From an uncultured Chlamydiae bacterium (GTDB taxonomy: Bacteria; Chlamydiota; Chlamydiia; Chlamydiales; JAJFMA01): DNA of 64,000 nt. Shown in pieces: positions 1-64,000 of the stretch. The notes under the pieces were generated by a model. It was given only the letters and a program-made list of their open reading frames with translations. It did not search any database and was not told the origin of the DNA. Position 1 is the stretch's first letter; the number at the start of each line of letters is the position of its first letter. Location of the stretch: the NCBI GenBank assembly GCA_963713615.1, contig CAVQMM010000001.1:192001-256000 (forward strand), written 5' to 3'. The position numbers were made by a program, and so were the translations under genes.

Positions 1-389
1 TTACGAGCGTGATCCAGGACGAAAAGTGGCTGCAGGAGGAATTTATCCCAAGAGTACAAAAAAGAGGTGCTGAGGTACTCAAAGCCCGTGGTAAATCATC
101 GGCGGCTTCTGCTGCTTGTGCCGCCATCGACGCCGTACGATCGTTAGTGACTTCTACGCCACCGGGGCAGTGGTTCTCTTCTGCGGTGTGCTCTGACGAT
201 AATCCTTATGGAATTGAGCAAGATTTGATATTTTCTTTTCCATGTCGCTCTAAGGGTGATGGTAGTTATGAAGTGATTTCTGACCTGCCGTGGAATGATT
301 TTTTGACGCAAAGAATCAAGGAAAGCCAACGCGAGTTATTGGAAGAAAAGAGCCTTTTCCTTGAATCAGTAAAGAGTAATGGAGGATGA
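1..389 (+). CDS. mdh: Malate dehydrogenase, C-terminal part (truncated by window start)
   Basis: VQKRGAEVLKARGKSSAASAA and NPYGIEQDLIFSFPC are typical of the MDH type-2 C-terminus; adjacent to citrate synthase. Confidence 0.93.
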   Translation, partial: TSVIQDEKWLQEEFIPRVQKRGAEVLKARGKSSAASAACAAIDAVRSLVTSTPPGQWFSSAVCSDDNPYGIEQDLIFSFPCRSKGDGSYEVISDLPWNDFLTQRIKESQRELLEEKSLFLESVKSNGG

Positions 390-1546
390 TCATGTCCGAT
401 GTATTATTTGAGGTGACCCAGGAAAATCTGGAAACAGGCATGCGCGGTTACCCCGTGGGGTATTGTGTCACGTCGTCTGTTGATCCGGACCTCGGTCTTT
501 TCTATGTGGGCAGGGCATTGAGCGAACTTTCCAGCTGGCGGCCTGAAGAAGTGATCTACCTTCTCTATCATGGCCGCGAGGGCTCTAAGGAGGAAGTGGC
601 AGCTTTTTCCAAGGATCTATCGACGCGAGCGCATTGCTCTTCGGAGACTATTGAGCATATCCGCAAACTACCCAGGGCCGGGCATCCGATGAAACTATTC
701 TGTGCGGCCCTACTTATTCTTGGCATGTTTGAGGGACGCGATGACTATCGAGAAGACTGCCTAAATGTCATTGCCAAAATGCCTGAGCTTGCCGCGACAG
801 TCATTAATCACCATGCAGGTTGGGGAGGGACTAAGCCCTCTAAACCTGAACTAGGCTACATTGAGAATTTTTCACAAATGCTCAATGTTCCTAATGCGAA
901 TCTGGATGCCCTGACAGAGGTTTTTACCCTATTTAACGTTCTCCACTACGACCATGGTGGTGGCAATCTATCTTGTTTTGTGGGTAAGGCAGCGGCTTCG
1001 GGTTTAGAGGACATGTATGGTTCGCTATGTGCTGCCATGGCGGCGTTAGCGGGTCCGCGCCACGGTAGAGCCAACCAAGACTGCTTGGCCTTTGTTAAAG
1101 AAGTGCACAAGGAGCTCGGAGACAATGCCACCGAAGCACAAGTGGAGGCGTTGATTCGCGCACGACTAGCTGGCGATGACCTTATCTTTGGCTTTGGCCA
1201 TGCTGTTTTGAGAGTAGAGGACCCACGCGCTACTGTGTTATTTCGCGTGGCTCACGAACACTATCCTAATCATCCCCTGGTGAAGATTGCCACTTTGTTG
1301 CGGTCGGCCGGTGAGAAGGTCCTGAGCGAAAATCCAAAAATAAAGGACCCACACGTTAATGTGGATGCTATATCTGGAACCGTGCTTTCGGCTGCTGGCT
1401 TTCCCTATCCTGAGTATTTTACGGTATTATTTGCCCTATCGCGCTGCGTAGGCATTTCCATACAGGTAGTCTATGAGCGTCTTATTGCACGTGGGGGCAA
1501 GGGAACGCCAATAGTGCGACCCAAATACCTCTTTAAAAGCCTATGA
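386..1546 (+). CDS. gltA: Citrate synthase
   Basis: DHGGGN, GPRHG, GFGHAV and NVD catalytic motifs. Confidence 0.93.
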   Translation: MIMSDVLFEVTQENLETGMRGYPVGYCVTSSVDPDLGLFYVGRALSELSSWRPEEVIYLLYHGREGSKEEVAAFSKDLSTRAHCSSETIEHIRKLPRAGHPMKLFCAALLILGMFEGRDDYREDCLNVIAKMPELAATVINHHAGWGGTKPSKPELGYIENFSQMLNVPNANLDALTEVFTLFNVLHYDHGGGNLSCFVGKAAASGLEDMYGSLCAAMAALAGPRHGRANQDCLAFVKEVHKELGDNATEAQVEALIRARLAGDDLIFGFGHAVLRVEDPRATVLFRVAHEHYPNHPLVKIATLLRSAGEKVLSENPKIKDPHVNVDAISGTVLSAAGFPYPEYFTVLFALSRCVGISIQVVYERLIARGGKGTPIVRPKYLFKSL

Positions 1547-1559
1547 ACAAGCGAGATTA

Positions 1560-2393
1560 ATGATGACCTGGGACGAACTTCACCGTATCACCAACCGTTC
1601 AGCAGAGCTAGTCCTGGACTGGAAGAAATTGCTGTTTACCTTCTGCATGCTGTTGCTAGGGGGATGGATCATCCTTGCCTGTCGTACGTTAGCGATAAAT
1701 GCGGGGAGTTGGGCGGCTCTTTGTCTGACTTTTCTACCCATTTTTGTCACTATAGGCCTTCTCATGGGTGGCGGTGTGATCTTAACACGCGTGTATCACG
1801 ATCAGGTTAAGCAACGGCCTGTTGATTATTCTCAGGTTGCTATGGGTTCTTGGCAGATTATCGTTACTGCCTTTTCCCTCAACATGCTCATCTTGTTTGG
1901 CTTTGTTGTCCTATGGATGGCCTTGGGGATTTTTCACCTATTTATAGCAGTGCCGTTGTTAGGTCCCTTGTTTTCTGTCATTCTCGCCTTTGGCCCCTTC
2001 TTGCTCTATGTTACAGCGTTGATACTGGTTATTGGTGCTATATGCATGACTTTTTTTGTTACTCCCATACTCGCTTTAAGGGCAGCAAGAAAGGGTAAGA
2101 TTTCACAAACTATCCGAGAGCGCCTCAAAGCCGATATTTTCTCGAATACGGTTCAGGTTGTTATTGCTCTTTTGCCACTGCTTTTGTCATTGAGTTTAGG
2201 GCTTGCTGCGGGTTGTTTTGCTAAATATGCTGGATTCATTAGTCCTAACCCTTTTCATGCATCCATGCAGTGGTTTTTTATCTTGATACCATTTATGGCC
2301 CTAGTGACCCCAGCAACCGTGTTCTTTTTCAACTTAGCTTTTGAGGCGCATGTCCTAGCTCAGACCCGATTAAGGGAAAATGATCATGGATAA
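1560..2393 (+). CDS. Multi-pass membrane protein, unknown function
   Basis: 277-aa ORF with 6-7 hydrophobic segments, co-oriented with gltA. Confidence 0.75.
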   Translation: MMTWDELHRITNRSAELVLDWKKLLFTFCMLLLGGWIILACRTLAINAGSWAALCLTFLPIFVTIGLLMGGGVILTRVYHDQVKQRPVDYSQVAMGSWQIIVTAFSLNMLILFGFVVLWMALGIFHLFIAVPLLGPLFSVILAFGPFLLYVTALILVIGAICMTFFVTPILALRAARKGKISQTIRERLKADIFSNTVQVVIALLPLLLSLSLGLAAGCFAKYAGFISPNPFHASMQWFFILIPFMALVTPATVFFFNLAFEAHVLAQTRLRENDHG

Positions 2394-2475
2394 GCGCCTA
2401 ACATCGTTTAGAGCAGATAGTGATATGGCTTGAGGTATATACCACGCGTGCGTAGGCATACCTTAATTCGGAAAT

Positions 2476-3858
2476 TTGAGTGGACAAGGAGATCCTCCTA
2501 TGGCCCCTGCAGCTTCGTTAGATGAGCGCCTCCGCCAAGAGGTTAGAGGTCTTATTTTTAGAAATGCCTATGTCGGCATCGCCGGTGGTTGCCTAGCGTT
2601 GGTTGGCTTAGCGTTGGTTGATTGGGATTTTGATATCAATGGACAAGGTCACCGTTGGGTATTGGCTCTTTTCATCTGCCTAATGGGTAGATGGGCGGCT
2701 GTGATGCTCGAACGTCATCAGCAAGGGCGTCCCTTTTCCGAACAATCGAGTTTCCCTTTCCGTCTGTATTACACCTGCTCGGTCCTCGAAGGGCTGACGT
2801 GGGGGGCTTCGATGTTTGTGTTTTTTCCAGAAAATTTACTGAACCAAGCCTTTTTGATGATCGTGCTAATTGCCCTGGCCATTGGAGGATTAGCCGTTTT
2901 CTCGGGTTCGGCGTCTCTCAGTGGCATTTATGCTGCCTCCATTATTGGGGGTGCCTTTTTGAAGCTTGTCGGCATGGAGAGTGAGGTCTATGGAACCTTG
3001 GCAGCGCTCACTCCTGTTCTCCTGACCGTCGTGTTGGTGATCGCGCATAGGATGAATGGTCTATTCTTGAAACTCATGACGGTCAGCTTCAGAAATGAAC
3101 AATTAGCTATGGTGGAAGCGGCTTCCAAGCTAAGCATTATCGATTACAGCGAGAAGCTATCTGCTAAGTCCAAAGAGGTGGAGCGCGTTACCAAACGTTT
3201 ACGCAAGTTGGTGACGGTTCTATCTAGCGACTTGCGTGCACAACTTGTCACCGTCTGTCAGCTATCGCGTCTTTTAGGTCAGAGTGAGCGCTCGGATGCA
3301 GACAACCAGTTTGTTGTGACTACTCTTCAACAGTCCGCTGAAGGTGGTCTAAAGTTAGTTGAGGACCTACTTCACGTGACAAGTCCCGAATCTTCAGCCT
3401 TGCAAGTGGATCTCAGAGAATATCAGCTTCAGGAAATGGTTGAAAATGTCATGAAAAATGCCCAGGAGACAGCACGAATAAAAGAGGTTAGCCTTCATAG
3501 TGCGGTGGATGACCAACGGCCTGTAGCTGCAGATCCTGCGCGCATTGAAGAGGTGCTATCCAACCTAATAGATAACGCCATTGCAGTCACTCCTAGCAAG
3601 GGCTCAATCACTGTCCAAACGATCCCAACTCCCAAAGGCTTGCGTTTGGAAGTGATCGATTCTGGTGAGGGCATCGATGCGACAACGATGTCAGAGCTTT
3701 TTGAGCCTCCTCAAGGGGCCCCTTCTTCTGGCTACAGCATGATCAATCTATCCCATGCTCAAAAAATTCTTAAAGCCCACGATAGCCTCATCGAAGTGAA
3801 AAATAATCCAACCAAAGGAAGCTGCTTTTCCTTTGTTCTTCCATGGGCTAACAAATAG
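2476..3858 (+). CDS. Membrane sensor histidine-kinase-like protein (H-box degenerate)
   Basis: N-terminal TM bundle; N box NLIDNAI; G1 box VIDSGEGI; C-terminal KGSCFSFVLP; H-box reads LSSDLR. Confidence 0.85.
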   Translation: MSGQGDPPMAPAASLDERLRQEVRGLIFRNAYVGIAGGCLALVGLALVDWDFDINGQGHRWVLALFICLMGRWAAVMLERHQQGRPFSEQSSFPFRLYYTCSVLEGLTWGASMFVFFPENLLNQAFLMIVLIALAIGGLAVFSGSASLSGIYAASIIGGAFLKLVGMESEVYGTLAALTPVLLTVVLVIAHRMNGLFLKLMTVSFRNEQLAMVEAASKLSIIDYSEKLSAKSKEVERVTKRLRKLVTVLSSDLRAQLVTVCQLSRLLGQSERSDADNQFVVTTLQQSAEGGLKLVEDLLHVTSPESSALQVDLREYQLQEMVENVMKNAQETARIKEVSLHSAVDDQRPVAADPARIEEVLSNLIDNAIAVTPSKGSITVQTIPTPKGLRLEVIDSGEGIDATTMSELFEPPQGAPSSGYSMINLSHAQKILKAHDSLIEVKNNPTKGSCFSFVLPWANK

Positions 3859-4038
3859 CATTCTATCGCCATTTATTATTTATCTAGGTATATTTGTAAA
3901 TATTATTACTATCCTGTAGAATTTAAATTGGGTACGTGGGGTTCTTTTAATAATATTTCACATGCAACCTCTTAAATCTTCAGGGAGCTTTGGATGGCTT
4001 GTCTAAGGGATTTAGGGGGAGTAGCAGAAGGAGGAAAA

Positions 4039-4416
4039 ATGCTTAGGTATATGGCATATGTTTATGCCGTGGTGTTTATCGTATTAGCCTTAGCAGGTTA
4101 TATGGGCTTTATGATGAAAGACGGCATGCTCATGGGTGTCTTTGCCTTAAATAGTTGGCACAACCACGTGCACTTGCTTTCAGGTGTTGTAGCCGGTATC
4201 GCCGGATTTATGGGCTCCTATTGGTCCAAACTGTACTTTCAGATTTTTGGCGTGATCTATGGCTTAGTAGCGATACTGGGAATTTTTTACGGGCATGAAA
4301 TGATCTTCGGTTTTCTGGCAAATAGCTGGGGCGATGTCGGTCTTCATGCGGTGTTATCAGCAGTTGCCCTGTATCTTGGCTTTGGTTGCTGCTCTCACTG
4401 TAAGGAAAAAATGTAA
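4039..4416 (+). CDS. Small membrane protein, DUF4383-like
   Basis: GGAGG RBS before ATG 4039; HNHVHLLSG motif; four TM segments. Confidence 0.7.
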   Translation: MLRYMAYVYAVVFIVLALAGYMGFMMKDGMLMGVFALNSWHNHVHLLSGVVAGIAGFMGSYWSKLYFQIFGVIYGLVAILGIFYGHEMIFGFLANSWGDVGLHAVLSAVALYLGFGCCSHCKEKM

Positions 4417-4479
4417 GTATAAGCGTTTTTGTAACCCGGTTGGTATACTGCACAAGGTATATTTTCTACAACCGGGTTT

Positions 4480-4887
4480 CTATTCTCCACTATCAGAAAC
4501 ACGTCTGAGTGTTTTCTTCTCTCCCTGGATACGTTTTCCTTCTAGCATTTTCTCTTGCTGCCGCCGTGTGCGTCGTTTTTTTTGCCGTCTAATTTTCTCT
4601 AAAGCATGCTGCTTGTCGGTCTTTACCTTGAGGACTCGTTCTTCAAACCGATCGCATAAGTCTCGACGAGCCAGAAAGCGATTCATTTCACGCGAACGAT
4701 TCCTCTGGCACTTGATTTCAATGCCCGACGGCAAGTGATGCAAGTAAACGCAGGAGCTTGTTTTGTTGACCTTTTGCCCACCTTTTCCGGATCCCAAAAT
4801 AAATTTTTCGACTAGGTCTTTGTCAAAAATACCTAGTTTTTCCATTCTAAGGGCTAACTGCTGCTGCTTGTCGTCGCTGACGGACAT
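4480..4887 (-). CDS. Peptidyl-tRNA hydrolase of RF-1 domain type (ArfB/YaeJ-like ribosome rescue factor)
   Basis: GSGKGGQKVNKT (GGQ motif) and a basic C-terminal tail. Confidence 0.85.
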   Translation of the reverse strand: MSVSDDKQQQLALRMEKLGIFDKDLVEKFILGSGKGGQKVNKTSSCVYLHHLPSGIEIKCQRNRSREMNRFLARRDLCDRFEERVLKVKTDKQHALEKIRRQKKRRTRRQQEKMLEGKRIQGEKKTLRRVSDSGE

Positions 4888-4965
4888 TTTTTGACCTACT
4901 TTCTCCGTAGTGTGTCAGATGGACATCTTTTCCAACAAGAGGTAGCAAAGAAGGAAAGAAGAGGA

Positions 4966-5020
4966 TTAGGAATTTTACCACAGAGAACACAGAGACGCCG
5001 AGATAGGAGAGAGAGAGGAT
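4966..5020. repeat. Single arm of the 'TAGGAATTTT..CACAGAG-ACACAGAG' repeat family
   Basis: Matches 60284-60313 and 62109-62145. Confidence 0.75.
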
Positions 5021-5041
5021 GGGATGTGAGGAATCCCCTAA

Positions 5042-5266
5042 TCAGCCACGGATAACCCCGTTACTATGCCAACTTAAGGCTAATAGCCTTGCCATTTCGG
5101 TTTCCATAGTGGCCTCTAGTGTCTTGCAGCGATTATGAAGAGGGTACTCAGGTTTATCCGCGCCCGTGTTGACTGGATCACTCCCAGCGATAGGCTTGAC
5201 CACTTCCACGGTCTCCAATTCACCTGTGTGGAAATTTTTCTCAGTGTAAAAAACGATATCCATCAT
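5042..5266 (-). CDS. Small hypothetical protein
   Basis: 74-aa ORF with AGGAG-like RBS, lying between repeat modules. Confidence 0.45.
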   Translation of the reverse strand: MMDIVFYTEKNFHTGELETVEVVKPIAGSDPVNTGADKPEYPLHNRCKTLEATMETEMARLLALSWHSNGVIRG

Positions 5267-5335
5267 AGCTCCTGGGTTAAGTAGGATTTTATCATAACCG
5301 CCTAATTTGGTGTCACCTAAAACGTTAGATGATTA

Positions 5336-5735
5336 GACGAACTGGACTCATTGAGACGATTGCAGAATTCGTTTGAGATGTCAGATGATTAATAAAGCCG
5401 TCACAATCGTGTCTCGGCGCGAAGCGCTTTGGAGTGCGCGTCGCTCGCGACCGCTTTGGATTTGGGCGAGCCTATTGAATCGCGCGCCGTTCTTTGGAGG
5501 CCTCAGACTCTCAAGGTATCCCCAGAGCGGCAAGTCACGCTTCGTATCATGCCCACTTCGCCCAAATCCAAAGCGGTCGCGAGCGACGCGCACTCCAAAG
5601 CGCTTCGCGCCGAGACGCGATTGTGAGGGTTTTAATGGCTGTTTCGGCGTCACAAGGAATTCTGCAATCGTCTCGATTGGACAAAATGGCCTTTTTGTCC
5701 ATTTCGTCCAATTAGTCCAATCAGTCCAGTTCGTC
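5336..5735. repeat. Nested palindromic repeat (three layers of inverted repeats around a REP-like doublet)
   Basis: IR pairs 5336-5348/5723-5735, 5353-5370/5657-5674 and 5401-5469/5558-5626. Confidence 0.9.
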
Positions 5736-5820
5736 CATATGCTTCGCATACCTCTTGACATTTTCAGTAACCTGGAGTCTTCTTAAATATATAGGACATT
5801 AGCAGTTTAAAGGTTAAACC

Positions 5821-6483
5821 ATGTGTTTTTCAGCAGAAGCGAGCTTCATTGGTGCCGCGGTATTGGGAACGGTGGGTTATTGTACTCTTACCGAGGTTAC
5901 CGATAAGCGACAGCTACCTCTAGCAATCATTCCCTTGCTTTTCGCCTTTCAGCAGGTTTGTGAAGGGGTGATATGGATGTTTCTCAACAACAATCTAGCG
6001 CCCAGCGCTGCTTTCTGGGTATGCACCTACGCCTACGTTTGGCTGTCATATATCATGTGGCCCACGTGGTTTTCTTTTAGCTCTTTTCTGTTGGAAAAGG
6101 TCGCTTGGCGCCGTAAGGCCTTAGCCGCTTGTATCGTTGGTGGGCTGTTCGTAAGCGGTTACGATCTCAATTACGTAATTCATAGCACCATGGATCCGCA
6201 TATCGTTCAGAACAGTGTTTACTATTTGCAGGGGAGCAAGCTGATTGGGGCGATGTACCTGGCTAGTGTCGCCTTAGCATTCTTATTTTCGTCCACTCCA
6301 TATATGTGGTTAATGGGCGCTGCAGCACCATTTTCCTTTGGGCTGAGTGCCTATCTCTACTGGAATAATTTTGCTTCGGTATGGTGTTTTGCGGCTTCTG
6401 TATTAAGTATTATCATCTTTTTTGCAATAAGGGAGGACTCCAAACAACGCGTTTTGGTACGCGATTATACCAGGCGCGGTTAG
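5821..6483 (+). CDS. Membrane protein, DUF6629-like
   Basis: MCFSAEASF start, IPLLFAFQQVCEG, SVWCF motifs. Confidence 0.7.
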   Translation: MCFSAEASFIGAAVLGTVGYCTLTEVTDKRQLPLAIIPLLFAFQQVCEGVIWMFLNNNLAPSAAFWVCTYAYVWLSYIMWPTWFSFSSFLLEKVAWRRKALAACIVGGLFVSGYDLNYVIHSTMDPHIVQNSVYYLQGSKLIGAMYLASVALAFLFSSTPYMWLMGAAAPFSFGLSAYLYWNNFASVWCFAASVLSIIIFFAIREDSKQRVLVRDYTRRG

Positions 6484-7730
6484 ATTTGACAGCCCATTGA
6501 ATTGCCGGCAATCCATCCTGTGGTCCATGCGGCCTGAAAGTTAAAGCCACCAGTGACCCCGTCGATATCTAGGATTTCGCCTGCAAAATAGAGTCTTGGA
6601 CATTTGCGGCTTTCCATAGATGTAAAGTTAACCTCTTTCAAAGCAATGCCGCCACTGGTGACGAATTCCTGCTTGTAGGTTGTTTTGCCAGCAAGTTGGT
6701 AGGTGTCTCGATAGAGACGCTGGATCAACTGATTCATTTGCGCTTTGGAGAGATCGGCCCAACGTTCTTCAGGTGAGAGATCACAAAGAAAGACCAAGCG
6801 CTGCCAAAGTTTGCGAGGCAACTCTGAAAAAGGGGAATTGGCTTGGATTGTTCGAGCACCCTGACCCTCCTTGGCTTTTGTCAAGGCTTCACGAATGTGG
6901 TTCTCTGAGCGACTTCCCAGCCAATGAATGGCCACTTCACAACGGTAATCAATCGCATGCAAAGCTCGGGCTCCCCATGCGGAAAGCTTAAGTACTGCAG
7001 GACCGCTGAAACCCCAATGCGTGATTAATAATGGACCTTCTTGCTTCAGTCTACCCATGGGCAACTCCACCAGTGCTGATTCTACCGAAACGCCTGCAAG
7101 ATCGTTTAAGGGGCTATCAGGAATGTTAAAAGTAAAGAGGGAAGGTACGGGATCAATAACCGTATGTCCTACCTGTTTGGCTAGGTCAAAACCTCCACGA
7201 GTGCCACCTGTAGCTAATAAAACTCCGGCACAATCGATCGTCTCTCCATTTGAAAGGCTTAGCTGTAACCCGGTAGCGGTCGTGTGAAGTTCCTTAACAC
7301 CACATTCGAGACGTAAGTCGACTTTTAGCCGTTGCAGCTCAGACATCAGGCAGTCTATGATCGTCTGTGAGTTATCAGTGATGGGAAACATGCGCCCATC
7401 ATCTTCAGCTTTAATAGGTACCCCTCGAGATTCGAACCACGCTATAGTATCGCGTGGCTGAAAGCGGGTGAAAGGACCACGCAGTTCGTGGTGGCCCCTG
7501 GGATAGTTTTTGACAAGCTCGGCAGGATCAAAACAGTGGTGGGTCACATTGCAGCGTCCACCTCCAGAGATGCGAACTTTGGCCAAAGGTTGGCGTGTCT
7601 TTTCCAGCAAGATGATGCGACTATTAGGATTAGCCTCAGCACAGGCTAATGCTCCAAAAAAACCAGCAGCACCACCACCGACGACTACGTATGTGTTCAT
7701 AGGATATTTCCATTTATTGACATGAGTCAT
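6480..7730 (-). CDS. NAD(P)/FAD-dependent oxidoreductase, HI0933/YhiN family
   Basis: GGGAAG, KVRISGGGRCNVT, TGGFNFQAAW. Confidence 0.92.
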   Translation of the reverse strand: MTHVNKWKYPMNTYVVVGGGAAGFFGALACAEANPNSRIILLEKTRQPLAKVRISGGGRCNVTHHCFDPAELVKNYPRGHHELRGPFTRFQPRDTIAWFESRGVPIKAEDDGRMFPITDNSQTIIDCLMSELQRLKVDLRLECGVKELHTTATGLQLSLSNGETIDCAGVLLATGGTRGGFDLAKQVGHTVIDPVPSLFTFNIPDSPLNDLAGVSVESALVELPMGRLKQEGPLLITHWGFSGPAVLKLSAWGARALHAIDYRCEVAIHWLGSRSENHIREALTKAKEGQGARTIQANSPFSELPRKLWQRLVFLCDLSPEERWADLSKAQMNQLIQRLYRDTYQLAGKTTYKQEFVTSGGIALKEVNFTSMESRKCPRLYFAGEILDIDGVTGGFNFQAAWTTGWIAGNSMGCQI

Positions 7731-7777
7731 CCATTCTGTGCTGTTTGTCGGGTGAATGTCCAGTAATTAAAATGGAT

Positions 7778-8727
7778 GGACTAAAGGACGAAAGGGACAT
7801 AAAAAGACATAAAGAGGTAATTGCAGAAGTCCGATTCTCCGAAGTCAATTTCCTGAAAATCGGATGCCGGTGAAGAGAGAGTCATTCCCTTCCCAGGCCC
7901 GAAGGGTCGATATTGCAACAGGCCATGGCATCGCCATGGTATACGCCAGGAAGGGATTTCGCAGTCTGAAGGACTGCTACAAGACGCCAGTTTACAAACA
8001 CCATTTATGCATGCGCTTTATGGCAGCCCTACAGGCTGCTAAAACCATTTTGGCATATACCATGGCGATGCCACATAGGCCTCAACCTAAGCCTAACAAT
8101 CGTATCTCGGCGCGCAGCGCTTTGGAGTGCGGTCGCTTGCGACCGCTTTGGGTTCCTTGCGACGGTCGTGTGCAACGGCATTACTATAATTCCCTAAGGG
8201 TAAAATAGTTAGTACATGCAGCCTTCGACGAATCCATACAATGCCGTTTAGCATTGCCGTCCCAAGGAACGAAAAGCGGTCGCAAGCGACCGCACTCCAA
8301 AGCGCTGCGCGCCGAGATACGATTGTGAAGTCCTAAGTCATTGAGATATAAGCTCAAAAGACCTGTTAGGTTGAGGCCTATGTGGCGATGCCATGGTATA
8401 CGCCAGGAAGGGATTTCGCAGTCTGAAGGACTGCTACAAGACGCCAGTTTACAAACACCATTTATGCATGCGCTTTATGGCAGCCCTACAGGCTGCTAAA
8501 ACCATTTTGGCATATACCATGGCGATGCCATGGCCTGTTGCAATATCGACCCTTCGGGCCTGGGAAGGGAGAAAAGCCTGTCTTTCCAGACTGGATAGTG
8601 CCATACCACTTAAGCTCTCTAGAATCGCCTTCTCACAAAAAAAAGTGATTTTTTTTCAAAGAATCGATCCATGAGAGCCCAAATACTTCTGCAATTACCT
8701 CTTTATGTCCCTTTCGTCCTTTAGTCC
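7778..8727. repeat. 950-bp multilayer nested palindrome (composite 1)
   Basis: IR pairs 7778-7803/8702-8727, 7814-7830/8685-8701, 7886-7943/8513-8570, 8074-8090/8366-8382, 8096-8149/8273-8326; two direct copies of a 148-bp module at 7926-8073 and 8383-8530. Confidence 0.95.
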
Positions 8728-8808
8728 CTTCAATCGCTTGGACCGTTAAAGGAAAAATGTGATAGGGTGGCCTTATCCGCGGATTCTCAACAGACCAAGG
8801 AGGTTATC

Positions 8809-9822
8809 ATGCCTAAGCCCACCAATCCAAAGCGTGTTCTGGTGACAGGTGGAGCCGGATATGTCGGCAGCCAAGTATGTAAACTCCTTAGTCAAGCAGG
8901 CTTCGAACCTGTAACCATTGATAATTTGTCCAAAGGAAGAAGAGAAGCCGTGCGTTGGGGACCCTTGGAAGTCGGGGATATCTGCGATCGAAGTTTTGTA
9001 TCCAGAGTCATTAAGACTTATCAGCCTATTGGTGTCCTCCACTTTGCCGCAAACACCGAAGTCGGAGAATCGGTTTTTCGACCAGATATTTTTTATGAAA
9101 ACAACGTAGTTGGAACCTTGCGCCTGCTGGAAGCTATGCAGGAGAACGGGCTCAACGTATTGGTCTTGTCAAGCACCTGCGCTACTTATGGTGACGTACA
9201 AGACATTCCAGTGAAGGAGTCCGCTCCTCAGAAGCCAATTAATCCATACGGCTGGACTAAGCTCATGTGCGAGCAGTTGCTCCGTGATTTTCGCATCGCC
9301 TACAAGCTTAGATATGTTGCCTTCCGTTATTTCAACGTAGCCGGGGCAGACCTCGACGGTGAGCTGGGCGAAGAGCACCAACCGCCTTGCCATGTCATTC
9401 CCATTATTTTTGATGCCGCTGTGGGTAGAACTCCCTATTTTTCCGTCTTTGGTACGGATTATCCGACCCCAGATGGAACAGGCATTCGCGACTACATCCA
9501 TGTGGTCGATTTGGCCGATGCTCACATCAGAGCCTTGAAGTACCTATTAGACCACGATGAGGCTCATGAGCTTAACTTGGGTTCAGAGCATGGATTTTCT
9601 GTTAAACAGCTCGTCGAAGAGACGCAAAAGATCAGTGGCAAGAAGGTCCCAGTACGTTACGTAGCACGGCGTGCTGGAGATGCTCCTTGCTTAATTGCTG
9701 ATTCGCACAAGGCCCTCGAAGTTCTAGGATGGAAGCCCACGCATTCTGATATCACGACCATCATGAGGACTGCCTGGCAGTGGCACGTAAAAACATGCCA
9801 GCAGACAACCCCTACGCATTAG
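8809..9822 (+). CDS. galE: UDP-glucose 4-epimerase
   Basis: TGGAGYVG, YGWTK (YxxxK), FRYFNVAGA, DGTGIRDYIHV. Confidence 0.95.
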   Translation: MPKPTNPKRVLVTGGAGYVGSQVCKLLSQAGFEPVTIDNLSKGRREAVRWGPLEVGDICDRSFVSRVIKTYQPIGVLHFAANTEVGESVFRPDIFYENNVVGTLRLLEAMQENGLNVLVLSSTCATYGDVQDIPVKESAPQKPINPYGWTKLMCEQLLRDFRIAYKLRYVAFRYFNVAGADLDGELGEEHQPPCHVIPIIFDAAVGRTPYFSVFGTDYPTPDGTGIRDYIHVVDLADAHIRALKYLLDHDEAHELNLGSEHGFSVKQLVEETQKISGKKVPVRYVARRAGDAPCLIADSHKALEVLGWKPTHSDITTIMRTAWQWHVKTCQQTTPTH

Positions 9823-10805
9823 TTTATGCATTCTGAGGCGATCTGCTCGGCTAGCAATGCATGGTAGAGGAGTCCCTTGGATCCAAAACCCGCTAGCACC
9901 CACACATTCGCAGATACCTGCTTGGCAATGGGAAGATGGCCGGGTGTCGATCCACGTAAGCCAGCGCGCACTCCTACAACCTTGGCGTCAGCCAAAAACG
10001 GTAATAATTCGCAAATCTTAGGCATTAGCTCTGCGGTAGCTTGTTTTAGGTCAGGTGTTGCGTCTACGTTGCCACGTTCATAGGTGGCGCCCACAAAACA
10101 TGTTTGGCCGCCGGCATCCATAACACAGTAAACATTCGAGTTTACTGGCAGGGGAAGGGGTGCGTATCCAACAGGCCATTCTAACTGGAGAAGTTGACCC
10201 TTGACCTTATGAATTGGTAAGCCTTTAAGTTGGGGTATCAGAGGAGTCAGGGCTCCAGCCGTGACTACAATGGCATCAAACTCGGTCAGAGCATCCAAGC
10301 TATCGACTGAGTATCTTTCCAATTGCGCTCCGCATGCCTCACATGCATTCCAAAGACCATGCAAGTATTGGAAACCATTCACGGCGACGGCACTATGGAT
10401 TAGGATCGCCGGTTTTACCACGATGCCAGGAACAATGTTGACGACCTCTCCAGGTTCAAGCCAAGTCACATCTTCGTGTTCTTGGCTACGCTGCCGGTAA
10501 CTTACACATTGGCGTTCACCTTTAGCGACCCGCAACATGCCACTACGGAGAAAAACGGGTTCGATCGAAGCCTTAGAGGCGATCTCCAAAAGATGGATAG
10601 CTGCCTCATAGCCTTCTCTACCTCGCCACGGTAGCCTAGCATCGATACCCATGAATGTGTGAAGCAACCCTGCTGCGACGCCGGAAGCACCGCTACCCAA
10701 TGGGTTCGGATCAAAGAGGGTTACCGCCGCACCGCGTTGCAATAGATGCCAGGAGACGGCCATGCCTGCATAGCCAGCTCCTACGACAGCAACCCTTTTT
10801 GTCAT
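9819..10805 (-). CDS. FAD-dependent oxidoreductase (DAO/glycine oxidase family)
   Basis: VVGAGYAG, GASGVAAG, VKGQ, GFGSKG. Confidence 0.85.
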   Translation of the reverse strand: MTKRVAVVGAGYAGMAVSWHLLQRGAAVTLFDPNPLGSGASGVAAGLLHTFMGIDARLPWRGREGYEAAIHLLEIASKASIEPVFLRSGMLRVAKGERQCVSYRQRSQEHEDVTWLEPGEVVNIVPGIVVKPAILIHSAVAVNGFQYLHGLWNACEACGAQLERYSVDSLDALTEFDAIVVTAGALTPLIPQLKGLPIHKVKGQLLQLEWPVGYAPLPLPVNSNVYCVMDAGGQTCFVGATYERGNVDATPDLKQATAELMPKICELLPFLADAKVVGVRAGLRGSTPGHLPIAKQVSANVWVLAGFGSKGLLYHALLAEQIASECIN

Positions 10806-11396
10806 CTAGTATCCGTGTGAGCTGCCACAACCACAGGCAGTGGATACATTTGGATTGGAGACTTTAAAGCCTGAGCCCATCAGTCCATCGACGTAATCGA
10901 TCTCTGATCCGACAAGACGCGGTAGGGTAGCCTTGTTGACATGGATCTCTACACCATTAGATAGGAAAACCACATCGTCTGCAGCAGCTTTCTCGGAATA
11001 GTCTAAGATATATTCAAAGCCACTGCAACCGGCAGGTTTGTCGCCAAAGCGTAGACCCCAACCCTGTTTACCCTCTTCTTCGAGGATGGATAAGTATTTC
11101 TTGGCCGCACGTGGAGTTAAGGTGATGGTCGTGACATCTACCTCTTCATCGAGAAGGGCGTTAAGACGCTCTATGAGCCTTTCTATCTCTTCTTCAGTCT
11201 TACCATGACCCTTCATGCCTACTTCAAGGGTTTCCCAGGTGGCTGCATGGCACCCCACGCAATGTAAGCCAGCATTGGTGATCTCCTGAGAAAGGCGCTG
11301 AGCCTTATGTGGGAACATCGATAAAATGGCTTCAATAGCCATATCACGTCGGACACGCAGCTTTGGCTCTTGCGAAGTAGTAGGAGGATTGGACAT
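10806..11396 (-). CDS. Fe-S cluster assembly accessory protein (IscA/HesB) with N-terminal DUF1858-like domain
   Basis: GCSG and CGCGSS motifs; N-terminal GLHCVGC..ETL. Confidence 0.88.
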   Translation of the reverse strand: MSNPPTTSQEPKLRVRRDMAIEAILSMFPHKAQRLSQEITNAGLHCVGCHAATWETLEVGMKGHGKTEEEIERLIERLNALLDEEVDVTTITLTPRAAKKYLSILEEEGKQGWGLRFGDKPAGCSGFEYILDYSEKAAADDVVFLSNGVEIHVNKATLPRLVGSEIDYVDGLMGSGFKVSNPNVSTACGCGSSHGY

Positions 11397-11414
11397 GCTA
11401 AGGTTTCCTTATAG

Positions 11415-11681
11415 CTAGAAAGTAATTGTCACTTGACCTTGTTTAATTCTGCACTGGCATGCGAGACGCTCGCCACAGGTGTCCTCTCCCAAGAAATCGA
11501 GTTCTTCCTGAGTAGGACCAGTGAGGTTTTCGTTTCCCTCGACAACTTCTATAACGCAGGTGCCACAGACACCTTCGGTACATGCAAAGGGCACGCCAGC
11601 CTCTTCACATACTTCAGCAATCTTTTCCCCGTCAACGATTTCGACTTCGTCCTCGGTATTCTTAAATTTTAGTTTTGCCAT
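11415..11681 (-). CDS. 2Fe-2S ferredoxin
   Basis: CTEGVCGTC and RLACQ motifs. Confidence 0.9.
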   Translation of the reverse strand: MAKLKFKNTEDEVEIVDGEKIAEVCEEAGVPFACTEGVCGTCVIEVVEGNENLTGPTQEELDFLGEDTCGERLACQCRIKQGQVTITF

Positions 11682-12358
11682 TCTTGCAGCCCTTGAAATG
11701 CATAAAGTTGTATATTCTTAGTCACATATACTACAAAAAAGAGAGTAAAAAAGCAACCATTACTCGCATGGCATCAGGGCGATTGCATTTATAGACAACT
11801 ATTGAGAATCCCATATAGGCCTTAGCTTAACAAAAAAACGGCTTTTATATCCCATTAAATAGTAGCTTGTTAAAATCTAAAAAATGTTGTAGATACGTCT
11901 AAAGTGAGGTAATTGCAAAATTATTTGAGCCCTTGAGAATCGATTCTCGGGAAAAAAGGTTACCTTTTTTTGTGAGAAGGCGATTCTAGAGAGCTTAAGT
12001 GGTATGGCACTATCCAGTCTGGAAAGACAGGCTTTTCTCCCTTCCCAGGCCCGACATCCCGCTAGAATTTTTCAAGATTTTTCGTAGCTTTCAGGCGATT
12101 TTTCGATGCCAATTCCTTCGGTTTTGAAACTTTTAATTATTTTCTAATTTTGCTAAATTTATAGAGCCGAAGTAGAGTAGCCGTGCTCCTTTCAACTGCG
12201 AAGGGACACGGTGAATTTACTTAGGAAGGTTGTATACAACTCCTATGGGGTTGCCGAAGCAGAGTAGCCGTGCTCCTTTTCTGCTCAGCTAACATCGCCG
12301 AATTTGCTGACCTTGTTCATTCAGGCCAAACAGAACAAAGCCCGTTTGCTAAACTAAC

Positions 12359-13555
12359 TCAGTCTTCCTTCTGACGGTAATCCCTGTCATGTATGAGTAT
12401 CGACCATATTACTCTTATCATATGACGGGCAAATGCTCGTACTGCTTGGTTATGTTTTTTTCCCTCTGCTCTCTTCTTCTTGTAGTACTGTGCAGCCTCA
12501 TCACATAGTTGTATATGTCGAGCAGCTCCGGTCATCATAGCTCCCTTTCCCCTCCAGTTAATATTTCGAGGCGATCGAGACCCCTCATATTGGCCAGAAC
12601 TCTTGTTCAGAATTCCTATTCCCAAGTAGAGCGCTAGACTAGCCTCCGACTTAAACCGATCGATACTACCAATCTCTCCAGCGAGTTCTGCGGCACAAAT
12701 GGAACCATATCCAGGAATAGATTCAATCCGAGATGCTATCTTGGATTGTGGGATCAAACCCTCTATCAATACCTCCAACTGCGCTATTTCATCTAGCATC
12801 TCGAGTAGCCTTCTGACATCTCGTACTATTAATTTTCCTATCCACTCAACCTTTGAAGAGAACTTAGCCGTCTTTTGCCATTTCTGAATTTCCTCTGCAT
12901 AAACCTCTCCAACGCCCTTGATTTGCAACAGGCTTCTTTTTTGCATTCGAAGCAACATGGTCATGTCTTCCTTCGAAGCAAGAAATCGTAGAAACCAAAG
13001 ATTTGCTGGATTTTTTGTAATAGACAGTAGACCGGGGCAAACAGCCTGTAGATCCCCTTGAAGTCGATTTATGATTCTTGTCTTTTCTTTTACCAACTCT
13101 CTACGACGCCTTGAAATATGTTTAAGTTGCTCGTTGCATACCGGTGGAGGCTCTACTTTCTGCAGAATATTTTTTGCCAACGGTAAGGTCTCTTGAACTT
13201 GAAACAAGCTAAAAATAGCCCAAGCGTCAATTGGATCTGTTTTGGCTGGACCAGGAAAAACTTCCTTAAATCTAGCCAATTTCATGTTGTTGACACTATA
13301 CAAAGAATATCCGTGATCAAGAGCATATCTATCGATGGGTCTAGCATAGCCATTAAACCCCTCCATAGCCATGACAACAGGCATGTTATAGGAAATTCTA
13401 AGCTTCTCAATTTTCTCAAAAAACTGCTCAATGTCTTCAGAAGTGTGGTTTAGATAAAATCCATCGATGCGTTCTCCTGTGGACAAGCCTATGGCTACAT
13501 AGTGTCGAACGCTACCGATATCTAGACAAATACGAAGTTCGGACTGATTTTGCAT
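12359..13555 (-). CDS. IS110-family DEDD transposase/recombinase
   Basis: RuvC-like DEDD residues (CLDIG, AMEG, KTDPID); C-terminal Tnp domain (SIPGYG, AGEIG..RF, SSG serine motif). Confidence 0.95.
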   Translation of the reverse strand: MQNQSELRICLDIGSVRHYVAIGLSTGERIDGFYLNHTSEDIEQFFEKIEKLRISYNMPVVMAMEGFNGYARPIDRYALDHGYSLYSVNNMKLARFKEVFPGPAKTDPIDAWAIFSLFQVQETLPLAKNILQKVEPPPVCNEQLKHISRRRRELVKEKTRIINRLQGDLQAVCPGLLSITKNPANLWFLRFLASKEDMTMLLRMQKRSLLQIKGVGEVYAEEIQKWQKTAKFSSKVEWIGKLIVRDVRRLLEMLDEIAQLEVLIEGLIPQSKIASRIESIPGYGSICAAELAGEIGSIDRFKSEASLALYLGIGILNKSSGQYEGSRSPRNINWRGKGAMMTGAARHIQLCDEAAQYYKKKRAEGKKHNQAVRAFARHMIRVIWSILIHDRDYRQKED

Positions 13556-13599
13556 GATAAATGCCCTGTTAAGTGTTTGTGAGCGTTAAATTTCACCCA

Positions 13600-13741
13600 A
13601 ATTCCACTTCTACTTACAGAGCCACAATCAGAAGATTGGCACCATCCCGAACGGAATTATTGGATGATGCAAACGACGAAGGCGGCATATCGGGCCAGGC
13701 GAACAAACATTCGCTAAGGGCACACGGCCACACCTTCGTCG
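13600..13741 (-). ncRNA. Putative bridge RNA core (target-binding loop, then donor-binding loop)
   Basis: Two stem-internal loop-stem hairpins (13674-13741, 13600-13658) whose loops match the target and donor junction sequences. Confidence 0.8.
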
Positions 13742-14379
13742 GCCAAAATGATACCTTAGAGAAATGTTTTTTGTCTTTTCCTATTACCGTCGATAATCGT
13801 TTGCAAAATCCTATGGTAGAAGGGTCGATATTGCAACAGGCCATGGCATCGCCATGGTATATGCCAGGAAGGGATTTCGCAGTCTGAAGGACTGCTACAA
13901 GACGCCAGTTTACAAACACCATTTATGCATGCGCTTTATGGCAGCCCTACAGGCTGCTAAAACCGTTTTGGCATATACCATGGCGATGCCACATAGGCCT
14001 CAACCTAACAGGTCTTTTGAGCTTATATCTCAATGACTTAGGACTTCACAATCGTATCTCGGCGCGCAGCGCTTTGGAGTGCGGTCGCTTGCGACCGCTT
14101 TTCGTTCCTTGGGACGGCAATGCTAAACGGCATTGTATGGATTCGTCGAAGGCTGCATGTACTAACTATTTTACCCTTAGGGAATTATAGTGATGCCGTT
14201 GCACACGACCGTCGCAAGGAACCCAAAGCGGTCGCAAGCGACCGCACTCCAAAGCGCTGCGCGCCGAGATACGATTGTTAGGCTTAGGTTGAGGCCTATG
14301 TGGCGATGCCATGGCCTGTTGCAATATCGACCCTTCGGGCCTGGGAAGGGAATGACTCTCTCTTCACCGGCATCCGATT

Positions 14380-14573
14380 TTGGAATAGGTTCGCGTCAAA
14401 TCCTCTCCATTCCTACCCCTTTCCACTTTAAGCTCATTGTCAGACCCTATTTGCATTTAGAAGGTGGGAGTGATCCTGCATATCATGCCGCGAAGCGATC
14501 CTGCACATCCTGTTAAAGTCCTTTTTAACCATATCTACAACATCTATCATGTATTCAATAAGTTGATGCGTAT
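14380..14573. repeat. 'ATCCTGCATATC..GCCGCGAAGCGATCCTGC' repeat family copy
   Basis: Similar to 49097-49283; partial copies at 29339-29389 and 38611-38683 (reverse). Confidence 0.85.
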
Positions 14574-14722
14574 GCCTTGGAAGCCGCTCCATCTTTGCTG
14601 CCCTTGTTCGAATTTTGTATCAATAAACACATCCATTACATTATTTATTTATTTTGTTGATGTGAATTGTATTAATATATATAATCAAGTAGTTGATTAT
14701 TTAAATTTGGATAAATATAAAT

Positions 14723-16063
14723 TTGGGGTTTGAAGTGTTTAATCCACTAGACTATCATAGTAATATCGTGAACCATCGTTATACTAATACTCTCTCGATT
14801 GCGCCGATACCCACCAGTTCGTTATCAGGCAATGCCTCGCCTCGAACAGCCACGGCCATTTTCAATGAGAACGACTGTCGTGTGCCTACAAATCAACAAC
14901 CTAATACAACTAATTTGACTACTCGTCCTTGCATAAACCTTACAAAGAGCTCCACAGTTGCTCTTAATGCTGAGCATCGGATAAGTACCACCCTCGAAAC
15001 TTCCAAGCAAAGGAGGTCTTCGATACTAAAACCTAGGACTGACAAGAAAAAAGTGGATACGATTCCCTTGCCCAATGGTGGTTCATTTACGGGAGAACTT
15101 GTCGATGGCTTTCCTTTTCGTGGAGAGGCAAAATATCCTGGAAACATAGTCTATTCGGGTGAATTTCAGCGCATGAAGTGGTCCGGAAGGGGTAAACTTC
15201 GAACGACAGACTGCTACTATAACGGAAATTTTTCTGTGGGCCGGGCGACAGGTGAGGGGACATTGGTTTGTAATAATGGATGTACATACGATGGGGTTTT
15301 TGACAAGGGCCTCCTGCATTATGGAACCATCACTAATCCAGACGACGTTATTTATACAGGTCCATTGCAGGAAGGGATTCCTAATGGAGAGGGAAAATTA
15401 TCCAATCGAGAGATGACCTATGCCGGAGGCTTTAAAGAGGGTGCTTTTCATGGTGTGGGCACGCTGATGCTAGGTGATGGTACCTATAAGGGGCAGTGGT
15501 TAGCGGGAAAACCTCATGGCAAAGGAACTCTGGTCACTAAGGAAATGACCTATGTAGGAGACTTTAAGGAAGGCCTATTTCATGGCAAGGGTCATGTCAC
15601 ATCGAATGATGAGCAGGAGTTTTATGACGGAGAGTGGAACGAAGGCAAAGCTCATGGTCATGGCATTAAGTACTTTTCAGACTCGAACAGTGTCTATGAG
15701 GGAGAATTCAAAAATAATTTGCCCGACGGTTACGGAATTTTTAATGACTTTGATGATGACTATGAGTTCGAAGGAGAATTCGTTGAAGGACGCCATCAGA
15801 ATTTGGTAATGCTAAAAGATGGAAGCCAATTTCACGGGCTATTATTAGGCAGGAAAATGGATGGGCTAGGGATACTCACCGAAGGATTGGACGAGTATTT
15901 CGGCGAATTCAAAAATAATTTGAAACATGGAATTGGAGTTCAGACATTCTTTTTTGGAGACTCATGGCAAGGAATTTTCGTGAACGGTCAGCCAACGGGC
16001 GAGGGGTTATGCCACAAAGACGGTAAGTATTACGAGGGCCCTTATAATTCTATGATGGAATAG
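14723..16063 (+). CDS. MORN-repeat protein
   Basis: Many Y-x-G-x-F/W-x3-G..HG-x-G repeats after a Ser/Thr-rich N-terminus; start codon uncertain. Confidence 0.85.
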   Translation: MGFEVFNPLDYHSNIVNHRYTNTLSIAPIPTSSLSGNASPRTATAIFNENDCRVPTNQQPNTTNLTTRPCINLTKSSTVALNAEHRISTTLETSKQRRSSILKPRTDKKKVDTIPLPNGGSFTGELVDGFPFRGEAKYPGNIVYSGEFQRMKWSGRGKLRTTDCYYNGNFSVGRATGEGTLVCNNGCTYDGVFDKGLLHYGTITNPDDVIYTGPLQEGIPNGEGKLSNREMTYAGGFKEGAFHGVGTLMLGDGTYKGQWLAGKPHGKGTLVTKEMTYVGDFKEGLFHGKGHVTSNDEQEFYDGEWNEGKAHGHGIKYFSDSNSVYEGEFKNNLPDGYGIFNDFDDDYEFEGEFVEGRHQNLVMLKDGSQFHGLLLGRKMDGLGILTEGLDEYFGEFKNNLKHGIGVQTFFFGDSWQGIFVNGQPTGEGLCHKDGKYYEGPYNSMME

Positions 16064-16080
16064 GGGATAAAAGGGATGCT

Positions 16081-16229
16081 GGCGGTTTGTGATAAATTTT
16101 AATGCAAAGGCGCAAAGAAGAGCTCACACTCTTGCTCCATGAAATCATTAACTAAAAAAGTAATGTTGTGTGAAGCAAAAGAGTGAGCTCTTCTTTGCGC
16201 CTTTGCGTTAAAATTTATCACGAACCGCC
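16081..16229. repeat. Palindrome with GCAAAGGCGCAAAG arms between convergent genes; may also act as a terminator
   Basis: About 47-bp arms ggcggtttgtgataaattttaatgcaaaggcgcaaagaagagctcac and its near-perfect reverse complement; single arms at 38521-38565 and about 57096-57120. Confidence 0.85.
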
Positions 16230-16239
16230 GCTGTCTTTG

Positions 16240-17094
16240 CTAAAATTGCAGAGCGATGTCGAAGGGGATTGTGAAGCAGATGGCGATAATTAGCACCAGC
16301 GATAGGCTGAACATTTTGCGTCCCCAGATGTGATCACTATCTGCACGGAAACCCGTTATGCAAAGAGTCAACCAAGCCGCTCCAAGGGTCACGGCGACGA
16401 CTAGATAAACATAGCCGGTGTAATTAAAGACCGTTAACATCGCGGCCGTAACAATAAAACCAGCGATGTATAGTACCATATGGACTTTGGTCCTTAAGGC
16501 TCCTTTTACGATAGGCAACACAGGAATCTGGGCGGCGCGATAGTCATCGAAATGATACATGGCAATCGAAAAGAAATGCGGCATTTGCCACAGAACCAAC
16601 ATCGTAAATAGAATAACCGCTCCCATATCGAAATGGTTGCTGACTGCACAATAGCCCACAACAGGGGGAACAGCCCCGGCAATACTCCCTATCGCAGTGC
16701 CATAGATAGTGCGGGACTTCCAGAGGCTGTAAAGAACCACATAGAAGAAGAAGCCAACACCAGCTACGCATACGGTCAGAGGGTTGGTGTATACCCACAA
16801 GGTCAGATTCCCCAAGATCCCCAAGAGAACCGCAAAAAAGATCGCATTGCGTTCGGGAATTAACCCAATGACTAACGCTCGATTTTTTGTGCGCGACATT
16901 TTTTTATCGGTCTGTCGATCGATGTAATTGTTGAAGACACAGGCTGAAGCCATGATTAAGGCTAACCCCACCAACGTCGCTAGAAATAACCATAGGTTGA
17001 TGATCCCCTTTGAGGCCAGCAGAAACCCCGCAGCTACGGTGACAAGGTTTCCTAGAATAATTCCTGGCTTGGTTATCAAATAGTAATTGATCAT
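16240..17094 (-). CDS. cyoE: Heme O synthase (protoheme IX farnesyltransferase)
   Basis: TKPGII, NNYIDRQTDKKMSRTKNR, WQMPHF. Confidence 0.95.
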   Translation of the reverse strand: MINYYLITKPGIILGNLVTVAAGFLLASKGIINLWLFLATLVGLALIMASACVFNNYIDRQTDKKMSRTKNRALVIGLIPERNAIFFAVLLGILGNLTLWVYTNPLTVCVAGVGFFFYVVLYSLWKSRTIYGTAIGSIAGAVPPVVGYCAVSNHFDMGAVILFTMLVLWQMPHFFSIAMYHFDDYRAAQIPVLPIVKGALRTKVHMVLYIAGFIVTAAMLTVFNYTGYVYLVVAVTLGAAWLTLCITGFRADSDHIWGRKMFSLSLVLIIAICFTIPFDIALQF

Positions 17095-17450
17095 GAAGGT
17101 ATTCCCATTGTCATGTGAGACATTACGCGATCATTTAAATCATACATAATCCATAGCGAACCGACGACGATGATCAGTAGAATCATCACCATGAACAAGA
17201 ACACTCCCGTCTCCCAACGCGGCTTGTCTTCATGACCCATGTGCATAAAAAACAGTAATTGAACGATGGCTTGAACTAAGGCTAGGCCGACGATTGTATA
17301 GACTAGGGTTGGTCCAGCGAACACGCCCGTGATGACTAACGAAAACGAGGCACCTGTCAAGATGAGGGAGACAAAGAAACCTATGATATACGACTTTAGC
17401 GTGCCATGCCATTTTTGTTGAATCTCTTGCAAACTTAGGTTCTCATGCAT
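17091..17450 (-). CDS. cyoD: Cytochrome bo3 ubiquinol oxidase subunit IV
   Basis: SYIIGFFVSLILT, QLLFFMHM, GSLWIM; operon position. Confidence 0.92.
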   Translation of the reverse strand: MHENLSLQEIQQKWHGTLKSYIIGFFVSLILTGASFSLVITGVFAGPTLVYTIVGLALVQAIVQLLFFMHMGHEDKPRWETGVFLFMVMILLIIVVGSLWIMYDLNDRVMSHMTMGIPS

Positions 17451-17451
17451 C

Positions 17452-18078
17452 CTAGATCACTCCCATCAGATATACAAAGGTGAATATGAAGATCCATACT
17501 AGGTCTAAGAAGTGCCAGAACATGCTAAAGAGGACGAGCCTTCGGAAGGTATCTATCGTTATGCCGAGAAACAGCACCTGTGCAAGCATGACACTCATCC
17601 AAAACAAACCTACAGAGACGTGAAATCCATGCGTTCCTACAAGAGTAAAAAAGGAAGACAAAAATGCGCTTCTAGTCCAGCTGTTGCCCTCATGGATAAG
17701 GTGTGAGAATTCATGGATCTCCATGGCAACAAAAGAGGCTCCTAGTAAAAACGAGATTGCAAACCAGGCGATGACCTGATTTTTTTTACTCTTCACAGCC
17801 GCTAGCATCCCAAAGCCGCAGGTCACGCTACTGAACAAGAGGATCATTGTTTCAATGAACGCTGTCGACAGGCTAAAGAGCTCATGCGATGAGGGGCCTC
17901 CAAAAGTATTGTTGTGAAGCACCGCATAGGTACTAAACAGCGTTGCAAACAAAATACAGTCGGTCATCAGATACATCCAAAAGCCTAAAACGGTTTTGGT
18001 ATAGATATCCTGATGTATATCGGGAAGATGCGTATTTGCCTGAGGATCGGCGGTATGGTGAATTGCTAAAGATTTCAT
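17452..18078 (-). CDS. cyoC: Cytochrome bo3 ubiquinol oxidase subunit III
   Basis: GFWMYLMTDCILF, LVGTHGFHV, FWHFLD. Confidence 0.95.
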   Translation of the reverse strand: MKSLAIHHTADPQANTHLPDIHQDIYTKTVLGFWMYLMTDCILFATLFSTYAVLHNNTFGGPSSHELFSLSTAFIETMILLFSSVTCGFGMLAAVKSKKNQVIAWFAISFLLGASFVAMEIHEFSHLIHEGNSWTRSAFLSSFFTLVGTHGFHVSVGLFWMSVMLAQVLFLGITIDTFRRLVLFSMFWHFLDLVWIFIFTFVYLMGVI

Positions 18079-20057
18079 GCGAGTGCTTGCCTCCTGACGC
18101 GTTCTTCTTCCATCTCTTTCACTTGAGCAGCTGTGATAATCTCATATTCATCTTCGCCAGAAAGTCGAATGATCAAGCACGTAATGATGCCCACAAAGCC
18201 TATCAGCGCGAGCCAAAAGATATGCCAGGTCATGGCAAACCCGAAGATTAACGCCAAGACCCCAATATATAACCCCATGGGTGTATTGACGGGCAGGTGT
18301 ATATCCTCGTAATGCTTTTCAGGCTTGGGTGCTTGACCCCTTTTTATAGCCCATACAGGATCCAGCTGGTCAACCGTGGGTGTAATGGCAAAGTTATAGA
18401 TCGGGGGTGGTGAAGGAATTGACCACTCCAATGTTCTGCCGTTCCAGGGATCGCCTGTCTTATCCAAGTTATCTTTACGGTTCTTGATGCTCTGATAGAG
18501 TCCATAGATCTGTATGAAGATGCCACATAAGATGATTAAAGCGCCTACGCCCGCCGTGATAAAGATAGGCTGCCATCCTGTAGATGCGTCATAATGGTCC
18601 AGGCGTCGTGTGGCTCCCATAAAGCCCAGCATGTAAAGAGGCATAAAGGCGACCAGGAAGCCGGTAAACCAACACCAAAAAGCATATCTGTTTAACTTTT
18701 CACTTAAGAAAAACCCTGTGACCTTGGGATACCAATAGGTAAATGCACAGAAAAAGCCAAAGAGCACTCCTCCGATCACCATGCCATGGAAGTGCGCGAT
18801 CAAAAACAGGCTATTGTGTACTTGGAAATCTACCGGTGGCGCAGAAAGAAGAATTCCGGTCATGCCCCCGACACTAAAGTTCAGCACAAATGCAAAAAAC
18901 CATAACATCGGAGAGTCAAAATGCACGCGTCCGCGAAATTTGGTAAACAGCCAGTTAAAAATTTTGACTCCTGTAGGGATGGCTATCAACATCGTCATAA
19001 TCGCGAAAAAGGCATTGACGTTAGGACTAGCGCCCATGGTGAAGAAATGGTGCAGCCATACGATAAAAGATAGAATCGTGATGACTCCAAGAGCCCATAC
19101 CATCGAAACGTATCCGAACAAGCGTTTTTCCGAAAACGTGGGTACCACTTCAGAAAAGACACCAAAAGCGGGCAACATCAAGATATAGACCTCAGGATGT
19201 CCCCAAGCCCACACGAGGTTGATGTACATCATCGGATTGCCGCCTCCTCCAGCTGTGAAGAAGTGCATGCCGAGGTAGCGATCTAGCGTCAGTAGAGCCA
19301 ACGTCGCCGTCAGAATAGGAAAGGCAAAAATCACCAGAAGCATAGAACACAAAGCGCTCCAAACGAAAATGGGCATCCTCATCAATGTCATGCCTGGACA
19401 ACGCATTTTCAGAATCGTCACCAAAAAATTAATCCCTGAGAGAGTACTCCCTATACCGGCGATCTGTACAATCCATATCCAATAGTCGACACCCTCTCCT
19501 GGGCTATATTCGAGGCCTGAGAGCGGGGGATATGCAAGCCATCCGGTCGCTGAAAAACTGCCTATGGTGAGCGATACAAGGCTCAGAATGGCGGCAGAGG
19601 CAAATAACCAGAAGCCTGCAGCGTTTAAGAAGGGATATGCGACGTCTCTGGCTCCGATCTGCAAGGGCACGATAAGGTTCAACATCCCGAATACAACACC
19701 CATCCCCACAAAGAAAATCATGGTCGTTCCATGGGCAGAAAAGACCTCTTGGAAGTGACCTGAAGAGATAAATCCATGGGAATCACCGACAGAAATAGCC
19801 TGCTGAAGGCGCATCATGAGGGCATCGGCAAACCCTTTACAAAGCATCAAAAGAGCCACAACGAGATACATAGCGCCAATTCTTTTGGGATCGACGGAGG
19901 TCAACCACTCTTTCCACAGATACTTCCAGGCCTTCAAGTAGAAAATAAGGGCGAGGAGACCGATGGTAGTCAGCAACATCCCGAAGACAGCCGCGTTTTG
20001 GCTGGCTTCGTGCCTGAAGGCGTCTAGAGTTAGTTTGCCAAACATGCTATGACTCAT
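18075..20057 (-). CDS. cyoB: Cytochrome bo3 ubiquinol oxidase subunit I
   Basis: WGHPEVY, WLHHFF, AHFH heme-copper ligands. Confidence 0.96.
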   Translation of the reverse strand: MSHSMFGKLTLDAFRHEASQNAAVFGMLLTTIGLLALIFYLKAWKYLWKEWLTSVDPKRIGAMYLVVALLMLCKGFADALMMRLQQAISVGDSHGFISSGHFQEVFSAHGTTMIFFVGMGVVFGMLNLIVPLQIGARDVAYPFLNAAGFWLFASAAILSLVSLTIGSFSATGWLAYPPLSGLEYSPGEGVDYWIWIVQIAGIGSTLSGINFLVTILKMRCPGMTLMRMPIFVWSALCSMLLVIFAFPILTATLALLTLDRYLGMHFFTAGGGGNPMMYINLVWAWGHPEVYILMLPAFGVFSEVVPTFSEKRLFGYVSMVWALGVITILSFIVWLHHFFTMGASPNVNAFFAIMTMLIAIPTGVKIFNWLFTKFRGRVHFDSPMLWFFAFVLNFSVGGMTGILLSAPPVDFQVHNSLFLIAHFHGMVIGGVLFGFFCAFTYWYPKVTGFFLSEKLNRYAFWCWFTGFLVAFMPLYMLGFMGATRRLDHYDASTGWQPIFITAGVGALIILCGIFIQIYGLYQSIKNRKDNLDKTGDPWNGRTLEWSIPSPPPIYNFAITPTVDQLDPVWAIKRGQAPKPEKHYEDIHLPVNTPMGLYIGVLALIFGFAMTWHIFWLALIGFVGIITCLIIRLSGEDEYEIITAAQVKEMEEERVRRQALA

Positions 20058-20934
20058 TCTCTTGTGGGTGCATATATTTCATCATGATCTGGTTGAATAA
20101 CTGATCATCGTTCAGCTGGTAAATTTCTACAGGGCTATCTTTACTCGGAGCCGCCAACGCCTCGTATTTCTCCCAGCTCAGTACATTTGTGGATTTTTTT
20201 GCTGATTCTATCCACTTTTCATAGTCCTCTTCTGATGAGACTCGAGTAATGAAATGCATCCCCGCGAAGCCTTCTCCACTGAGGTTTGCCGAAGATCCCC
20301 TGTAATCCCCAGCTTCCCAAGCGCTTAGATGTAATTCGGTTTTCATGTTTGGCATGGCATAAATTTGTCCACCGAGGTGGGGGATCCAAAAGGAATTCAT
20401 CGGCGCATCGGCGGTAATCTCAAAATGTACAGGAACGTGTCTGGGAAACTGTACAAAATTCACAGTCGCAATTTTTTCCTCTGGATACAGAAAGAGCCAT
20501 TTCCATTGTAGCGCAACGACCTGTATCGTCATCGTCTTCTTGTCGGAGACAAGGGGCTTATAAGGGTCCAATTCGTGTGTTTTTACCCACGTGAACACTG
20601 CCACAATGGTAGTCATCACGAAGGGGACTCCCCACCAAATGTATTCAGCGAAATGACTGTCCACCAAGTCAGGGTCGTATTTAGCCTTCGGATTTCCCGC
20701 TCGGTATTTCCAAGAAAAAATAAAGGTTAGAACGTATACGGGAATGATAACGAGTAACATGATGATTTGAAGGATAAACAGCAGATTGCGTTCCTCCAAG
20801 GCCACTATCCCTTTAGGGAAGAGGATAGCAATATAGTCGCGGAAATGATAAACGGATATGGGTTGCATGATCAAGACGATCAAGATAATTAAGCCTGAAA
20901 AGAGAAGCATTACCGGAACAAATTTTTTTGCCAT
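20047..20934 (-). CDS. cyoA: Cytochrome bo3 ubiquinol oxidase subunit II
   Basis: WKWLFLYP, MNSFWIP.LGGQIYAM; no CuA cysteines; likely start MAKKF at 20934. Confidence 0.92.
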   Translation of the reverse strand: MAKKFVPVMLLFSGLIILIVLIMQPISVYHFRDYIAILFPKGIVALEERNLLFILQIIMLLVIIPVYVLTFIFSWKYRAGNPKAKYDPDLVDSHFAEYIWWGVPFVMTTIVAVFTWVKTHELDPYKPLVSDKKTMTIQVVALQWKWLFLYPEEKIATVNFVQFPRHVPVHFEITADAPMNSFWIPHLGGQIYAMPNMKTELHLSAWEAGDYRGSSANLSGEGFAGMHFITRVSSEEDYEKWIESAKKSTNVLSWEKYEALAAPSKDSPVEIYQLNDDQLFNQIMMKYMHPQENES

Positions 20935-21025
20935 CCTTTCGAGAACCCTCCAATCTTTTGAATCCGTACTCAATACAAAATTCTTTGGTCTAAAGTCAAG
21001 AAAAGTTTTTAGCTTCCGGAACCCT

Positions 21026-21156
21026 TCCAAGTAACTCAAAAGGTTGGCTGGTGCAATTTCCCTATGTGGTGCAGTCATTCCATGACTGCGGAAATCCGTT
21101 ACAACTGTGGAGACGTTGAAAACAACGTCCCGTGTGAGGCAAACGCAGTCATGGAA
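21026..21156. repeat. Degenerate copy of the GTGG-CGCAGTCA-TTCCA-TGACTGCG REP-doublet element
   Basis: Similar to 21943-22113 and 33081-33249. Confidence 0.8.
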
Positions 21157-21352
21157 GCCTTGGGCCGAAGGCGATATAAAAACGCTTTTTATTATCTTGT
21201 TGCTATGCAATGTTGAGAGTTGCTCCTAGGTAGACATATCTAGTCTTGCCAAGAATCTTTATCGGACGACATTCCAGCCTTCAATACCGCGGTGATTGAA
21301 TTATTTTCACAAGGAAGCAAAGCCCAACGACGTTGACTTTCTAAAATAAATT

Positions 21353-21901
21353 TTGCAAGATGGGGGTATGAATAATGCCCCCATCTATCCCTATTTTGGT
21401 TATGGCTACAATCTCAATACTGAGCTGTTTAAGGAACGGCTTAAGGATGGGAAGTGGCTATCAGATGGGTTGCATAAGACGGGATCATTCGATGGCCCAC
21501 AGCCAATTGATTTAGGGACTTATGTTCTTCCGGACCACATTTTCAGCTACAATCTCGATCTGCAGAATTTCAAAGAGAAGGGAACCGTTGCTACAGTAAG
21601 CGTAGCTCGCAATCACCAAGTGCTGGGAGCACTGTACCATATCAATGAAATACAGCTGAAGCGACTTGATAGATCCGAGGAGGTACCGCGCATATACGAT
21701 AGGGTACTTGTCAAAGTTCACAAAGCCGGCGCTCCTCAGTTTGTTGCCGAGGCTTGGATGGATATAGCTAACGAGCGTGGCCTCACAACAACGCCTCATC
21801 CAGAGCAATATTATGTTGATGAAATTGTGAAAGCCGCAGAGGCTCGCGGATTTCCATCCAGTTACATCGACAAATACCTGCGTTTTCCACCAAAGGTATG
21901 A
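21353..21901 (+). CDS. Gamma-glutamylcyclotransferase (AIG2-like) family protein
   Basis: YFGYGYNL, GALY, LDRSEEVP..Y motifs. Confidence 0.75.
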   Translation: MQDGGMNNAPIYPYFGYGYNLNTELFKERLKDGKWLSDGLHKTGSFDGPQPIDLGTYVLPDHIFSYNLDLQNFKEKGTVATVSVARNHQVLGALYHINEIQLKRLDRSEEVPRIYDRVLVKVHKAGAPQFVAEAWMDIANERGLTTTPHPEQYYVDEIVKAAEARGFPSSYIDKYLRFPPKV

Positions 21902-21942
21902 GCTGAAAATTTAGACAAGTCTTGTCTAGGACATTTCATATT

Positions 21943-22113
21943 TCCAAGTAACTCAAATGTTGGCTGGCGCAATTTCCTATGTGGCGTAGTCATTCCATGA
22001 CTGCGAACAATCCATTGCAATTGTGGAGACGTGCAAAACAACGTCCCATGTGATGCAAACGGAATCTGTTTCAACCGTTCTCGCAGTCATGGAATGACTG
22101 TGCCACATAGGAA
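21943..22113. repeat. REPIN-like inverted doublet
   Basis: 33-bp arms 21974-22006/22081-22113, each containing a GTGG tag and a palindrome. Confidence 0.88.
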
Positions 22114-22123
22114 GCCCTGTTGG

Positions 22124-23164
22124 TTAACCGCTGGTAACTTTGATCTGTTCTAACCAGCTTTTCCATTCTTGAATTTGCTCATCCGTTGCTTTGTTATCTG
22201 AGCCACTGAAGTGGGTGATGGAGAAGTAGTCCTTTCCCGCCATGAATGATTTAACAATCGCATTGCGCTGTAGATGATCTTTTTGATGATGGTAAAAATA
22301 GATAATCTCCGTAGGAGCTTCCGACAAAACCTCAATTTTTACAGACTCTCCCCCTACCCTCCAAATGTTCTCCTTTTCCCTATCAAATAGAGGTTGAATG
22401 GTATCTACTTTGCGGTTTGGCATGCTCACGATTTCTAAACATTCGCTAAAGTAGCTGCCCTTAAAGTCAGGAGAAATGTAAACTTTATTCGCACAACCCT
22501 CAGCATTTTCAAGAGTTCTATTTAGCTTCCAGTCTTTCCACCGACCTAAATCTAGCCTATCCTGCAATCTACTCGCAAAAGACAGTTCATTTCCCGTTTT
22601 CCAAAGAGCCTGTTCAAAGGGTATTATAGAAGCCGAATCCTGCAACAGAGCAAGCCATTTGTCTCGTTCAACATGGGTCATTAGGTCGTGCTTTGTGGTA
22701 AATCCTATGCTGTAGATGTTGTCCTTATTCAAAAATATTCGGGTTATATCACGTTGTTTGGAAACATCGCCGTGGTTGTCATGCAATACCCACTCATAGA
22801 TTGCATCTGCTTTCCCCATCTTCAAAACCTGAAAGCTGACCTTGTCCCGGGGGTAGCTATTAAGGGTTGTATCCTCGACTCTTCGAATCACTTCTTTGAT
22901 AGAACGGATTTTGCTGTTACGCATATCTAGGCACTGAATGCAGACAAGTTCCGTCCAATGTTTCGCGTCTTGCTCTGATGGAATGTATTCGACGATCCCC
23001 TCACGGGCGTTCATTCCTCTAGTAATTTCCTTCCACTGCTTAGGCAAGCTATCGAGTCGTAGAGATGGGGTAAAGTCAGGCACTTCAGAAGCTGCTTGCG
23101 CATTTGCTACAAAAAATTGGCAGGTTAAGGTGGTCACAAGCAAATACAAGATGCCTTTAAACAT
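22124..23164 (-). CDS. Secreted hypothetical protein (paralog A of a tandem duplication)
   Basis: Signal-peptide-like N-terminus; 346 aa, highly similar to 24030-25070. Confidence 0.8.
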   Translation of the reverse strand: MFKGILYLLVTTLTCQFFVANAQAASEVPDFTPSLRLDSLPKQWKEITRGMNAREGIVEYIPSEQDAKHWTELVCIQCLDMRNSKIRSIKEVIRRVEDTTLNSYPRDKVSFQVLKMGKADAIYEWVLHDNHGDVSKQRDITRIFLNKDNIYSIGFTTKHDLMTHVERDKWLALLQDSASIIPFEQALWKTGNELSFASRLQDRLDLGRWKDWKLNRTLENAEGCANKVYISPDFKGSYFSECLEIVSMPNRKVDTIQPLFDREKENIWRVGGESVKIEVLSEAPTEIIYFYHHQKDHLQRNAIVKSFMAGKDYFSITHFSGSDNKATDEQIQEWKSWLEQIKVTSG

Positions 23165-23377
23165 ATCTGTCCTTACAACACGATTTGACGTTTACACGTA
23201 CTGTTTGGTTAATCTTAGAGGGCAGTGTATTTTTATCTTGAGTTTAGGGCAAGTGAGTAATCGTGGATTTTATTCTTGCCTTAGCGACTAAGGTTCTTGG
23301 GAAGAATTGGGGCGACGCAGTCGGTTGGGGCTCCAGAGCGCTTCGCGCGTGTTATTCGATGTTGTCTGTTTTCTACG

Positions 23378-24025
23378 CTAGGTCTTCATAGCCGCCGCTA
23401 GCCCGTCAACATCAAGATGGCATATGATAGATAGATTTTGGTTGATTTTCTCGATACTCCAATTCCACCAAGCTATTTCGAGTAGACGAGCAATGGTTTG
23501 ATCATCAAAACGCATTTTAACTATTTTGGCAGGATTTCCAGCTACAATAGCATAAGGAGGTACATCCTTGACCACTGTGGCGCGTGCGGCGATGATGGCA
23601 CCATCCCCGATATTCACTCCTCCCTTAATCAGGGAGTCATACCCAAACCAGACATCGTTGCCCACCACAATGTCCCCCTTCACCGGCAGAGCTGAGAGGT
23701 CAAAGGCTGTCTCCCAACCGTTTTGAAATAAGGGAAACGGATAGGTGCTGATGGCATCGAGCTTGTGATCGCCTGTCATGAGAAATCGTGTTTCCGCTGC
23801 GATGGCGCAGAATTTTCCAATAACAAGTTTCATCTTGGAATGATCGTAGTTATACAGAACATTATTAGCTTCAAAAGCTTCGGGGCCGTTTCGAGGATCA
23901 TCAAAATAGGTGTAGTCACCGACAAAAATATTACTGGCTTTTATGAAGTGCTTTAGAAAGATGAGTTTTTCATCGTTCTTGATTGGGTAATGAGATTGTG
24001 GATCTGGACCGGCCAATGCATTCAT
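23378..24025 (-). CDS. Vat/CatB-related xenobiotic O-acetyltransferase (hexapeptide repeat)
   Basis: VGDYTYFDD, IGKFCAIA, STYPF, VGNDVWFG, VAGNPAK, LLEIAWWNW. Confidence 0.9.
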   Translation of the reverse strand: MNALAGPDPQSHYPIKNDEKLIFLKHFIKASNIFVGDYTYFDDPRNGPEAFEANNVLYNYDHSKMKLVIGKFCAIAAETRFLMTGDHKLDAISTYPFPLFQNGWETAFDLSALPVKGDIVVGNDVWFGYDSLIKGGVNIGDGAIIAARATVVKDVPPYAIVAGNPAKIVKMRFDDQTIARLLEIAWWNWSIEKINQNLSIICHLDVDGLAAAMKT

Positions 24026-24029
24026 TTGT

Positions 24030-25070
24030 TTAGCTGTTGGTAACTTTGATTTGTTTCAGCCAACTCTTCCATTCTTGAATTTGCTCATCCGTTGCTTTGT
24101 TATCTGACCCACTGAAGTGGGTGATGGAGAAGTAGTCCTTTCCAACCATGAATGATTTCACAATCGCATTGCGCTGTAGATGATCTTTCGGATGATGGTA
24201 AAAATAGATAATCTCTGTAGGAGCCTCCGACAAAACCTCAATTTTTACAGACTTTCCCCCTATTCTCCGAATGCTCTCCTTTTCTACATCAAATAGCGCT
24301 TGAATGGTATCTACTTTGCAATTTGGCATGCTCACTATTTCTAAACATTCGTTAAAGTAGCTGCCGTTAAAGTCAGGAGAAATGTAAACTTTGTTCGCAC
24401 AACCTTCAGCAGTTTCAAGAGTTCTATTTAGCTTCCAGTCCTTCCACCGGCCTAAATCTAGCCTATCCTGTAGTCTACTGGCAAATGACAGTTCATTTTC
24501 CGTTCTCCAAAGAGCCTGTTCGAAGGGGACTATAGAAACCGAATCCTGCAACACAGCAAACCATTTGTCTCGTTCGATATGGGTCATTGGCTCATGTTTT
24601 TTGGTAAATCCTATTCTGTAGACGTTACCTTTGTTAAAAAAAACTCGAGCTATGTCATGTTGCTTGGGCACATCGCCTTGGTCGTCATGCAATACCCATT
24701 CATAGACTGCATCTGCTTTCCCCATCTTCAAAACCTGAAAGCTGACCTTGTCCCGGGGGTAGCTATTAAGGGTTGTATTCTCGATTCTTCGAATCACCTC
24801 TTTGATAGAACGGATTTTGCCATTACGCACATCTAGGCTCTGAATGCAGATGAGTTCCGTCCAATGTTTCGCGTCCTGCTCTGGAGGAATGTATTCGACG
24901 ATCCCCTCACGGGCGTTCATTCCTCTAGTAATTTCCTTCCACTGCTTAGGCAAGCTATCGAGCCGTAGCGATGGGGTAAAGTCAGGTACTTCAGAAGCTG
25001 TTTGCGCGTTTGCTACAAAAAATTGGCAGGTTAAGGTGGTCACAAGCAAATACAAGATGCCCTTAAACAT
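24030..25070 (-). CDS. Secreted hypothetical protein (paralog B)
   Basis: Same length as and near-identical to 22124-23164. Confidence 0.8.
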   Translation of the reverse strand: MFKGILYLLVTTLTCQFFVANAQTASEVPDFTPSLRLDSLPKQWKEITRGMNAREGIVEYIPPEQDAKHWTELICIQSLDVRNGKIRSIKEVIRRIENTTLNSYPRDKVSFQVLKMGKADAVYEWVLHDDQGDVPKQHDIARVFFNKGNVYRIGFTKKHEPMTHIERDKWFAVLQDSVSIVPFEQALWRTENELSFASRLQDRLDLGRWKDWKLNRTLETAEGCANKVYISPDFNGSYFNECLEIVSMPNCKVDTIQALFDVEKESIRRIGGKSVKIEVLSEAPTEIIYFYHHPKDHLQRNAIVKSFMVGKDYFSITHFSGSDNKATDEQIQEWKSWLKQIKVTNS

Positions 25071-25176
25071 ATCTGTCCTTACAACACCATTTGACGTTTA
25101 CACGTACTGTTTGGTTAATCTTGGAAGACAGTATATTTTTATTTTGAGTTTAGGGCAAGTGAACAATCGTGGTTTA

Positions 25177-25236
25177 AAAAAACATGAGCCACAGAAGTGT
25201 GATGCGGATACGCAATCCCTCAGCACCTCTGTGGCC
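25177..25236 (-). terminator. Probable intrinsic terminator after dnaK
   Basis: gccacagaagtg / cacctctgtggc stem followed on the minus strand by a T run. Confidence 0.5.
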
Positions 25237-25242
25237 GGTTTT

Positions 25243-27201
25243 TTACTTGTTTTGGCTGTCGTCGGCGTCGAGGATTTCTACCTCAGCGTCTTCGATAACC
25301 TGATCATTAGAGTCTTGCTGTCCTTGACCTGCATTCGGTGGAGCTTGGTGTTGGCTCGCTTCTGGTCCATGACCAGCTGCAGCGCCAGCGCCCTTCGACA
25401 TGGCCTCGCCAATGTGCTGCATGTGCGTTTCTAGCTCTTGCTTGGCCTTGCGGATAGCATCAATATTGCCTTTCTCCAGCGCTGCCTTCACCGCGTCGAC
25501 CTTTTCCTGGACGTCTTTGGCGACTTCTGCAGGAATTTTGTCCTTGTACTGGTCGAGCGCATGCTTAGCACGGAATGCCAGCGAGTCTGCTTCATTGCGC
25601 ACTTCAGCTTCTTCCTTGCGCTTGCGGTCTTCTTCCTTATGCGCGTCCGCATCCTTAACCATCCGTTGAATTTCGGATTCGTCAAGGCCCGATGACGCTT
25701 CAATACGAATCTTCTGCTCTTTGCCAGATGCGACGTCTCTCGCCGATACATGCAAGATACCGTCCGCATCAATGTCAAAGGCTACTTCGATCTGCGGCAT
25801 TCCACGTGGCGAAGGAGGGATATCCGTCAGGTCAAATCGACCGATCTCCTTATTGTCCTTGGCCATTGGACGCTCGCCCTGCAATACCACTATAGTAACG
25901 GCTGGTTGGTTGTCCGCAGCAGTCGAAAAGACCTGTTTCTTCTGCGTCGGGATCGTCGTATTGCGCTCCACCAATGGGGTCATGACGCCGCCCAGCGTCT
26001 CGATACCTAGTGTCAGAGGAATAACATCCAGCAGTAAGACGTCTTTGACGTCCCCTGTCAAAACGCCGCCCTGAATAGCCGCGCCGATGGCAACGACTTC
26101 GTCAGGGTTAACTCCCTTATGAGGTTCTTTACGGAAGAGCGACTTAACCAATTCCTGTACAGCAGGCATACGTGTCATGCCTCCCACCAAGATGACTTCG
26201 CTGATATCTTCAGGGGTGACACCAGCGTCTTTCATAGCCTTCAGGCAGGGTTCTTTTGTACGTTCAATTAGGTTATGGCACAGGCTTTCGAGTTTGGAAC
26301 GCGTGAGGGTTAGCGATAAATGCTTTGGCCCCGAGGCATCCATCGTGATGAATGGCTGGTTGATCTCTGTAGATTGTGTGCCCGACAATTCAATCTTGGC
26401 TTTCTCAGCAGCATCGCGGACGCGCTGAAGGGCCATTTTGTCGGCACTCAGATCAATCCCAGTTTCCTTCTTGAACTCCCCTAGAATCCAGTGGATGATT
26501 TCATGGTCGAAGTCGTCGCCACCAAGGTGCGTGTCGCCATTGGTTGCCAAAACTTCAAAGACGCCATCACCAATCTCGAGGATGGAAATATCGAATGTAC
26601 CGCCCCCTAAGTCATAGACGGCAACCTTTTGGTCAGCCTTGTCTTTATCCAGGCCATAGGCTAAGGCTGCAGCGGTTGGTTCAGGGATAATTCTTTTTAC
26701 ATCTAGGCCCGCGATACGACCGGCGTCTTTGGTAGACTGACGCTGGGAATCGTTAAAGTAAGCAGGGACGGTAATGACCGCTTCGGTGACTGGTTCACCG
26801 AGGTATTCTTCGGCCGTTTGTTTCATCTTTACGAGAATTTGAGCAGCGATTTCTTCTGGCGTAATTGGCTTGCCATGAATTTCGAAGACAGCATCTCCAT
26901 TATTGCCTTTAGTGACTTTAAAGGGGACGGTGCTCATCTCGCTGGCAACTTCGTCGTACTTACGTCCGATGAAACGCTTAGAGGAGACAACGGTATTTTC
27001 TGGGTTGGTAACAGCTTGACGCTTCGCAGGGATACCGACGATGCGTTCATTACCTTTGAAGGCTACAATAGAGGGGGTTGTGCGACTCCCTTCAGCGGAG
27101 GCGATGACCTTAGGCTGTCCACCTTCCATCACGGCTACGCAGGAGTTGGTGGTGCCTAGGTCAATACCTATGATTCTACCTTTTTTCTTCTTCTCGGTCA
27201 T
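25243..27201 (-). CDS. dnaK: Chaperone DnaK
   Basis: [26 protein letters not shown]. Confidence 0.98.
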
Positions 27202-27237
27202 ATTTGACTCCTTAGTTTGCTACGTATTTAACTTTTT

Positions 27238-27891
27238 TTAGCCCTCGACTGGGGTCTCTGGCGCTTTCGGTGCAGAGGGCTGTGGCTTGCGGCTAGTTTT
27301 TACGCGAGCTGGCCGTATTGTTCGGTCGCCCATTTTATAGCCGCGGGTAAACTCTTCTAAAATGGTACCTGGGGGTAGTTCATCGCTTTCAACGACTTCA
27401 ACAGCTTCGTGTTCGTGTGGGTCGAAGGCTACTCCCTGGGTTGGTATTGGTGCTACACCATGGAAGGCTAAGACATCCTTAAACTGGGTTAGGATCATCT
27501 CGAAGCCAAGGGCCCAATTTTTGACCTCTTCAGATCCAGCCTCAGCGAAGGTCAAGGCTTTCTCCAGGTTGTCCAAAGGATGCAGAAACTCCACTATAGT
27601 ATTAGCGAGGGTGTACTTGGAGTATTCTTCCTTTTCTTTACTCATGCGCTTGCGCAGATTTTCGCCATCGGCGAGAGCCCTTAAGTATTTGTCTTTATAG
27701 CTTCTGGCCTCTTCCGTGAGGCGAATAAGCTCAGTATCAGAAATAGTCACCGTTTTACCTGTTCCTTCGCCTTCGAGCACTTCAGGACCAATGGTACCTT
27801 CTGGTGTCTGTGTTTCTGATTGCTCTTCGGGTGTTTCCTGAAGAACCTCTTCCTGTCTGTCAAGTTCCTGATCGTCTTGGCCTTGAGCCAT
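27238..27891 (-). CDS. grpE: Nucleotide exchange factor GrpE
   Basis: YLRALADGENLRKR, FDPHEHEAV, RGYKMGDRTIRPARV. Confidence 0.95.
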   Translation of the reverse strand: MAQGQDDQELDRQEEVLQETPEEQSETQTPEGTIGPEVLEGEGTGKTVTISDTELIRLTEEARSYKDKYLRALADGENLRKRMSKEKEEYSKYTLANTIVEFLHPLDNLEKALTFAEAGSEEVKNWALGFEMILTQFKDVLAFHGVAPIPTQGVAFDPHEHEAVEVVESDELPPGTILEEFTRGYKMGDRTIRPARVKTSRKPQPSAPKAPETPVEG

Positions 27892-27912
27892 GAGTCTATC
27901 TCCTGCTTTTAT

Positions 27913-29079
27913 CTAGGTACTTTGGTCTTCCAATAGGTACTTACTCGACTGCTCCAGGAGCAGTTTTTCGGTATCTGGCAGATGGAAACCCGCTGGTGCG
28001 GGTTGGCGTACCGATATTTTAAATTTGTATACGCTCTGAGTTAGGGTATCGCTGATGTCTTGCGAAAAGCGTTGCAGAGCCGCAAACAGCTTGTCATAAG
28101 GGATGCGTGTAGGACCCAATAGTCCAATAGCTCCTGTAGCCGTTTGGTGAATGTAGTAGGGGATTGCCAGGACTGCTGCCATGGCTGGCGCTTGGGTAAA
28201 GGGTTCCAGGTCCTCACCGATCCAAAATTTTAATTGGTTATGCGAGGTGCAGTCGCGGAGCAGTAGACGCATTCCATGGATGCTCTCGAAGAGCGCTAAG
28301 CCGGTCGCTAGGGTCTGTACATTATCAAATTCAGGGTAGGACAAAAGCTTAGAAAAGCCTGTGCGGTAGATGTCTTCATCGGCAAAGTTAGAGTAGCGTA
28401 CAACATATCTAACCATGACTTCGTTAAAGAACTCCTGAGCAAGCTTTTCTTCATGTTTTTCCATATTGGCGGGCTTATCGCGTCCTGAAAGGCGCCATAA
28501 AAAATAGCCTTCGAGGCGTTTTGCGGAAAAAGAGCTTAACTTCGCATCGCTATGTAAAATAGCGGTTTGAATGATACCGAAGTCAGTAATCAGCACACAC
28601 AGGCAGCGATGTGGATCGAGCATCACAACTTTAATATCGATGATATAGTCGTGATCAAAGCGCGGTGCGGAGAGAAACACTGCGGTACTTGTATATCTGC
28701 TGAGAAGTTCGGCCATTTCCTGAAGGTAACGTGCGATTTCGCGTGTTTGACTTTCTTCTGGCGAGGCGAGCTTGACGCCTGCAGCTTTGGGTAACTCTCC
28801 CGAGGCTAATATTTCTTGTGCATAGAAACGGTAGGCTTTGTCAGTGGGGATACGCCCCCCAGAGGCGTGTAGTTGGTGGAGAAAACCTTCCTGTTCCAGC
28901 TGGGCGAAGTAGTTACGTAGTGTGGCCGAGCTAAGCTGATGAAAACCTTCGTCTTTGAGCGTATGGGATCCTACGGCCTTGCCAGTTTTTATATAATACT
29001 CTACTAAACCCAGTAGAACTTTATACAGGCGGGCCTCTTTGATGGAACGCACGGGAGCTATTAATCGAAGCGATTTCAA
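27913..29079 (-). CDS. hrcA: Heat-inducible transcription repressor HrcA
   Basis: YIKTGKAVGS, SSATLRNY, HASGGRIPT. Confidence 0.95.
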   Translation of the reverse strand: MKSLRLIAPVRSIKEARLYKVLLGLVEYYIKTGKAVGSHTLKDEGFHQLSSATLRNYFAQLEQEGFLHQLHASGGRIPTDKAYRFYAQEILASGELPKAAGVKLASPEESQTREIARYLQEMAELLSRYTSTAVFLSAPRFDHDYIIDIKVVMLDPHRCLCVLITDFGIIQTAILHSDAKLSSFSAKRLEGYFLWRLSGRDKPANMEKHEEKLAQEFFNEVMVRYVVRYSNFADEDIYRTGFSKLLSYPEFDNVQTLATGLALFESIHGMRLLLRDCTSHNQLKFWIGEDLEPFTQAPAMAAVLAIPYYIHQTATGAIGLLGPTRIPYDKLFAALQRFSQDISDTLTQSVYKFKISVRQPAPAGFHLPDTEKLLLEQSSKYLLEDQST

Positions 29080-29106
29080 GGTTCATCTCCTTTTACTCTA
29101 CCTTAG

Positions 29107-29169
29107 ATCTTATCATACGACAAATGAGATGGTCAAGTAAATTTAGCACTCAAATTAATCGTCTGCTGA
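29107..29169 (-). promoter_or_regulatory. hrcA operon promoter with upstream CIRCE operator
   Basis: CIRCE TTAGCACTC-N9-GTCTGCTGA at 29143-29169 (one perfect arm); minus strand TTGACC (29131-29136)-N18-TAAGAT (29107-29112). Confidence 0.75.
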
Positions 29170-29228
29170 ATTTTAAGCTGGATTGACCCCGTACTCGGGG
29201 ATTTCTGGCATTTTAGCCTCCCATGTGC

Positions 29229-29456
29229 TATACCACACTAGGTCACAAAATTGCATTTGAGGATTTGACCCGAATCTATTCCAATTCTATCCCATTAATT
29301 TTTTGAAATAAAGTTAACCCTATGACTCTAAAGATGATGGGAGTAATCCTGCATATCATGCCGCGAAGCGATCCTGCATATCTTGTTAAATTTGGGTGGG
29401 TTCAATCACACCCTTGGCGCGGTCCAAATTCCAATTTTGTGACCGAGTGTGGTATA
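29229..29456. mobile_element. MITE-like element with TA-bounded 25-bp TIRs (IS630/Tc1-like ends)
   Basis: TATACCACACTAGGTCACAAAATTG / CAATTTTGTGACCGAGTGTGGTATA; interior made of other repeat modules. Confidence 0.7.
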
Positions 29457-29489
29457 TAAAGGAATCTAGAGGTTACGAAGGATAGCTCT

Positions 29490-29780
29490 ATGTTATATCA
29501 CCTTATGCCTATTGTGATTCCTTTCGGGATATTAGCGATTGCGATGGCTAACAGGATTCGCCAAGGCAAGGAATCGCAGCCCCAATTATGGTTTTTGTTG
29601 GTAAGCGGATCGTTGGGTATTTTGGCTATTTTGCTGCCGGGTTTAGTGGCTACTGGACAGATGGCGTCAGCACCGTCGCCATTGGTTTGGTTGGCGCTAA
29701 CGATTTTCTGTCTGTTTGGGCTGCTGGTTGGGCTTGTTTTTGCGCGAATGATCATTCGAAGGTTTTGGCTCGACGAATAG
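29490..29780 (+). CDS. Small membrane protein
   Basis: 96 aa, three hydrophobic segments. Confidence 0.55.
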   Translation: MLYHLMPIVIPFGILAIAMANRIRQGKESQPQLWFLLVSGSLGILAILLPGLVATGQMASAPSPLVWLALTIFCLFGLLVGLVFARMIIRRFWLDE

Positions 29781-29852
29781 CTATTGCAATTCTTGTTCTA
29801 AATCTTGCACAATGCCGTACATTTCGAGTGAATGGCGGTAATACGGACGGGC

Positions 29853-31259
29853 ATGCAAGCTTGGGATAAATTTCTGATATCGCAGGAAGACGACTTGGGC
29901 GCAGAGACAGTGCGCAAGTGGTTAAGGACGTTGCGTGTCAAAGACTTTGACTCCGCGAATCTTTATCTAGAGGCGCGCGACTCGTTTCAAGTGCTGTGGT
30001 TTGAAGAGCACATGCGCGCTAAGGTCACCACAGGCCTGTTAAATAACAATAAACGCCCCGTCAATGTTCACCTTTCTGTTGCAGGTGTAGCTTCGAAGAA
30101 ATCAGAGAAGGGTGCTACGGGATCCAGAAAGCAACCACAGGCCCCTTCAGATAGTAAACCCCCTTTTACGCCAGTATTTGAGAATCTCGATCCTTTGTGC
30201 ACGTTTGATAATCTTGTGGTCTCAGAGAGCAATCTCTTGGCGCATAAGATCCTCTGTGAGGTGGCTGGACTCCCCTTAGATCAACATACCAGCAGTCATC
30301 CAGATTCCCAGCTGGCTGTTTTCAATCCCATCTATGTCTATGGACCCTCAGGTACTGGCAAAACGCATTTACTAATGGCCACAGCACATACGTTGCGTCA
30401 GCGGGGGCTAGACATCATCTACACTAGGGCCGAGACGTTTACAGAGCATGTTGTTCAGGCTATTCGCTCGGGAGAGATGGCAGCCTTTAGGCGCGCATAC
30501 CGATCCAAAGATGTATTGCTGCTGGATGATGTGCATGTGTTTTCACGCAAAAACTCCACGCAGGAGGAGCTCTTTCACACCTTTAATACGTTACACTTGG
30601 CTGGAAAGCAGATTATTTTAAGCGCCAATTGTGCGCCGCAAGATTTGCAGCTCGTCGAGCCTCGCCTGGTAAGCCGTTTTGAATGGGGCATCGTGATGCC
30701 CCTCGAGCCTATTAAAGCTGAGGAATTACTTCTCGTTTTGCGGAAAAAATGCGTAGCGATTCAATTCCCGGTCTCTCATAAGGTTGAAGAGTTTTTATGC
30801 AAGGCCTTTTCAAGCAGTCCTAAAGCTCTTTGTGCGGCCTTGGAGGCATTGGCATTGCGGGCTCATCTCAGTGAAAGCGCCGATGGACGCCGGGCACAAT
30901 TGAGTACTAATCTCAGTGTGATCACGGTTCGTGACCTGCTGCTAGATCTGATGGAGGATGAGGAGCGCCAGCTGCTTAAGCCGGAAAAGATTGTGCAGGC
31001 CGTTGCAGAGTCTTTTGGCATTCGCCTAGAAGATATCTTCGGGAAAAGTCAAAGTCGCGAATTTGTGACCCCACGTCAATTGGCCATGTATCTCTGTCGT
31101 CAGACACTCAAAATGTCATTTACAAAGATTGGAGATTACTTTAAGCGAGACCATTCGACAGTGATGTCGGGTATCCGTCGCGTCCGCAATGAACTCAACC
31201 TGCCGGACAGCGATCTGGCGGTAGACTTGAATATCATACAGAAAAAGCTAATACATTAG
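29853..31259 (+). CDS. dnaA: Chromosomal replication initiator DnaA (chlamydial DnaA1-type N-terminus)
   Basis: GPSGTGKTHL, LLLDD, RLVSRFEWG, RDHSTV. Confidence 0.95.
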   Translation: MQAWDKFLISQEDDLGAETVRKWLRTLRVKDFDSANLYLEARDSFQVLWFEEHMRAKVTTGLLNNNKRPVNVHLSVAGVASKKSEKGATGSRKQPQAPSDSKPPFTPVFENLDPLCTFDNLVVSESNLLAHKILCEVAGLPLDQHTSSHPDSQLAVFNPIYVYGPSGTGKTHLLMATAHTLRQRGLDIIYTRAETFTEHVVQAIRSGEMAAFRRAYRSKDVLLLDDVHVFSRKNSTQEELFHTFNTLHLAGKQIILSANCAPQDLQLVEPRLVSRFEWGIVMPLEPIKAEELLLVLRKKCVAIQFPVSHKVEEFLCKAFSSSPKALCAALEALALRAHLSESADGRRAQLSTNLSVITVRDLLLDLMEDEERQLLKPEKIVQAVAESFGIRLEDIFGKSQSREFVTPRQLAMYLCRQTLKMSFTKIGDYFKRDHSTVMSGIRRVRNELNLPDSDLAVDLNIIQKKLIH

Positions 31260-31275
31260 TGCGGAGCTCAATACG

Positions 31276-31683
31276 ATGAAGGGATTAGGCAAGCTGTCAC
31301 TCAGTTTTGCTGCTGGGTGTGTTGGGGGCGTTTTAAGTGCCCTGTTGATGTACCTTTGTGGGGCATTGGGTCTCATGGAATTTTACGGCGTAAAGATGGC
31401 GCCGGCACTAACATCGCAATGGCTGTATGAACGCACCGTATGGGGAGGGCTTTGGGGCTTGCTGTTTGCCCTGCCACGACTTGACAAAACGAATTGGCTG
31501 CTGGCAGCGATCCTATGCAGCATCTTGCCAATCTTGGCACAGTTATTCATCTTCTACCCCCTCGTGAACAATGAAGGTCTGATGGGCGTCAAACTGGGCT
31601 CTAATACCATCTATTTCGTTGTCTTATTCGGCCTTGTGTGGTCCTTTCTCACCTCTTTCTGGCTTAGACTATCACGCTCATAA
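31276..31683 (+). CDS. Membrane protein
   Basis: 135 aa hydrophobic; WGGLWGLLF motif. Confidence 0.65.
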   Translation: MKGLGKLSLSFAAGCVGGVLSALLMYLCGALGLMEFYGVKMAPALTSQWLYERTVWGGLWGLLFALPRLDKTNWLLAAILCSILPILAQLFIFYPLVNNEGLMGVKLGSNTIYFVVLFGLVWSFLTSFWLRLSRS

Positions 31684-31742
31684 CTTGAATATACCCAATC
31701 GGCCCAAAGCAAAGCTCTAGGCCGATCGATTAGCAGCGTACT

Positions 31743-32753
31743 CTACAGTAGGTCTAGAAGGTCTAAAGCCGAAGGCTTGGGCTTTTTGGAAAAATCGTTC
31801 TCGTGGTTTGGAGCCGCGGCGCATATTATATTTCGAGCTAGTGATAGATTCGGGATTTTTAGATTACCGGGATTACCAGCTGTCTGAACGCGTACAAGGC
31901 TCTGCAGATTCTTAGCTTCCTTAGGCCAACAATAGATGTTGTTATTAGAAATATCTAGTTGCTCAAGATTTGTTAAATATTGAATTTGTGATGGAATAAA
32001 TGAAAGTTTAGAGTTAGATAAGTTCAGTCTAATAATTCTTGACAGTTGTTTGTTGTATTTTGCAAACCATTTGTTTATATCTTTGTATTTATTTGGATCG
32101 GCAACGCAAGTTTTATTCAGTTCTGTATTGTCTTTAAAGTCACGTTTAATCATATTTAATTTCTTTTCGGCTACTGTTTTTTTTGCACTATGTATATTAC
32201 TATTCGCGACTTCATCGCTATCTTCAAAGAACAAGAATCTTATACTGTTTGTTATTACCATACCATAGTCTTTACTGACTCCAAATGGTTTCGTTTCTGT
32301 TAAGCAAGTAAAAAGTTTTTCAGCGAATATTCTTGTATTTATATCAATAACTTTATTTTTTAATACATTCCAATATTCCACTTCCATAGGTAAGTAAGAG
32401 CTTTTTCTTAGTCTTAGATCATACAAATCGCAAAGTTTGTTATTTAAAATTGTTAGGTCTTTTCTAATTGCTATAATACAATTAGCGGTTTCAGTGTTTG
32501 ATTCTTCATAATTAATTATCCGTTTTTCTGTAGTCGATACAACGTCTTCTTTATAGCTGAGTGCCTTCAAAATTCTCGATCTTTTAGTTGATGGAAAATC
32601 CCATGTAATTTTCCGAAGCAATTGTAAATGTATGAATAGTAAGTTTTTAATATTATCAGTGGATGATTTTTTTTCTATTAACTCAATGGGTATTTTTTCA
32701 ATTGATTGACTAGCCATCGATAGCAAAGTTGGTACTGAATATGATATTTCCAT
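31743..32753 (-). CDS. AT-rich leucine-rich-repeat protein
   Basis: LNLSNSKLSFIP / LEQLDISNNNI LRR units near the C-terminus. Confidence 0.7.
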   Translation of the reverse strand: MEISYSVPTLLSMASQSIEKIPIELIEKKSSTDNIKNLLFIHLQLLRKITWDFPSTKRSRILKALSYKEDVVSTTEKRIINYEESNTETANCIIAIRKDLTILNNKLCDLYDLRLRKSSYLPMEVEYWNVLKNKVIDINTRIFAEKLFTCLTETKPFGVSKDYGMVITNSIRFLFFEDSDEVANSNIHSAKKTVAEKKLNMIKRDFKDNTELNKTCVADPNKYKDINKWFAKYNKQLSRIIRLNLSNSKLSFIPSQIQYLTNLEQLDISNNNIYCWPKEAKNLQSLVRVQTAGNPGNLKIPNLSLARNIICAAAPNHENDFSKKPKPSALDLLDLL

Positions 32754-32842
32754 ATTTATATAACTCTTGTTGTTTATTTAAACTCAATGAATGATAAATA
32801 TATTCTATGTACAAATTAATTACAACCATAAAGGTAGGGGTT

Positions 32843-32913
32843 TAACCTAAGCCTTCACAATCATCACTAGGCGCGCAGCGCTTTCGAGTGCGGTCGCTTG
32901 CGACCGCTTTTCG
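32843..32913. repeat. Degenerate arm of the GGAG-REP element
   Basis: Similar to 8084-8150. Confidence 0.7.
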
Positions 32914-33073
32914 GGCCTTATTCACCTTTGCGGTCAGTTTTCGGTCGACTGCAAAAGGATCGTCTGTCGCGTTTTGCTCCTCGGACATAGCTGGCGCTAT
33001 GCCCTCGTCACAAACCACGACATCCGACCTTTTTCGTCCGACCGAAATTCTGACCGTAAAGGTGAACAAGGCC
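32914..33073 (+). mobile_element. 160-bp MITE, copy 1
   Basis: GGCCTT termini, about 35-bp imperfect TIRs, 8-bp TSD GCTTTTCG (32906-32913/33074-33081). Confidence 0.92.
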
Positions 33074-33080
33074 GCTTTTC

Positions 33081-33249
33081 GTAACTCAAAAGGTTGGCTA
33101 GGTGCAATTTCCTATGTGGCGCAGTCATTCCATGACTGCGAGAACGGTTGAAACAGATTCCGTTTGCATCACATGGGACGTTTGTTTTGCACGTCTCCAC
33201 AATTGCAATGAATTGTTCGCAGTCATGGAATGACTGCGCCACATAGGAA
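33081..33249. repeat. REPIN-like inverted doublet (spacer inverted relative to 21943-22113)
   Basis: Arms ttcctatgtggcgcagtcattccatgactgcga and reverse complement. Confidence 0.88.
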
Positions 33250-33355
33250 AAGGACTTGTAGGATTATTCCTGAGCCCCTTAGGTTCTCGTCAACATTTCG
33301 GTGGAATGGAATTTGCTGACTATGGTATTATACGATACGAATTTCAGATCTTCAT

Positions 33356-33430
33356 CGGAGTATAGCGCAGCTTGGCTAGCGCGGCTGCTTTGGGAGCAGT
33401 AGGTCGGGGGTTCGAATCCCTCTACTCCGA
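33356..33430 (+). tRNA. tRNA-Pro(TGG)
   Basis: Acceptor stem CGGAGTA/TACTCCG; anticodon loop TTTGGGA; GTTCGAATCC T-loop. Confidence 0.95.
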
Positions 33431-33432
33431 TA

Positions 33433-33473
33433 AAGCCCTCACAATCGTTAAGGTTGTGAGGGCTTATTTTTTT
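33433..33473 (+). terminator. Intrinsic terminator after tRNA-Pro
   Basis: AAGCCCTCACAA / TTGTGAGGGCTT stem plus T7. Confidence 0.85.
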
Positions 33474-33486
33474 GTATCGAACGCAC

Positions 33487-33984
33487 TTATTCGGTAGCTT
33501 TGCTGATGGTGGGCTGATGTGTGGAAGGCATTAGGCGAAAATAGGCGAGGGCACCGCGCACTAAAGCGACACCTACAGCGGTGTCGATGGCTCCACGGAT
33601 GTCTGGAGGTACCTGGAAGACATTCATGCACATGCCAACACCCATCATGATCACCATCAAGATGTAGTAGCGAGGGCTATACAGGTGAGCCAAGGAAAGC
33701 GGATTGGGCAACCCTTTAATGCGCAATACTTCGCGATTGGCCGCCTTTTCAAGAACTGCACGACCTTTAAGTTGACCAATGATGAGAGCGAGGACGATTA
33801 AAAAGATCACGCCATTATCGCGGCTAAGAGATAGCCCTTCGAAGCTACTGAGCAGAGGCGTATAGGCTGCGGGAAGCAGTGAACTCTCTAGTAAACGCAA
33901 CCCCACGATAAGTAGAGTTAGCCCTACGACCATCCAGACGGTACCGCCAATGGCGATCGCCCTTCTATGTGTCAATTGAATCAT
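33487..33984 (-). CDS. Membrane protein, unknown function
   Basis: 165 aa, four hydrophobic segments. Confidence 0.7.
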   Translation of the reverse strand: MIQLTHRRAIAIGGTVWMVVGLTLLIVGLRLLESSLLPAAYTPLLSSFEGLSLSRDNGVIFLIVLALIIGQLKGRAVLEKAANREVLRIKGLPNPLSLAHLYSPRYYILMVIMMGVGMCMNVFQVPPDIRGAIDTAVGVALVRGALAYFRLMPSTHQPTISKATE

Positions 33985-34053
33985 TTACCCATCCTTTGTG
34001 ATTATGCAAAAAAATAGAATAGGCATTTGCGAGGTTTATAACAAGGCTTACGC

Positions 34054-35088
34054 CTAATCAATGACTGTAGGAGATGACATCCGATGCTGTAGTTCGGGGA
34101 CAAAACGAAACATTGTGGCATCGAAAACAGCATTGGCTTTGTTGATCCGTTCCTTCTGCAGCGCTGAGTTGGGGCAATCACCCCATTGGCACCTACGCTT
34201 TCGCTTAGTATTTTCGTAAAACTGCCCCGTTCGATAGTGGTAGTGGTTGATACGGATAATCGCCATAGGGCGTTCAGGAAGATGGTGGCTAAACTTTTTA
34301 CCCGTTTCAATGACTGTAGGCTTATTCCGAACTTCACAATAATGAGGATCCAAAGATTTTGCTAATTCGGGTCTCACGATAGATTTAAACTGTCCAGCCC
34401 CCGGGACCTCTCGGTGTGTTAATTGTTCAACCATCAGTTGTCCAGGTTGCAGCTCCCACACGTCAGATGTTCCATACATAATCCAGTGCACAACCAGACC
34501 TCCGGCGTAATCATATTTACGCAACACGGAGGGGAGATCTGCAGCTCGCATGGGGCAAATAAATTCATCGGAATCGATAATTGCTAACCACTTGCTTTGA
34601 TATTGACTAAGGCCAATGGCGTGATTATAGCAGTCCGTTTGCAGCTTATTGTGAATCTTTACTGGGGTAGGGGAGTCCAAGCTTTCTACCGTGACATCAA
34701 ATAATTCTACGATGCCTCTACGAATGTAGGGTTCTAGGACCTCCCAGTAGTTATCCTGACTTAGGTTATTATATAGGTAAAAATGCTTCACACCGACGAT
34801 GCGATGATATTCGATCCATTCTTTCAGGAATTCGGCTTCATCACGAAACATGGAGCAGAGTGAAAGCTCGCATTTTCTAGCTGAAGATAGGTTGTGAGGG
34901 TGAGCTACGATGTGTGGCGGCGCTTCTGGAGGAGGCGGTATGTTGCGATGCTTATCCTTACGTTTTTTTGCCTCTACTTCATACCAGGGATCATCATCAG
35001 TGATGGTGTCGCTGAATAAAGCTCCGTTACAAAACATCATCTGTGCCAGGAGAAAACAAGAACCCAAGGCTAGTCGCAAATAGCGCAT
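34054..35088 (-). CDS. Glycosyltransferase family 92 (DUF23)-like protein
   Basis: CSMFRDEAEFLKEWIEYH..GV.HFYLYNN, WLAIIDSDEFI (DxD), RINHY. Confidence 0.85.
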   Translation of the reverse strand: MRYLRLALGSCFLLAQMMFCNGALFSDTITDDDPWYEVEAKKRKDKHRNIPPPPEAPPHIVAHPHNLSSARKCELSLCSMFRDEAEFLKEWIEYHRIVGVKHFYLYNNLSQDNYWEVLEPYIRRGIVELFDVTVESLDSPTPVKIHNKLQTDCYNHAIGLSQYQSKWLAIIDSDEFICPMRAADLPSVLRKYDYAGGLVVHWIMYGTSDVWELQPGQLMVEQLTHREVPGAGQFKSIVRPELAKSLDPHYCEVRNKPTVIETGKKFSHHLPERPMAIIRINHYHYRTGQFYENTKRKRRCQWGDCPNSALQKERINKANAVFDATMFRFVPELQHRMSSPTVID

Positions 35089-35264
35089 CGTATTTTCCTT
35101 CAGAATCATATACCACGCGCGGTTAGATTTGACGCAGTCGAAAGCGTCAAATCTAACCGCGCGTAGTATAAAATAGATCACTGTTATAGTTATAAGAGTG
35201 CTTTACTGTCATTAATTTTTTTTGAATGGGTGTTCAAGTGCAGTTTGTGACTGGAGGGAAGAGT

Positions 35265-36314
35265 ATGCGCTTAAGGTGTTTGTGGATGGCTTTGGTAACT
35301 ACGTTTTCAACCCTATGCGGCTATCAGTATGAGTTGAGCATATGCTCTATGTTCCAAAACGAAGCCCCCTATCTGGGCCTTATTCACCTTTGCGGTCAGT
35401 TTTCGGTCGACTGCAAAAGGATCGTCTGTCGCGTTTTGCTCCTCGGACATAGCTGGCGCTATGCCCTCGTCACAAACCACGACATCCGACCTTTTTCGTC
35501 CGACCGAAATTCTGACCGTAAAGGTGAACAAGGCCCCTATCTGCGAGAGTGGATAGAGTTTCATCGCATCGTGGGAGTCACTCACTTTTGGCTATATAAT
35601 AATAATAGCCAGGATGACTACCTTCAAGTACTGCAGCCTTATATGGACAAGGGTATTGTGGAGTTGAGGGATTGGCCAAGTCCACTTGAGGATGATTGGA
35701 CCAGGTACCAAAATGCTGCGTATGCAGACTGTCTCTCGCATTGCATCGGACGTACCAAATGGCTTGCTGTTATCGACATCGACGAATTTATTGTCCCTAC
35801 AACACGCAGAGCGCTCGTAGATACTCTTCGTCGCTTGGAACAACATAAAGGTGTAGGAGGCTTGATGTTGTTTTGGCAATTTTTTGGGACCTCTTATCTA
35901 CACGACATTCCGGCAGATCGAACCATGGTGGAGATGCTTAAGCTGAAGGCGCCGTGGAATTATAGCGGTAACCATCAGGTGAAATCGATTATTCGTCCGG
36001 AAAGAGTCAAGCACTGCTATGTTCATTGTTCTATCTACAAGCCAGGTTTCGCGATGTAACCCTTAATGGTAATGGCGGTCCCCACCAGCCGATTCAAATA
36101 AACACTTTGCGCATCCACCACTACTTCACGAGGACTCAGTCCTATTTGCGAGAAGAAAAAACTACCTCGTAGACAACGCTGCGAGGGGAAAGTCCTTTCG
36201 GCATCAGAGATCGAAGTCCGAATACAAAACCTGGAAAAAGATATGAACAAAGAGTTTGATGATACAATCCAGAAATACGTTCCTATTCTTCGACGGCGCT
36301 GTGGCTTGTCATAA
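35265..36314 (+). pseudogene. GT92-like paralog with in-frame MITE insertion and two frameshifts
   Basis: Homologous to the neighbouring gene; stop at 36057-36059; homology resumes in another frame (..LRIHHYFTRT..) and again after an A6 run at 36156-36161, ending TAA 36314. Confidence 0.8.
35376..35535 (+). mobile_element. 160-bp MITE, copy 2 (intragenic, in frame)
   Basis: TSD CCTATCTG (35368-35375/35536-35543). Confidence 0.93.
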
Positions 36315-36430
36315 ATTAGGCGGGGTGGTCATTCCTTCCTATGTGGCACAGTCATTCCATGCATATTTCAATGATTCGGATTGTTAGAAAGTGTGATCGA
36401 AGGGTATCCTCGATGACCATGGAGGCACCT

Positions 36431-38512
36431 ATGAGCGTCGACAATACGGTTCTTGACACCACTCTAAAGCAACGGTTTGGCTTTGATTCATTTCGCCCTG
36501 GCCAACGCGAGGCGATTAGGACGTTATTCGACAGTAGGAGTTTGCTGTGCATACATCCCACCGGTTTCGGTAAGTCTTTGCTCTATCAACTACCTGCGAG
36601 TTTAATAGATGGAATCACTTTGGTGATTTCTCCTTTGCTCGCCCTCGTTCGCGACCAATTGGCTCACCTCAATAATCGCTTTGGAATCTCAGCTGCGGCT
36701 ATCAATAGCGACCAGACAGATGAAGAAAATAATCGCGTGCGGAACATGGCCTTCAGTGGGCAGATTCGTATTCTGTTCGTTGCTCCTGAGCAATTGGATC
36801 ACCCCGAGCGTTTTCAGTTTCTGCTACACCTGCCCGTTAACCTGATGGTTATCGATGAGGCTCATTGCATATCTACCTGGGGACATGACTTTCGCCCTAG
36901 TTACCGTCAAATCGTACAGCTGGTAAATGCCCAGCATCAAAAGAACAGTCACTTACGTGTACTAGGACTCACCGCTACCGCCGATGCTCGCACCGAGCAG
37001 GATATTCAGCAGCAACTATCGGTGCCGGGACGCGAGCTAAAGGTCCTTCGAGAGAGCATGGACAGACCGAATATTAGCCTTTCTGTCTTGCCGGTCAAGG
37101 GCCTCCCCAGCAAGCTTGTAGCCTGTGAGCAATTGTTGAGCCAGCTGCAGGGGTGTGGGCTTATCTATTGTGCCACACGTGAAAATACGGAACTGGTGGG
37201 TGAATACTTGCTTATGCGGGGCGTCGCTGCGGCTGCATATCATGCAGGCTTTGAACCGGATCAAAAGCGACAGTTGCAACAGGACTTTTTAGCTAATAGA
37301 TATCGGGTAATAGCCGCTACGAATGCTTTGGGAATGGGTATCGACAAATCGGATTTGCGTTTTGTTATCCATTTTGATGTGCCAGGGTCCATCACAGCCT
37401 ATTACCAAGAGGTTGGGCGTTGTGGACGCGATGGACAACAGGCTGCTGGGGTCCTGTTATTCGATCCTGAAGATCAGCGCATACAGCAGTATTTCATACG
37501 CTCCGCTCAACCCTCTGAGGAAGAATTTACGAAAGTGATGACTGCCATCCATACTGCGGCCGAGCCACCAACCTTAACGGAGCTTAAGCGTCTTACGGGG
37601 CTGCATCCAACGAAAGTCCTAGTCATTATCGCTGATCTTGTCGAACAAGGTTTTGTTGATAAACAGAGTCCTTACCGCTCAGTGCTCTATAACGCCACAG
37701 GTCAGGTCGGAAAGCCTAATATTTCGCGCTATGCACGCCAATTTGAAGTGAAAATGCATGAGTTAACGAAGATGGTGCGGTATGCCGAGAGTCCACACCT
37801 TTGTCGTATGGAGATGTTGCGCAAAAATCTGGGTGATGCCCAGACAAAGCCATGTGGACACTGCTGTGGGTGTGATCCCGCCAAAGCCGTCCATCACCTT
37901 GACCGTGGTACCGTGGAAAGTGTTACAGCTTGGCTAAATCGGCAAGCCATCTCAATTCCTGCGACGCGCATTAACTCCATATCCGAGGGTAGGGCAATTC
38001 TCGATAGTAAATTGCGGTCTCCGTCCTTCATACACTTTATGAAACATCGATCCGTTGCAGAGGTCAGTAATGGCGGCATGCTGGATGATTTGTGGGTATT
38101 CCTTCGCGATCAGCTTGATCAGCTTCGCCAAGACTATCGCATAGGGGCCATCGTTGTTCTACCTTCTAGGACTTGGGTGCATCGCGAGTATGTGGCACAA
38201 GAGATAGGAAAGCATCTGCGTGTACCTGTGATATTAGACTTGCTGAAATGGTTGCGTGAGCCTGCAGCTCGTCAAGGACAGCTTCTTAATAATGATCAGC
38301 GTAAGCATAACGTTCACGAGTGCATGTACGCCAGAGGAGCGTTTACACCCAGTCCAGGGGCCTTGCTTTTGCTAGATGATTATACCGGTTCGGGTGCTAC
38401 CTTAAAAGAAGCGGCAAGAGTGTTGCGTAAGGATATGCGCCTCAAGCAACCTCTTGTACCCCTGACGTTAGCTATGGTGAAGTGGCGGCTTGGCGCTCCA
38501 GGGATTGTGTAG
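36431..38512 (+). CDS. recQ: RecQ-family DNA helicase with C-terminal phosphoribosyltransferase-like domain
   Basis: TGFGKS, DEAHC..WGHDFRP, LTAT, GMGIDK, QEVGRCGRDG, Zn cysteines; C-terminal LLLDDYTGSGATL. Confidence 0.88.
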   Translation: MSVDNTVLDTTLKQRFGFDSFRPGQREAIRTLFDSRSLLCIHPTGFGKSLLYQLPASLIDGITLVISPLLALVRDQLAHLNNRFGISAAAINSDQTDEENNRVRNMAFSGQIRILFVAPEQLDHPERFQFLLHLPVNLMVIDEAHCISTWGHDFRPSYRQIVQLVNAQHQKNSHLRVLGLTATADARTEQDIQQQLSVPGRELKVLRESMDRPNISLSVLPVKGLPSKLVACEQLLSQLQGCGLIYCATRENTELVGEYLLMRGVAAAAYHAGFEPDQKRQLQQDFLANRYRVIAATNALGMGIDKSDLRFVIHFDVPGSITAYYQEVGRCGRDGQQAAGVLLFDPEDQRIQQYFIRSAQPSEEEFTKVMTAIHTAAEPPTLTELKRLTGLHPTKVLVIIADLVEQGFVDKQSPYRSVLYNATGQVGKPNISRYARQFEVKMHELTKMVRYAESPHLCRMEMLRKNLGDAQTKPCGHCCGCDPAKAVHHLDRGTVESVTAWLNRQAISIPATRINSISEGRAILDSKLRSPSFIHFMKHRSVAEVSNGGMLDDLWVFLRDQLDQLRQDYRIGAIVVLPSRTWVHREYVAQEIGKHLRVPVILDLLKWLREPAARQGQLLNNDQRKHNVHECMYARGAFTPSPGALLLLDDYTGSGATLKEAARVLRKDMRLKQPLVPLTLAMVKWRLGAPGIV

Positions 38513-38520
38513 GGCTGAAA

Positions 38521-38717
38521 CGGTTCGTGTAAATTTTTAACGCAAAGGCGCAAAGAAGAGCTCACCGTTGTGATACACAGCATAAATAGGGTGAATAACC
38601 TATCCAAAAGTAACAGGATGTGCAGGATCGCTTCGCGGCATGATATACAGCATCACTCCCACCTTCTAAATGCAAATAGGGTCTTTTAGATTTTAACAAG
38701 CTACTATTTAATGGGAT
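38521..38717. repeat. Mosaic of repeat modules
   Basis: GCAAAG arm 38521-38565; ATCCTGC module (reverse) 38611-38683; 38684-38717 is the exact reverse complement of 11849-11882. Confidence 0.8.
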
Positions 38718-38726
38718 GCAAAAAGG

Positions 38727-39449
38727 TTATACAATCTGCATTTTCCAGAGGCTGATGATGCTGAGGGCTGCCAAAGGGGCAGTATCGGTGCGAAGAATAT
38801 GGGGATGTATGCGAACTCCTTGAGCGCCGAGTTTGCGCAAATGGTCAGTTTCATCAGATGTGAAGCCAGCTTCAGGGCCTACGAAGAAGAGAAGGCTGCC
38901 TTCTGATACTTGCTTAGAATAGATAAGAAACGAAGGTGCCCCTTCAGCGAGATCTCCAAAGAAGGCGGGATAGGGAAGATGATCCCAGCGCTGCAGGGGT
39001 GGTTTTAGCACCAGCGTGGGTAGGTGTAGACTTCCACATTGCTTGAGGGCGCTGACCATCTGCGTATGGATACGTTGTTGCTGCTGTTCGGACAGCTCTT
39101 TTTTTTCGCTTCTTTGTCCTGGAAAGAGCCATAGCTGTGTCATGCCCAGTTCTGTACCCTTTTCTACAATGGTATCCAGTCTATTTAAGCGTGGCATAGC
39201 CTGCGCTAAGATAACTTCAGTGGATTGTGGAGGCTGACTATGCACTTGTATAATATTGAGGAGGGTATGGCGCTTTTGGATTTCGCTGACCTGTGCTTGA
39301 GCCAGCTGACCCTTTCCATTGACAACCTCGACGACCTCGCCAACCTGCACACGCATCACACGGGTTAGATGGTGACTTTCCTCTTCGGACAGACGTATTG
39401 ACGCACTAGCTTGGAGGGGAACAGGCGCGAAAAAGCGGTCGTTAGGCAT
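38727..39449 (-). CDS. rsmE: 16S rRNA m3U1498 methyltransferase
   Basis: HHLTRVMR, EKGTELG, VGPEAGF, ILRTDTA. Confidence 0.92.
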   Translation of the reverse strand: MPNDRFFAPVPLQASASIRLSEEESHHLTRVMRVQVGEVVEVVNGKGQLAQAQVSEIQKRHTLLNIIQVHSQPPQSTEVILAQAMPRLNRLDTIVEKGTELGMTQLWLFPGQRSEKKELSEQQQQRIHTQMVSALKQCGSLHLPTLVLKPPLQRWDHLPYPAFFGDLAEGAPSFLIYSKQVSEGSLLFFVGPEAGFTSDETDHLRKLGAQGVRIHPHILRTDTAPLAALSIISLWKMQIV

Positions 39450-39455
39450 AGTATT

Positions 39456-40592
39456 TTAAACCGATGCTATAGTTTGAGAGACAATGGTGTGTAGTTGAGT
39501 TGCGAAGTCATAGTTTTGAGCGATGGCTCTGATAGCTGCTGAGCTCTGAGGCGTTTTGGGATGCTGCAGAGCCTGTTCTAAAGCAACGAGCATGGAGTCG
39601 ACTTTAGTGACATCCTCGATGATCATGCCGCATTTGGATGTGAGGATTTCGTGACCTCCATTATCTTTTGACGAGAGGACAAACAGGCCCATCGCGAGAG
39701 CTTCAACGGTAACATTGGCGAATGGGTCATAGGTCGATGGAATAGCTAGGGCATCAGCAGCCTGGTAGAAGCTAATGACATCATGCCGAGGGCCAAAGAA
39801 CTTCACTGTATTGCCCAATTGCAGACTGTCTGCCAGCTGTTGAAACATTGGGGTTTCCTTGTCCTTACCAACGATGGACAACTGTATATCACGTTTACCA
39901 CGAGCTGCTAGGGCTTCGATAAGGTAGTGCAGACCTTTGCGTCTGAAACCATGACCGACGAATAGGAGTTGGAAGCAGCCGGGGTCCAATCCCAGAGCAG
40001 TAAGAATGGAAGAACGCAGATAGGACCAGTCGTTGAATGGCTGTTGCCACTCGAGCCATTCTACGCCATTATGAACGACGGCGAGTTTTTTTTGGTCGAT
40101 ATCATAGTAGGAGGCCACTTCACGTTTAACCATATGGCTGTTGGTAAAGAGTATTTGCAGCGCTGGATGCTGGTAGGCTAAGCGTTCATAGTGCAAGATG
40201 GTGCGGTGTAGGGGATTGATGGAGAAAGAGAAGCTTTTTGCCCATCCATCGGCCTTTCGGCGTCTATCAAGATAGGCGGCATGCACACCGTTTCCTGCGC
40301 GAAAGTGTGTTTGGAAGGTGGTGCGGTCGGTACCGAAAACGACATCGTGAGGGTGGCTATCCAGCCATTCATTGCACCAGCGATTGAACATGACCACATT
40401 AGCTAGGCTTAGCCTATAGGGGCTACCAAGGCTGACAAATTGAACCGAAGAATTGGCGCTTTCAGGGATGGGCCCCGTGGTCAATAGGGTGACAATATGA
40501 CCACAGCTCGCAAAGGCGTCTGCCAAACGACGGACGTACTTTTCCAGTCCGCCTTGTCGCGCTATTTTGTCCTTGAGCAGGACTATTTTCAT
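39456..40592 (-). CDS. GT4 family glycosyltransferase
   Basis: GGLEKY, RKGL, YDPFANVTVEALAMG. Confidence 0.88.
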   Translation of the reverse strand: MKIVLLKDKIARQGGLEKYVRRLADAFASCGHIVTLLTTGPIPESANSSVQFVSLGSPYRLSLANVVMFNRWCNEWLDSHPHDVVFGTDRTTFQTHFRAGNGVHAAYLDRRRKADGWAKSFSFSINPLHRTILHYERLAYQHPALQILFTNSHMVKREVASYYDIDQKKLAVVHNGVEWLEWQQPFNDWSYLRSSILTALGLDPGCFQLLFVGHGFRRKGLHYLIEALAARGKRDIQLSIVGKDKETPMFQQLADSLQLGNTVKFFGPRHDVISFYQAADALAIPSTYDPFANVTVEALAMGLFVLSSKDNGGHEILTSKCGMIIEDVTKVDSMLVALEQALQHPKTPQSSAAIRAIAQNYDFATQLHTIVSQTIASV

Positions 40593-40593
40593 G

Positions 40594-41835
40594 CTAGAAA
40601 GTCCCGGAGACATCTTTTGCTGTAATAGAACCATCCTGCAGCTTTGCTTCCAGGACTAGACGTTGACTTTTGTCTTTATAGATTTCCAGGGTTTGCATGT
40701 ACTCGCGAAAGCGTCGGCGTAGGCGCCCTTCGCGCTTTTGTATATTCGTATATTCTACCCTGTCAGACATCAATAGAGCGACGAAGGTATCTTCCAGTTC
40801 ACGTTCGTTGATGATTTCGACGCTCCACTGGAGGTATTCGCGCTCTTCGGGCGGTGCGGCGACGATGACCATTTCGAGGTTGTTTTTGACAATGTCCAGG
40901 AAGAGGCGGCTGACCTCTGCGGCGTAGAGGGGGATTCCGATATATTTTATGCCGAATGTTTCTTTGACTAGATCATTGGTGGCTAAGGATTGAGTTTGCG
41001 GATTGATCTTGTTTGCGAATTCGACGGGATAAAAAACTCTAAGGGGTACTTCAGAGGAGATTGCCAGGATTTCCTTGCGCAAAAATGTGATGTGGAGCTC
41101 TTTGGCGCGAGGATCGTTGATGAGTTCGGGCATCTCACTTTCAAAAGGCACGACGATTGTTTTCCAGCGATCTGGAACAGGGAAGTTGACCTCATCATTG
41201 CGGAAGGAGACTTCAGAGCCTTTGAGCTGGTCCAGCTGTGCTTTGGTGACTTCATTGAGATCGAAGACAAGTTGAAAACCATGTTCTTGAAGCGCACGAA
41301 CAAGTTCTTCAGGGCCTGTAACTGTGTGGTAGAGCGTCTGTGGAGAGATATCGAGAAACTGATACCCTTCCGGTGCTGACCCGTGAGGTGGGGCTATCTG
41401 AACTGGGATCTTCTCGGTGATCAAACGACTCATTTTGATCACGAATTCATTATTTGAGACTGTGCTGATGTGGTGGAGAAGATCGACTTCTGGGTCCAGA
41501 CTAACGAGGTTTTTCTTAGTCACCTGAAGGATCCATTCGTCAGGGAGAGTGGAAGCATCGATGAGGATTTCCAGATCACTGGACTCTAGGTTGTCAATAA
41601 TGTCTTTTGTTCCGGTAACGGTGAGGGTGGCCCGCTTGTTCAGAAGGCCGTTAGGAAGCAGACCTTGCACCGTTCTATCGCTGGGGAGGTTGACGAGGCG
41701 AATAGGCACATTGATGAGCGTTTTTGTTTCGATGATACTCTGATGAACGAATAGCCAAACAGCGATAGCGCCTACAAGAGCTGCCAGCTTGCGTTTCCAG
41801 TCGTGAAGGAAGAAGCGAGAAATTATGTTGTCCAT
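40594..41835 (-). CDS. ybbR: YbbR/CdaR-like regulator of diadenylate cyclase
   Basis: Single N-terminal TM then a beta-rich repeat region; directly downstream of dacA. Confidence 0.75.
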   Translation of the reverse strand: MDNIISRFFLHDWKRKLAALVGAIAVWLFVHQSIIETKTLINVPIRLVNLPSDRTVQGLLPNGLLNKRATLTVTGTKDIIDNLESSDLEILIDASTLPDEWILQVTKKNLVSLDPEVDLLHHISTVSNNEFVIKMSRLITEKIPVQIAPPHGSAPEGYQFLDISPQTLYHTVTGPEELVRALQEHGFQLVFDLNEVTKAQLDQLKGSEVSFRNDEVNFPVPDRWKTIVVPFESEMPELINDPRAKELHITFLRKEILAISSEVPLRVFYPVEFANKINPQTQSLATNDLVKETFGIKYIGIPLYAAEVSRLFLDIVKNNLEMVIVAAPPEEREYLQWSVEIINERELEDTFVALLMSDRVEYTNIQKREGRLRRRFREYMQTLEIYKDKSQRLVLEAKLQDGSITAKDVSGTF

Positions 41836-42626
41836 TTCTTAAGCCAATCAAGCGTGCCGGAGGTCGTTGTGGGGGCGAGTTTTGGTGGAGTAAAGATACT
41901 GCGTACGATGCCTTTAAAACGATCCATTTTGACACCGCGGGTGATGATGCCCTCTCTGGCGATGGATACCTTACCAGTCTCTTCCGATACGACGATGATT
42001 AGAGAATCGGTGAGCTCGCTGATACCTAAGCCTGCACGATGACGGGTACCCATAGATTTAGAGAGTTGGGCATTCTCATCGGCCAAGGGGAGGATCGTGG
42101 CTGCCGACAGGATAGTATTTCCTCGGATGATGATAGCACCATCGTGAAGGGGGGTGTTGGTGCTAAAGATGGACTCAAGCAGTTCCGAGGAAAACTCAGC
42201 GTTGAGGAGCACTGCCTTGTTAGCATATTCGTCGAGACCGTCTTGGTTTTCAAGGACAACTAAGGCGCCCACGTGCTTTTCAGCCATACGATAGATGGAT
42301 TGGGCAAGACTATCCAAAAAGCGGTCAAATTCGGTGATTTCCTTGAATTTTTTGCCTTTGACGCTAAGCTTAGCAAGGGCGAGGCGTAGCTCTGGCTGGA
42401 AGATCACCAGTAGGGCTATAACGGCGACATTACCAACGAAGAGGACCATGCGCTGCAGGACGGGTAGGTGGAGCCAGTTAACGGCCGCCAAAACGAGCAG
42501 GAGAGCTCCAAGGCCGAGCACGAGGTCCATTGCTCGTGTATTCCAAAAAAAAGACAACAGGTAGTAGAGCATCACTGCAATGATGCTTATCTCCAAGCCT
42601 GGAACCAATAAGTGGAACACTTTCAT
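41823..42626 (-). CDS. dacA: Diadenylate cyclase
   Basis: Three TM helices; FQPELR, PLHDGA, GTRHRA, VSEETG. Confidence 0.95.
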   Translation of the reverse strand: MKVFHLLVPGLEISIIAVMLYYLLSFFWNTRAMDLVLGLGALLLVLAAVNWLHLPVLQRMVLFVGNVAVIALLVIFQPELRLALAKLSVKGKKFKEITEFDRFLDSLAQSIYRMAEKHVGALVVLENQDGLDEYANKAVLLNAEFSSELLESIFSTNTPLHDGAIIIRGNTILSAATILPLADENAQLSKSMGTRHRAGLGISELTDSLIIVVSEETGKVSIAREGIITRGVKMDRFKGIVRSIFTPPKLAPTTTSGTLDWLKKWTT

Positions 42627-42668
42627 GGCTTCTAACGGCTAGCCGAAAACGGCAGACTCCTCGTGGGT

Positions 42669-43481
42669 TTAGTGACAGCAGCAATTCGAGCATTTAAAAT
42701 GGCCCAGGACCTCGCGGCACATACGGTGCTCGAGGACGTCGTGGACTCGTAATATATCGACCTCTTCCATCATCAACAGCGTGTTTACCGCAATAGTCGT
42801 TGGTAGTAGTTCATCGCGGTCTCGTCCAGTTATCTTGCGCATAAAATCCTTGCGAGATGTTCCTACAAGCAGGGGGAACCCGAGTGCTTGCAGCTCCGCC
42901 AGATTCTGTAAAATTTCTATATTATGAGCAACGGTTTTTCCAAAACCTATACCGGGATCAAGGATAATATTTTCTTCCTTGACGCCCTCATGGATGAGTA
43001 AATCGATGCGCTCCTCGAACCAATTAAGTAGATGAACAACAACTCCCTCCGGATAGTGAGGATTTGCCTGCATCGTCCTTGGGGTTCCTTGCATATGAAC
43101 GACGCATACATACACGCCCGTGTTGGCTGCGACCTGGCGCATTGCGGGATCTGCAAAGCCTGTAACATCATTAATCAGACTAGCCCCAGCTGCGACGGCC
43201 TGCTCAGCAACTGCCGCTTTCATTGTATCGATAGAGATGGGGATCGGTAGATGTGGGCGTAGCCCTTCAATGACTGGGATCACACGGCGCAGTTCTTCCT
43301 CTTCACTAACAGGATCCGCTCCAGGACGGGTGGATTCACCGCCGATGTCAAGGAGATCAGCACCATCTTCGTAAAGCTTGAATCCATGCCCAATAGCCTG
43401 CTCTTGTTGGAGGTAGCGCCCCCCATCGTAGCAGGAGTCCGAGGTGACGTTCAGTATACCCATGATTTTGGTGTGTAACAT
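42669..43481 (-). CDS. folP: Dihydropteroate synthase
   Basis: MGILNVTSDS, DIGGESTRPG, DPGIGFGK, SRK, RVHDV. Confidence 0.95.
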   Translation of the reverse strand: MLHTKIMGILNVTSDSCYDGGRYLQQEQAIGHGFKLYEDGADLLDIGGESTRPGADPVSEEEELRRVIPVIEGLRPHLPIPISIDTMKAAVAEQAVAAGASLINDVTGFADPAMRQVAANTGVYVCVVHMQGTPRTMQANPHYPEGVVVHLLNWFEERIDLLIHEGVKEENIILDPGIGFGKTVAHNIEILQNLAELQALGFPLLVGTSRKDFMRKITGRDRDELLPTTIAVNTLLMMEEVDILRVHDVLEHRMCREVLGHFKCSNCCCH

Positions 43482-43584
43482 GTTGGACTTTCCTATGTGG
43501 GAATAGAAGGTTGTACGCGACAGCTTACAGAGATGCGCGTTTTTTTTCCAAGAAGAGATGATCATAAACTGCGAATCTTTATTG

Positions 43585-43744
43585 GGCCTTGTTCACCTTT
43601 ACGGTCAGAATTTCGGTCGGACGAAAAAGGTCGGATGTCGTGGTTTGTGACGAGGGCATAGCGCCAGCTATGTCCGAGGAGCAAAACGCGACAGACGATC
43701 CTTTTGCAGTCGACCGAAAACTGACCGCAAAGGTGAATAAGGCC
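43585..43744 (-). mobile_element. 160-bp MITE, copy 3 (reverse orientation)
   Basis: TSD CTTTATTG (43577-43584/43745-43752). Confidence 0.92.
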
Positions 43745-43934
43745 CTTTATTGATTATGCGGGCTTGATCACCCTTCTGCCTAGACGAAAAAGGTCCGCAT
43801 AAGGGAATAATCTCAATTGTGCATTATAAAATCTGATCCTTTTACAGGTGAATTAAATTGATACACAAATATTTTTGTGCAAAATACTTTATTAAGGTGC
43901 TATAATAAAACTAAAATGGAAGTAATGTTTTATA

Positions 43935-46900
43935 TTGAAAAGATGGTGTGTTATGGAAATGGATGCTGCTAGATCAGAGCCTATAAAGGAGAAACCACAA
44001 TCTTTTAGTGTAAAAATTCGCAATGCTGTGAGGGGTAAATCAGCACCGGCGATCGACAAGGCTGAACGTGACCGAATAAAGGTTGAAATCGTTGCCAAAA
44101 AAGCTGAATTAAAAGAGTTAAAGCAACATGCTGAGGTCTTAAAGCATCGAATTCATGGGAAACATGATCAGGGTGACAAGACTGTTTTACAGGTTGCTGG
44201 ACGACAATTTAAGTTTACTAAGAAGAAAGAGCTTCCCATATCAGAACGCATGAATGCGGCGATGTTATTGAAGGATCTCAAAAATAGCATACAAGCCAAG
44301 AAAAATGAGATTAAGGATCTAGAAAAACCGTTAGAGGGAACGGCTTCAAAGGTTGTTAAAGGCGGCTTTGGGATCGTCCCTAGGGTATTTGGCTTCCTTA
44401 CCAAGCATGGTGTTGAGGGGCGAATTGTCAATCCTAGTTCGGGTATTACAACGCTTGGGGATCCTCTTACTTACTATATTATCCTCATGGACCATGTGTG
44501 GTCGAGTATTTGGGTAAAGAGAACAGGCCAAAATATCCTTCAAGTAAAGACGCTGAACGCTATGATAGGCAAAGCTGAGGTGCGTTTAGACGAGCTGAAG
44601 ACGCAGATAGACCACGGTCGGGGCAGTCCAGATCAGCTAGAGGCTTTAGAGGAAGAGCATAGAAATCTAGAGCGTGCGGTGAAGGTCTTCAAGGAGGAGG
44701 TGGATCGCCTTCCGGTGGCCGAAAGCCTTCAGCAAGTCCTGGGTGAGTCGGTAAAAATTCTGTGGTCCTATGCTAGGATTGTCCAAGGCCTTTGTTATGT
44801 CCTACCTCTGTTCATTAATACTTCGTTGGCAGTGGGTTCGGCTCTTTCAAATACGATCACCATTGCTGCGGTGGCAACTATTCCGATATCGGTATTTTTG
44901 TCTGTGAGGGGAATTAGTCAATCCATCAAGAATTTGGCTAATTGCCATAAAGATCGACAATTTACTTCTGGCCTAAAGAATAATGAAATTGGGGCCATGC
45001 GTGCCAAGGCAAGTGGTTTTGAGGACATTTTGTCCATGGCAGAGCTAACCGACCCGGCCTCTAGAGCGCGCAATGACACGGCGATCAATTATTTAGAGCA
45101 GGCCAATCGTCAAGTCGCTGCGGCGCAAGAGCGAATGACGAAAATAGACGACGATCTTCTCAATGCGCGCATTGAGGGCAAAGAAACCATTGCTGCTGTC
45201 AAGGAGGAGCGCAAAAAACTTCAGGCTGACATCGATTCTATTCACAAGGGAATGGTGGATAACATCGGAAGGCTTGCGGAGCAACCGGGTGCTGATAGGG
45301 CAACATTAGGTTTGATTAGCGATAAGCTAGTGGCGAAGAGGATTTTGTTAACCAACGCCACTTCCCTTGAGCAGACAATGGTTCCCTATTTACAACAAAA
45401 ACTTAGAACGAAAGTGGCGATGAATTTAATCCACCTCACAGCTGAAGGAATTAGTGTCGTAGGATCCACCTTAGTGGTCAGTGGGTTGATTCTTACCCCG
45501 GTTCATGGCATTGGCATTCCTCTAGTTACCGCTGGAGCGGGCCTGGCTTTTGTGAGGTTAGGCGTTCAATTCGGCGCGGCCTTCCTGGTTAAGCGTATCA
45601 TGTTGATGCAGATGGGTAAGGACCGCATTCCCACAAAAGAGTTCGATGTTGAATTTAGGGAAAGAATTATCGATGAAGCCAAGAATTGGGATGCTCTCGA
45701 AAGGGCGGGTGCCACAGAAAATACTACCGCATCGCTTATGTTTAATATGTTGAAAAAGCATTACGTTTCTATCCCATCCACTTGGGGACCGAAGGAATGG
45801 GCTCAAGCCTTAGCTAATTCCCCTCCAGGAAGCAAGGAATGGGAACATTATGATGAAGCATTAACAGCAATGCGAAATCGATCAGAAGCGCGTTTCTTAG
45901 GGGAATCCGTATCCAACTGGGTTGCTAACAAGATGAAGGCTAATCTTGGCGTGAAAAAGACCACCAAGGTTGGTTATGTGGAATCAGTTGTTTCCAGGTC
46001 TGAGGATAATAAATATGAATTGACACCCCATCCCAATGACACATCAGGTGCTTCTAAGGTTATATTTAACACCAGCAAAAAAATCGATGCGAAGACTAGC
46101 CATGATCTGCTGAAGGCGATTAGTGACTCCGGAAAAAATGTTGAAGACTTAATGGCCGACAAGAAGAAAATCATTGTTGAGGTCAAGACAGGGGGCGAGG
46201 TTCAAAAATTCGAGATTAGGAAGGCAAAGCCAAAAACTGGCATCGCTAACGTAGTGATGAAGGATTTTATTCGTTCTACAAAAATCAGTGGAGCGCTTGA
46301 GGTAGAGGTTAAAGTTGCCAGTCCCAACGCTAAGAGTGATCTGGTTTTGAATATAGCTCCTCCGGAGGTGATAGAGCAGTCACATGTAGGACCCCGATCT
46401 CGTGGTGAGCTGTTTGATACTATTCTAGAAGATGGGTTATTCAAAGACCCTTATACAGAGCTGAGCAGTAAAGCGATGCAGCAGCTGGAGGGCAATTTTT
46501 CGCAGAAGGATCTCAGCGCAAAGCAACTTGCAGCACTTCCAGAATACTGCTTAGTGAAGGTAGGGGATAACTTGGCTATCGCTAAGGTCAAGGAGATCCC
46601 CGCCAATGCGGCTCCAAATCGTGAGGTCGTTGAAGCATACCGGCAGCAGTTGGTGTCGACATATGGAGAAAGTAAAGTTCGGTACATTGAACACCTTTAC
46701 GACATCAATTTGACTGACATGGCGACGAACGGTAGCCCCTTGCTTACCGAGGTCGTTTACAGGATGAACATAGGTGTCGGAAACCTAGAAATTCAAGACA
46801 TCAACGAGCTTGCCACAGGAATTGCGGCACTTACTCGACAAGGTCCTGATCAGAGGCCTTCCAACGTGCCGCTCAAGACCCTTGCTCTGGAGGAGTCTGG

Positions 46901-49034
46901 ACTTCCCTTGCAGGCTTGGCGCGGTATCATGAATCATTTTCAGGAACAGGGCAATGCTAATCCCACCTTGGGGGATCTGCGACAGTGGGCAGCTGCTACG
47001 GGATTCGCGAATAGGGGTACTTCGGAATTAAGTCCTCAGGCATTTGCTGAAGCAACCAAGATTCTAAGCTTTTCTCCTGCAGAGAGGGAGGAACAGTATA
47101 CGGGCAGAAAGATCCTTCACTATATCCACAGCGCCTATAGTGTAGCGGGCGTAACTGTCTACAAACCTTGGGTTGATCAGCAGGAGTTGTTGCAGGCCTT
47201 TGGCGATATCGATAGTTACTATAAGAACTACGATCTAAAGAAAAACCCTAATTTGCCAGATCCTATGGAATACTACACTGAGGTCTTAGCGCAGGTTATC
47301 TGTAAAAAGCACTTAGTGCGTTCTCATCCCACAGAAAATTATCGTGTTGGAGCGCTCATTCCTGCACCTCCTGATTTAAAAACCGGCCAGCCACGCTGGT
47401 ATGTGGTGGCTGGAGCCTATAACAACGGTCATGGCAACTTTAATTATGTGTTGGAGCCTGCTTGCAATGACCCAAGCCTGCCAGCCATCAAACTGTGTAG
47501 AAGTACTGCTAGTGATCCCTATGCGCTGGATGGCGGTGCTTCGATTAGAAGTGATATTAATCCTTTAAATGCTCCCGGGTATTTGGGACGCGACTTATTA
47601 GATTCTTATGAAGAACAGTTTTTCAAGGATCGCACCATACCCTTATGGAGTGCTTACAGTGAGAATGCCGCCAACCTGTTGCATCAGATAAATCCAGCAA
47701 ACCCCGATGTCAATAACGTGAAGCAGGTTTTTGCTGAGCTCAATCATGCAAACCACTATTTGGAGCAGTCCATGGTACCCCCGCGTCGAACACTCATGGA
47801 CGTGGTCAGCCACAATGATTATGCTCTCATGGAGCTTGCCAAGGAAGCTTATCGATTCCGCAGTCCGGTAGATGCTGATAATCTGAAATTGCTATTCAAG
47901 TACGATTCCACAAAGGCAAAAGACATCAGCCTCGATCAGCAGGTATCTGACGCCCGGAAGATGAAAGTTGCGGTTGAAAAACTATTAGAGTCTAATATCT
48001 CGCCTCAGAAAAAACAGATGTGTACCTCCATTCTGGCGGACCTTGAGCGGGTGATAAATCCACCGGTTGCTGATCAGCCAGCACTGATAGCACAACTTAA
48101 GGAGATCGAAGGGGCGGCTCTAAGAGCATTATCGGACACTCCTCCAAGGACTGCAGAGGCCCTAGCTTCAATAACCCAATGGCAAAATATCATCGAGACC
48201 CACGCAAGGGATACTGGTGAGAATAGCGCCAGCAAGAAAAAGCAAGATGTGTTGTATGTTGGGCATAGCTTAGGAGGCGCCCTAGCCCAAAGATATATGG
48301 CAGAGCAAACATTGTTGAAAGACCGCCTTCCAGTGGCTGGATCTCACACTACTTTGTATGCCTTCGATGCCCCTGGCATCAATGAGGTAGACAACCGTTC
48401 TTATATGAGCAAGGGGAGAGAAAATGCTGAGCTAATCAAGCAGATGAATGTCGAGCCTAAGGTCATTCAGCGTTATGAGGGCGGTGACTTCATCCCTGGA
48501 GCCGGTGGTGGAGAGCATCTTGGCACAGTAAGTTCGGAAAGAGAACTCCGCGAGGCTGGGCAATGGCTACTCTTTGATGCCTCGGTGAGCACTCCTCTGG
48601 AAGAAGTAAGCAATCCCATTATCGGTAAGAGCGAGTCGGCCCATGCAACGCAATTTGCCTCTGGCATGAAGGAGGGAAGGAGAGTCGGTGGTGTCAGTGT
48701 TCCGGCTGATTTTAAGAGAGTCTGGATGGATGGATTGCAACAGCATGATTTAGACCACCAAAAAGTCAGAAAATATCGTAAGCTCGATCGAACATTTAGT
48801 CTCGGAATGGTGACCACTAAGGTGATTGGAGGGGTTCTCCTCGGAATGGGAAAAAGAATAGTCACCCACCCTACACTTTTTGGACGGGTGAAGAGTTTCA
48901 GAGGACCTGAGGAGCTAGAACACGGGCTACACCGCGAGTGGTGGAGATTGACAGATGAACGCGGAGCCTTTGCTGTCAATTTAGAAGGCATTCAAAGCGC
49001 TCCCCAGAATGAAGACCACCCCCTTGCTGCATGA
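43935..49034 (+). CDS. Large multidomain protein: coiled coils, hydrophobic segments, C-terminal lipase-like alpha/beta hydrolase
   Basis: 1699-aa ORF; YVGHSLGGALAQ nucleophile motif, FDAPG, GDFIP. Confidence 0.75.
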   Translation: MKRWCVMEMDAARSEPIKEKPQSFSVKIRNAVRGKSAPAIDKAERDRIKVEIVAKKAELKELKQHAEVLKHRIHGKHDQGDKTVLQVAGRQFKFTKKKELPISERMNAAMLLKDLKNSIQAKKNEIKDLEKPLEGTASKVVKGGFGIVPRVFGFLTKHGVEGRIVNPSSGITTLGDPLTYYIILMDHVWSSIWVKRTGQNILQVKTLNAMIGKAEVRLDELKTQIDHGRGSPDQLEALEEEHRNLERAVKVFKEEVDRLPVAESLQQVLGESVKILWSYARIVQGLCYVLPLFINTSLAVGSALSNTITIAAVATIPISVFLSVRGISQSIKNLANCHKDRQFTSGLKNNEIGAMRAKASGFEDILSMAELTDPASRARNDTAINYLEQANRQVAAAQERMTKIDDDLLNARIEGKETIAAVKEERKKLQADIDSIHKGMVDNIGRLAEQPGADRATLGLISDKLVAKRILLTNATSLEQTMVPYLQQKLRTKVAMNLIHLTAEGISVVGSTLVVSGLILTPVHGIGIPLVTAGAGLAFVRLGVQFGAAFLVKRIMLMQMGKDRIPTKEFDVEFRERIIDEAKNWDALERAGATENTTASLMFNMLKKHYVSIPSTWGPKEWAQALANSPPGSKEWEHYDEALTAMRNRSEARFLGESVSNWVANKMKANLGVKKTTKVGYVESVVSRSEDNKYELTPHPNDTSGASKVIFNTSKKIDAKTSHDLLKAISDSGKNVEDLMADKKKIIVEVKTGGEVQKFEIRKAKPKTGIANVVMKDFIRSTKISGALEVEVKVASPNAKSDLVLNIAPPEVIEQSHVGPRSRGELFDTILEDGLFKDPYTELSSKAMQQLEGNFSQKDLSAKQLAALPEYCLVKVGDNLAIAKVKEIPANAAPNREVVEAYRQQLVSTYGESKVRYIEHLYDINLTDMATNGSPLLTEVVYRMNIGVGNLEIQDINELATGIAALTRQGPDQRPSNVPLKTLALEESGLPLQAWRGIMNHFQEQGNANPTLGDLRQWAAATGFANRGTSELSPQAFAEATKILSFSPAEREEQYTGRKILHYIHSAYSVAGVTVYKPWVDQQELLQAFGDIDSYYKNYDLKKNPNLPDPMEYYTEVLAQVICKKHLVRSHPTENYRVGALIPAPPDLKTGQPRWYVVAGAYNNGHGNFNYVLEPACNDPSLPAIKLCRSTASDPYALDGGASIRSDINPLNAPGYLGRDLLDSYEEQFFKDRTIPLWSAYSENAANLLHQINPANPDVNNVKQVFAELNHANHYLEQSMVPPRRTLMDVVSHNDYALMELAKEAYRFRSPVDADNLKLLFKYDSTKAKDISLDQQVSDARKMKVAVEKLLESNISPQKKQMCTSILADLERVINPPVADQPALIAQLKEIEGAALRALSDTPPRTAEALASITQWQNIIETHARDTGENSASKKKQDVLYVGHSLGGALAQRYMAEQTLLKDRLPVAGSHTTLYAFDAPGINEVDNRSYMSKGRENAELIKQMNVEPKVIQRYEGGDFIPGAGGGEHLGTVSSERELREAGQWLLFDASVSTPLEEVSNPIIGKSESAHATQFASGMKEGRRVGGVSVPADFKRVWMDGLQQHDLDHQKVRKYRKLDRTFSLGMVTTKVIGGVLLGMGKRIVTHPTLFGRVKSFRGPEELEHGLHREWWRLTDERGAFAVNLEGIQSAPQNEDHPLAA

Positions 49035-49039
49035 TCATA

Positions 49040-49330
49040 CCCATCTTCTTTATAATCATAGAGTTAACTCTATTTTAAAAAAATAATGAGATTGAATTGG
49101 AATAGATCGCGTCAAATCCTCTCTATTCCTACCCCTTTCCACTTTAAGTGCATTGTCAGCCCTATTTGCTTTTAGAAGGTGTGCGTGATCCTGCCTATCC
49201 TGCCGCGAAGCGATCCTGCATATCCTGTTAAAGTCCATTTTAGACGTATCTACAACATTTATCCTGTATTCAATAAATTGATATTTAACATCACATGGAT
49301 TGATTTTCTGTGTTAGGTTGATGCGTATGG
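49040..49330. repeat. ATCCTGC-family repeat, longest copy
   Basis: 49097-49283 matches 14380-14567; 49040-49121 is the reverse complement of 29259-29341. Confidence 0.82.
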
Positions 49331-49432
49331 GTCCTTTCCTATCCGGTAACTTGTTGCTTATATTTTTCCTTTACAAAGTAGGCGCGGTAGCGTGTAATTA
49401 ATCCCTTTGAAATCTGCGACACAAGGGCATTA

Positions 49433-50809
49433 ATGGATACAGAAGCGCTCGCGCGTTTACAGTTTGCTGTTACCATCATGTTTCACTATCTCTATCCGCC
49501 TCTTAGCATAGGCCTTGGGGTGATCATGGTTGTTATGGAAGGCATCTACCTCAAGACTGGTGATGAAAAATTCAAAACTTTTGCGAAGTTTTGGACCAAG
49601 ATCTTTGCACTGACCTTTGCTATGGGAGTAGCATCAGGGATTGTGATGGAGTTTGAGTTTGGAACTAACTGGTCTCACTATAGCCGCTATGTGGGTGATG
49701 TTTTTGGAAGTGCATTGGCTGCAGAAGGGCTTTTTGCCTTCTTTCTAGAGTCTGGCTTTTTGGCCATTTTGCTATTTGGCTGGGACCGTGTGGGGCCAAA
49801 GATGCACTTTTTCTCCACACTGATGGTGTGTTTAGGAGCGCATTTCAGCGCCGTTTGGATTGTGGTAGCTAATTCTTGGATGCAGACACCAGCCGGTTAT
49901 CACATTGTGGGGGAAGGTATTAAAGCGCGTGCTGAGATCGTGGACTTCTGGGCAATGGCATTAAATCCATCCTCTGTTGTGCGTTTAGCACATACGGTGG
50001 TGGGTTGTTGGCTCGCAGGGGCCTTTCTGGTAATCAGCGTTGGAGCGTTCTACCTATTGAAGCAACGCCATGCAATATTTGCGCGTGCGACACTAAAGGT
50101 TGGCTTGGTCTTTGCCATCATCTCCTGTCTGTTGCAGGCTTACTTGGGCGATCTCAGCGGCAAGATAGTTGCTAGGTATCAGCCTGCCAAGTTAGCCGCA
50201 TTAGAGGGGGTTTATAAGACTGAAGCTGGGGTTCCCATGTACGTGCTTGGGTTGCCTAATACGGCCGAAAAGCGCGTAGAGTATGCCATCAAGATCCCTA
50301 ACATGCTCAGCTTTCTAGTGTGGGGAAACTTCCATGCTACCATTCAAGGTCTTGATGCATTTCCAGAGCAGGACTGGCCCAAGGTGCCATGGGTATTTCA
50401 GAGCTACCACTTAATGCTATATATGTGGACCGCGATGTTGATCTCGTCCCTTCTGGCCCTATTTTTTTGGTGGCGTGGAACGCTTTTTAGCAAAGTATGG
50501 TTTTTACGCGTTCTTGTGGCCTCTGTCTTATTTCCTCAGATTGCTAACCAAGCCGGCTGGATGGCTGCAGAAATGGGACGCTATCCATGGATTGTCTATA
50601 ACCTTTTACGCATTTCTGAAGGTTTGTCAAAGTCCGTTCATAGCAACCAGATTATTGGTTCGCTCATTATGTTTACGTTGGTCTATTTCCTGTTATTTGT
50701 TCTGTTCATTTACATGTTGGATCACAAAATCAAGACAGGACCGGCCGATGGTGATACTGTAACCCCCTTTCCTTCCAAAGAAGTCTATTTAGAGGAGCTT
50801 GAGCGATGA
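49433..50809 (+). CDS. cydA: Cytochrome bd ubiquinol oxidase subunit I
   Basis: [40 protein letters not shown]. Confidence 0.96.
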
Positions 50810-51843
50810 GTTTAGGTATTGAATTGCCACAGCTTCAGTTCATTTGGTTTACGGTTTTTGTCACCCTATTGGCTGGCTATGCCATCCTAGATGGTTTCGA
50901 CTTGGGCGTAGGTATGCTGCATCTCTTTGCCGACAATGACAAGGAGCGACGGCTGATGCTGAATACGATTGGACCCGTCTGGGACGGCAACGAGGTATGG
51001 CTTGTGACTGGCGGAGGAGCGCTATTTGCAGGTTTCCCGCAGGTGTATGCGAGCTTTTGTTCTTCCTTCTATATTCCGATCATGGTGTTACTGGCAGGGA
51101 TTATTTTTCGAGCGGTAGCTATAGAGTTCCGCAGCAAGCAGCCGATGTTGTGGTGGCGCTGGTCTTGGGATATCGCTTTTACCACGGCTAGTGTTGTCAT
51201 TGCTTTGGGCTTGGGGTTAGTTATGGGTAACATCATTCGAGGAATACCCTTGGATGCTGAAGGGGAGTTTTTAGGGCACTTTGGGGATCTTATTAATCCC
51301 TATTCGTTATTGGTAGGGGCTATGACAGTGGCGCTCTTTGCCATGCACGGAGCCATTTATGTGTTGATGAAGACTGAAGGCGCGCTTCATGATAGGGTGA
51401 GAGGGTGGATTAATCCCACAATTATTACTTTTATCATGTTGTATGCTGGAACGACAGTGGCGACGCTAATTTACCAGCCGCATATGTCGGAAGCTATTCG
51501 TGAACGCCCGGTATTTTTTTTGGTAGCGATTGCAAACATGTTTGCTATCGCGAATATTCCGAGAGAAGTTTCGTTGGGTCGTGATGCGCAAGCATTTATT
51601 TCTTCCTGCTTTAACATTCTTTTTCTGTTTGCTCTATTTGGTGTAGGGACCTATCCCGTGGTACTTCGTGCTGTCAATGATCCAGCCCTTAGCTTGACTA
51701 TTTTTAATAGCTCTTCGTCGGCACTGACCTTGGAGATTCTTCTGCTGATGGCTGTGGTAGGCGTTCCCTTGGTTGTTGCCTATACCGTAAGCATCTATTG
51801 GATCTTTCGTGGCAAGGTACGCTTGGACGACAGTAGCTACTAA
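50806..51843 (+). CDS. cydB: Cytochrome bd ubiquinol oxidase subunit II
   Basis: LDGFDLGVG, GPVWDGNEVWL. Confidence 0.96.
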   Translation: MSLGIELPQLQFIWFTVFVTLLAGYAILDGFDLGVGMLHLFADNDKERRLMLNTIGPVWDGNEVWLVTGGGALFAGFPQVYASFCSSFYIPIMVLLAGIIFRAVAIEFRSKQPMLWWRWSWDIAFTTASVVIALGLGLVMGNIIRGIPLDAEGEFLGHFGDLINPYSLLVGAMTVALFAMHGAIYVLMKTEGALHDRVRGWINPTIITFIMLYAGTTVATLIYQPHMSEAIRERPVFFLVAIANMFAIANIPREVSLGRDAQAFISSCFNILFLFALFGVGTYPVVLRAVNDPALSLTIFNSSSSALTLEILLLMAVVGVPLVVAYTVSIYWIFRGKVRLDDSSY

Positions 51844-51905
51844 AAGTCAAAAGGAGAAGTGTATCGAGCACGAATGGCAAGTTCCACTAGCCCCAATGAG
51901 AGGGT

Positions 51906-52814
51906 CTAGTGGCTATAGCCTACCCGGAGGTGCTTGATGTAATAGTCGCAATGACACGTAATGGTATTCCATTGTCTGCGTGTGAAGTGTGGGAAGTAAT
52001 GATAGCTGGATGCAGGTACTGTTCCGCAGCAGTCATGGACATTATTGAATAACGAATAGACATGCCATCCTGCCCAAGTTTCGTCATAAGGGCGAACACC
52101 GCAGACGACGCCGACGGGCTGGCAGGCCGGCTGGCAGCAGACCGGCTGGCAGCAGCATCCTCGTCGATTCATTCGACGATTGTTACGGTTGACGCAGACT
52201 GGCTCTGGCGCACAGCAGAACATTTCTTCATCGTCGCAGCAAGGTGGATCTAGTTCACAAGGCACAGGAGCATAGCAGTAGCCGGCTTGAGGCATACCAT
52301 AGTCACAGTTAGAGCCCATCATATTGCAAGGATACTGCTGACAGCCATTACCCATCGGTTCACAGTCGTAGCCATAGCCCATAGATTCGCCACCATAACC
52401 GTAACCCATCATGGGTTGGCGGCCGCCCATGGACTCATAGCCATAACCCATAGGCTCTCCATAGCCCATGGATTCATAGCCATAACCCATAGGTTCGCCA
52501 TAGCCTCTATTTGATGGCGTTCCTTGTGGCTGCATCTGGTGATGTGTGCATGGACCACCAAAGCGGCAGCCACAGTCGGCTGGGCAATTGCACTCTGGTC
52601 CGCAAGGACAATGGCTTGCCGTTGCATAGTTTCTACCCCTGTTCTTGCAAGGACATTCAGCTAACCGAAGAGCTCCGTCCTCCTGAACTTGTAAATCCGA
52701 TAGATTATAAACAATGGTTCGGGGACCTACAGCCGCATGAAGAGTCTCCGTACTCAAAAAAGCGATACAGGCCATGAGGAACATTGCGCATAAGGAAAAA
52801 AAACGATGAAACAT
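51906..52814 (-). CDS. Secreted Cys/Gly/Tyr-rich protein with internal tandem repeats
   Basis: Signal-like MFHRFF..LHA; CPC/CGC/CCC clusters; GYGEPM-GYGYESM repeats. Confidence 0.7.
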   Translation of the reverse strand: MFHRFFSLCAMFLMACIAFLSTETLHAAVGPRTIVYNLSDLQVQEDGALRLAECPCKNRGRNYATASHCPCGPECNCPADCGCRFGGPCTHHQMQPQGTPSNRGYGEPMGYGYESMGYGEPMGYGYESMGGRQPMMGYGYGGESMGYGYDCEPMGNGCQQYPCNMMGSNCDYGMPQAGYCYAPVPCELDPPCCDDEEMFCCAPEPVCVNRNNRRMNRRGCCCQPVCCQPACQPVGVVCGVRPYDETWAGWHVYSLFNNVHDCCGTVPASSYHYFPHFTRRQWNTITCHCDYYIKHLRVGYSH

Positions 52815-52887
52815 AGTGAGCACCTTGTTAAGAGTTTCCTGTGCCGAATTAATCCGATCATGCCGTTTCTCGTCAAACAAAAACTTA

Positions 52888-53400
52888 CTATTCAGGTGAG
52901 CTTATCGAATTTTGTCTTGTTACACGTGCCCTCATCTCAGTTTGGCGCCTTTCACGCCGAATACTAGCTTGGTCATAGCGGCGCTTTTCGACGTCACTTT
53001 CAGGCGTCACAGGCGGGACCTCTGTCGGTTTGTGGTTGTCGTCAACGGCCACAAAAGTAAAATAGGCGGACAGGATGTGCTTTTGTTCGCCAGTGGAATA
53101 ATGCTCTGCAAACACGGCCACGCCAATTTCCATTGAAGTACGCCAAGCATGGTTGATCGATGCCTTAAAGATTAGTACATCGCCTCTGCCTGCTGGAGCC
53201 AGAAAGTGCATGGAATCGACCGCGACGGTCACACACAGACAGCCTGCATGACGCTCAGCGACCACTGCGGCTGTACGATCCGCTAGACCCATCACCAGGC
53301 CACCAAATACGGTTCCGTGGGAATTGAGATCGTTCGGAAAAACTTTATAAAATTGGTCCTCGATGGATGTTTGTCGGACAGTTTTTGCTCTACGCGTCAT
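52888..53400 (-). CDS. Acyl-CoA thioesterase (hotdog fold)
   Basis: PNDLNSHGTVFGG, VTVAVD, RTSMEIGV, YFTFVAVD. Confidence 0.9.
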   Translation of the reverse strand: MTRRAKTVRQTSIEDQFYKVFPNDLNSHGTVFGGLVMGLADRTAAVVAERHAGCLCVTVAVDSMHFLAPAGRGDVLIFKASINHAWRTSMEIGVAVFAEHYSTGEQKHILSAYFTFVAVDDNHKPTEVPPVTPESDVEKRRYDQASIRRERRQTEMRARVTRQNSISSPE

Positions 53401-53650
53401 CGTTTTAGCCCTCCTAAATTTATAAAAACTTTAATCACTGTACGGATTTATGGCCACTTTCCTGTAAAGAGAGCCAGGGCCGTTCATCACACCTATTGCG
53501 TAGTTAAGTCATCTGTGCGCTTTCAATGATATAATTTACAATCCTTACACCATCTTAACATTAATAGGGTCATGTTTGACATTTAACGTGTATGTGTAAT
53601 AGCATTACGTCCCTATTTCGAAACTCCGATAAATATAAAGGGGGTTCCCA

Positions 53651-54211
53651 ATGAGTGAACGCAACTTCACAAACCAACGTTACCCGAATCTACCGGACGC
53701 TCCACCGCTTGTGGAGGTGACATCCTTTTCGGATGCGAGTCCTTATCATGTAGGGTGTGATTCGGCGCAGCAGCAGAGTTTTGTGATGGCAGGGCTGAAA
53801 AACATGGCCTGTCTATTTATTGCGGAGCAGTCAAAATTAGCGGTTGGCAAGTTGGATTTTAGCATAAAGAGCTTGCCGGTTGTGGATGCAATACTTAAGG
53901 AGTTTTGCGCGAACAATTCACAGCCTACACGGGAGGAATTGGAAGTTTTTGTCAGTCAGGCAGGAGCTTATGTAGGCACATGTCTAGAGTATCATTATCA
54001 TGGTCGACAGGTGGATGCGCGTTGGCATCCTAGTTTCCCAAAGTATTATTTTTCAAGTTTTCGCTTTCCTCTGCTGAATGACCCCAACAAGATATTGGTA
54101 GAGACCAATCCATTCTCAGTGGTGACGCGCCGATTGGTGCAGACTTTGCACAACGAGGAAAAAACACGTCACCCATCGCTGGTTGAATACGCCAAGATGG
54201 TAGTGACTTAA
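53651..54211 (+). CDS. Hypothetical protein
   Basis: 186-aa ORF with purine-rich RBS; GAYVG motif. Confidence 0.6.
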   Translation: MSERNFTNQRYPNLPDAPPLVEVTSFSDASPYHVGCDSAQQQSFVMAGLKNMACLFIAEQSKLAVGKLDFSIKSLPVVDAILKEFCANNSQPTREELEVFVSQAGAYVGTCLEYHYHGRQVDARWHPSFPKYYFSSFRFPLLNDPNKILVETNPFSVVTRRLVQTLHNEEKTRHPSLVEYAKMVVT

Positions 54212-54270
54212 TAGAATTTTCACGCACCCTGGTGAGCCCTACAACCTAGCTGGGCTCACCTTTATAGTTT

Positions 54271-54473
54271 GTGTCGTTTTTAGGAGTAACACGGATGAAC
54301 ACGGATCTAGGAGGATTTAGGAGGATAGGATTTTAGAAAGTCGGATTTTTCCAACGAAAATTTCAAAAAAAATATAACGGGTTTAGGATGAGTTTCGAAA
54401 TCATTCCTAATCCATCCTATCCTCCTAAATCTCCTAGATCCGTGTTCATCCGTGTTACTCCTAAAAACGACAC
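54271..54473. repeat. Palindrome with AACACGGATGAACACGGAT arms between convergent genes
   Basis: About 60-bp near-perfect inverted arms around an AT-rich centre. Confidence 0.88.
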
Positions 54474-54482
54474 GCACCGTTG

Positions 54483-55409
54483 CTATTCTAGAGCCATGTT
54501 GCCTCTATGATAGACCTGGAGTTGGATATAGCCTTTTCCCTCCAGCGATGGACTCGAAAAATAAGCCTGATTAATGTAATCAATAGTCGTTTTCACAAGG
54601 CTGGGGAGGTCGGCATGACGCCCTTCTTGGCTATCCATACGAACGATATCGCCTGGGGCATTTGTATCGAATAGGACGAAGTCTGGCGCGATAGCCTTCA
54701 AGAGCATGCTATGGCTCACCTCCATACCCCCAATAATGTTGACGTAAGCCGTCATGAAAGCATTAGGATCCGCAAGGGGCGTTAACTCAGCAGTCAATAG
54801 AGCAACGATGTCGTCTAGCTGATTTTTCAGGTCTAAAGGTTGATTAATGGACTTAGCTAAATGAGCATCGCCGAGCAGCTCACTTAGATTGCTTTGAAAG
54901 TCTGCTCTCAAGCTTGCGGCATCGACACCGTGGGGAAGATCCTGGACGCCGAGCATTTCCAGATTGACGACATGGCGAAATAGTTCGGTATAAGTGAGAC
55001 GCATGACATCGAAAGTGATGACATCCTGGGGGTTTGCAGCAGCGACATCGGCCGCGGCGGACTGGATTGGGCTGGCGTAGATGACCTTTTGAATGGCAAA
55101 CATTTGACCATTACAGGTGCCCTCTTTGGGTAGCTTACTGACGATATAGGGAATGGGATCCCATTGGGCAGGGTGCAACGCTTCGAGCCACACGCGATAA
55201 TAGAGATGCTTGTCGATATCGCTAACAGCTACTCTGATCTTATCTTCAAGGCTATCAACCGAGCATGGATTTTCCATTATCTTGACACTCTCTGAAGAGG
55301 CCACCCCATTTTGCCAAAAAGCACTGATTACCCAACCAGCACCGATCAAACCGATTATTAGAGCGAATACCGACTTAATGATTGGGGAATTGGACATCAT
55401 AGACCTCAA
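54483..55409 (-). CDS. Hypothetical protein with N-terminal TM/signal segment
   Basis: 308-aa ORF directly downstream of ade. Confidence 0.6.
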   Translation of the reverse strand: MRSMMSNSPIIKSVFALIIGLIGAGWVISAFWQNGVASSESVKIMENPCSVDSLEDKIRVAVSDIDKHLYYRVWLEALHPAQWDPIPYIVSKLPKEGTCNGQMFAIQKVIYASPIQSAAADVAAANPQDVITFDVMRLTYTELFRHVVNLEMLGVQDLPHGVDAASLRADFQSNLSELLGDAHLAKSINQPLDLKNQLDDIVALLTAELTPLADPNAFMTAYVNIIGGMEVSHSMLLKAIAPDFVLFDTNAPGDIVRMDSQEGRHADLPSLVKTTIDYINQAYFSSPSLEGKGYIQLQVYHRGNMALE

Positions 55410-57061
55410 GGTGTGGCAGTTATTGTTGGGAAAGTAAGATGTGTAAAGGCGAAGGTATCGACGTTAAAAAGACCTTTATCACCTAGCTTGAGCGAAGGAA
55501 TGACTAGTAAGGTCAGGAAGGAAAGACTCATAAATGGCGCTTGCAGTGTTGTTCCGAGGGCTTTTGCTTCTGCATCAATCGCCTCATAGCGGGCGGCCAC
55601 GCTCCATCCGTCATCAGGGCTCATCAAACCTGCCAAGGGCAGTGAGAGCGTTGAAGTTTTGGCGTTACCTACGACAGCTATGCCTCCACGTTCTTGGATA
55701 ACAGCATTCACCGCTTGGCAGATTTCTTCATCGTTGCAACCCACGGCCACGATATTATGTGAATCGTGGGCTATGCTAGAGGCTAGTGCGCCAGTGCGCA
55801 AGCCGAAGTTTTTGACGAAACCGACAGCAGGGGGAGCATCGCTGTAGCGGTTGACGACTACGAGCTTAAGGATATCGTTTGCAACATCAGGGATAACATA
55901 ACCATCTTTAACCGTTGCTTGAACGACCAACTCTTTGGTGATCAATTGACCATCCAAGACCACGATGACACGCAAATTGTTCCCTTTGGCCTTTACCTTG
56001 AAGTCTGATGGACTTTTTGGACTCGCACTAAAGTTATTGATGACATTTACCGGCACACGGTCGATCAAGGACTTTCCGTAGTGTGCGACCAGTTGACCAG
56101 AGATATAGGTCTGCTTAACGTGAAAGTTCTCGAGATTTTCGACGACGATGAAATCAGCGCTATCACCTTGTTTTAGACTACCAATTTCGAGACCATAGTG
56201 CTCGATAGGTGTTAGGCAAGCAGCACGTAGAACGTCGAAGAGGTCGTGACCTTTGTCTGTGATGGCACGTCTGACAAGACCATCGATATGACTTTTGGCA
56301 AGCTCATGCGGATGCTTATCATCGCTGCAGAACATCACTTGCAGGGGATTCGATCGGATAACAGGATGTAGGGCATCGAAGTTTTTGGCGGCAGAGCCTT
56401 CGCGTATGAGAATTTTCATTCCGTTACGCAACTTATCAAGGGCTTCTTCGAGGCTAAAACATTCATGGTCCGTGGTGATTCCTTCACTAGCATAGCGACG
56501 TGCTTCATCGCCTGTTAACCCTGGAGCATGACCGTCGATCGGGCGTTTCAGCTCTTTAGCCACAGCTAATTTAGCCATGACATCGAGTTGCTGGTTGAGG
56601 ACACCCGGAAAATTCATCATTTCGCTGAGATATTTTAGGCCATCTTGCTCAAACAAGACGCGAATATCTTCGGCGTCGATGACCGCGCCTGCCGTTTCAC
56701 AAGAGGTAGCCGGGACACATGAGGAGGCACCAAAGTAGAAATGAAAGGGCACCTGCAGGCCATTATGAATCATGAACCGTATACCTTCCATTCCCAGGAT
56801 GTTGGCAATTTCATGTGGATCCGAGACCGTACCAACCGTTCCATGGACTACAGCCATACGGGCGAACTCGGATGGAGCTAGCATAGAACTTTCCACGTGG
56901 ACATGGGCATCGATAAAACCAGGAAGGATAAATTGGTCATACTTAGCATTGGGCGTCGGCGTAATCGAAGCGATACGTCCATCAGCCACGGTAACCTGAC
57001 CGGCAAAGATCTGTCGCTTGGGAATATCGACAATATTTCCTTGGAGAACGTGTGATAACAT
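55406..57061 (-). CDS. ade: Adenine deaminase
   Basis: PGFIDAHVHVESS, DPHEIANILG, DGHAPG, TDHEC, REGSAAKN, CSDD, AHDSHN. Confidence 0.95.
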   Translation of the reverse strand: MLSHVLQGNIVDIPKRQIFAGQVTVADGRIASITPTPNAKYDQFILPGFIDAHVHVESSMLAPSEFARMAVVHGTVGTVSDPHEIANILGMEGIRFMIHNGLQVPFHFYFGASSCVPATSCETAGAVIDAEDIRVLFEQDGLKYLSEMMNFPGVLNQQLDVMAKLAVAKELKRPIDGHAPGLTGDEARRYASEGITTDHECFSLEEALDKLRNGMKILIREGSAAKNFDALHPVIRSNPLQVMFCSDDKHPHELAKSHIDGLVRRAITDKGHDLFDVLRAACLTPIEHYGLEIGSLKQGDSADFIVVENLENFHVKQTYISGQLVAHYGKSLIDRVPVNVINNFSASPKSPSDFKVKAKGNNLRVIVVLDGQLITKELVVQATVKDGYVIPDVANDILKLVVVNRYSDAPPAVGFVKNFGLRTGALASSIAHDSHNIVAVGCNDEEICQAVNAVIQERGGIAVVGNAKTSTLSLPLAGLMSPDDGWSVAARYEAIDAEAKALGTTLQAPFMSLSFLTLLVIPSLKLGDKGLFNVDTFAFTHLTFPTITATP

Positions 57062-57124
57062 GGGTACCTCAAGTTTTCCTCATCCTACCCATGACAATTT
57101 TTAAACGCAAAGGTGCAGAGGAGA

Positions 57125-57417
57125 GCGGATGGACTAAAAGACCAAAGGGACATGAAAGACATAAAGAGGTAATTGCAAAATTATTTGAGCCCTTGAGAAT
57201 CGATTCTCAGAAAAAAAGGTTACCTTTTTATGCGAGAAGGCGATTCTGGAGAGCTCAAATGCCATGGCCTGTTGCAATATCGACCCTTCGGGCCTGGGAA
57301 GAGAATGACTCTCTCTTCACCGGCATCCGATTTTCAGGAAATTGACTTCGGAGAATCGGACTTCTGCAATTACCTCTTTATGTCCTTTTCGTCGTTTTGG
57401 TCCTTTCGTCCATCCGC
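57125..57417. repeat. Short version of the nested palindrome (composite 3), with an empty IS110 target
   Basis: GGAC-periodic and GAGGTAATTGC outer arms; inner layers absent; CGACCCT-TC-GGGCC at 57281-57294. Confidence 0.9.
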
Positions 57418-57527
57418 GCGTAGTATGAATACCCTTGTCGAAATAGACCTAATGCGGGAAAATTAGAGTTCCCAAAATGGAAACGTCGCCGGTTTGGTGC
57501 GTTTCATCCTCTACCAAGGAGTGAAGA

Positions 57528-60260
57528 GTGAAACATTACGTTGCCATGATAATTCTGTTTCTGGTGAAGACGACACTCTGGTTTCGCTATCGAGTCCATT
57601 ATAAGGGTCTGGAGAATCTCAAACCTGAAAACCTAAAACATCCCGGCGGTATTCTTTTTCTGCCGAACCATCCCACCATAGTGGTCGATCCCTCTCTAGT
57701 GGTCATTGGTGTTTACAACAAGTTTCCTATTCGACCAATCATTGTAGAGTACATGTTTTATAGCCCTGGGGTAAATGCGCTCATGCGTTTTATGGATGCT
57801 ATTCCGATACCCAACCACTTTTCTAATACTAACAGTCTTAAGCGTAAGAAGAGTGAGAAGGCGCTAGATACAGTTATTGAAGGCGTTAAGAATGGCGAGA
57901 ACTTTTTGATTTATCCGGCCGGCAAGGTAAAACGCACTAATTATGAGATGATTGGTGGATCTTCAGGGGTTTATAGCGTTATTGAAAAAGCTCCGGAAGC
58001 CAACGTTGTGTTGGTGCGTGTGACCGGTCTGTATGGAAGCATCTTTTCCTCGGCCCTTTCGGGAGGTCGAGTGCCCGACATGTTCCCTACTGTTTGGCGG
58101 GGTATCAAAATCGTCCTAAAAAACTTGCTGTTTTTTACTCCGCGTCGCGACGTGACGATAGAGTATGTACCTGCTCCTGCGGATTTTCCATGGAAGGCTC
58201 CTAAATTGGAGTTCAATAAGTACTTAGAGCATTGGTACAACAGGCCTGATGGACTTAATCCGATATTGGCGTGTGAGAAGCTTCCCGGTGAGTCTTTGAA
58301 TCTGATTAGTCATAGCATGTGGGGGAAGGATTTTCCTGCTGTGGAGGCGCCGCTTAGTGTACCTAAAGACATCGATATTTCGCGAATCCCTGAGGCTGTG
58401 CGTCTCAAAGTGTATGGGCTGATCGCCAAGTTGGCTGAACGCGACGTTGATAACATCGAGCCTTTCATGAACCTTTCTTCCGATTTAGGACTGGATTCTT
58501 TGGATGCCGCGGATATACTTGCCTTTCTACAAGACAATTTTGGAGTAGAAAATGTACCACCCAGTGAGCTAACAACGGTTGAGAGATTATTGGCCATTGC
58601 CGCCAAGGAAGTTGTCTTTGAAGTAGAAGATGACCAGTTTATAGCGAATACTAAGAAGTGGATGCAACCCTCTGAGAAGATCATGCAAGCGCAATTAGCA
58701 CCCGGAAAAATTATTTCAGAGGTCTTTCTAAATAACTGTGCGCGATGGGGAAACCGCATGGCTTGCGCGGATCCACGCTCGGGGATGATGTCGTATGCTA
58801 AATTGAAGTTGCGCGTCGTTTTCCTTGCGGAGTACATTCGTAAGTTGGAAGGTAAGTACATTGGGATTATGCTTCCGGCAAGTGTGGCAGCATCTGTGTG
58901 TATTTTGGCGTGTCAAATGGCTGGCAAGGTACCATTAATGGTAAACTGGACAGTGGGTCCGCGCCATCTGGAGTCCGTCGTGGGCATTTCGGGCGTAAAG
59001 CATATTCTCAGTGCATGGTCATTCTTGGACCGTTTGGAGAATATTGAACTTGATGCTATCGAGGACAAGCTGATTCTGCTGGAAGATTTGCAAACACAAG
59101 TCTCTTGGCTGGACAAGGTCAAAGCTTTTTGGCGTTCGAAGCAGTCGACAAAAACCCTTTTAAAGAAGTTTGGACTGGATGGTATCAGCGAGGAGAGCGA
59201 GGCTGTCTTGCTGTTCACCAGTGGTACAGAGAGCCTTCCAAAGGGGGTGCCTTTATCGCATAAAAATATCCTAAGCAATGAGCGCGGATGTCTGGAGGTG
59301 TTAAACGCTACTTCAGAGGACATCCTGTTGGGTATTTTGCCACCGTTTCATTCTTTTGGTTTTACCATTACATCACTGATTGGCTTGCTATCCGGTATGC
59401 GAACAGCATTTTCCCCTGATCCGACTAATGGCAAGCAAGTAGCAAGGGCGTGTGGAATGTGGCGTGCTTCGATTATTTGTGGCGCACCAACATTTCTGAA
59501 ATCCTTTTTGCGTGTGGCACAAGCCAGTGAATTGACTAATGTACGCTATTTGGTGTATGGCGCCGAGGCGGCACCGCCAGAGCTGCTGCAGCTAAGCGCT
59601 AAGCTCAACCTCGGCCCGTGCCTGCTAGAAGGGTATGGGGTCACAGAATGTTCGCCTGTATTGACGATGCACCATCCAGGGCAAGGTTCCGAAGGCGTTG
59701 GTAAGCCTCTGCCGGGCGTTGAGGTGTGTATTGTCAATCCAGAAACACTAGAGCCAGTGCCAATCGGTCAACAGGGGCTTGTATTGGGGCGAGGCCCCAG
59801 CATCTTTAAGGGATACCTCAATCCGGGGTTGGCATCGCCGTTTGTTAATGTAGGTGGGGAAAGCTGGTATTCAACCGGTGATTTGGGCTTTCTGAATATT
59901 CAAGGTACCCTGACTCTTACGGGACGTCTGAAGCGCTTCATCAAGGTAGGTGGCGAGATGGTCAGCTTAGGAGCACTGGAAGATGTGCTTTTAAAATATG
60001 CTGTCGCCAAAGGATTACCCATGTCCGAGGATAGCCCCACCCTCGCCGTAGTTGCCGAGGAACGCGAAGGTGAGAAGCCCAAGGTGTGTCTCTTTGCGCG
60101 TTTTCATACGGATCTGGAGGAAGTCAATGGCTCCTTACGTCAGGCTGGCTTCAGCAACCTTGTGAGGGTTTCTGAGGTGAGGCACCTGGCTAGCATCCCT
60201 ATCATGGGATCAGGCAAGGTCAACTATCGTGAACTGAAAGACCTCATGGTTAAGGGCTAG
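57528..60260 (+). CDS. aas: Aas-like acyltransferase / acyl carrier / acyl-ACP synthetase
   Basis: PNH and IYPAG acyltransferase motifs; DLGLDSL ACP motif; FTSGTESLPKGV, EGYGVTECSP, YSTGD. Confidence 0.85.
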   Translation: MKHYVAMIILFLVKTTLWFRYRVHYKGLENLKPENLKHPGGILFLPNHPTIVVDPSLVVIGVYNKFPIRPIIVEYMFYSPGVNALMRFMDAIPIPNHFSNTNSLKRKKSEKALDTVIEGVKNGENFLIYPAGKVKRTNYEMIGGSSGVYSVIEKAPEANVVLVRVTGLYGSIFSSALSGGRVPDMFPTVWRGIKIVLKNLLFFTPRRDVTIEYVPAPADFPWKAPKLEFNKYLEHWYNRPDGLNPILACEKLPGESLNLISHSMWGKDFPAVEAPLSVPKDIDISRIPEAVRLKVYGLIAKLAERDVDNIEPFMNLSSDLGLDSLDAADILAFLQDNFGVENVPPSELTTVERLLAIAAKEVVFEVEDDQFIANTKKWMQPSEKIMQAQLAPGKIISEVFLNNCARWGNRMACADPRSGMMSYAKLKLRVVFLAEYIRKLEGKYIGIMLPASVAASVCILACQMAGKVPLMVNWTVGPRHLESVVGISGVKHILSAWSFLDRLENIELDAIEDKLILLEDLQTQVSWLDKVKAFWRSKQSTKTLLKKFGLDGISEESEAVLLFTSGTESLPKGVPLSHKNILSNERGCLEVLNATSEDILLGILPPFHSFGFTITSLIGLLSGMRTAFSPDPTNGKQVARACGMWRASIICGAPTFLKSFLRVAQASELTNVRYLVYGAEAAPPELLQLSAKLNLGPCLLEGYGVTECSPVLTMHHPGQGSEGVGKPLPGVEVCIVNPETLEPVPIGQQGLVLGRGPSIFKGYLNPGLASPFVNVGGESWYSTGDLGFLNIQGTLTLTGRLKRFIKVGGEMVSLGALEDVLLKYAVAKGLPMSEDSPTLAVVAEEREGEKPKVCLFARFHTDLEEVNGSLRQAGFSNLVRVSEVRHLASIPIMGSGKVNYRELKDLMVKG

Positions 60261-60283
60261 AGAAGGAAGAGAGAAAAGAGGAC

Positions 60284-60536
60284 TAGGAATTTTTATCACA
60301 GAGGACACAGAGATTTAGAACAGAGAGGATTTTTTGTTTTAGTGTTTAAGAACGGTCCCTGGAGTCCATTATTGTCCATAAGGTCCATGTTGTCCATTAC
60401 TGTCCATGAAGCCTAGGCGTTAATGGACAATATGGACCTCATGGACAATAATGGACTCTATGGACTCGGACCGTTTTTAACACTAAAACAAAAAAACACT
60501 TCTCTCTTTCTGTGTCCTCTGTGGTAAAAATTCCTA
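60284..60536. repeat. Palindrome with CACAGAG arms and five GTCCAT units per arm
   Basis: GTCCAT at 60364/74/83/92/60402, ATGGAC at 60423/32/41/51/60, centre GCCTAGGC. Confidence 0.9.
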
Positions 60537-60637
60537 ATTCCTCTCCTCTCCCCTCTTCTCTCCTCCGGTCTCCCCCTTGCTTATAAAGGTATTTTGGAAT
60601 AGGCTTACGGTATTATTTGGATACGATTAGAGGAATT

Positions 60638-62077
60638 ATGCCTGCTGATTTCGTGATTTCACAAACACCCTTGAAGCTTTTTAATACATTAACCCGGGAC
60701 AAGCAGCCGATTGTGCCTATAGTGCCTGGGCGCATAAGCATGTACACATGTGGTCCTACGGTCTATGACTTCGCGCATATCGGCAATTTTCGCACCTATG
60801 TCTTCGAGGACATTTTAAGGCGCACCCTATCTTTCTTTGGTTATCAGGTGACTCAGGTCATGAACATCACGGATGTTGATGACAAGACTATCCGAGGAGC
60901 TATCAAGCAAGGGGTATCACTCAAAGAATATTGCAAGCCCTTTGAAACCGCGTTTTTCGAAGATTTGAAAAAGCTCAACATTCAGCCTGCTGAGCAATAT
61001 CCTGCCGCAACAGATTATGTCCCTCAGATGATTGAAATGATCCAGAAGCTCATTGATAAAGGTGTTGCTTATTCTGGTCGCGATGGCAGCGTCTATTTTG
61101 CTATTGGCAAGTTTCCCCATTATGGATGTCTATCGCACTTGAAGCTTGATGAGCTGCAGGCTGGTGCTTCGGAGCGTGTCATTGCCGACGAATACGATAA
61201 GGATAATGTTTCGGACTTTGTTTTATGGAAGGGGTATGACGCTGAGCGCGATGGGCAGATTTACTGGGAAAGTCCCTGGGGCAAGGGACGTCCAGGGTGG
61301 CACCTTGAGTGTTCCGTGATGGCAATGAGTTTGCTGGGCGACACGTTAGACATTCATTGTGGTGGTGTTGACAATATGTTTCCCCACCATGAGAATGAGA
61401 TAGCGCAGTCGGAGGCATGTTCAGGCAAGCCTTTTGTGAATGTTTGGCTGCATGCTGAGCACCTCGTTGTCGATAATAAGAAGATGTCCAAGAGCCTCGG
61501 TAACTTCTACACCTTGCGAGACCTTCTCAATCATGGCTTTACTGGGATGCAGGTGCGTTATCTTTTGATGCAGACGCATTACAAGACCAAGCTTAACTTT
61601 ACGTTTCAAGGATTAGAGGGTGCTAAGGGTGCTTTGCATCGCCTTAATGAGTTCATTCAACGTATGCATGGAATTAAGGGGACCGCATCATCGGGGCGCA
61701 GTGATGCCTTTTTGCAGGTAGCTTTGACAGACTTTACGGCTTCTTTAGGTGATGACCTGAACATCTCAGCGGCTTTGGCAGCGGTGTTTGATATGGTTAG
61801 AGAGATCAATGGGTTGGCTGACCAGGGAGGCCTCTCCGAAGATGACGCTAAGCGTATTTTAGCGATGATGGAGCGCTTTAACACTGTCTTAGGCGTTTTA
61901 GAGATGCAGTCTCAGCAACAGACCGTTCCACCAGAGCTTACGGACGCTTTAAAACAGCGTATAGAAGCCCGAGCAGCCAAAGATTGGGCAAAAGCTGACG
62001 AGCTCCGTGATTTCATTACTAGCCGCGGCTACGTCATTGAGGACACTCCACAGGGACCCGTTGTCAAAAAGGGGTAA
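60638..62077 (+). CDS. cysS: Cysteine--tRNA ligase
   Basis: CGPTVY..HIGN, GRPGWHLEC, KMSKS. Confidence 0.97.
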   Translation: MPADFVISQTPLKLFNTLTRDKQPIVPIVPGRISMYTCGPTVYDFAHIGNFRTYVFEDILRRTLSFFGYQVTQVMNITDVDDKTIRGAIKQGVSLKEYCKPFETAFFEDLKKLNIQPAEQYPAATDYVPQMIEMIQKLIDKGVAYSGRDGSVYFAIGKFPHYGCLSHLKLDELQAGASERVIADEYDKDNVSDFVLWKGYDAERDGQIYWESPWGKGRPGWHLECSVMAMSLLGDTLDIHCGGVDNMFPHHENEIAQSEACSGKPFVNVWLHAEHLVVDNKKMSKSLGNFYTLRDLLNHGFTGMQVRYLLMQTHYKTKLNFTFQGLEGAKGALHRLNEFIQRMHGIKGTASSGRSDAFLQVALTDFTASLGDDLNISAALAAVFDMVREINGLADQGGLSEDDAKRILAMMERFNTVLGVLEMQSQQQTVPPELTDALKQRIEARAAKDWAKADELRDFITSRGYVIEDTPQGPVVKKG

Positions 62078-62523
62078 CGGGGGAAGGAGAGGGAAAAGAG
62101 AGGGGAATTAGGAATTTTTTACAGAGGACACAGAGACGCCGAGAGAGGAAAGGAAGATAGGAAAGAAGGAAGGAGAGGATTTTTTGTTGGTCTTTAAAAA
62201 TCGTCCATGGTGTCCATGAAGTCCACTATGAGGTAATTGCAGAATTCTTAGCGATGCCGAAACAGGCATTAAAGCCCTCATAATTGTGTCTCGGCGCGAA
62301 GCGCTTTGGATTTGGGCGAAGTTGGCATTGCAAGAAACGTAACCCTTCTCTCTAGGGGTAACTGTGGGGGGGTGCAGCCTCCGTAGAACGGTGCGCGATT
62401 CAATAGGCTCGCCCAAATCCAAAGCGGTCGCGAGCGACACGCACTCCAAAGCGCTGCGCGCCGAGATACGATTGTGTAAAAATTCCTCTTTCCTATTCCC
62501 CTTTCTCCCCTCTCCTCCCCCCA
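62078..62523. repeat. Composite repeat: CACAGAG shell around an inverted, partly deleted copy of the 5353-5674 element
   Basis: 62230-62475 is homologous to the reverse complement of 5402-5674; one REP is lost between CGCTTTGGA repeats. Confidence 0.85.
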
Positions 62524-64000
62524 TTACCCCTTCTCTGGCTTCATCCAAGGGAAATAAAGGACATCGCGAATCGAGTGGCTATTAGTAAATAGCATCACAA
62601 GTCTATCGATTCCGATGCCTACACCAGCTGTTGGAGGCATTCCTTGGCAGATAGCTTCAAGGAACTCTTCATCCAATGGGCTGGCCTCTTCGTCGCCAGC
62701 GTCGCGGCGCTCAGCCTGTTGTTCCAACAGGTCTCTTTGCTTGATGGGATCATTGAGCTCGGAATAGGCGTTGCAGATCTCTCCACCTAAAATGAAGCTT
62801 TCGAAGCGTTCAATGATATGTTGCTCTCGCAAGGCTGGATCGCGATGTAGCTTGCAGAGAGGTGTAGTTTCTTCGGGATGATCCGTGATGTGATGGGGTT
62901 GAACCAGCTTATGCTCCACTTCGACCTCAAACAAGGCTCCAATGAGCAAGCCTCTAGATAGAGCCTTTACTTTGGCCGGATCAATATGACCGCTAGCGAT
63001 GAGGCGTTGGCGGATCTCCTCGTCGGAAAGAGTATCCACATTGGTGTTAACATAGGTTTGGAGGCTTTCCTTCATCGTCAGCCGCTTCCAGGGGGCCTTC
63101 ACATCGATGGTCACCGGTTCTTCACGGTCTGGAATATTTACCTGCAGCTGTGTGGTGCCAAATAGCTCCAACGCGATCGTCTGGTATAGGTTTTCTACGA
63201 AGTGCATCATATCATTGTAATCCCAGTAGGCCGCATAGGCCTCGATCATGGTAAATTCGGGATTATGGCTGCGGTCGATACCCTCATTGCGAAAGACCTT
63301 GCTCATTTCAAAAACGCGTTCCATGCCACCAATGATAAGCTTTTTCAGTGGGATCTCTAGAGAGATCCTGAGATACATATGCTGGTCGAGGGCATTGAGG
63401 CGTGTTTCAAAGGGCTTGGCTTGAGCACCTCCGTAGATGCCTTGAAGGACCGGTGTCTCGACTTCGAGGAAGCTTCGGTCATGCATGTAGTCGCGAATGA
63501 GCTTCAAAATGCGGCTACGCATCTTAAACGAATGGCGAATATCGGGGTTGCTGATGAGGTCCAACCAACGTTTGCGGTAGCGAAGTTCCTTATCATGTAG
63601 GCCAGCGTGCTTGTCCGGTAGGGGTAGGAGTGTTTTACTGAGCAGTGTTGTCTGTTTGACATAGAGGGTGAGTTCCCCTTTCTGCGTGCGAAAAAGGTGG
63701 CCCGAAACGCCGATGATGTCTCCAAGATCAAACTTCTTCTCGATCACCTTAAAGGGCGTTTGTGCCTCTGGTCCTGAGGGGGTGTAGCCGGTCAATTGCG
63801 TGTTATCGCGATTAAACATGACTTGGATACGCCCATCGTCGCCCTGAATTTGCGCAAAAGCATTTTGGCCCATAGCGCGGAATAGGACGAGACGTCCGGC
63901 GATGACTGCGGTATCTGTCGTGTCGGCAGCACCATCTTCACTGGTGCCGACTGGTTGGTCGTGGTACTTGTCATGCAGTTGCTGAGGAGAGTGAGATGGA
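62524..64000 (-). CDS. lysS: Lysine--tRNA ligase (5' end beyond the window)
   Basis: YLRISLE, FRNEG..HNPEFT, GMPPTAGVGIGIDRL; frame stays open to 64000. Confidence 0.97.
   Translation of the reverse strand, partial: PSHSPQQLHDKYHDQPVGTSEDGAADTTDTAVIAGRLVLFRAMGQNAFAQIQGDDGRIQVMFNRDNTQLTGYTPSGPEAQTPFKVIEKKFDLGDIIGVSGHLFRTQKGELTLYVKQTTLLSKTLLPLPDKHAGLHDKELRYRKRWLDLISNPDIRHSFKMRSRILKLIRDYMHDRSFLEVETPVLQGIYGGAQAKPFETRLNALDQHMYLRISLEIPLKKLIIGGMERVFEMSKVFRNEGIDRSHNPEFTMIEAYAAYWDYNDMMHFVENLYQTIALELFGTTQLQVNIPDREEPVTIDVKAPWKRLTMKESLQTYVNTNVDTLSDEEIRQRLIASGHIDPAKVKALSRGLLIGALFEVEVEHKLVQPHHITDHPEETTPLCKLHRDPALREQHIIERFESFILGGEICNAYSELNDPIKQRDLLEQQAERRDAGDEEASPLDEEFLEAICQGMPPTAGVGIGIDRLVMLFTNSHSIRDVLYFPWMKPEKG

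Follow-up and report, generated by a model that had tools for sequence, protein, structure and literature searches.

The 950-bp gap at positions 7778-8727 of the analyzed window (64,000 nucleotides, C1:192001-256000 of the 3.97-Mb genome G000, which comprises three contigs and is 99.1% complete) consists of five unrelated non-coding repeats, designated Z, A, B+C, D, and E, that are stacked in a fixed order, probably as a result of successive transposition, with each repeat landing in, or being captured by, another (estimated probability, ∼0.8). The genome is probably chlamydial: DnaA and an acyl-ACP ligase had PRK12422 and PRK06334, both chlamydial models, as their top NCBIfam hits, with scores below the cutoff in each case. 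The gap separates a flavoprotein gene (6480-7730, minus strand) from galE (8767-9822, plus strand). Because every layer is an inverted repeat, the whole takes the form of a concentric palindrome. From the outside in, its perfect inverted repeats comprise 26 bp in the GGAC arms (7778-7803/8702-8727), 25 bp around the A arm (7806-7830/8685-8709), 58 bp (7886-7943/8513-8570), 21 bp around the 17-bp D arm (8070-8090/8366-8386), and 54 bp in layer E (8096-8149/8273-8326), which bears out the concentric layers described in an earlier sequence-only reading. That reading considered almost the entire spacer symmetric, but the concentric arms account for only 452 of the 950 bases (48%). The asymmetric spacers that it noted between the layers do exist, but they are mostly an overlooked 148-bp direct repeat (7926-8073 and 8383-8530) plus the unique halves of the A element. 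When folded as single-stranded DNA, the segment 7770-8735 reaches -335.9 kcal/mol, versus -125.6 ± 5.4 kcal/mol for 20 shuffled sequences (z, -39).

A BLAST self-search of the genome returned 130 to 450 hits per base in layers A to E, ∼50 to 90 in the Z arms, and 1 to 4 just outside the locus, so the modules do recur elsewhere in other combinations, as had been suggested. Module hits cover 107,379 bases, or 2.7% of the genome. The window itself contains a second composite (11906-14381, no strand assigned), in which a B arm is split by a 1,765-bp IS110 (12054-13818; transposase, 12359-13555, minus strand), and a Z[A] copy whose interior is cut down to one B arm (57127-57415, no strand assigned). 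An inverted pair at 11884-11903/14524-14543 surrounds the second composite and matches the interior ends of a D-like MITE subfamily.

At the gathering score, Rfam models recognized only a tRNA in the 64-kb window, and none matched positions 7700-8800 at E values up to 5, which leaves a kinship of these arms with Acido-Lenti-1 unsupported. A 114-aa open reading frame at 7864-8208, which has no Pfam match, was taken as spurious. The numbers of predicted promoters (3, versus 1.8 ± 1.1 in shuffled sequences) and terminators (3, versus 1.2 ± 1.1) were also recorded. Elsewhere in the window, a 1,699-aa open reading frame (43935-49034) had no match in the NCBIfam search.

The five layers and their candidate partners

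The outermost layer, Z, is a pair of GGAC arrays with a 9-bp period (left arm, 7773-7813, plus strand; inverted right arm, 8702-8732, minus strand), the apparent target of A. The genome contains 146 such arrays, compared to 2 in each of two shuffled versions of C1, and 51 of the 146 are located near an A end. Both genes in this genome that encode four-helix-bundle proteins (TIGR02436 plus TIGR04258) are flanked by these arrays, and so are 21 of the 23 four-helix-bundle loci in other genomes of the phylum (9 of them on both sides), versus 1 of 17 controls. This association suggests that the Z arrays are tied to the four-helix-bundle genes. A Z doublet without an A insert is found at window positions 60374-60446. 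In a genome from another family, locus L146 (G250:C2:959-1408) is an independent perfect nest with A-type ends, arms similar to those of subclass 1.2 (see below), and GGAC arrays in the center; therefore, Z can also be the innermost layer. Two genes of the GxxExxY type (PF13366), L314 (C1:1855144-1855536) and L315 (C1:1921739-1922134), each lie between their own inverted short-period repeats, and motifs similar to these repeats are dispersed, e.g., near window positions 62100-62170.

Layer A (left part, 7814-7885, and right part, 8571-8701, both on the plus strand; terminal inverted repeats, 7814-7830 and 8685-8701) is a predicted MITE with ends like those of an IS1182/IS5-type DDE insertion sequence and with 4-bp duplications. 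Among 122 pairs of A ends in the genome, 94 enclose B arms, forming the 432-bp A[B+C] unit. Direct repeats of 4 to 5 bp flank 42 of these 94 pairs (with shuffled flanks, the mean was 6.4 and the maximum in 2,000 trials was 16); 3 pairs, including the one at this locus, have inverted flanks and 49 have neither, so that 52 of the 94 lack a direct repeat. GGAC or GTCC occurs within 12 bp of 72 of the 94 left and 82 of the 94 right ends, against a background of 4.8%. Among 301 genomes of the phylum, 12 have the same ends around other cargo; in G003 and G250 they surround arms that, by inspection, resemble subclass 1.2 arms. At 3 of 117 metagenome loci, they are found on both sides of a DUF772-plus-DDE transposase of 366 to 377 aa. 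The full-length A-ended insertion sequences L212, L243, and L262 (1,447 to 1,509 bp) score over the Pfam cutoffs for DUF772 and DDE_Tnp_1; the best NCBIfam hit of the A-ended transposases is IS1182, at 72 to 86 bits, below the cutoff of 270, with IS5 models below their cutoffs as well. None of the three full-length elements has a clean 4-bp repeat. Searches of this genome for the cognate DDE transposases of A and D (PF05598, NF033592, NF033551, inspection of the ends of PF01609 genes, and tblastn with the cognate proteins) gave no candidate; such transposases were seen only in other genomes.

The next layer combines the B arms (left, 7886-7925, plus strand; right, 8531-8570, minus strand) with the 148-bp segment C (7926-8073, plus strand), which has an 11-bp hairpin, S, at both ends (7926-7936 and 8063-8073); a second, directly repeated C follows at 8383-8530 (plus strand). 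The 58-bp repeat, previously counted as a layer of its own, belongs together with the 148-bp segment to a single 228-bp B+C element, because in genome G023 a homologous Y1 gene lies between perfect inverted arms that align with B, S, and the left part of C. The alternative that C is a separate insert in B was rejected, given the alignment of all three parts to one such arm.

In the genome under study, a 150-aa Y1 gene (C1:3243391-3243843) is directly followed by diverged B+C copies. Its product has the DHVH, WQ, and Y---Q--HH motifs of TnpA-Y1 subclass 1.2, for which the criteria applied were DH[IV]H, WQ, Y---Q--HH, a length of ∼148 aa, and a low copy number; all three motifs are present in 77 of the best 80 of 276 homologues. 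Among the loci of these best 80 of 276, 75 had both flanks available, and inverted repeats across the Y1 gene were found in 67 of the 75 (0 of 59 distal controls), with an S-type motif beside the gene in 22 of the 75 (again, 0 of 59 controls); these loci are related by kinship and are not independent. B+C thus can be tied, as putative gene-less arms, to a TnpA-Y1 gene of subclass 1.2, a candidate mobilizer. Outside A, B+C is nearly confined to the cluster beside its Y1 gene, which counts against this gene as the spreader. A second subclass 1.2-like gene (L010, C1:3872945-3873400, 151 aa) has inverted arms of another repeat family with ∼30 copies. Two long Y1 genes, L012 and L013 (C1:1465781-1466737 and C1:1580931-1581920; 318 and 329 aa), are flanked by short GGGGTCAG-type inverted repeats and resemble the description of TIRYT/subclass 2.1. 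The four Y1 genes of the genome other than the 150-aa gene and the RAYT described below were dismissed as partners, as they have other flanks.

Layer D with its cargo, D[E], is a 309-bp unit (8074-8382, plus strand) with an 11-bp direct repeat of S on both sides, and it can be classified as a putative IS4-family MITE with IS231-type ends: these agree with the IS231 signature CAT-N7-AA-N2-TAA at each of its 8 specified positions, and the 11-bp target duplication is within the IS231 range of 10 to 12 bp. Of 95 pairs of D ends in the genome, 81 hold the E core, and 80 of these 81 are inserted in S, the 11-bp hairpin of B+C, with 71 exact direct, 5 inverted, and 4 imperfect repeats involving five S variants. 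In 7 of 9 and in 2 of 2 informative cases, the duplicated variant is the one that the host carries at its other S, and insertions occur at either S and in both orientations (7, 8, 24, and 17 of 56). In each of the 14 hosts with a C below 90% identity, D[E] retains an identity of 99.0% or more, and 24 of 64 full copies are identical, with a mean of 1.7 differences in 309 bp; the element looks young, the product of a recent burst. Taken together, the D[E] data favor repeated targeted insertion.

In the searches of this genome mentioned above, no IS4 transposase over the cutoff was found for D. In genome G003 of the same genus, IS4 transposases over the NCBIfam cutoff and with YREK motifs lie inside or beside D-like ends; out of 17 bases, 4 are different from those of D for L116 and 2 for L121 (a single end). 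In G136, from another family, locus L172 has ends identical to those of D, placed within an S-like hairpin and accompanied by an 11-bp repeat. Because no cargo-free D was seen in this genome, we only infer that E was captured by D. At C1:1755746, 3554954, and 3556502, D ends surround a repeat cargo other than E.

The innermost layer, E (8096-8326, no strand assigned), contains inverted hairpins at 8129-8146 and 8276-8293, with a GGAG tag one base from the stem. The earlier view of this hairpin as REP-like fits well: E can be described as a REP doublet of the REPIN type with a putative cognate RAYT, because a RAYT elsewhere in the genome is flanked by E-type arms. This 176-aa Y1 protein (C1:3256585-3257115; NF047646, 83.9 bits with a cutoff of 80) is encoded between three inverted E-type arms on each side, one of which aligns with the arm in the window at 55 of 59 bases. 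The genome contains 383 E-type hairpins, many of them in doublets with another interior. Arms of this type with a different interior are seen at window positions 5403-5624, 32857-32919, and 62282-62475; elsewhere, the interior has a G/C run of variable length.

The hairpins also harbor full-length insertion sequences. The E hairpin has received 17 of 18 IS66 copies (with an 8-bp repeat), the E arm has received 8 of 8 IS1634 copies (6-bp repeat), and all 9 IS110 copies, including the one in the window, occupy the same point of the B arm. Every layer matches a different gene family, and the proposal of one undescribed repeat system did not hold up; nor do all the modules derive from a single described MITE or IS remnant, as there are five families. 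The statement that the mobilizer is unknown needs correction: there is no single mobilizer, and two candidate Y1 genes are present elsewhere in the same genome.

Copy number and the form of the locus

Many complete 752-bp composites are nearly identical across the genome. None of 109 copies falls within a long open reading frame. Of the gaps that hold these copies, 57 are codirectional, 30 convergent, and 22 divergent, versus 799, 280, and 388, respectively, which indicates a mild lean toward convergent gaps. The interiors of the copies vary freely, and some copies are disrupted by insertion sequences. In 30 relatives, matches extend over at most ∼85 bases in any genome. Tandem arrays of A[B+C], with five to nine units and constant spacers of 41 or 22 bases, are located at C1:476525-478910, 1173286-1175476, 2273505-2280485, and 2600817-2603417.

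The locus in question is a minority form, in which C is inverted relative to A (10 versus 69 of 129 cores) and doubled. The second C is a local duplication, because both cores carry two alleles that are absent from the rest of the genome; inter-locus recombination as its origin was rejected because of these locus-private alleles. Perfect 148-bp repeats around D are found at two further loci, and several loci have D with C absent, while no C-C tandem without D was detected among the junctions listed, with a loose pattern. Both the form with 148-bp repeats and the C-less form would be expected from unequal sister exchange at S or, alternatively, from an insertion that spans an extruded hairpin.

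Origin of the nest

The nest likely formed because the mover of each repeat prefers to insert into the hairpin of another. The anatomy of the stack, the copy numbers, the target duplications, and the gene family next to each type of end are direct observations. From sequence comparison, we infer the mobility of the layers, as well as the order of events, the enzymes involved, and the selfish rather than functional status of the stack. A would have taken up B+C once, and A[B+C] would then have spread into GGAC arrays by means of an IS1182/IS5-like transposase. D would similarly have taken up E once, and D[E] may then have burst, via an IS4 transposase, into S of many of the existing A[B+C] copies. 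Recombination between copies would account for inverted interiors, exchanged flanks, and tandem arrays, and a local duplication of C around D would have shaped the present locus; IS110, IS66, and IS1634 would have landed in the same hairpins afterwards. Both DDE transposases are absent from the assembly and therefore were likely lost or transiently supplied. Several observations count against this scheme, foremost that the DDE transposases are missing although D[E] looks recent; in addition, more than half of the A pairs (those 52 of 94) lack a direct repeat, as a clean one is lacking in the three full-length A-ended elements, cargo-free D was not seen, and B+C outside A is nearly confined to its Y1 cluster. 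The stack is probably selfish DNA and of little cost to the host, since each insertion falls in an intergenic repeat that already exists.

An assembly artefact can hardly be credited. It is true that no contig in the public short-read runs searched spans the whole locus, that the unique flanks of the locus are mostly uncovered in runs X1, X2, X3, and X5, and that the local C duplicate with its two private alleles is known from the assembly alone. Nevertheless, four independent public runs (three from peat and one from soil; three DNA-type and one RNA library) gave contigs that match the modules and read through the A-B, C-D, D-E, E-D, and B-A junctions, as well as the 41-base spacer of the tandem arrays and an IS66 junction, and the copies differ from each other in alleles and target repeats. 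A function kept by the host, as a structured RNA or a regulatory element between the two divergent genes, is highly improbable. The intergenic position of the copies, the E hairpins, which by score are terminator-like on both strands, and the short pieces present in an RNA run could be read in this way, but the contigs of that run do not demonstrate transcription, no Rfam family matches, none of the 30 relatives matches more than the ∼85 bases mentioned above, and the copies differ freely in what they contain and are interrupted by insertion sequences.

It is also unlikely that the nest had just one or a few origins and was multiplied afterwards by whole-unit copying, or that D[E] was spread by gene conversion, without repeated targeted transposition. 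Such a history would fit the many nearly identical complete composites, the tandem arrays of up to nine units, the unmatched flanks of 52 of the 94 A pairs, the recombinant pairings of A ends, and the missing DDE transposases. It is at odds with the presence of D[E] in four configurations, in young and diverged hosts alike, with the duplicated S that tracks the host's own allele, and with L172, in the genome of another family, where an S-like hairpin that shows an 11-bp repeat holds the same D end. Whole-unit copying probably did add copies but cannot account for the configurations, the tracking of S alleles, or L172. Quite unlikely, in turn, is a single undescribed system in which one enzyme of the HUH/RAYT type builds and moves all the layers. 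The two Y1 genes flanked by two of the layers, the absence of the DDE partners, and the ability of all layers to fold into hairpins speak for it; A and D, however, have target duplications of fixed length and share their ends with elements that encode DDE transposases, whereas IS200-type Y1 enzymes are not known to make fixed-length target duplications.

With successive targeted transposition as the preferred reading, a broader targeting ladder of eight element families can be put forward tentatively. It would start from the gene-less arms of four-helix-bundle cassettes, into which an IS1182-like MITE inserts with the repeat of a supposedly repeat-less Y1 subclass as its cargo; the hairpin of this repeat would be nearly the sole target of an IS4 MITE, and the REP doublet inside that MITE would in turn be nearly the sole target of an IS66 and an IS1634. 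If so, the subclass 1.2 gene and the four-helix-bundle gene would each drive their own repeat systems, IS66 could be specific for hairpins, and the three loci with 148-bp repeats around D would carry long target duplications left by insertion across an extruded hairpin.

Relation to known systems

Nested REPINs and REP-targeting insertion sequences have already been published (PMC3116915, PMC3337134; PMC1525189). Unlike the REPIN/RAYT clusters described in the main texts of Bertels and Rainey (2011; PMC3116915, PMC3337134), which typically consist of two REPINs, the present locus nests five families; two of its layers have ends of the DDE type, and this E variant is in most cases carried as cargo by an IS4-type MITE. 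The composite resembles BIMEs and the GTAG/CGTC REP dimers (Di Nocera et al., 2013; PMC3733652) in being an intergenic palindrome with REP dimers and with repeats that flank tyrosine transposase genes. It differs from those systems in lacking a regular alternation of one REP family and in its GGAG tag, which does not appear in the main text of either PMC6006769 or PMC3733652; the word "nested" does not occur in the main text of the latter paper, where nesting is not described. A BIME is defined by REPs of one family that alternate at regular spacing and are joined by conserved linkers, and the composite does not have this structure: with five unrelated families, two of them with target duplications, it supports the suggestion of independent modules that nest beyond an ordinary REP doublet or BIME.

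Similar comparisons can be made for the individual layers. Table 1 of Quentin et al. (2018; PMC6006769) lists REP as "no" for subclass 1.2. The gene discussed here has the DHVH, WQ, and Y---Q--HH motifs, the length (150 aa), and the low copy number of that subclass in the published text but, unlike its published members, adjoins B+C repeats, and inverted flanks are found in 67 of 75 relatives; the REP association thus appears to depart from the published description of the subclass and not from the protein class. In the text of De Palmenaer et al. (2008; PMC2266710), the IS231 subgroup of IS4 is found almost only in the Bacillus cereus group. D shares with it the end signature, the 10- to 12-bp duplication, target specificity, and extra DNA inside; unlike that subgroup, D has no transposase. 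REP-targeting families listed in the text of Tobes and Pareja (2006; PMC1525189) are IS3, IS110, IS4, IS256, and IS5. As in that work, IS110 and IS4 families insert here at a fixed point of a palindromic repeat; in contrast to it, E is targeted by IS66 and IS1634, neither of which is mentioned in the text of that paper, and the unit of IS4 type is a MITE that carries a REP doublet. In a search that had ISfinder and most subscription journals outside its scope, no published report of REP targeting by IS66 or IS1634 was found. Likewise, no published description of a five-family nest, of repeats for subclass 1.2, or of four-helix-bundle arms was found, with supplements, ISfinder, and most subscription papers outside the search.

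The stack can be seen as nested, likely selfish DNA in a new form of unusual depth. It indicates that a deep palindrome can form without a dedicated system, when selfish elements that favor each other's hairpins pile up. The locus also supplies several pairs of enzymes and targets: a Y1 subclass published as repeat-less, a four-helix-bundle protein with its arrays, and IS66 and IS1634 with their near-absolute preference for REPs. Finally, a REP doublet that moves as the cargo of a DDE-type MITE bears on the models of REPIN populations that assume copying by RAYT.
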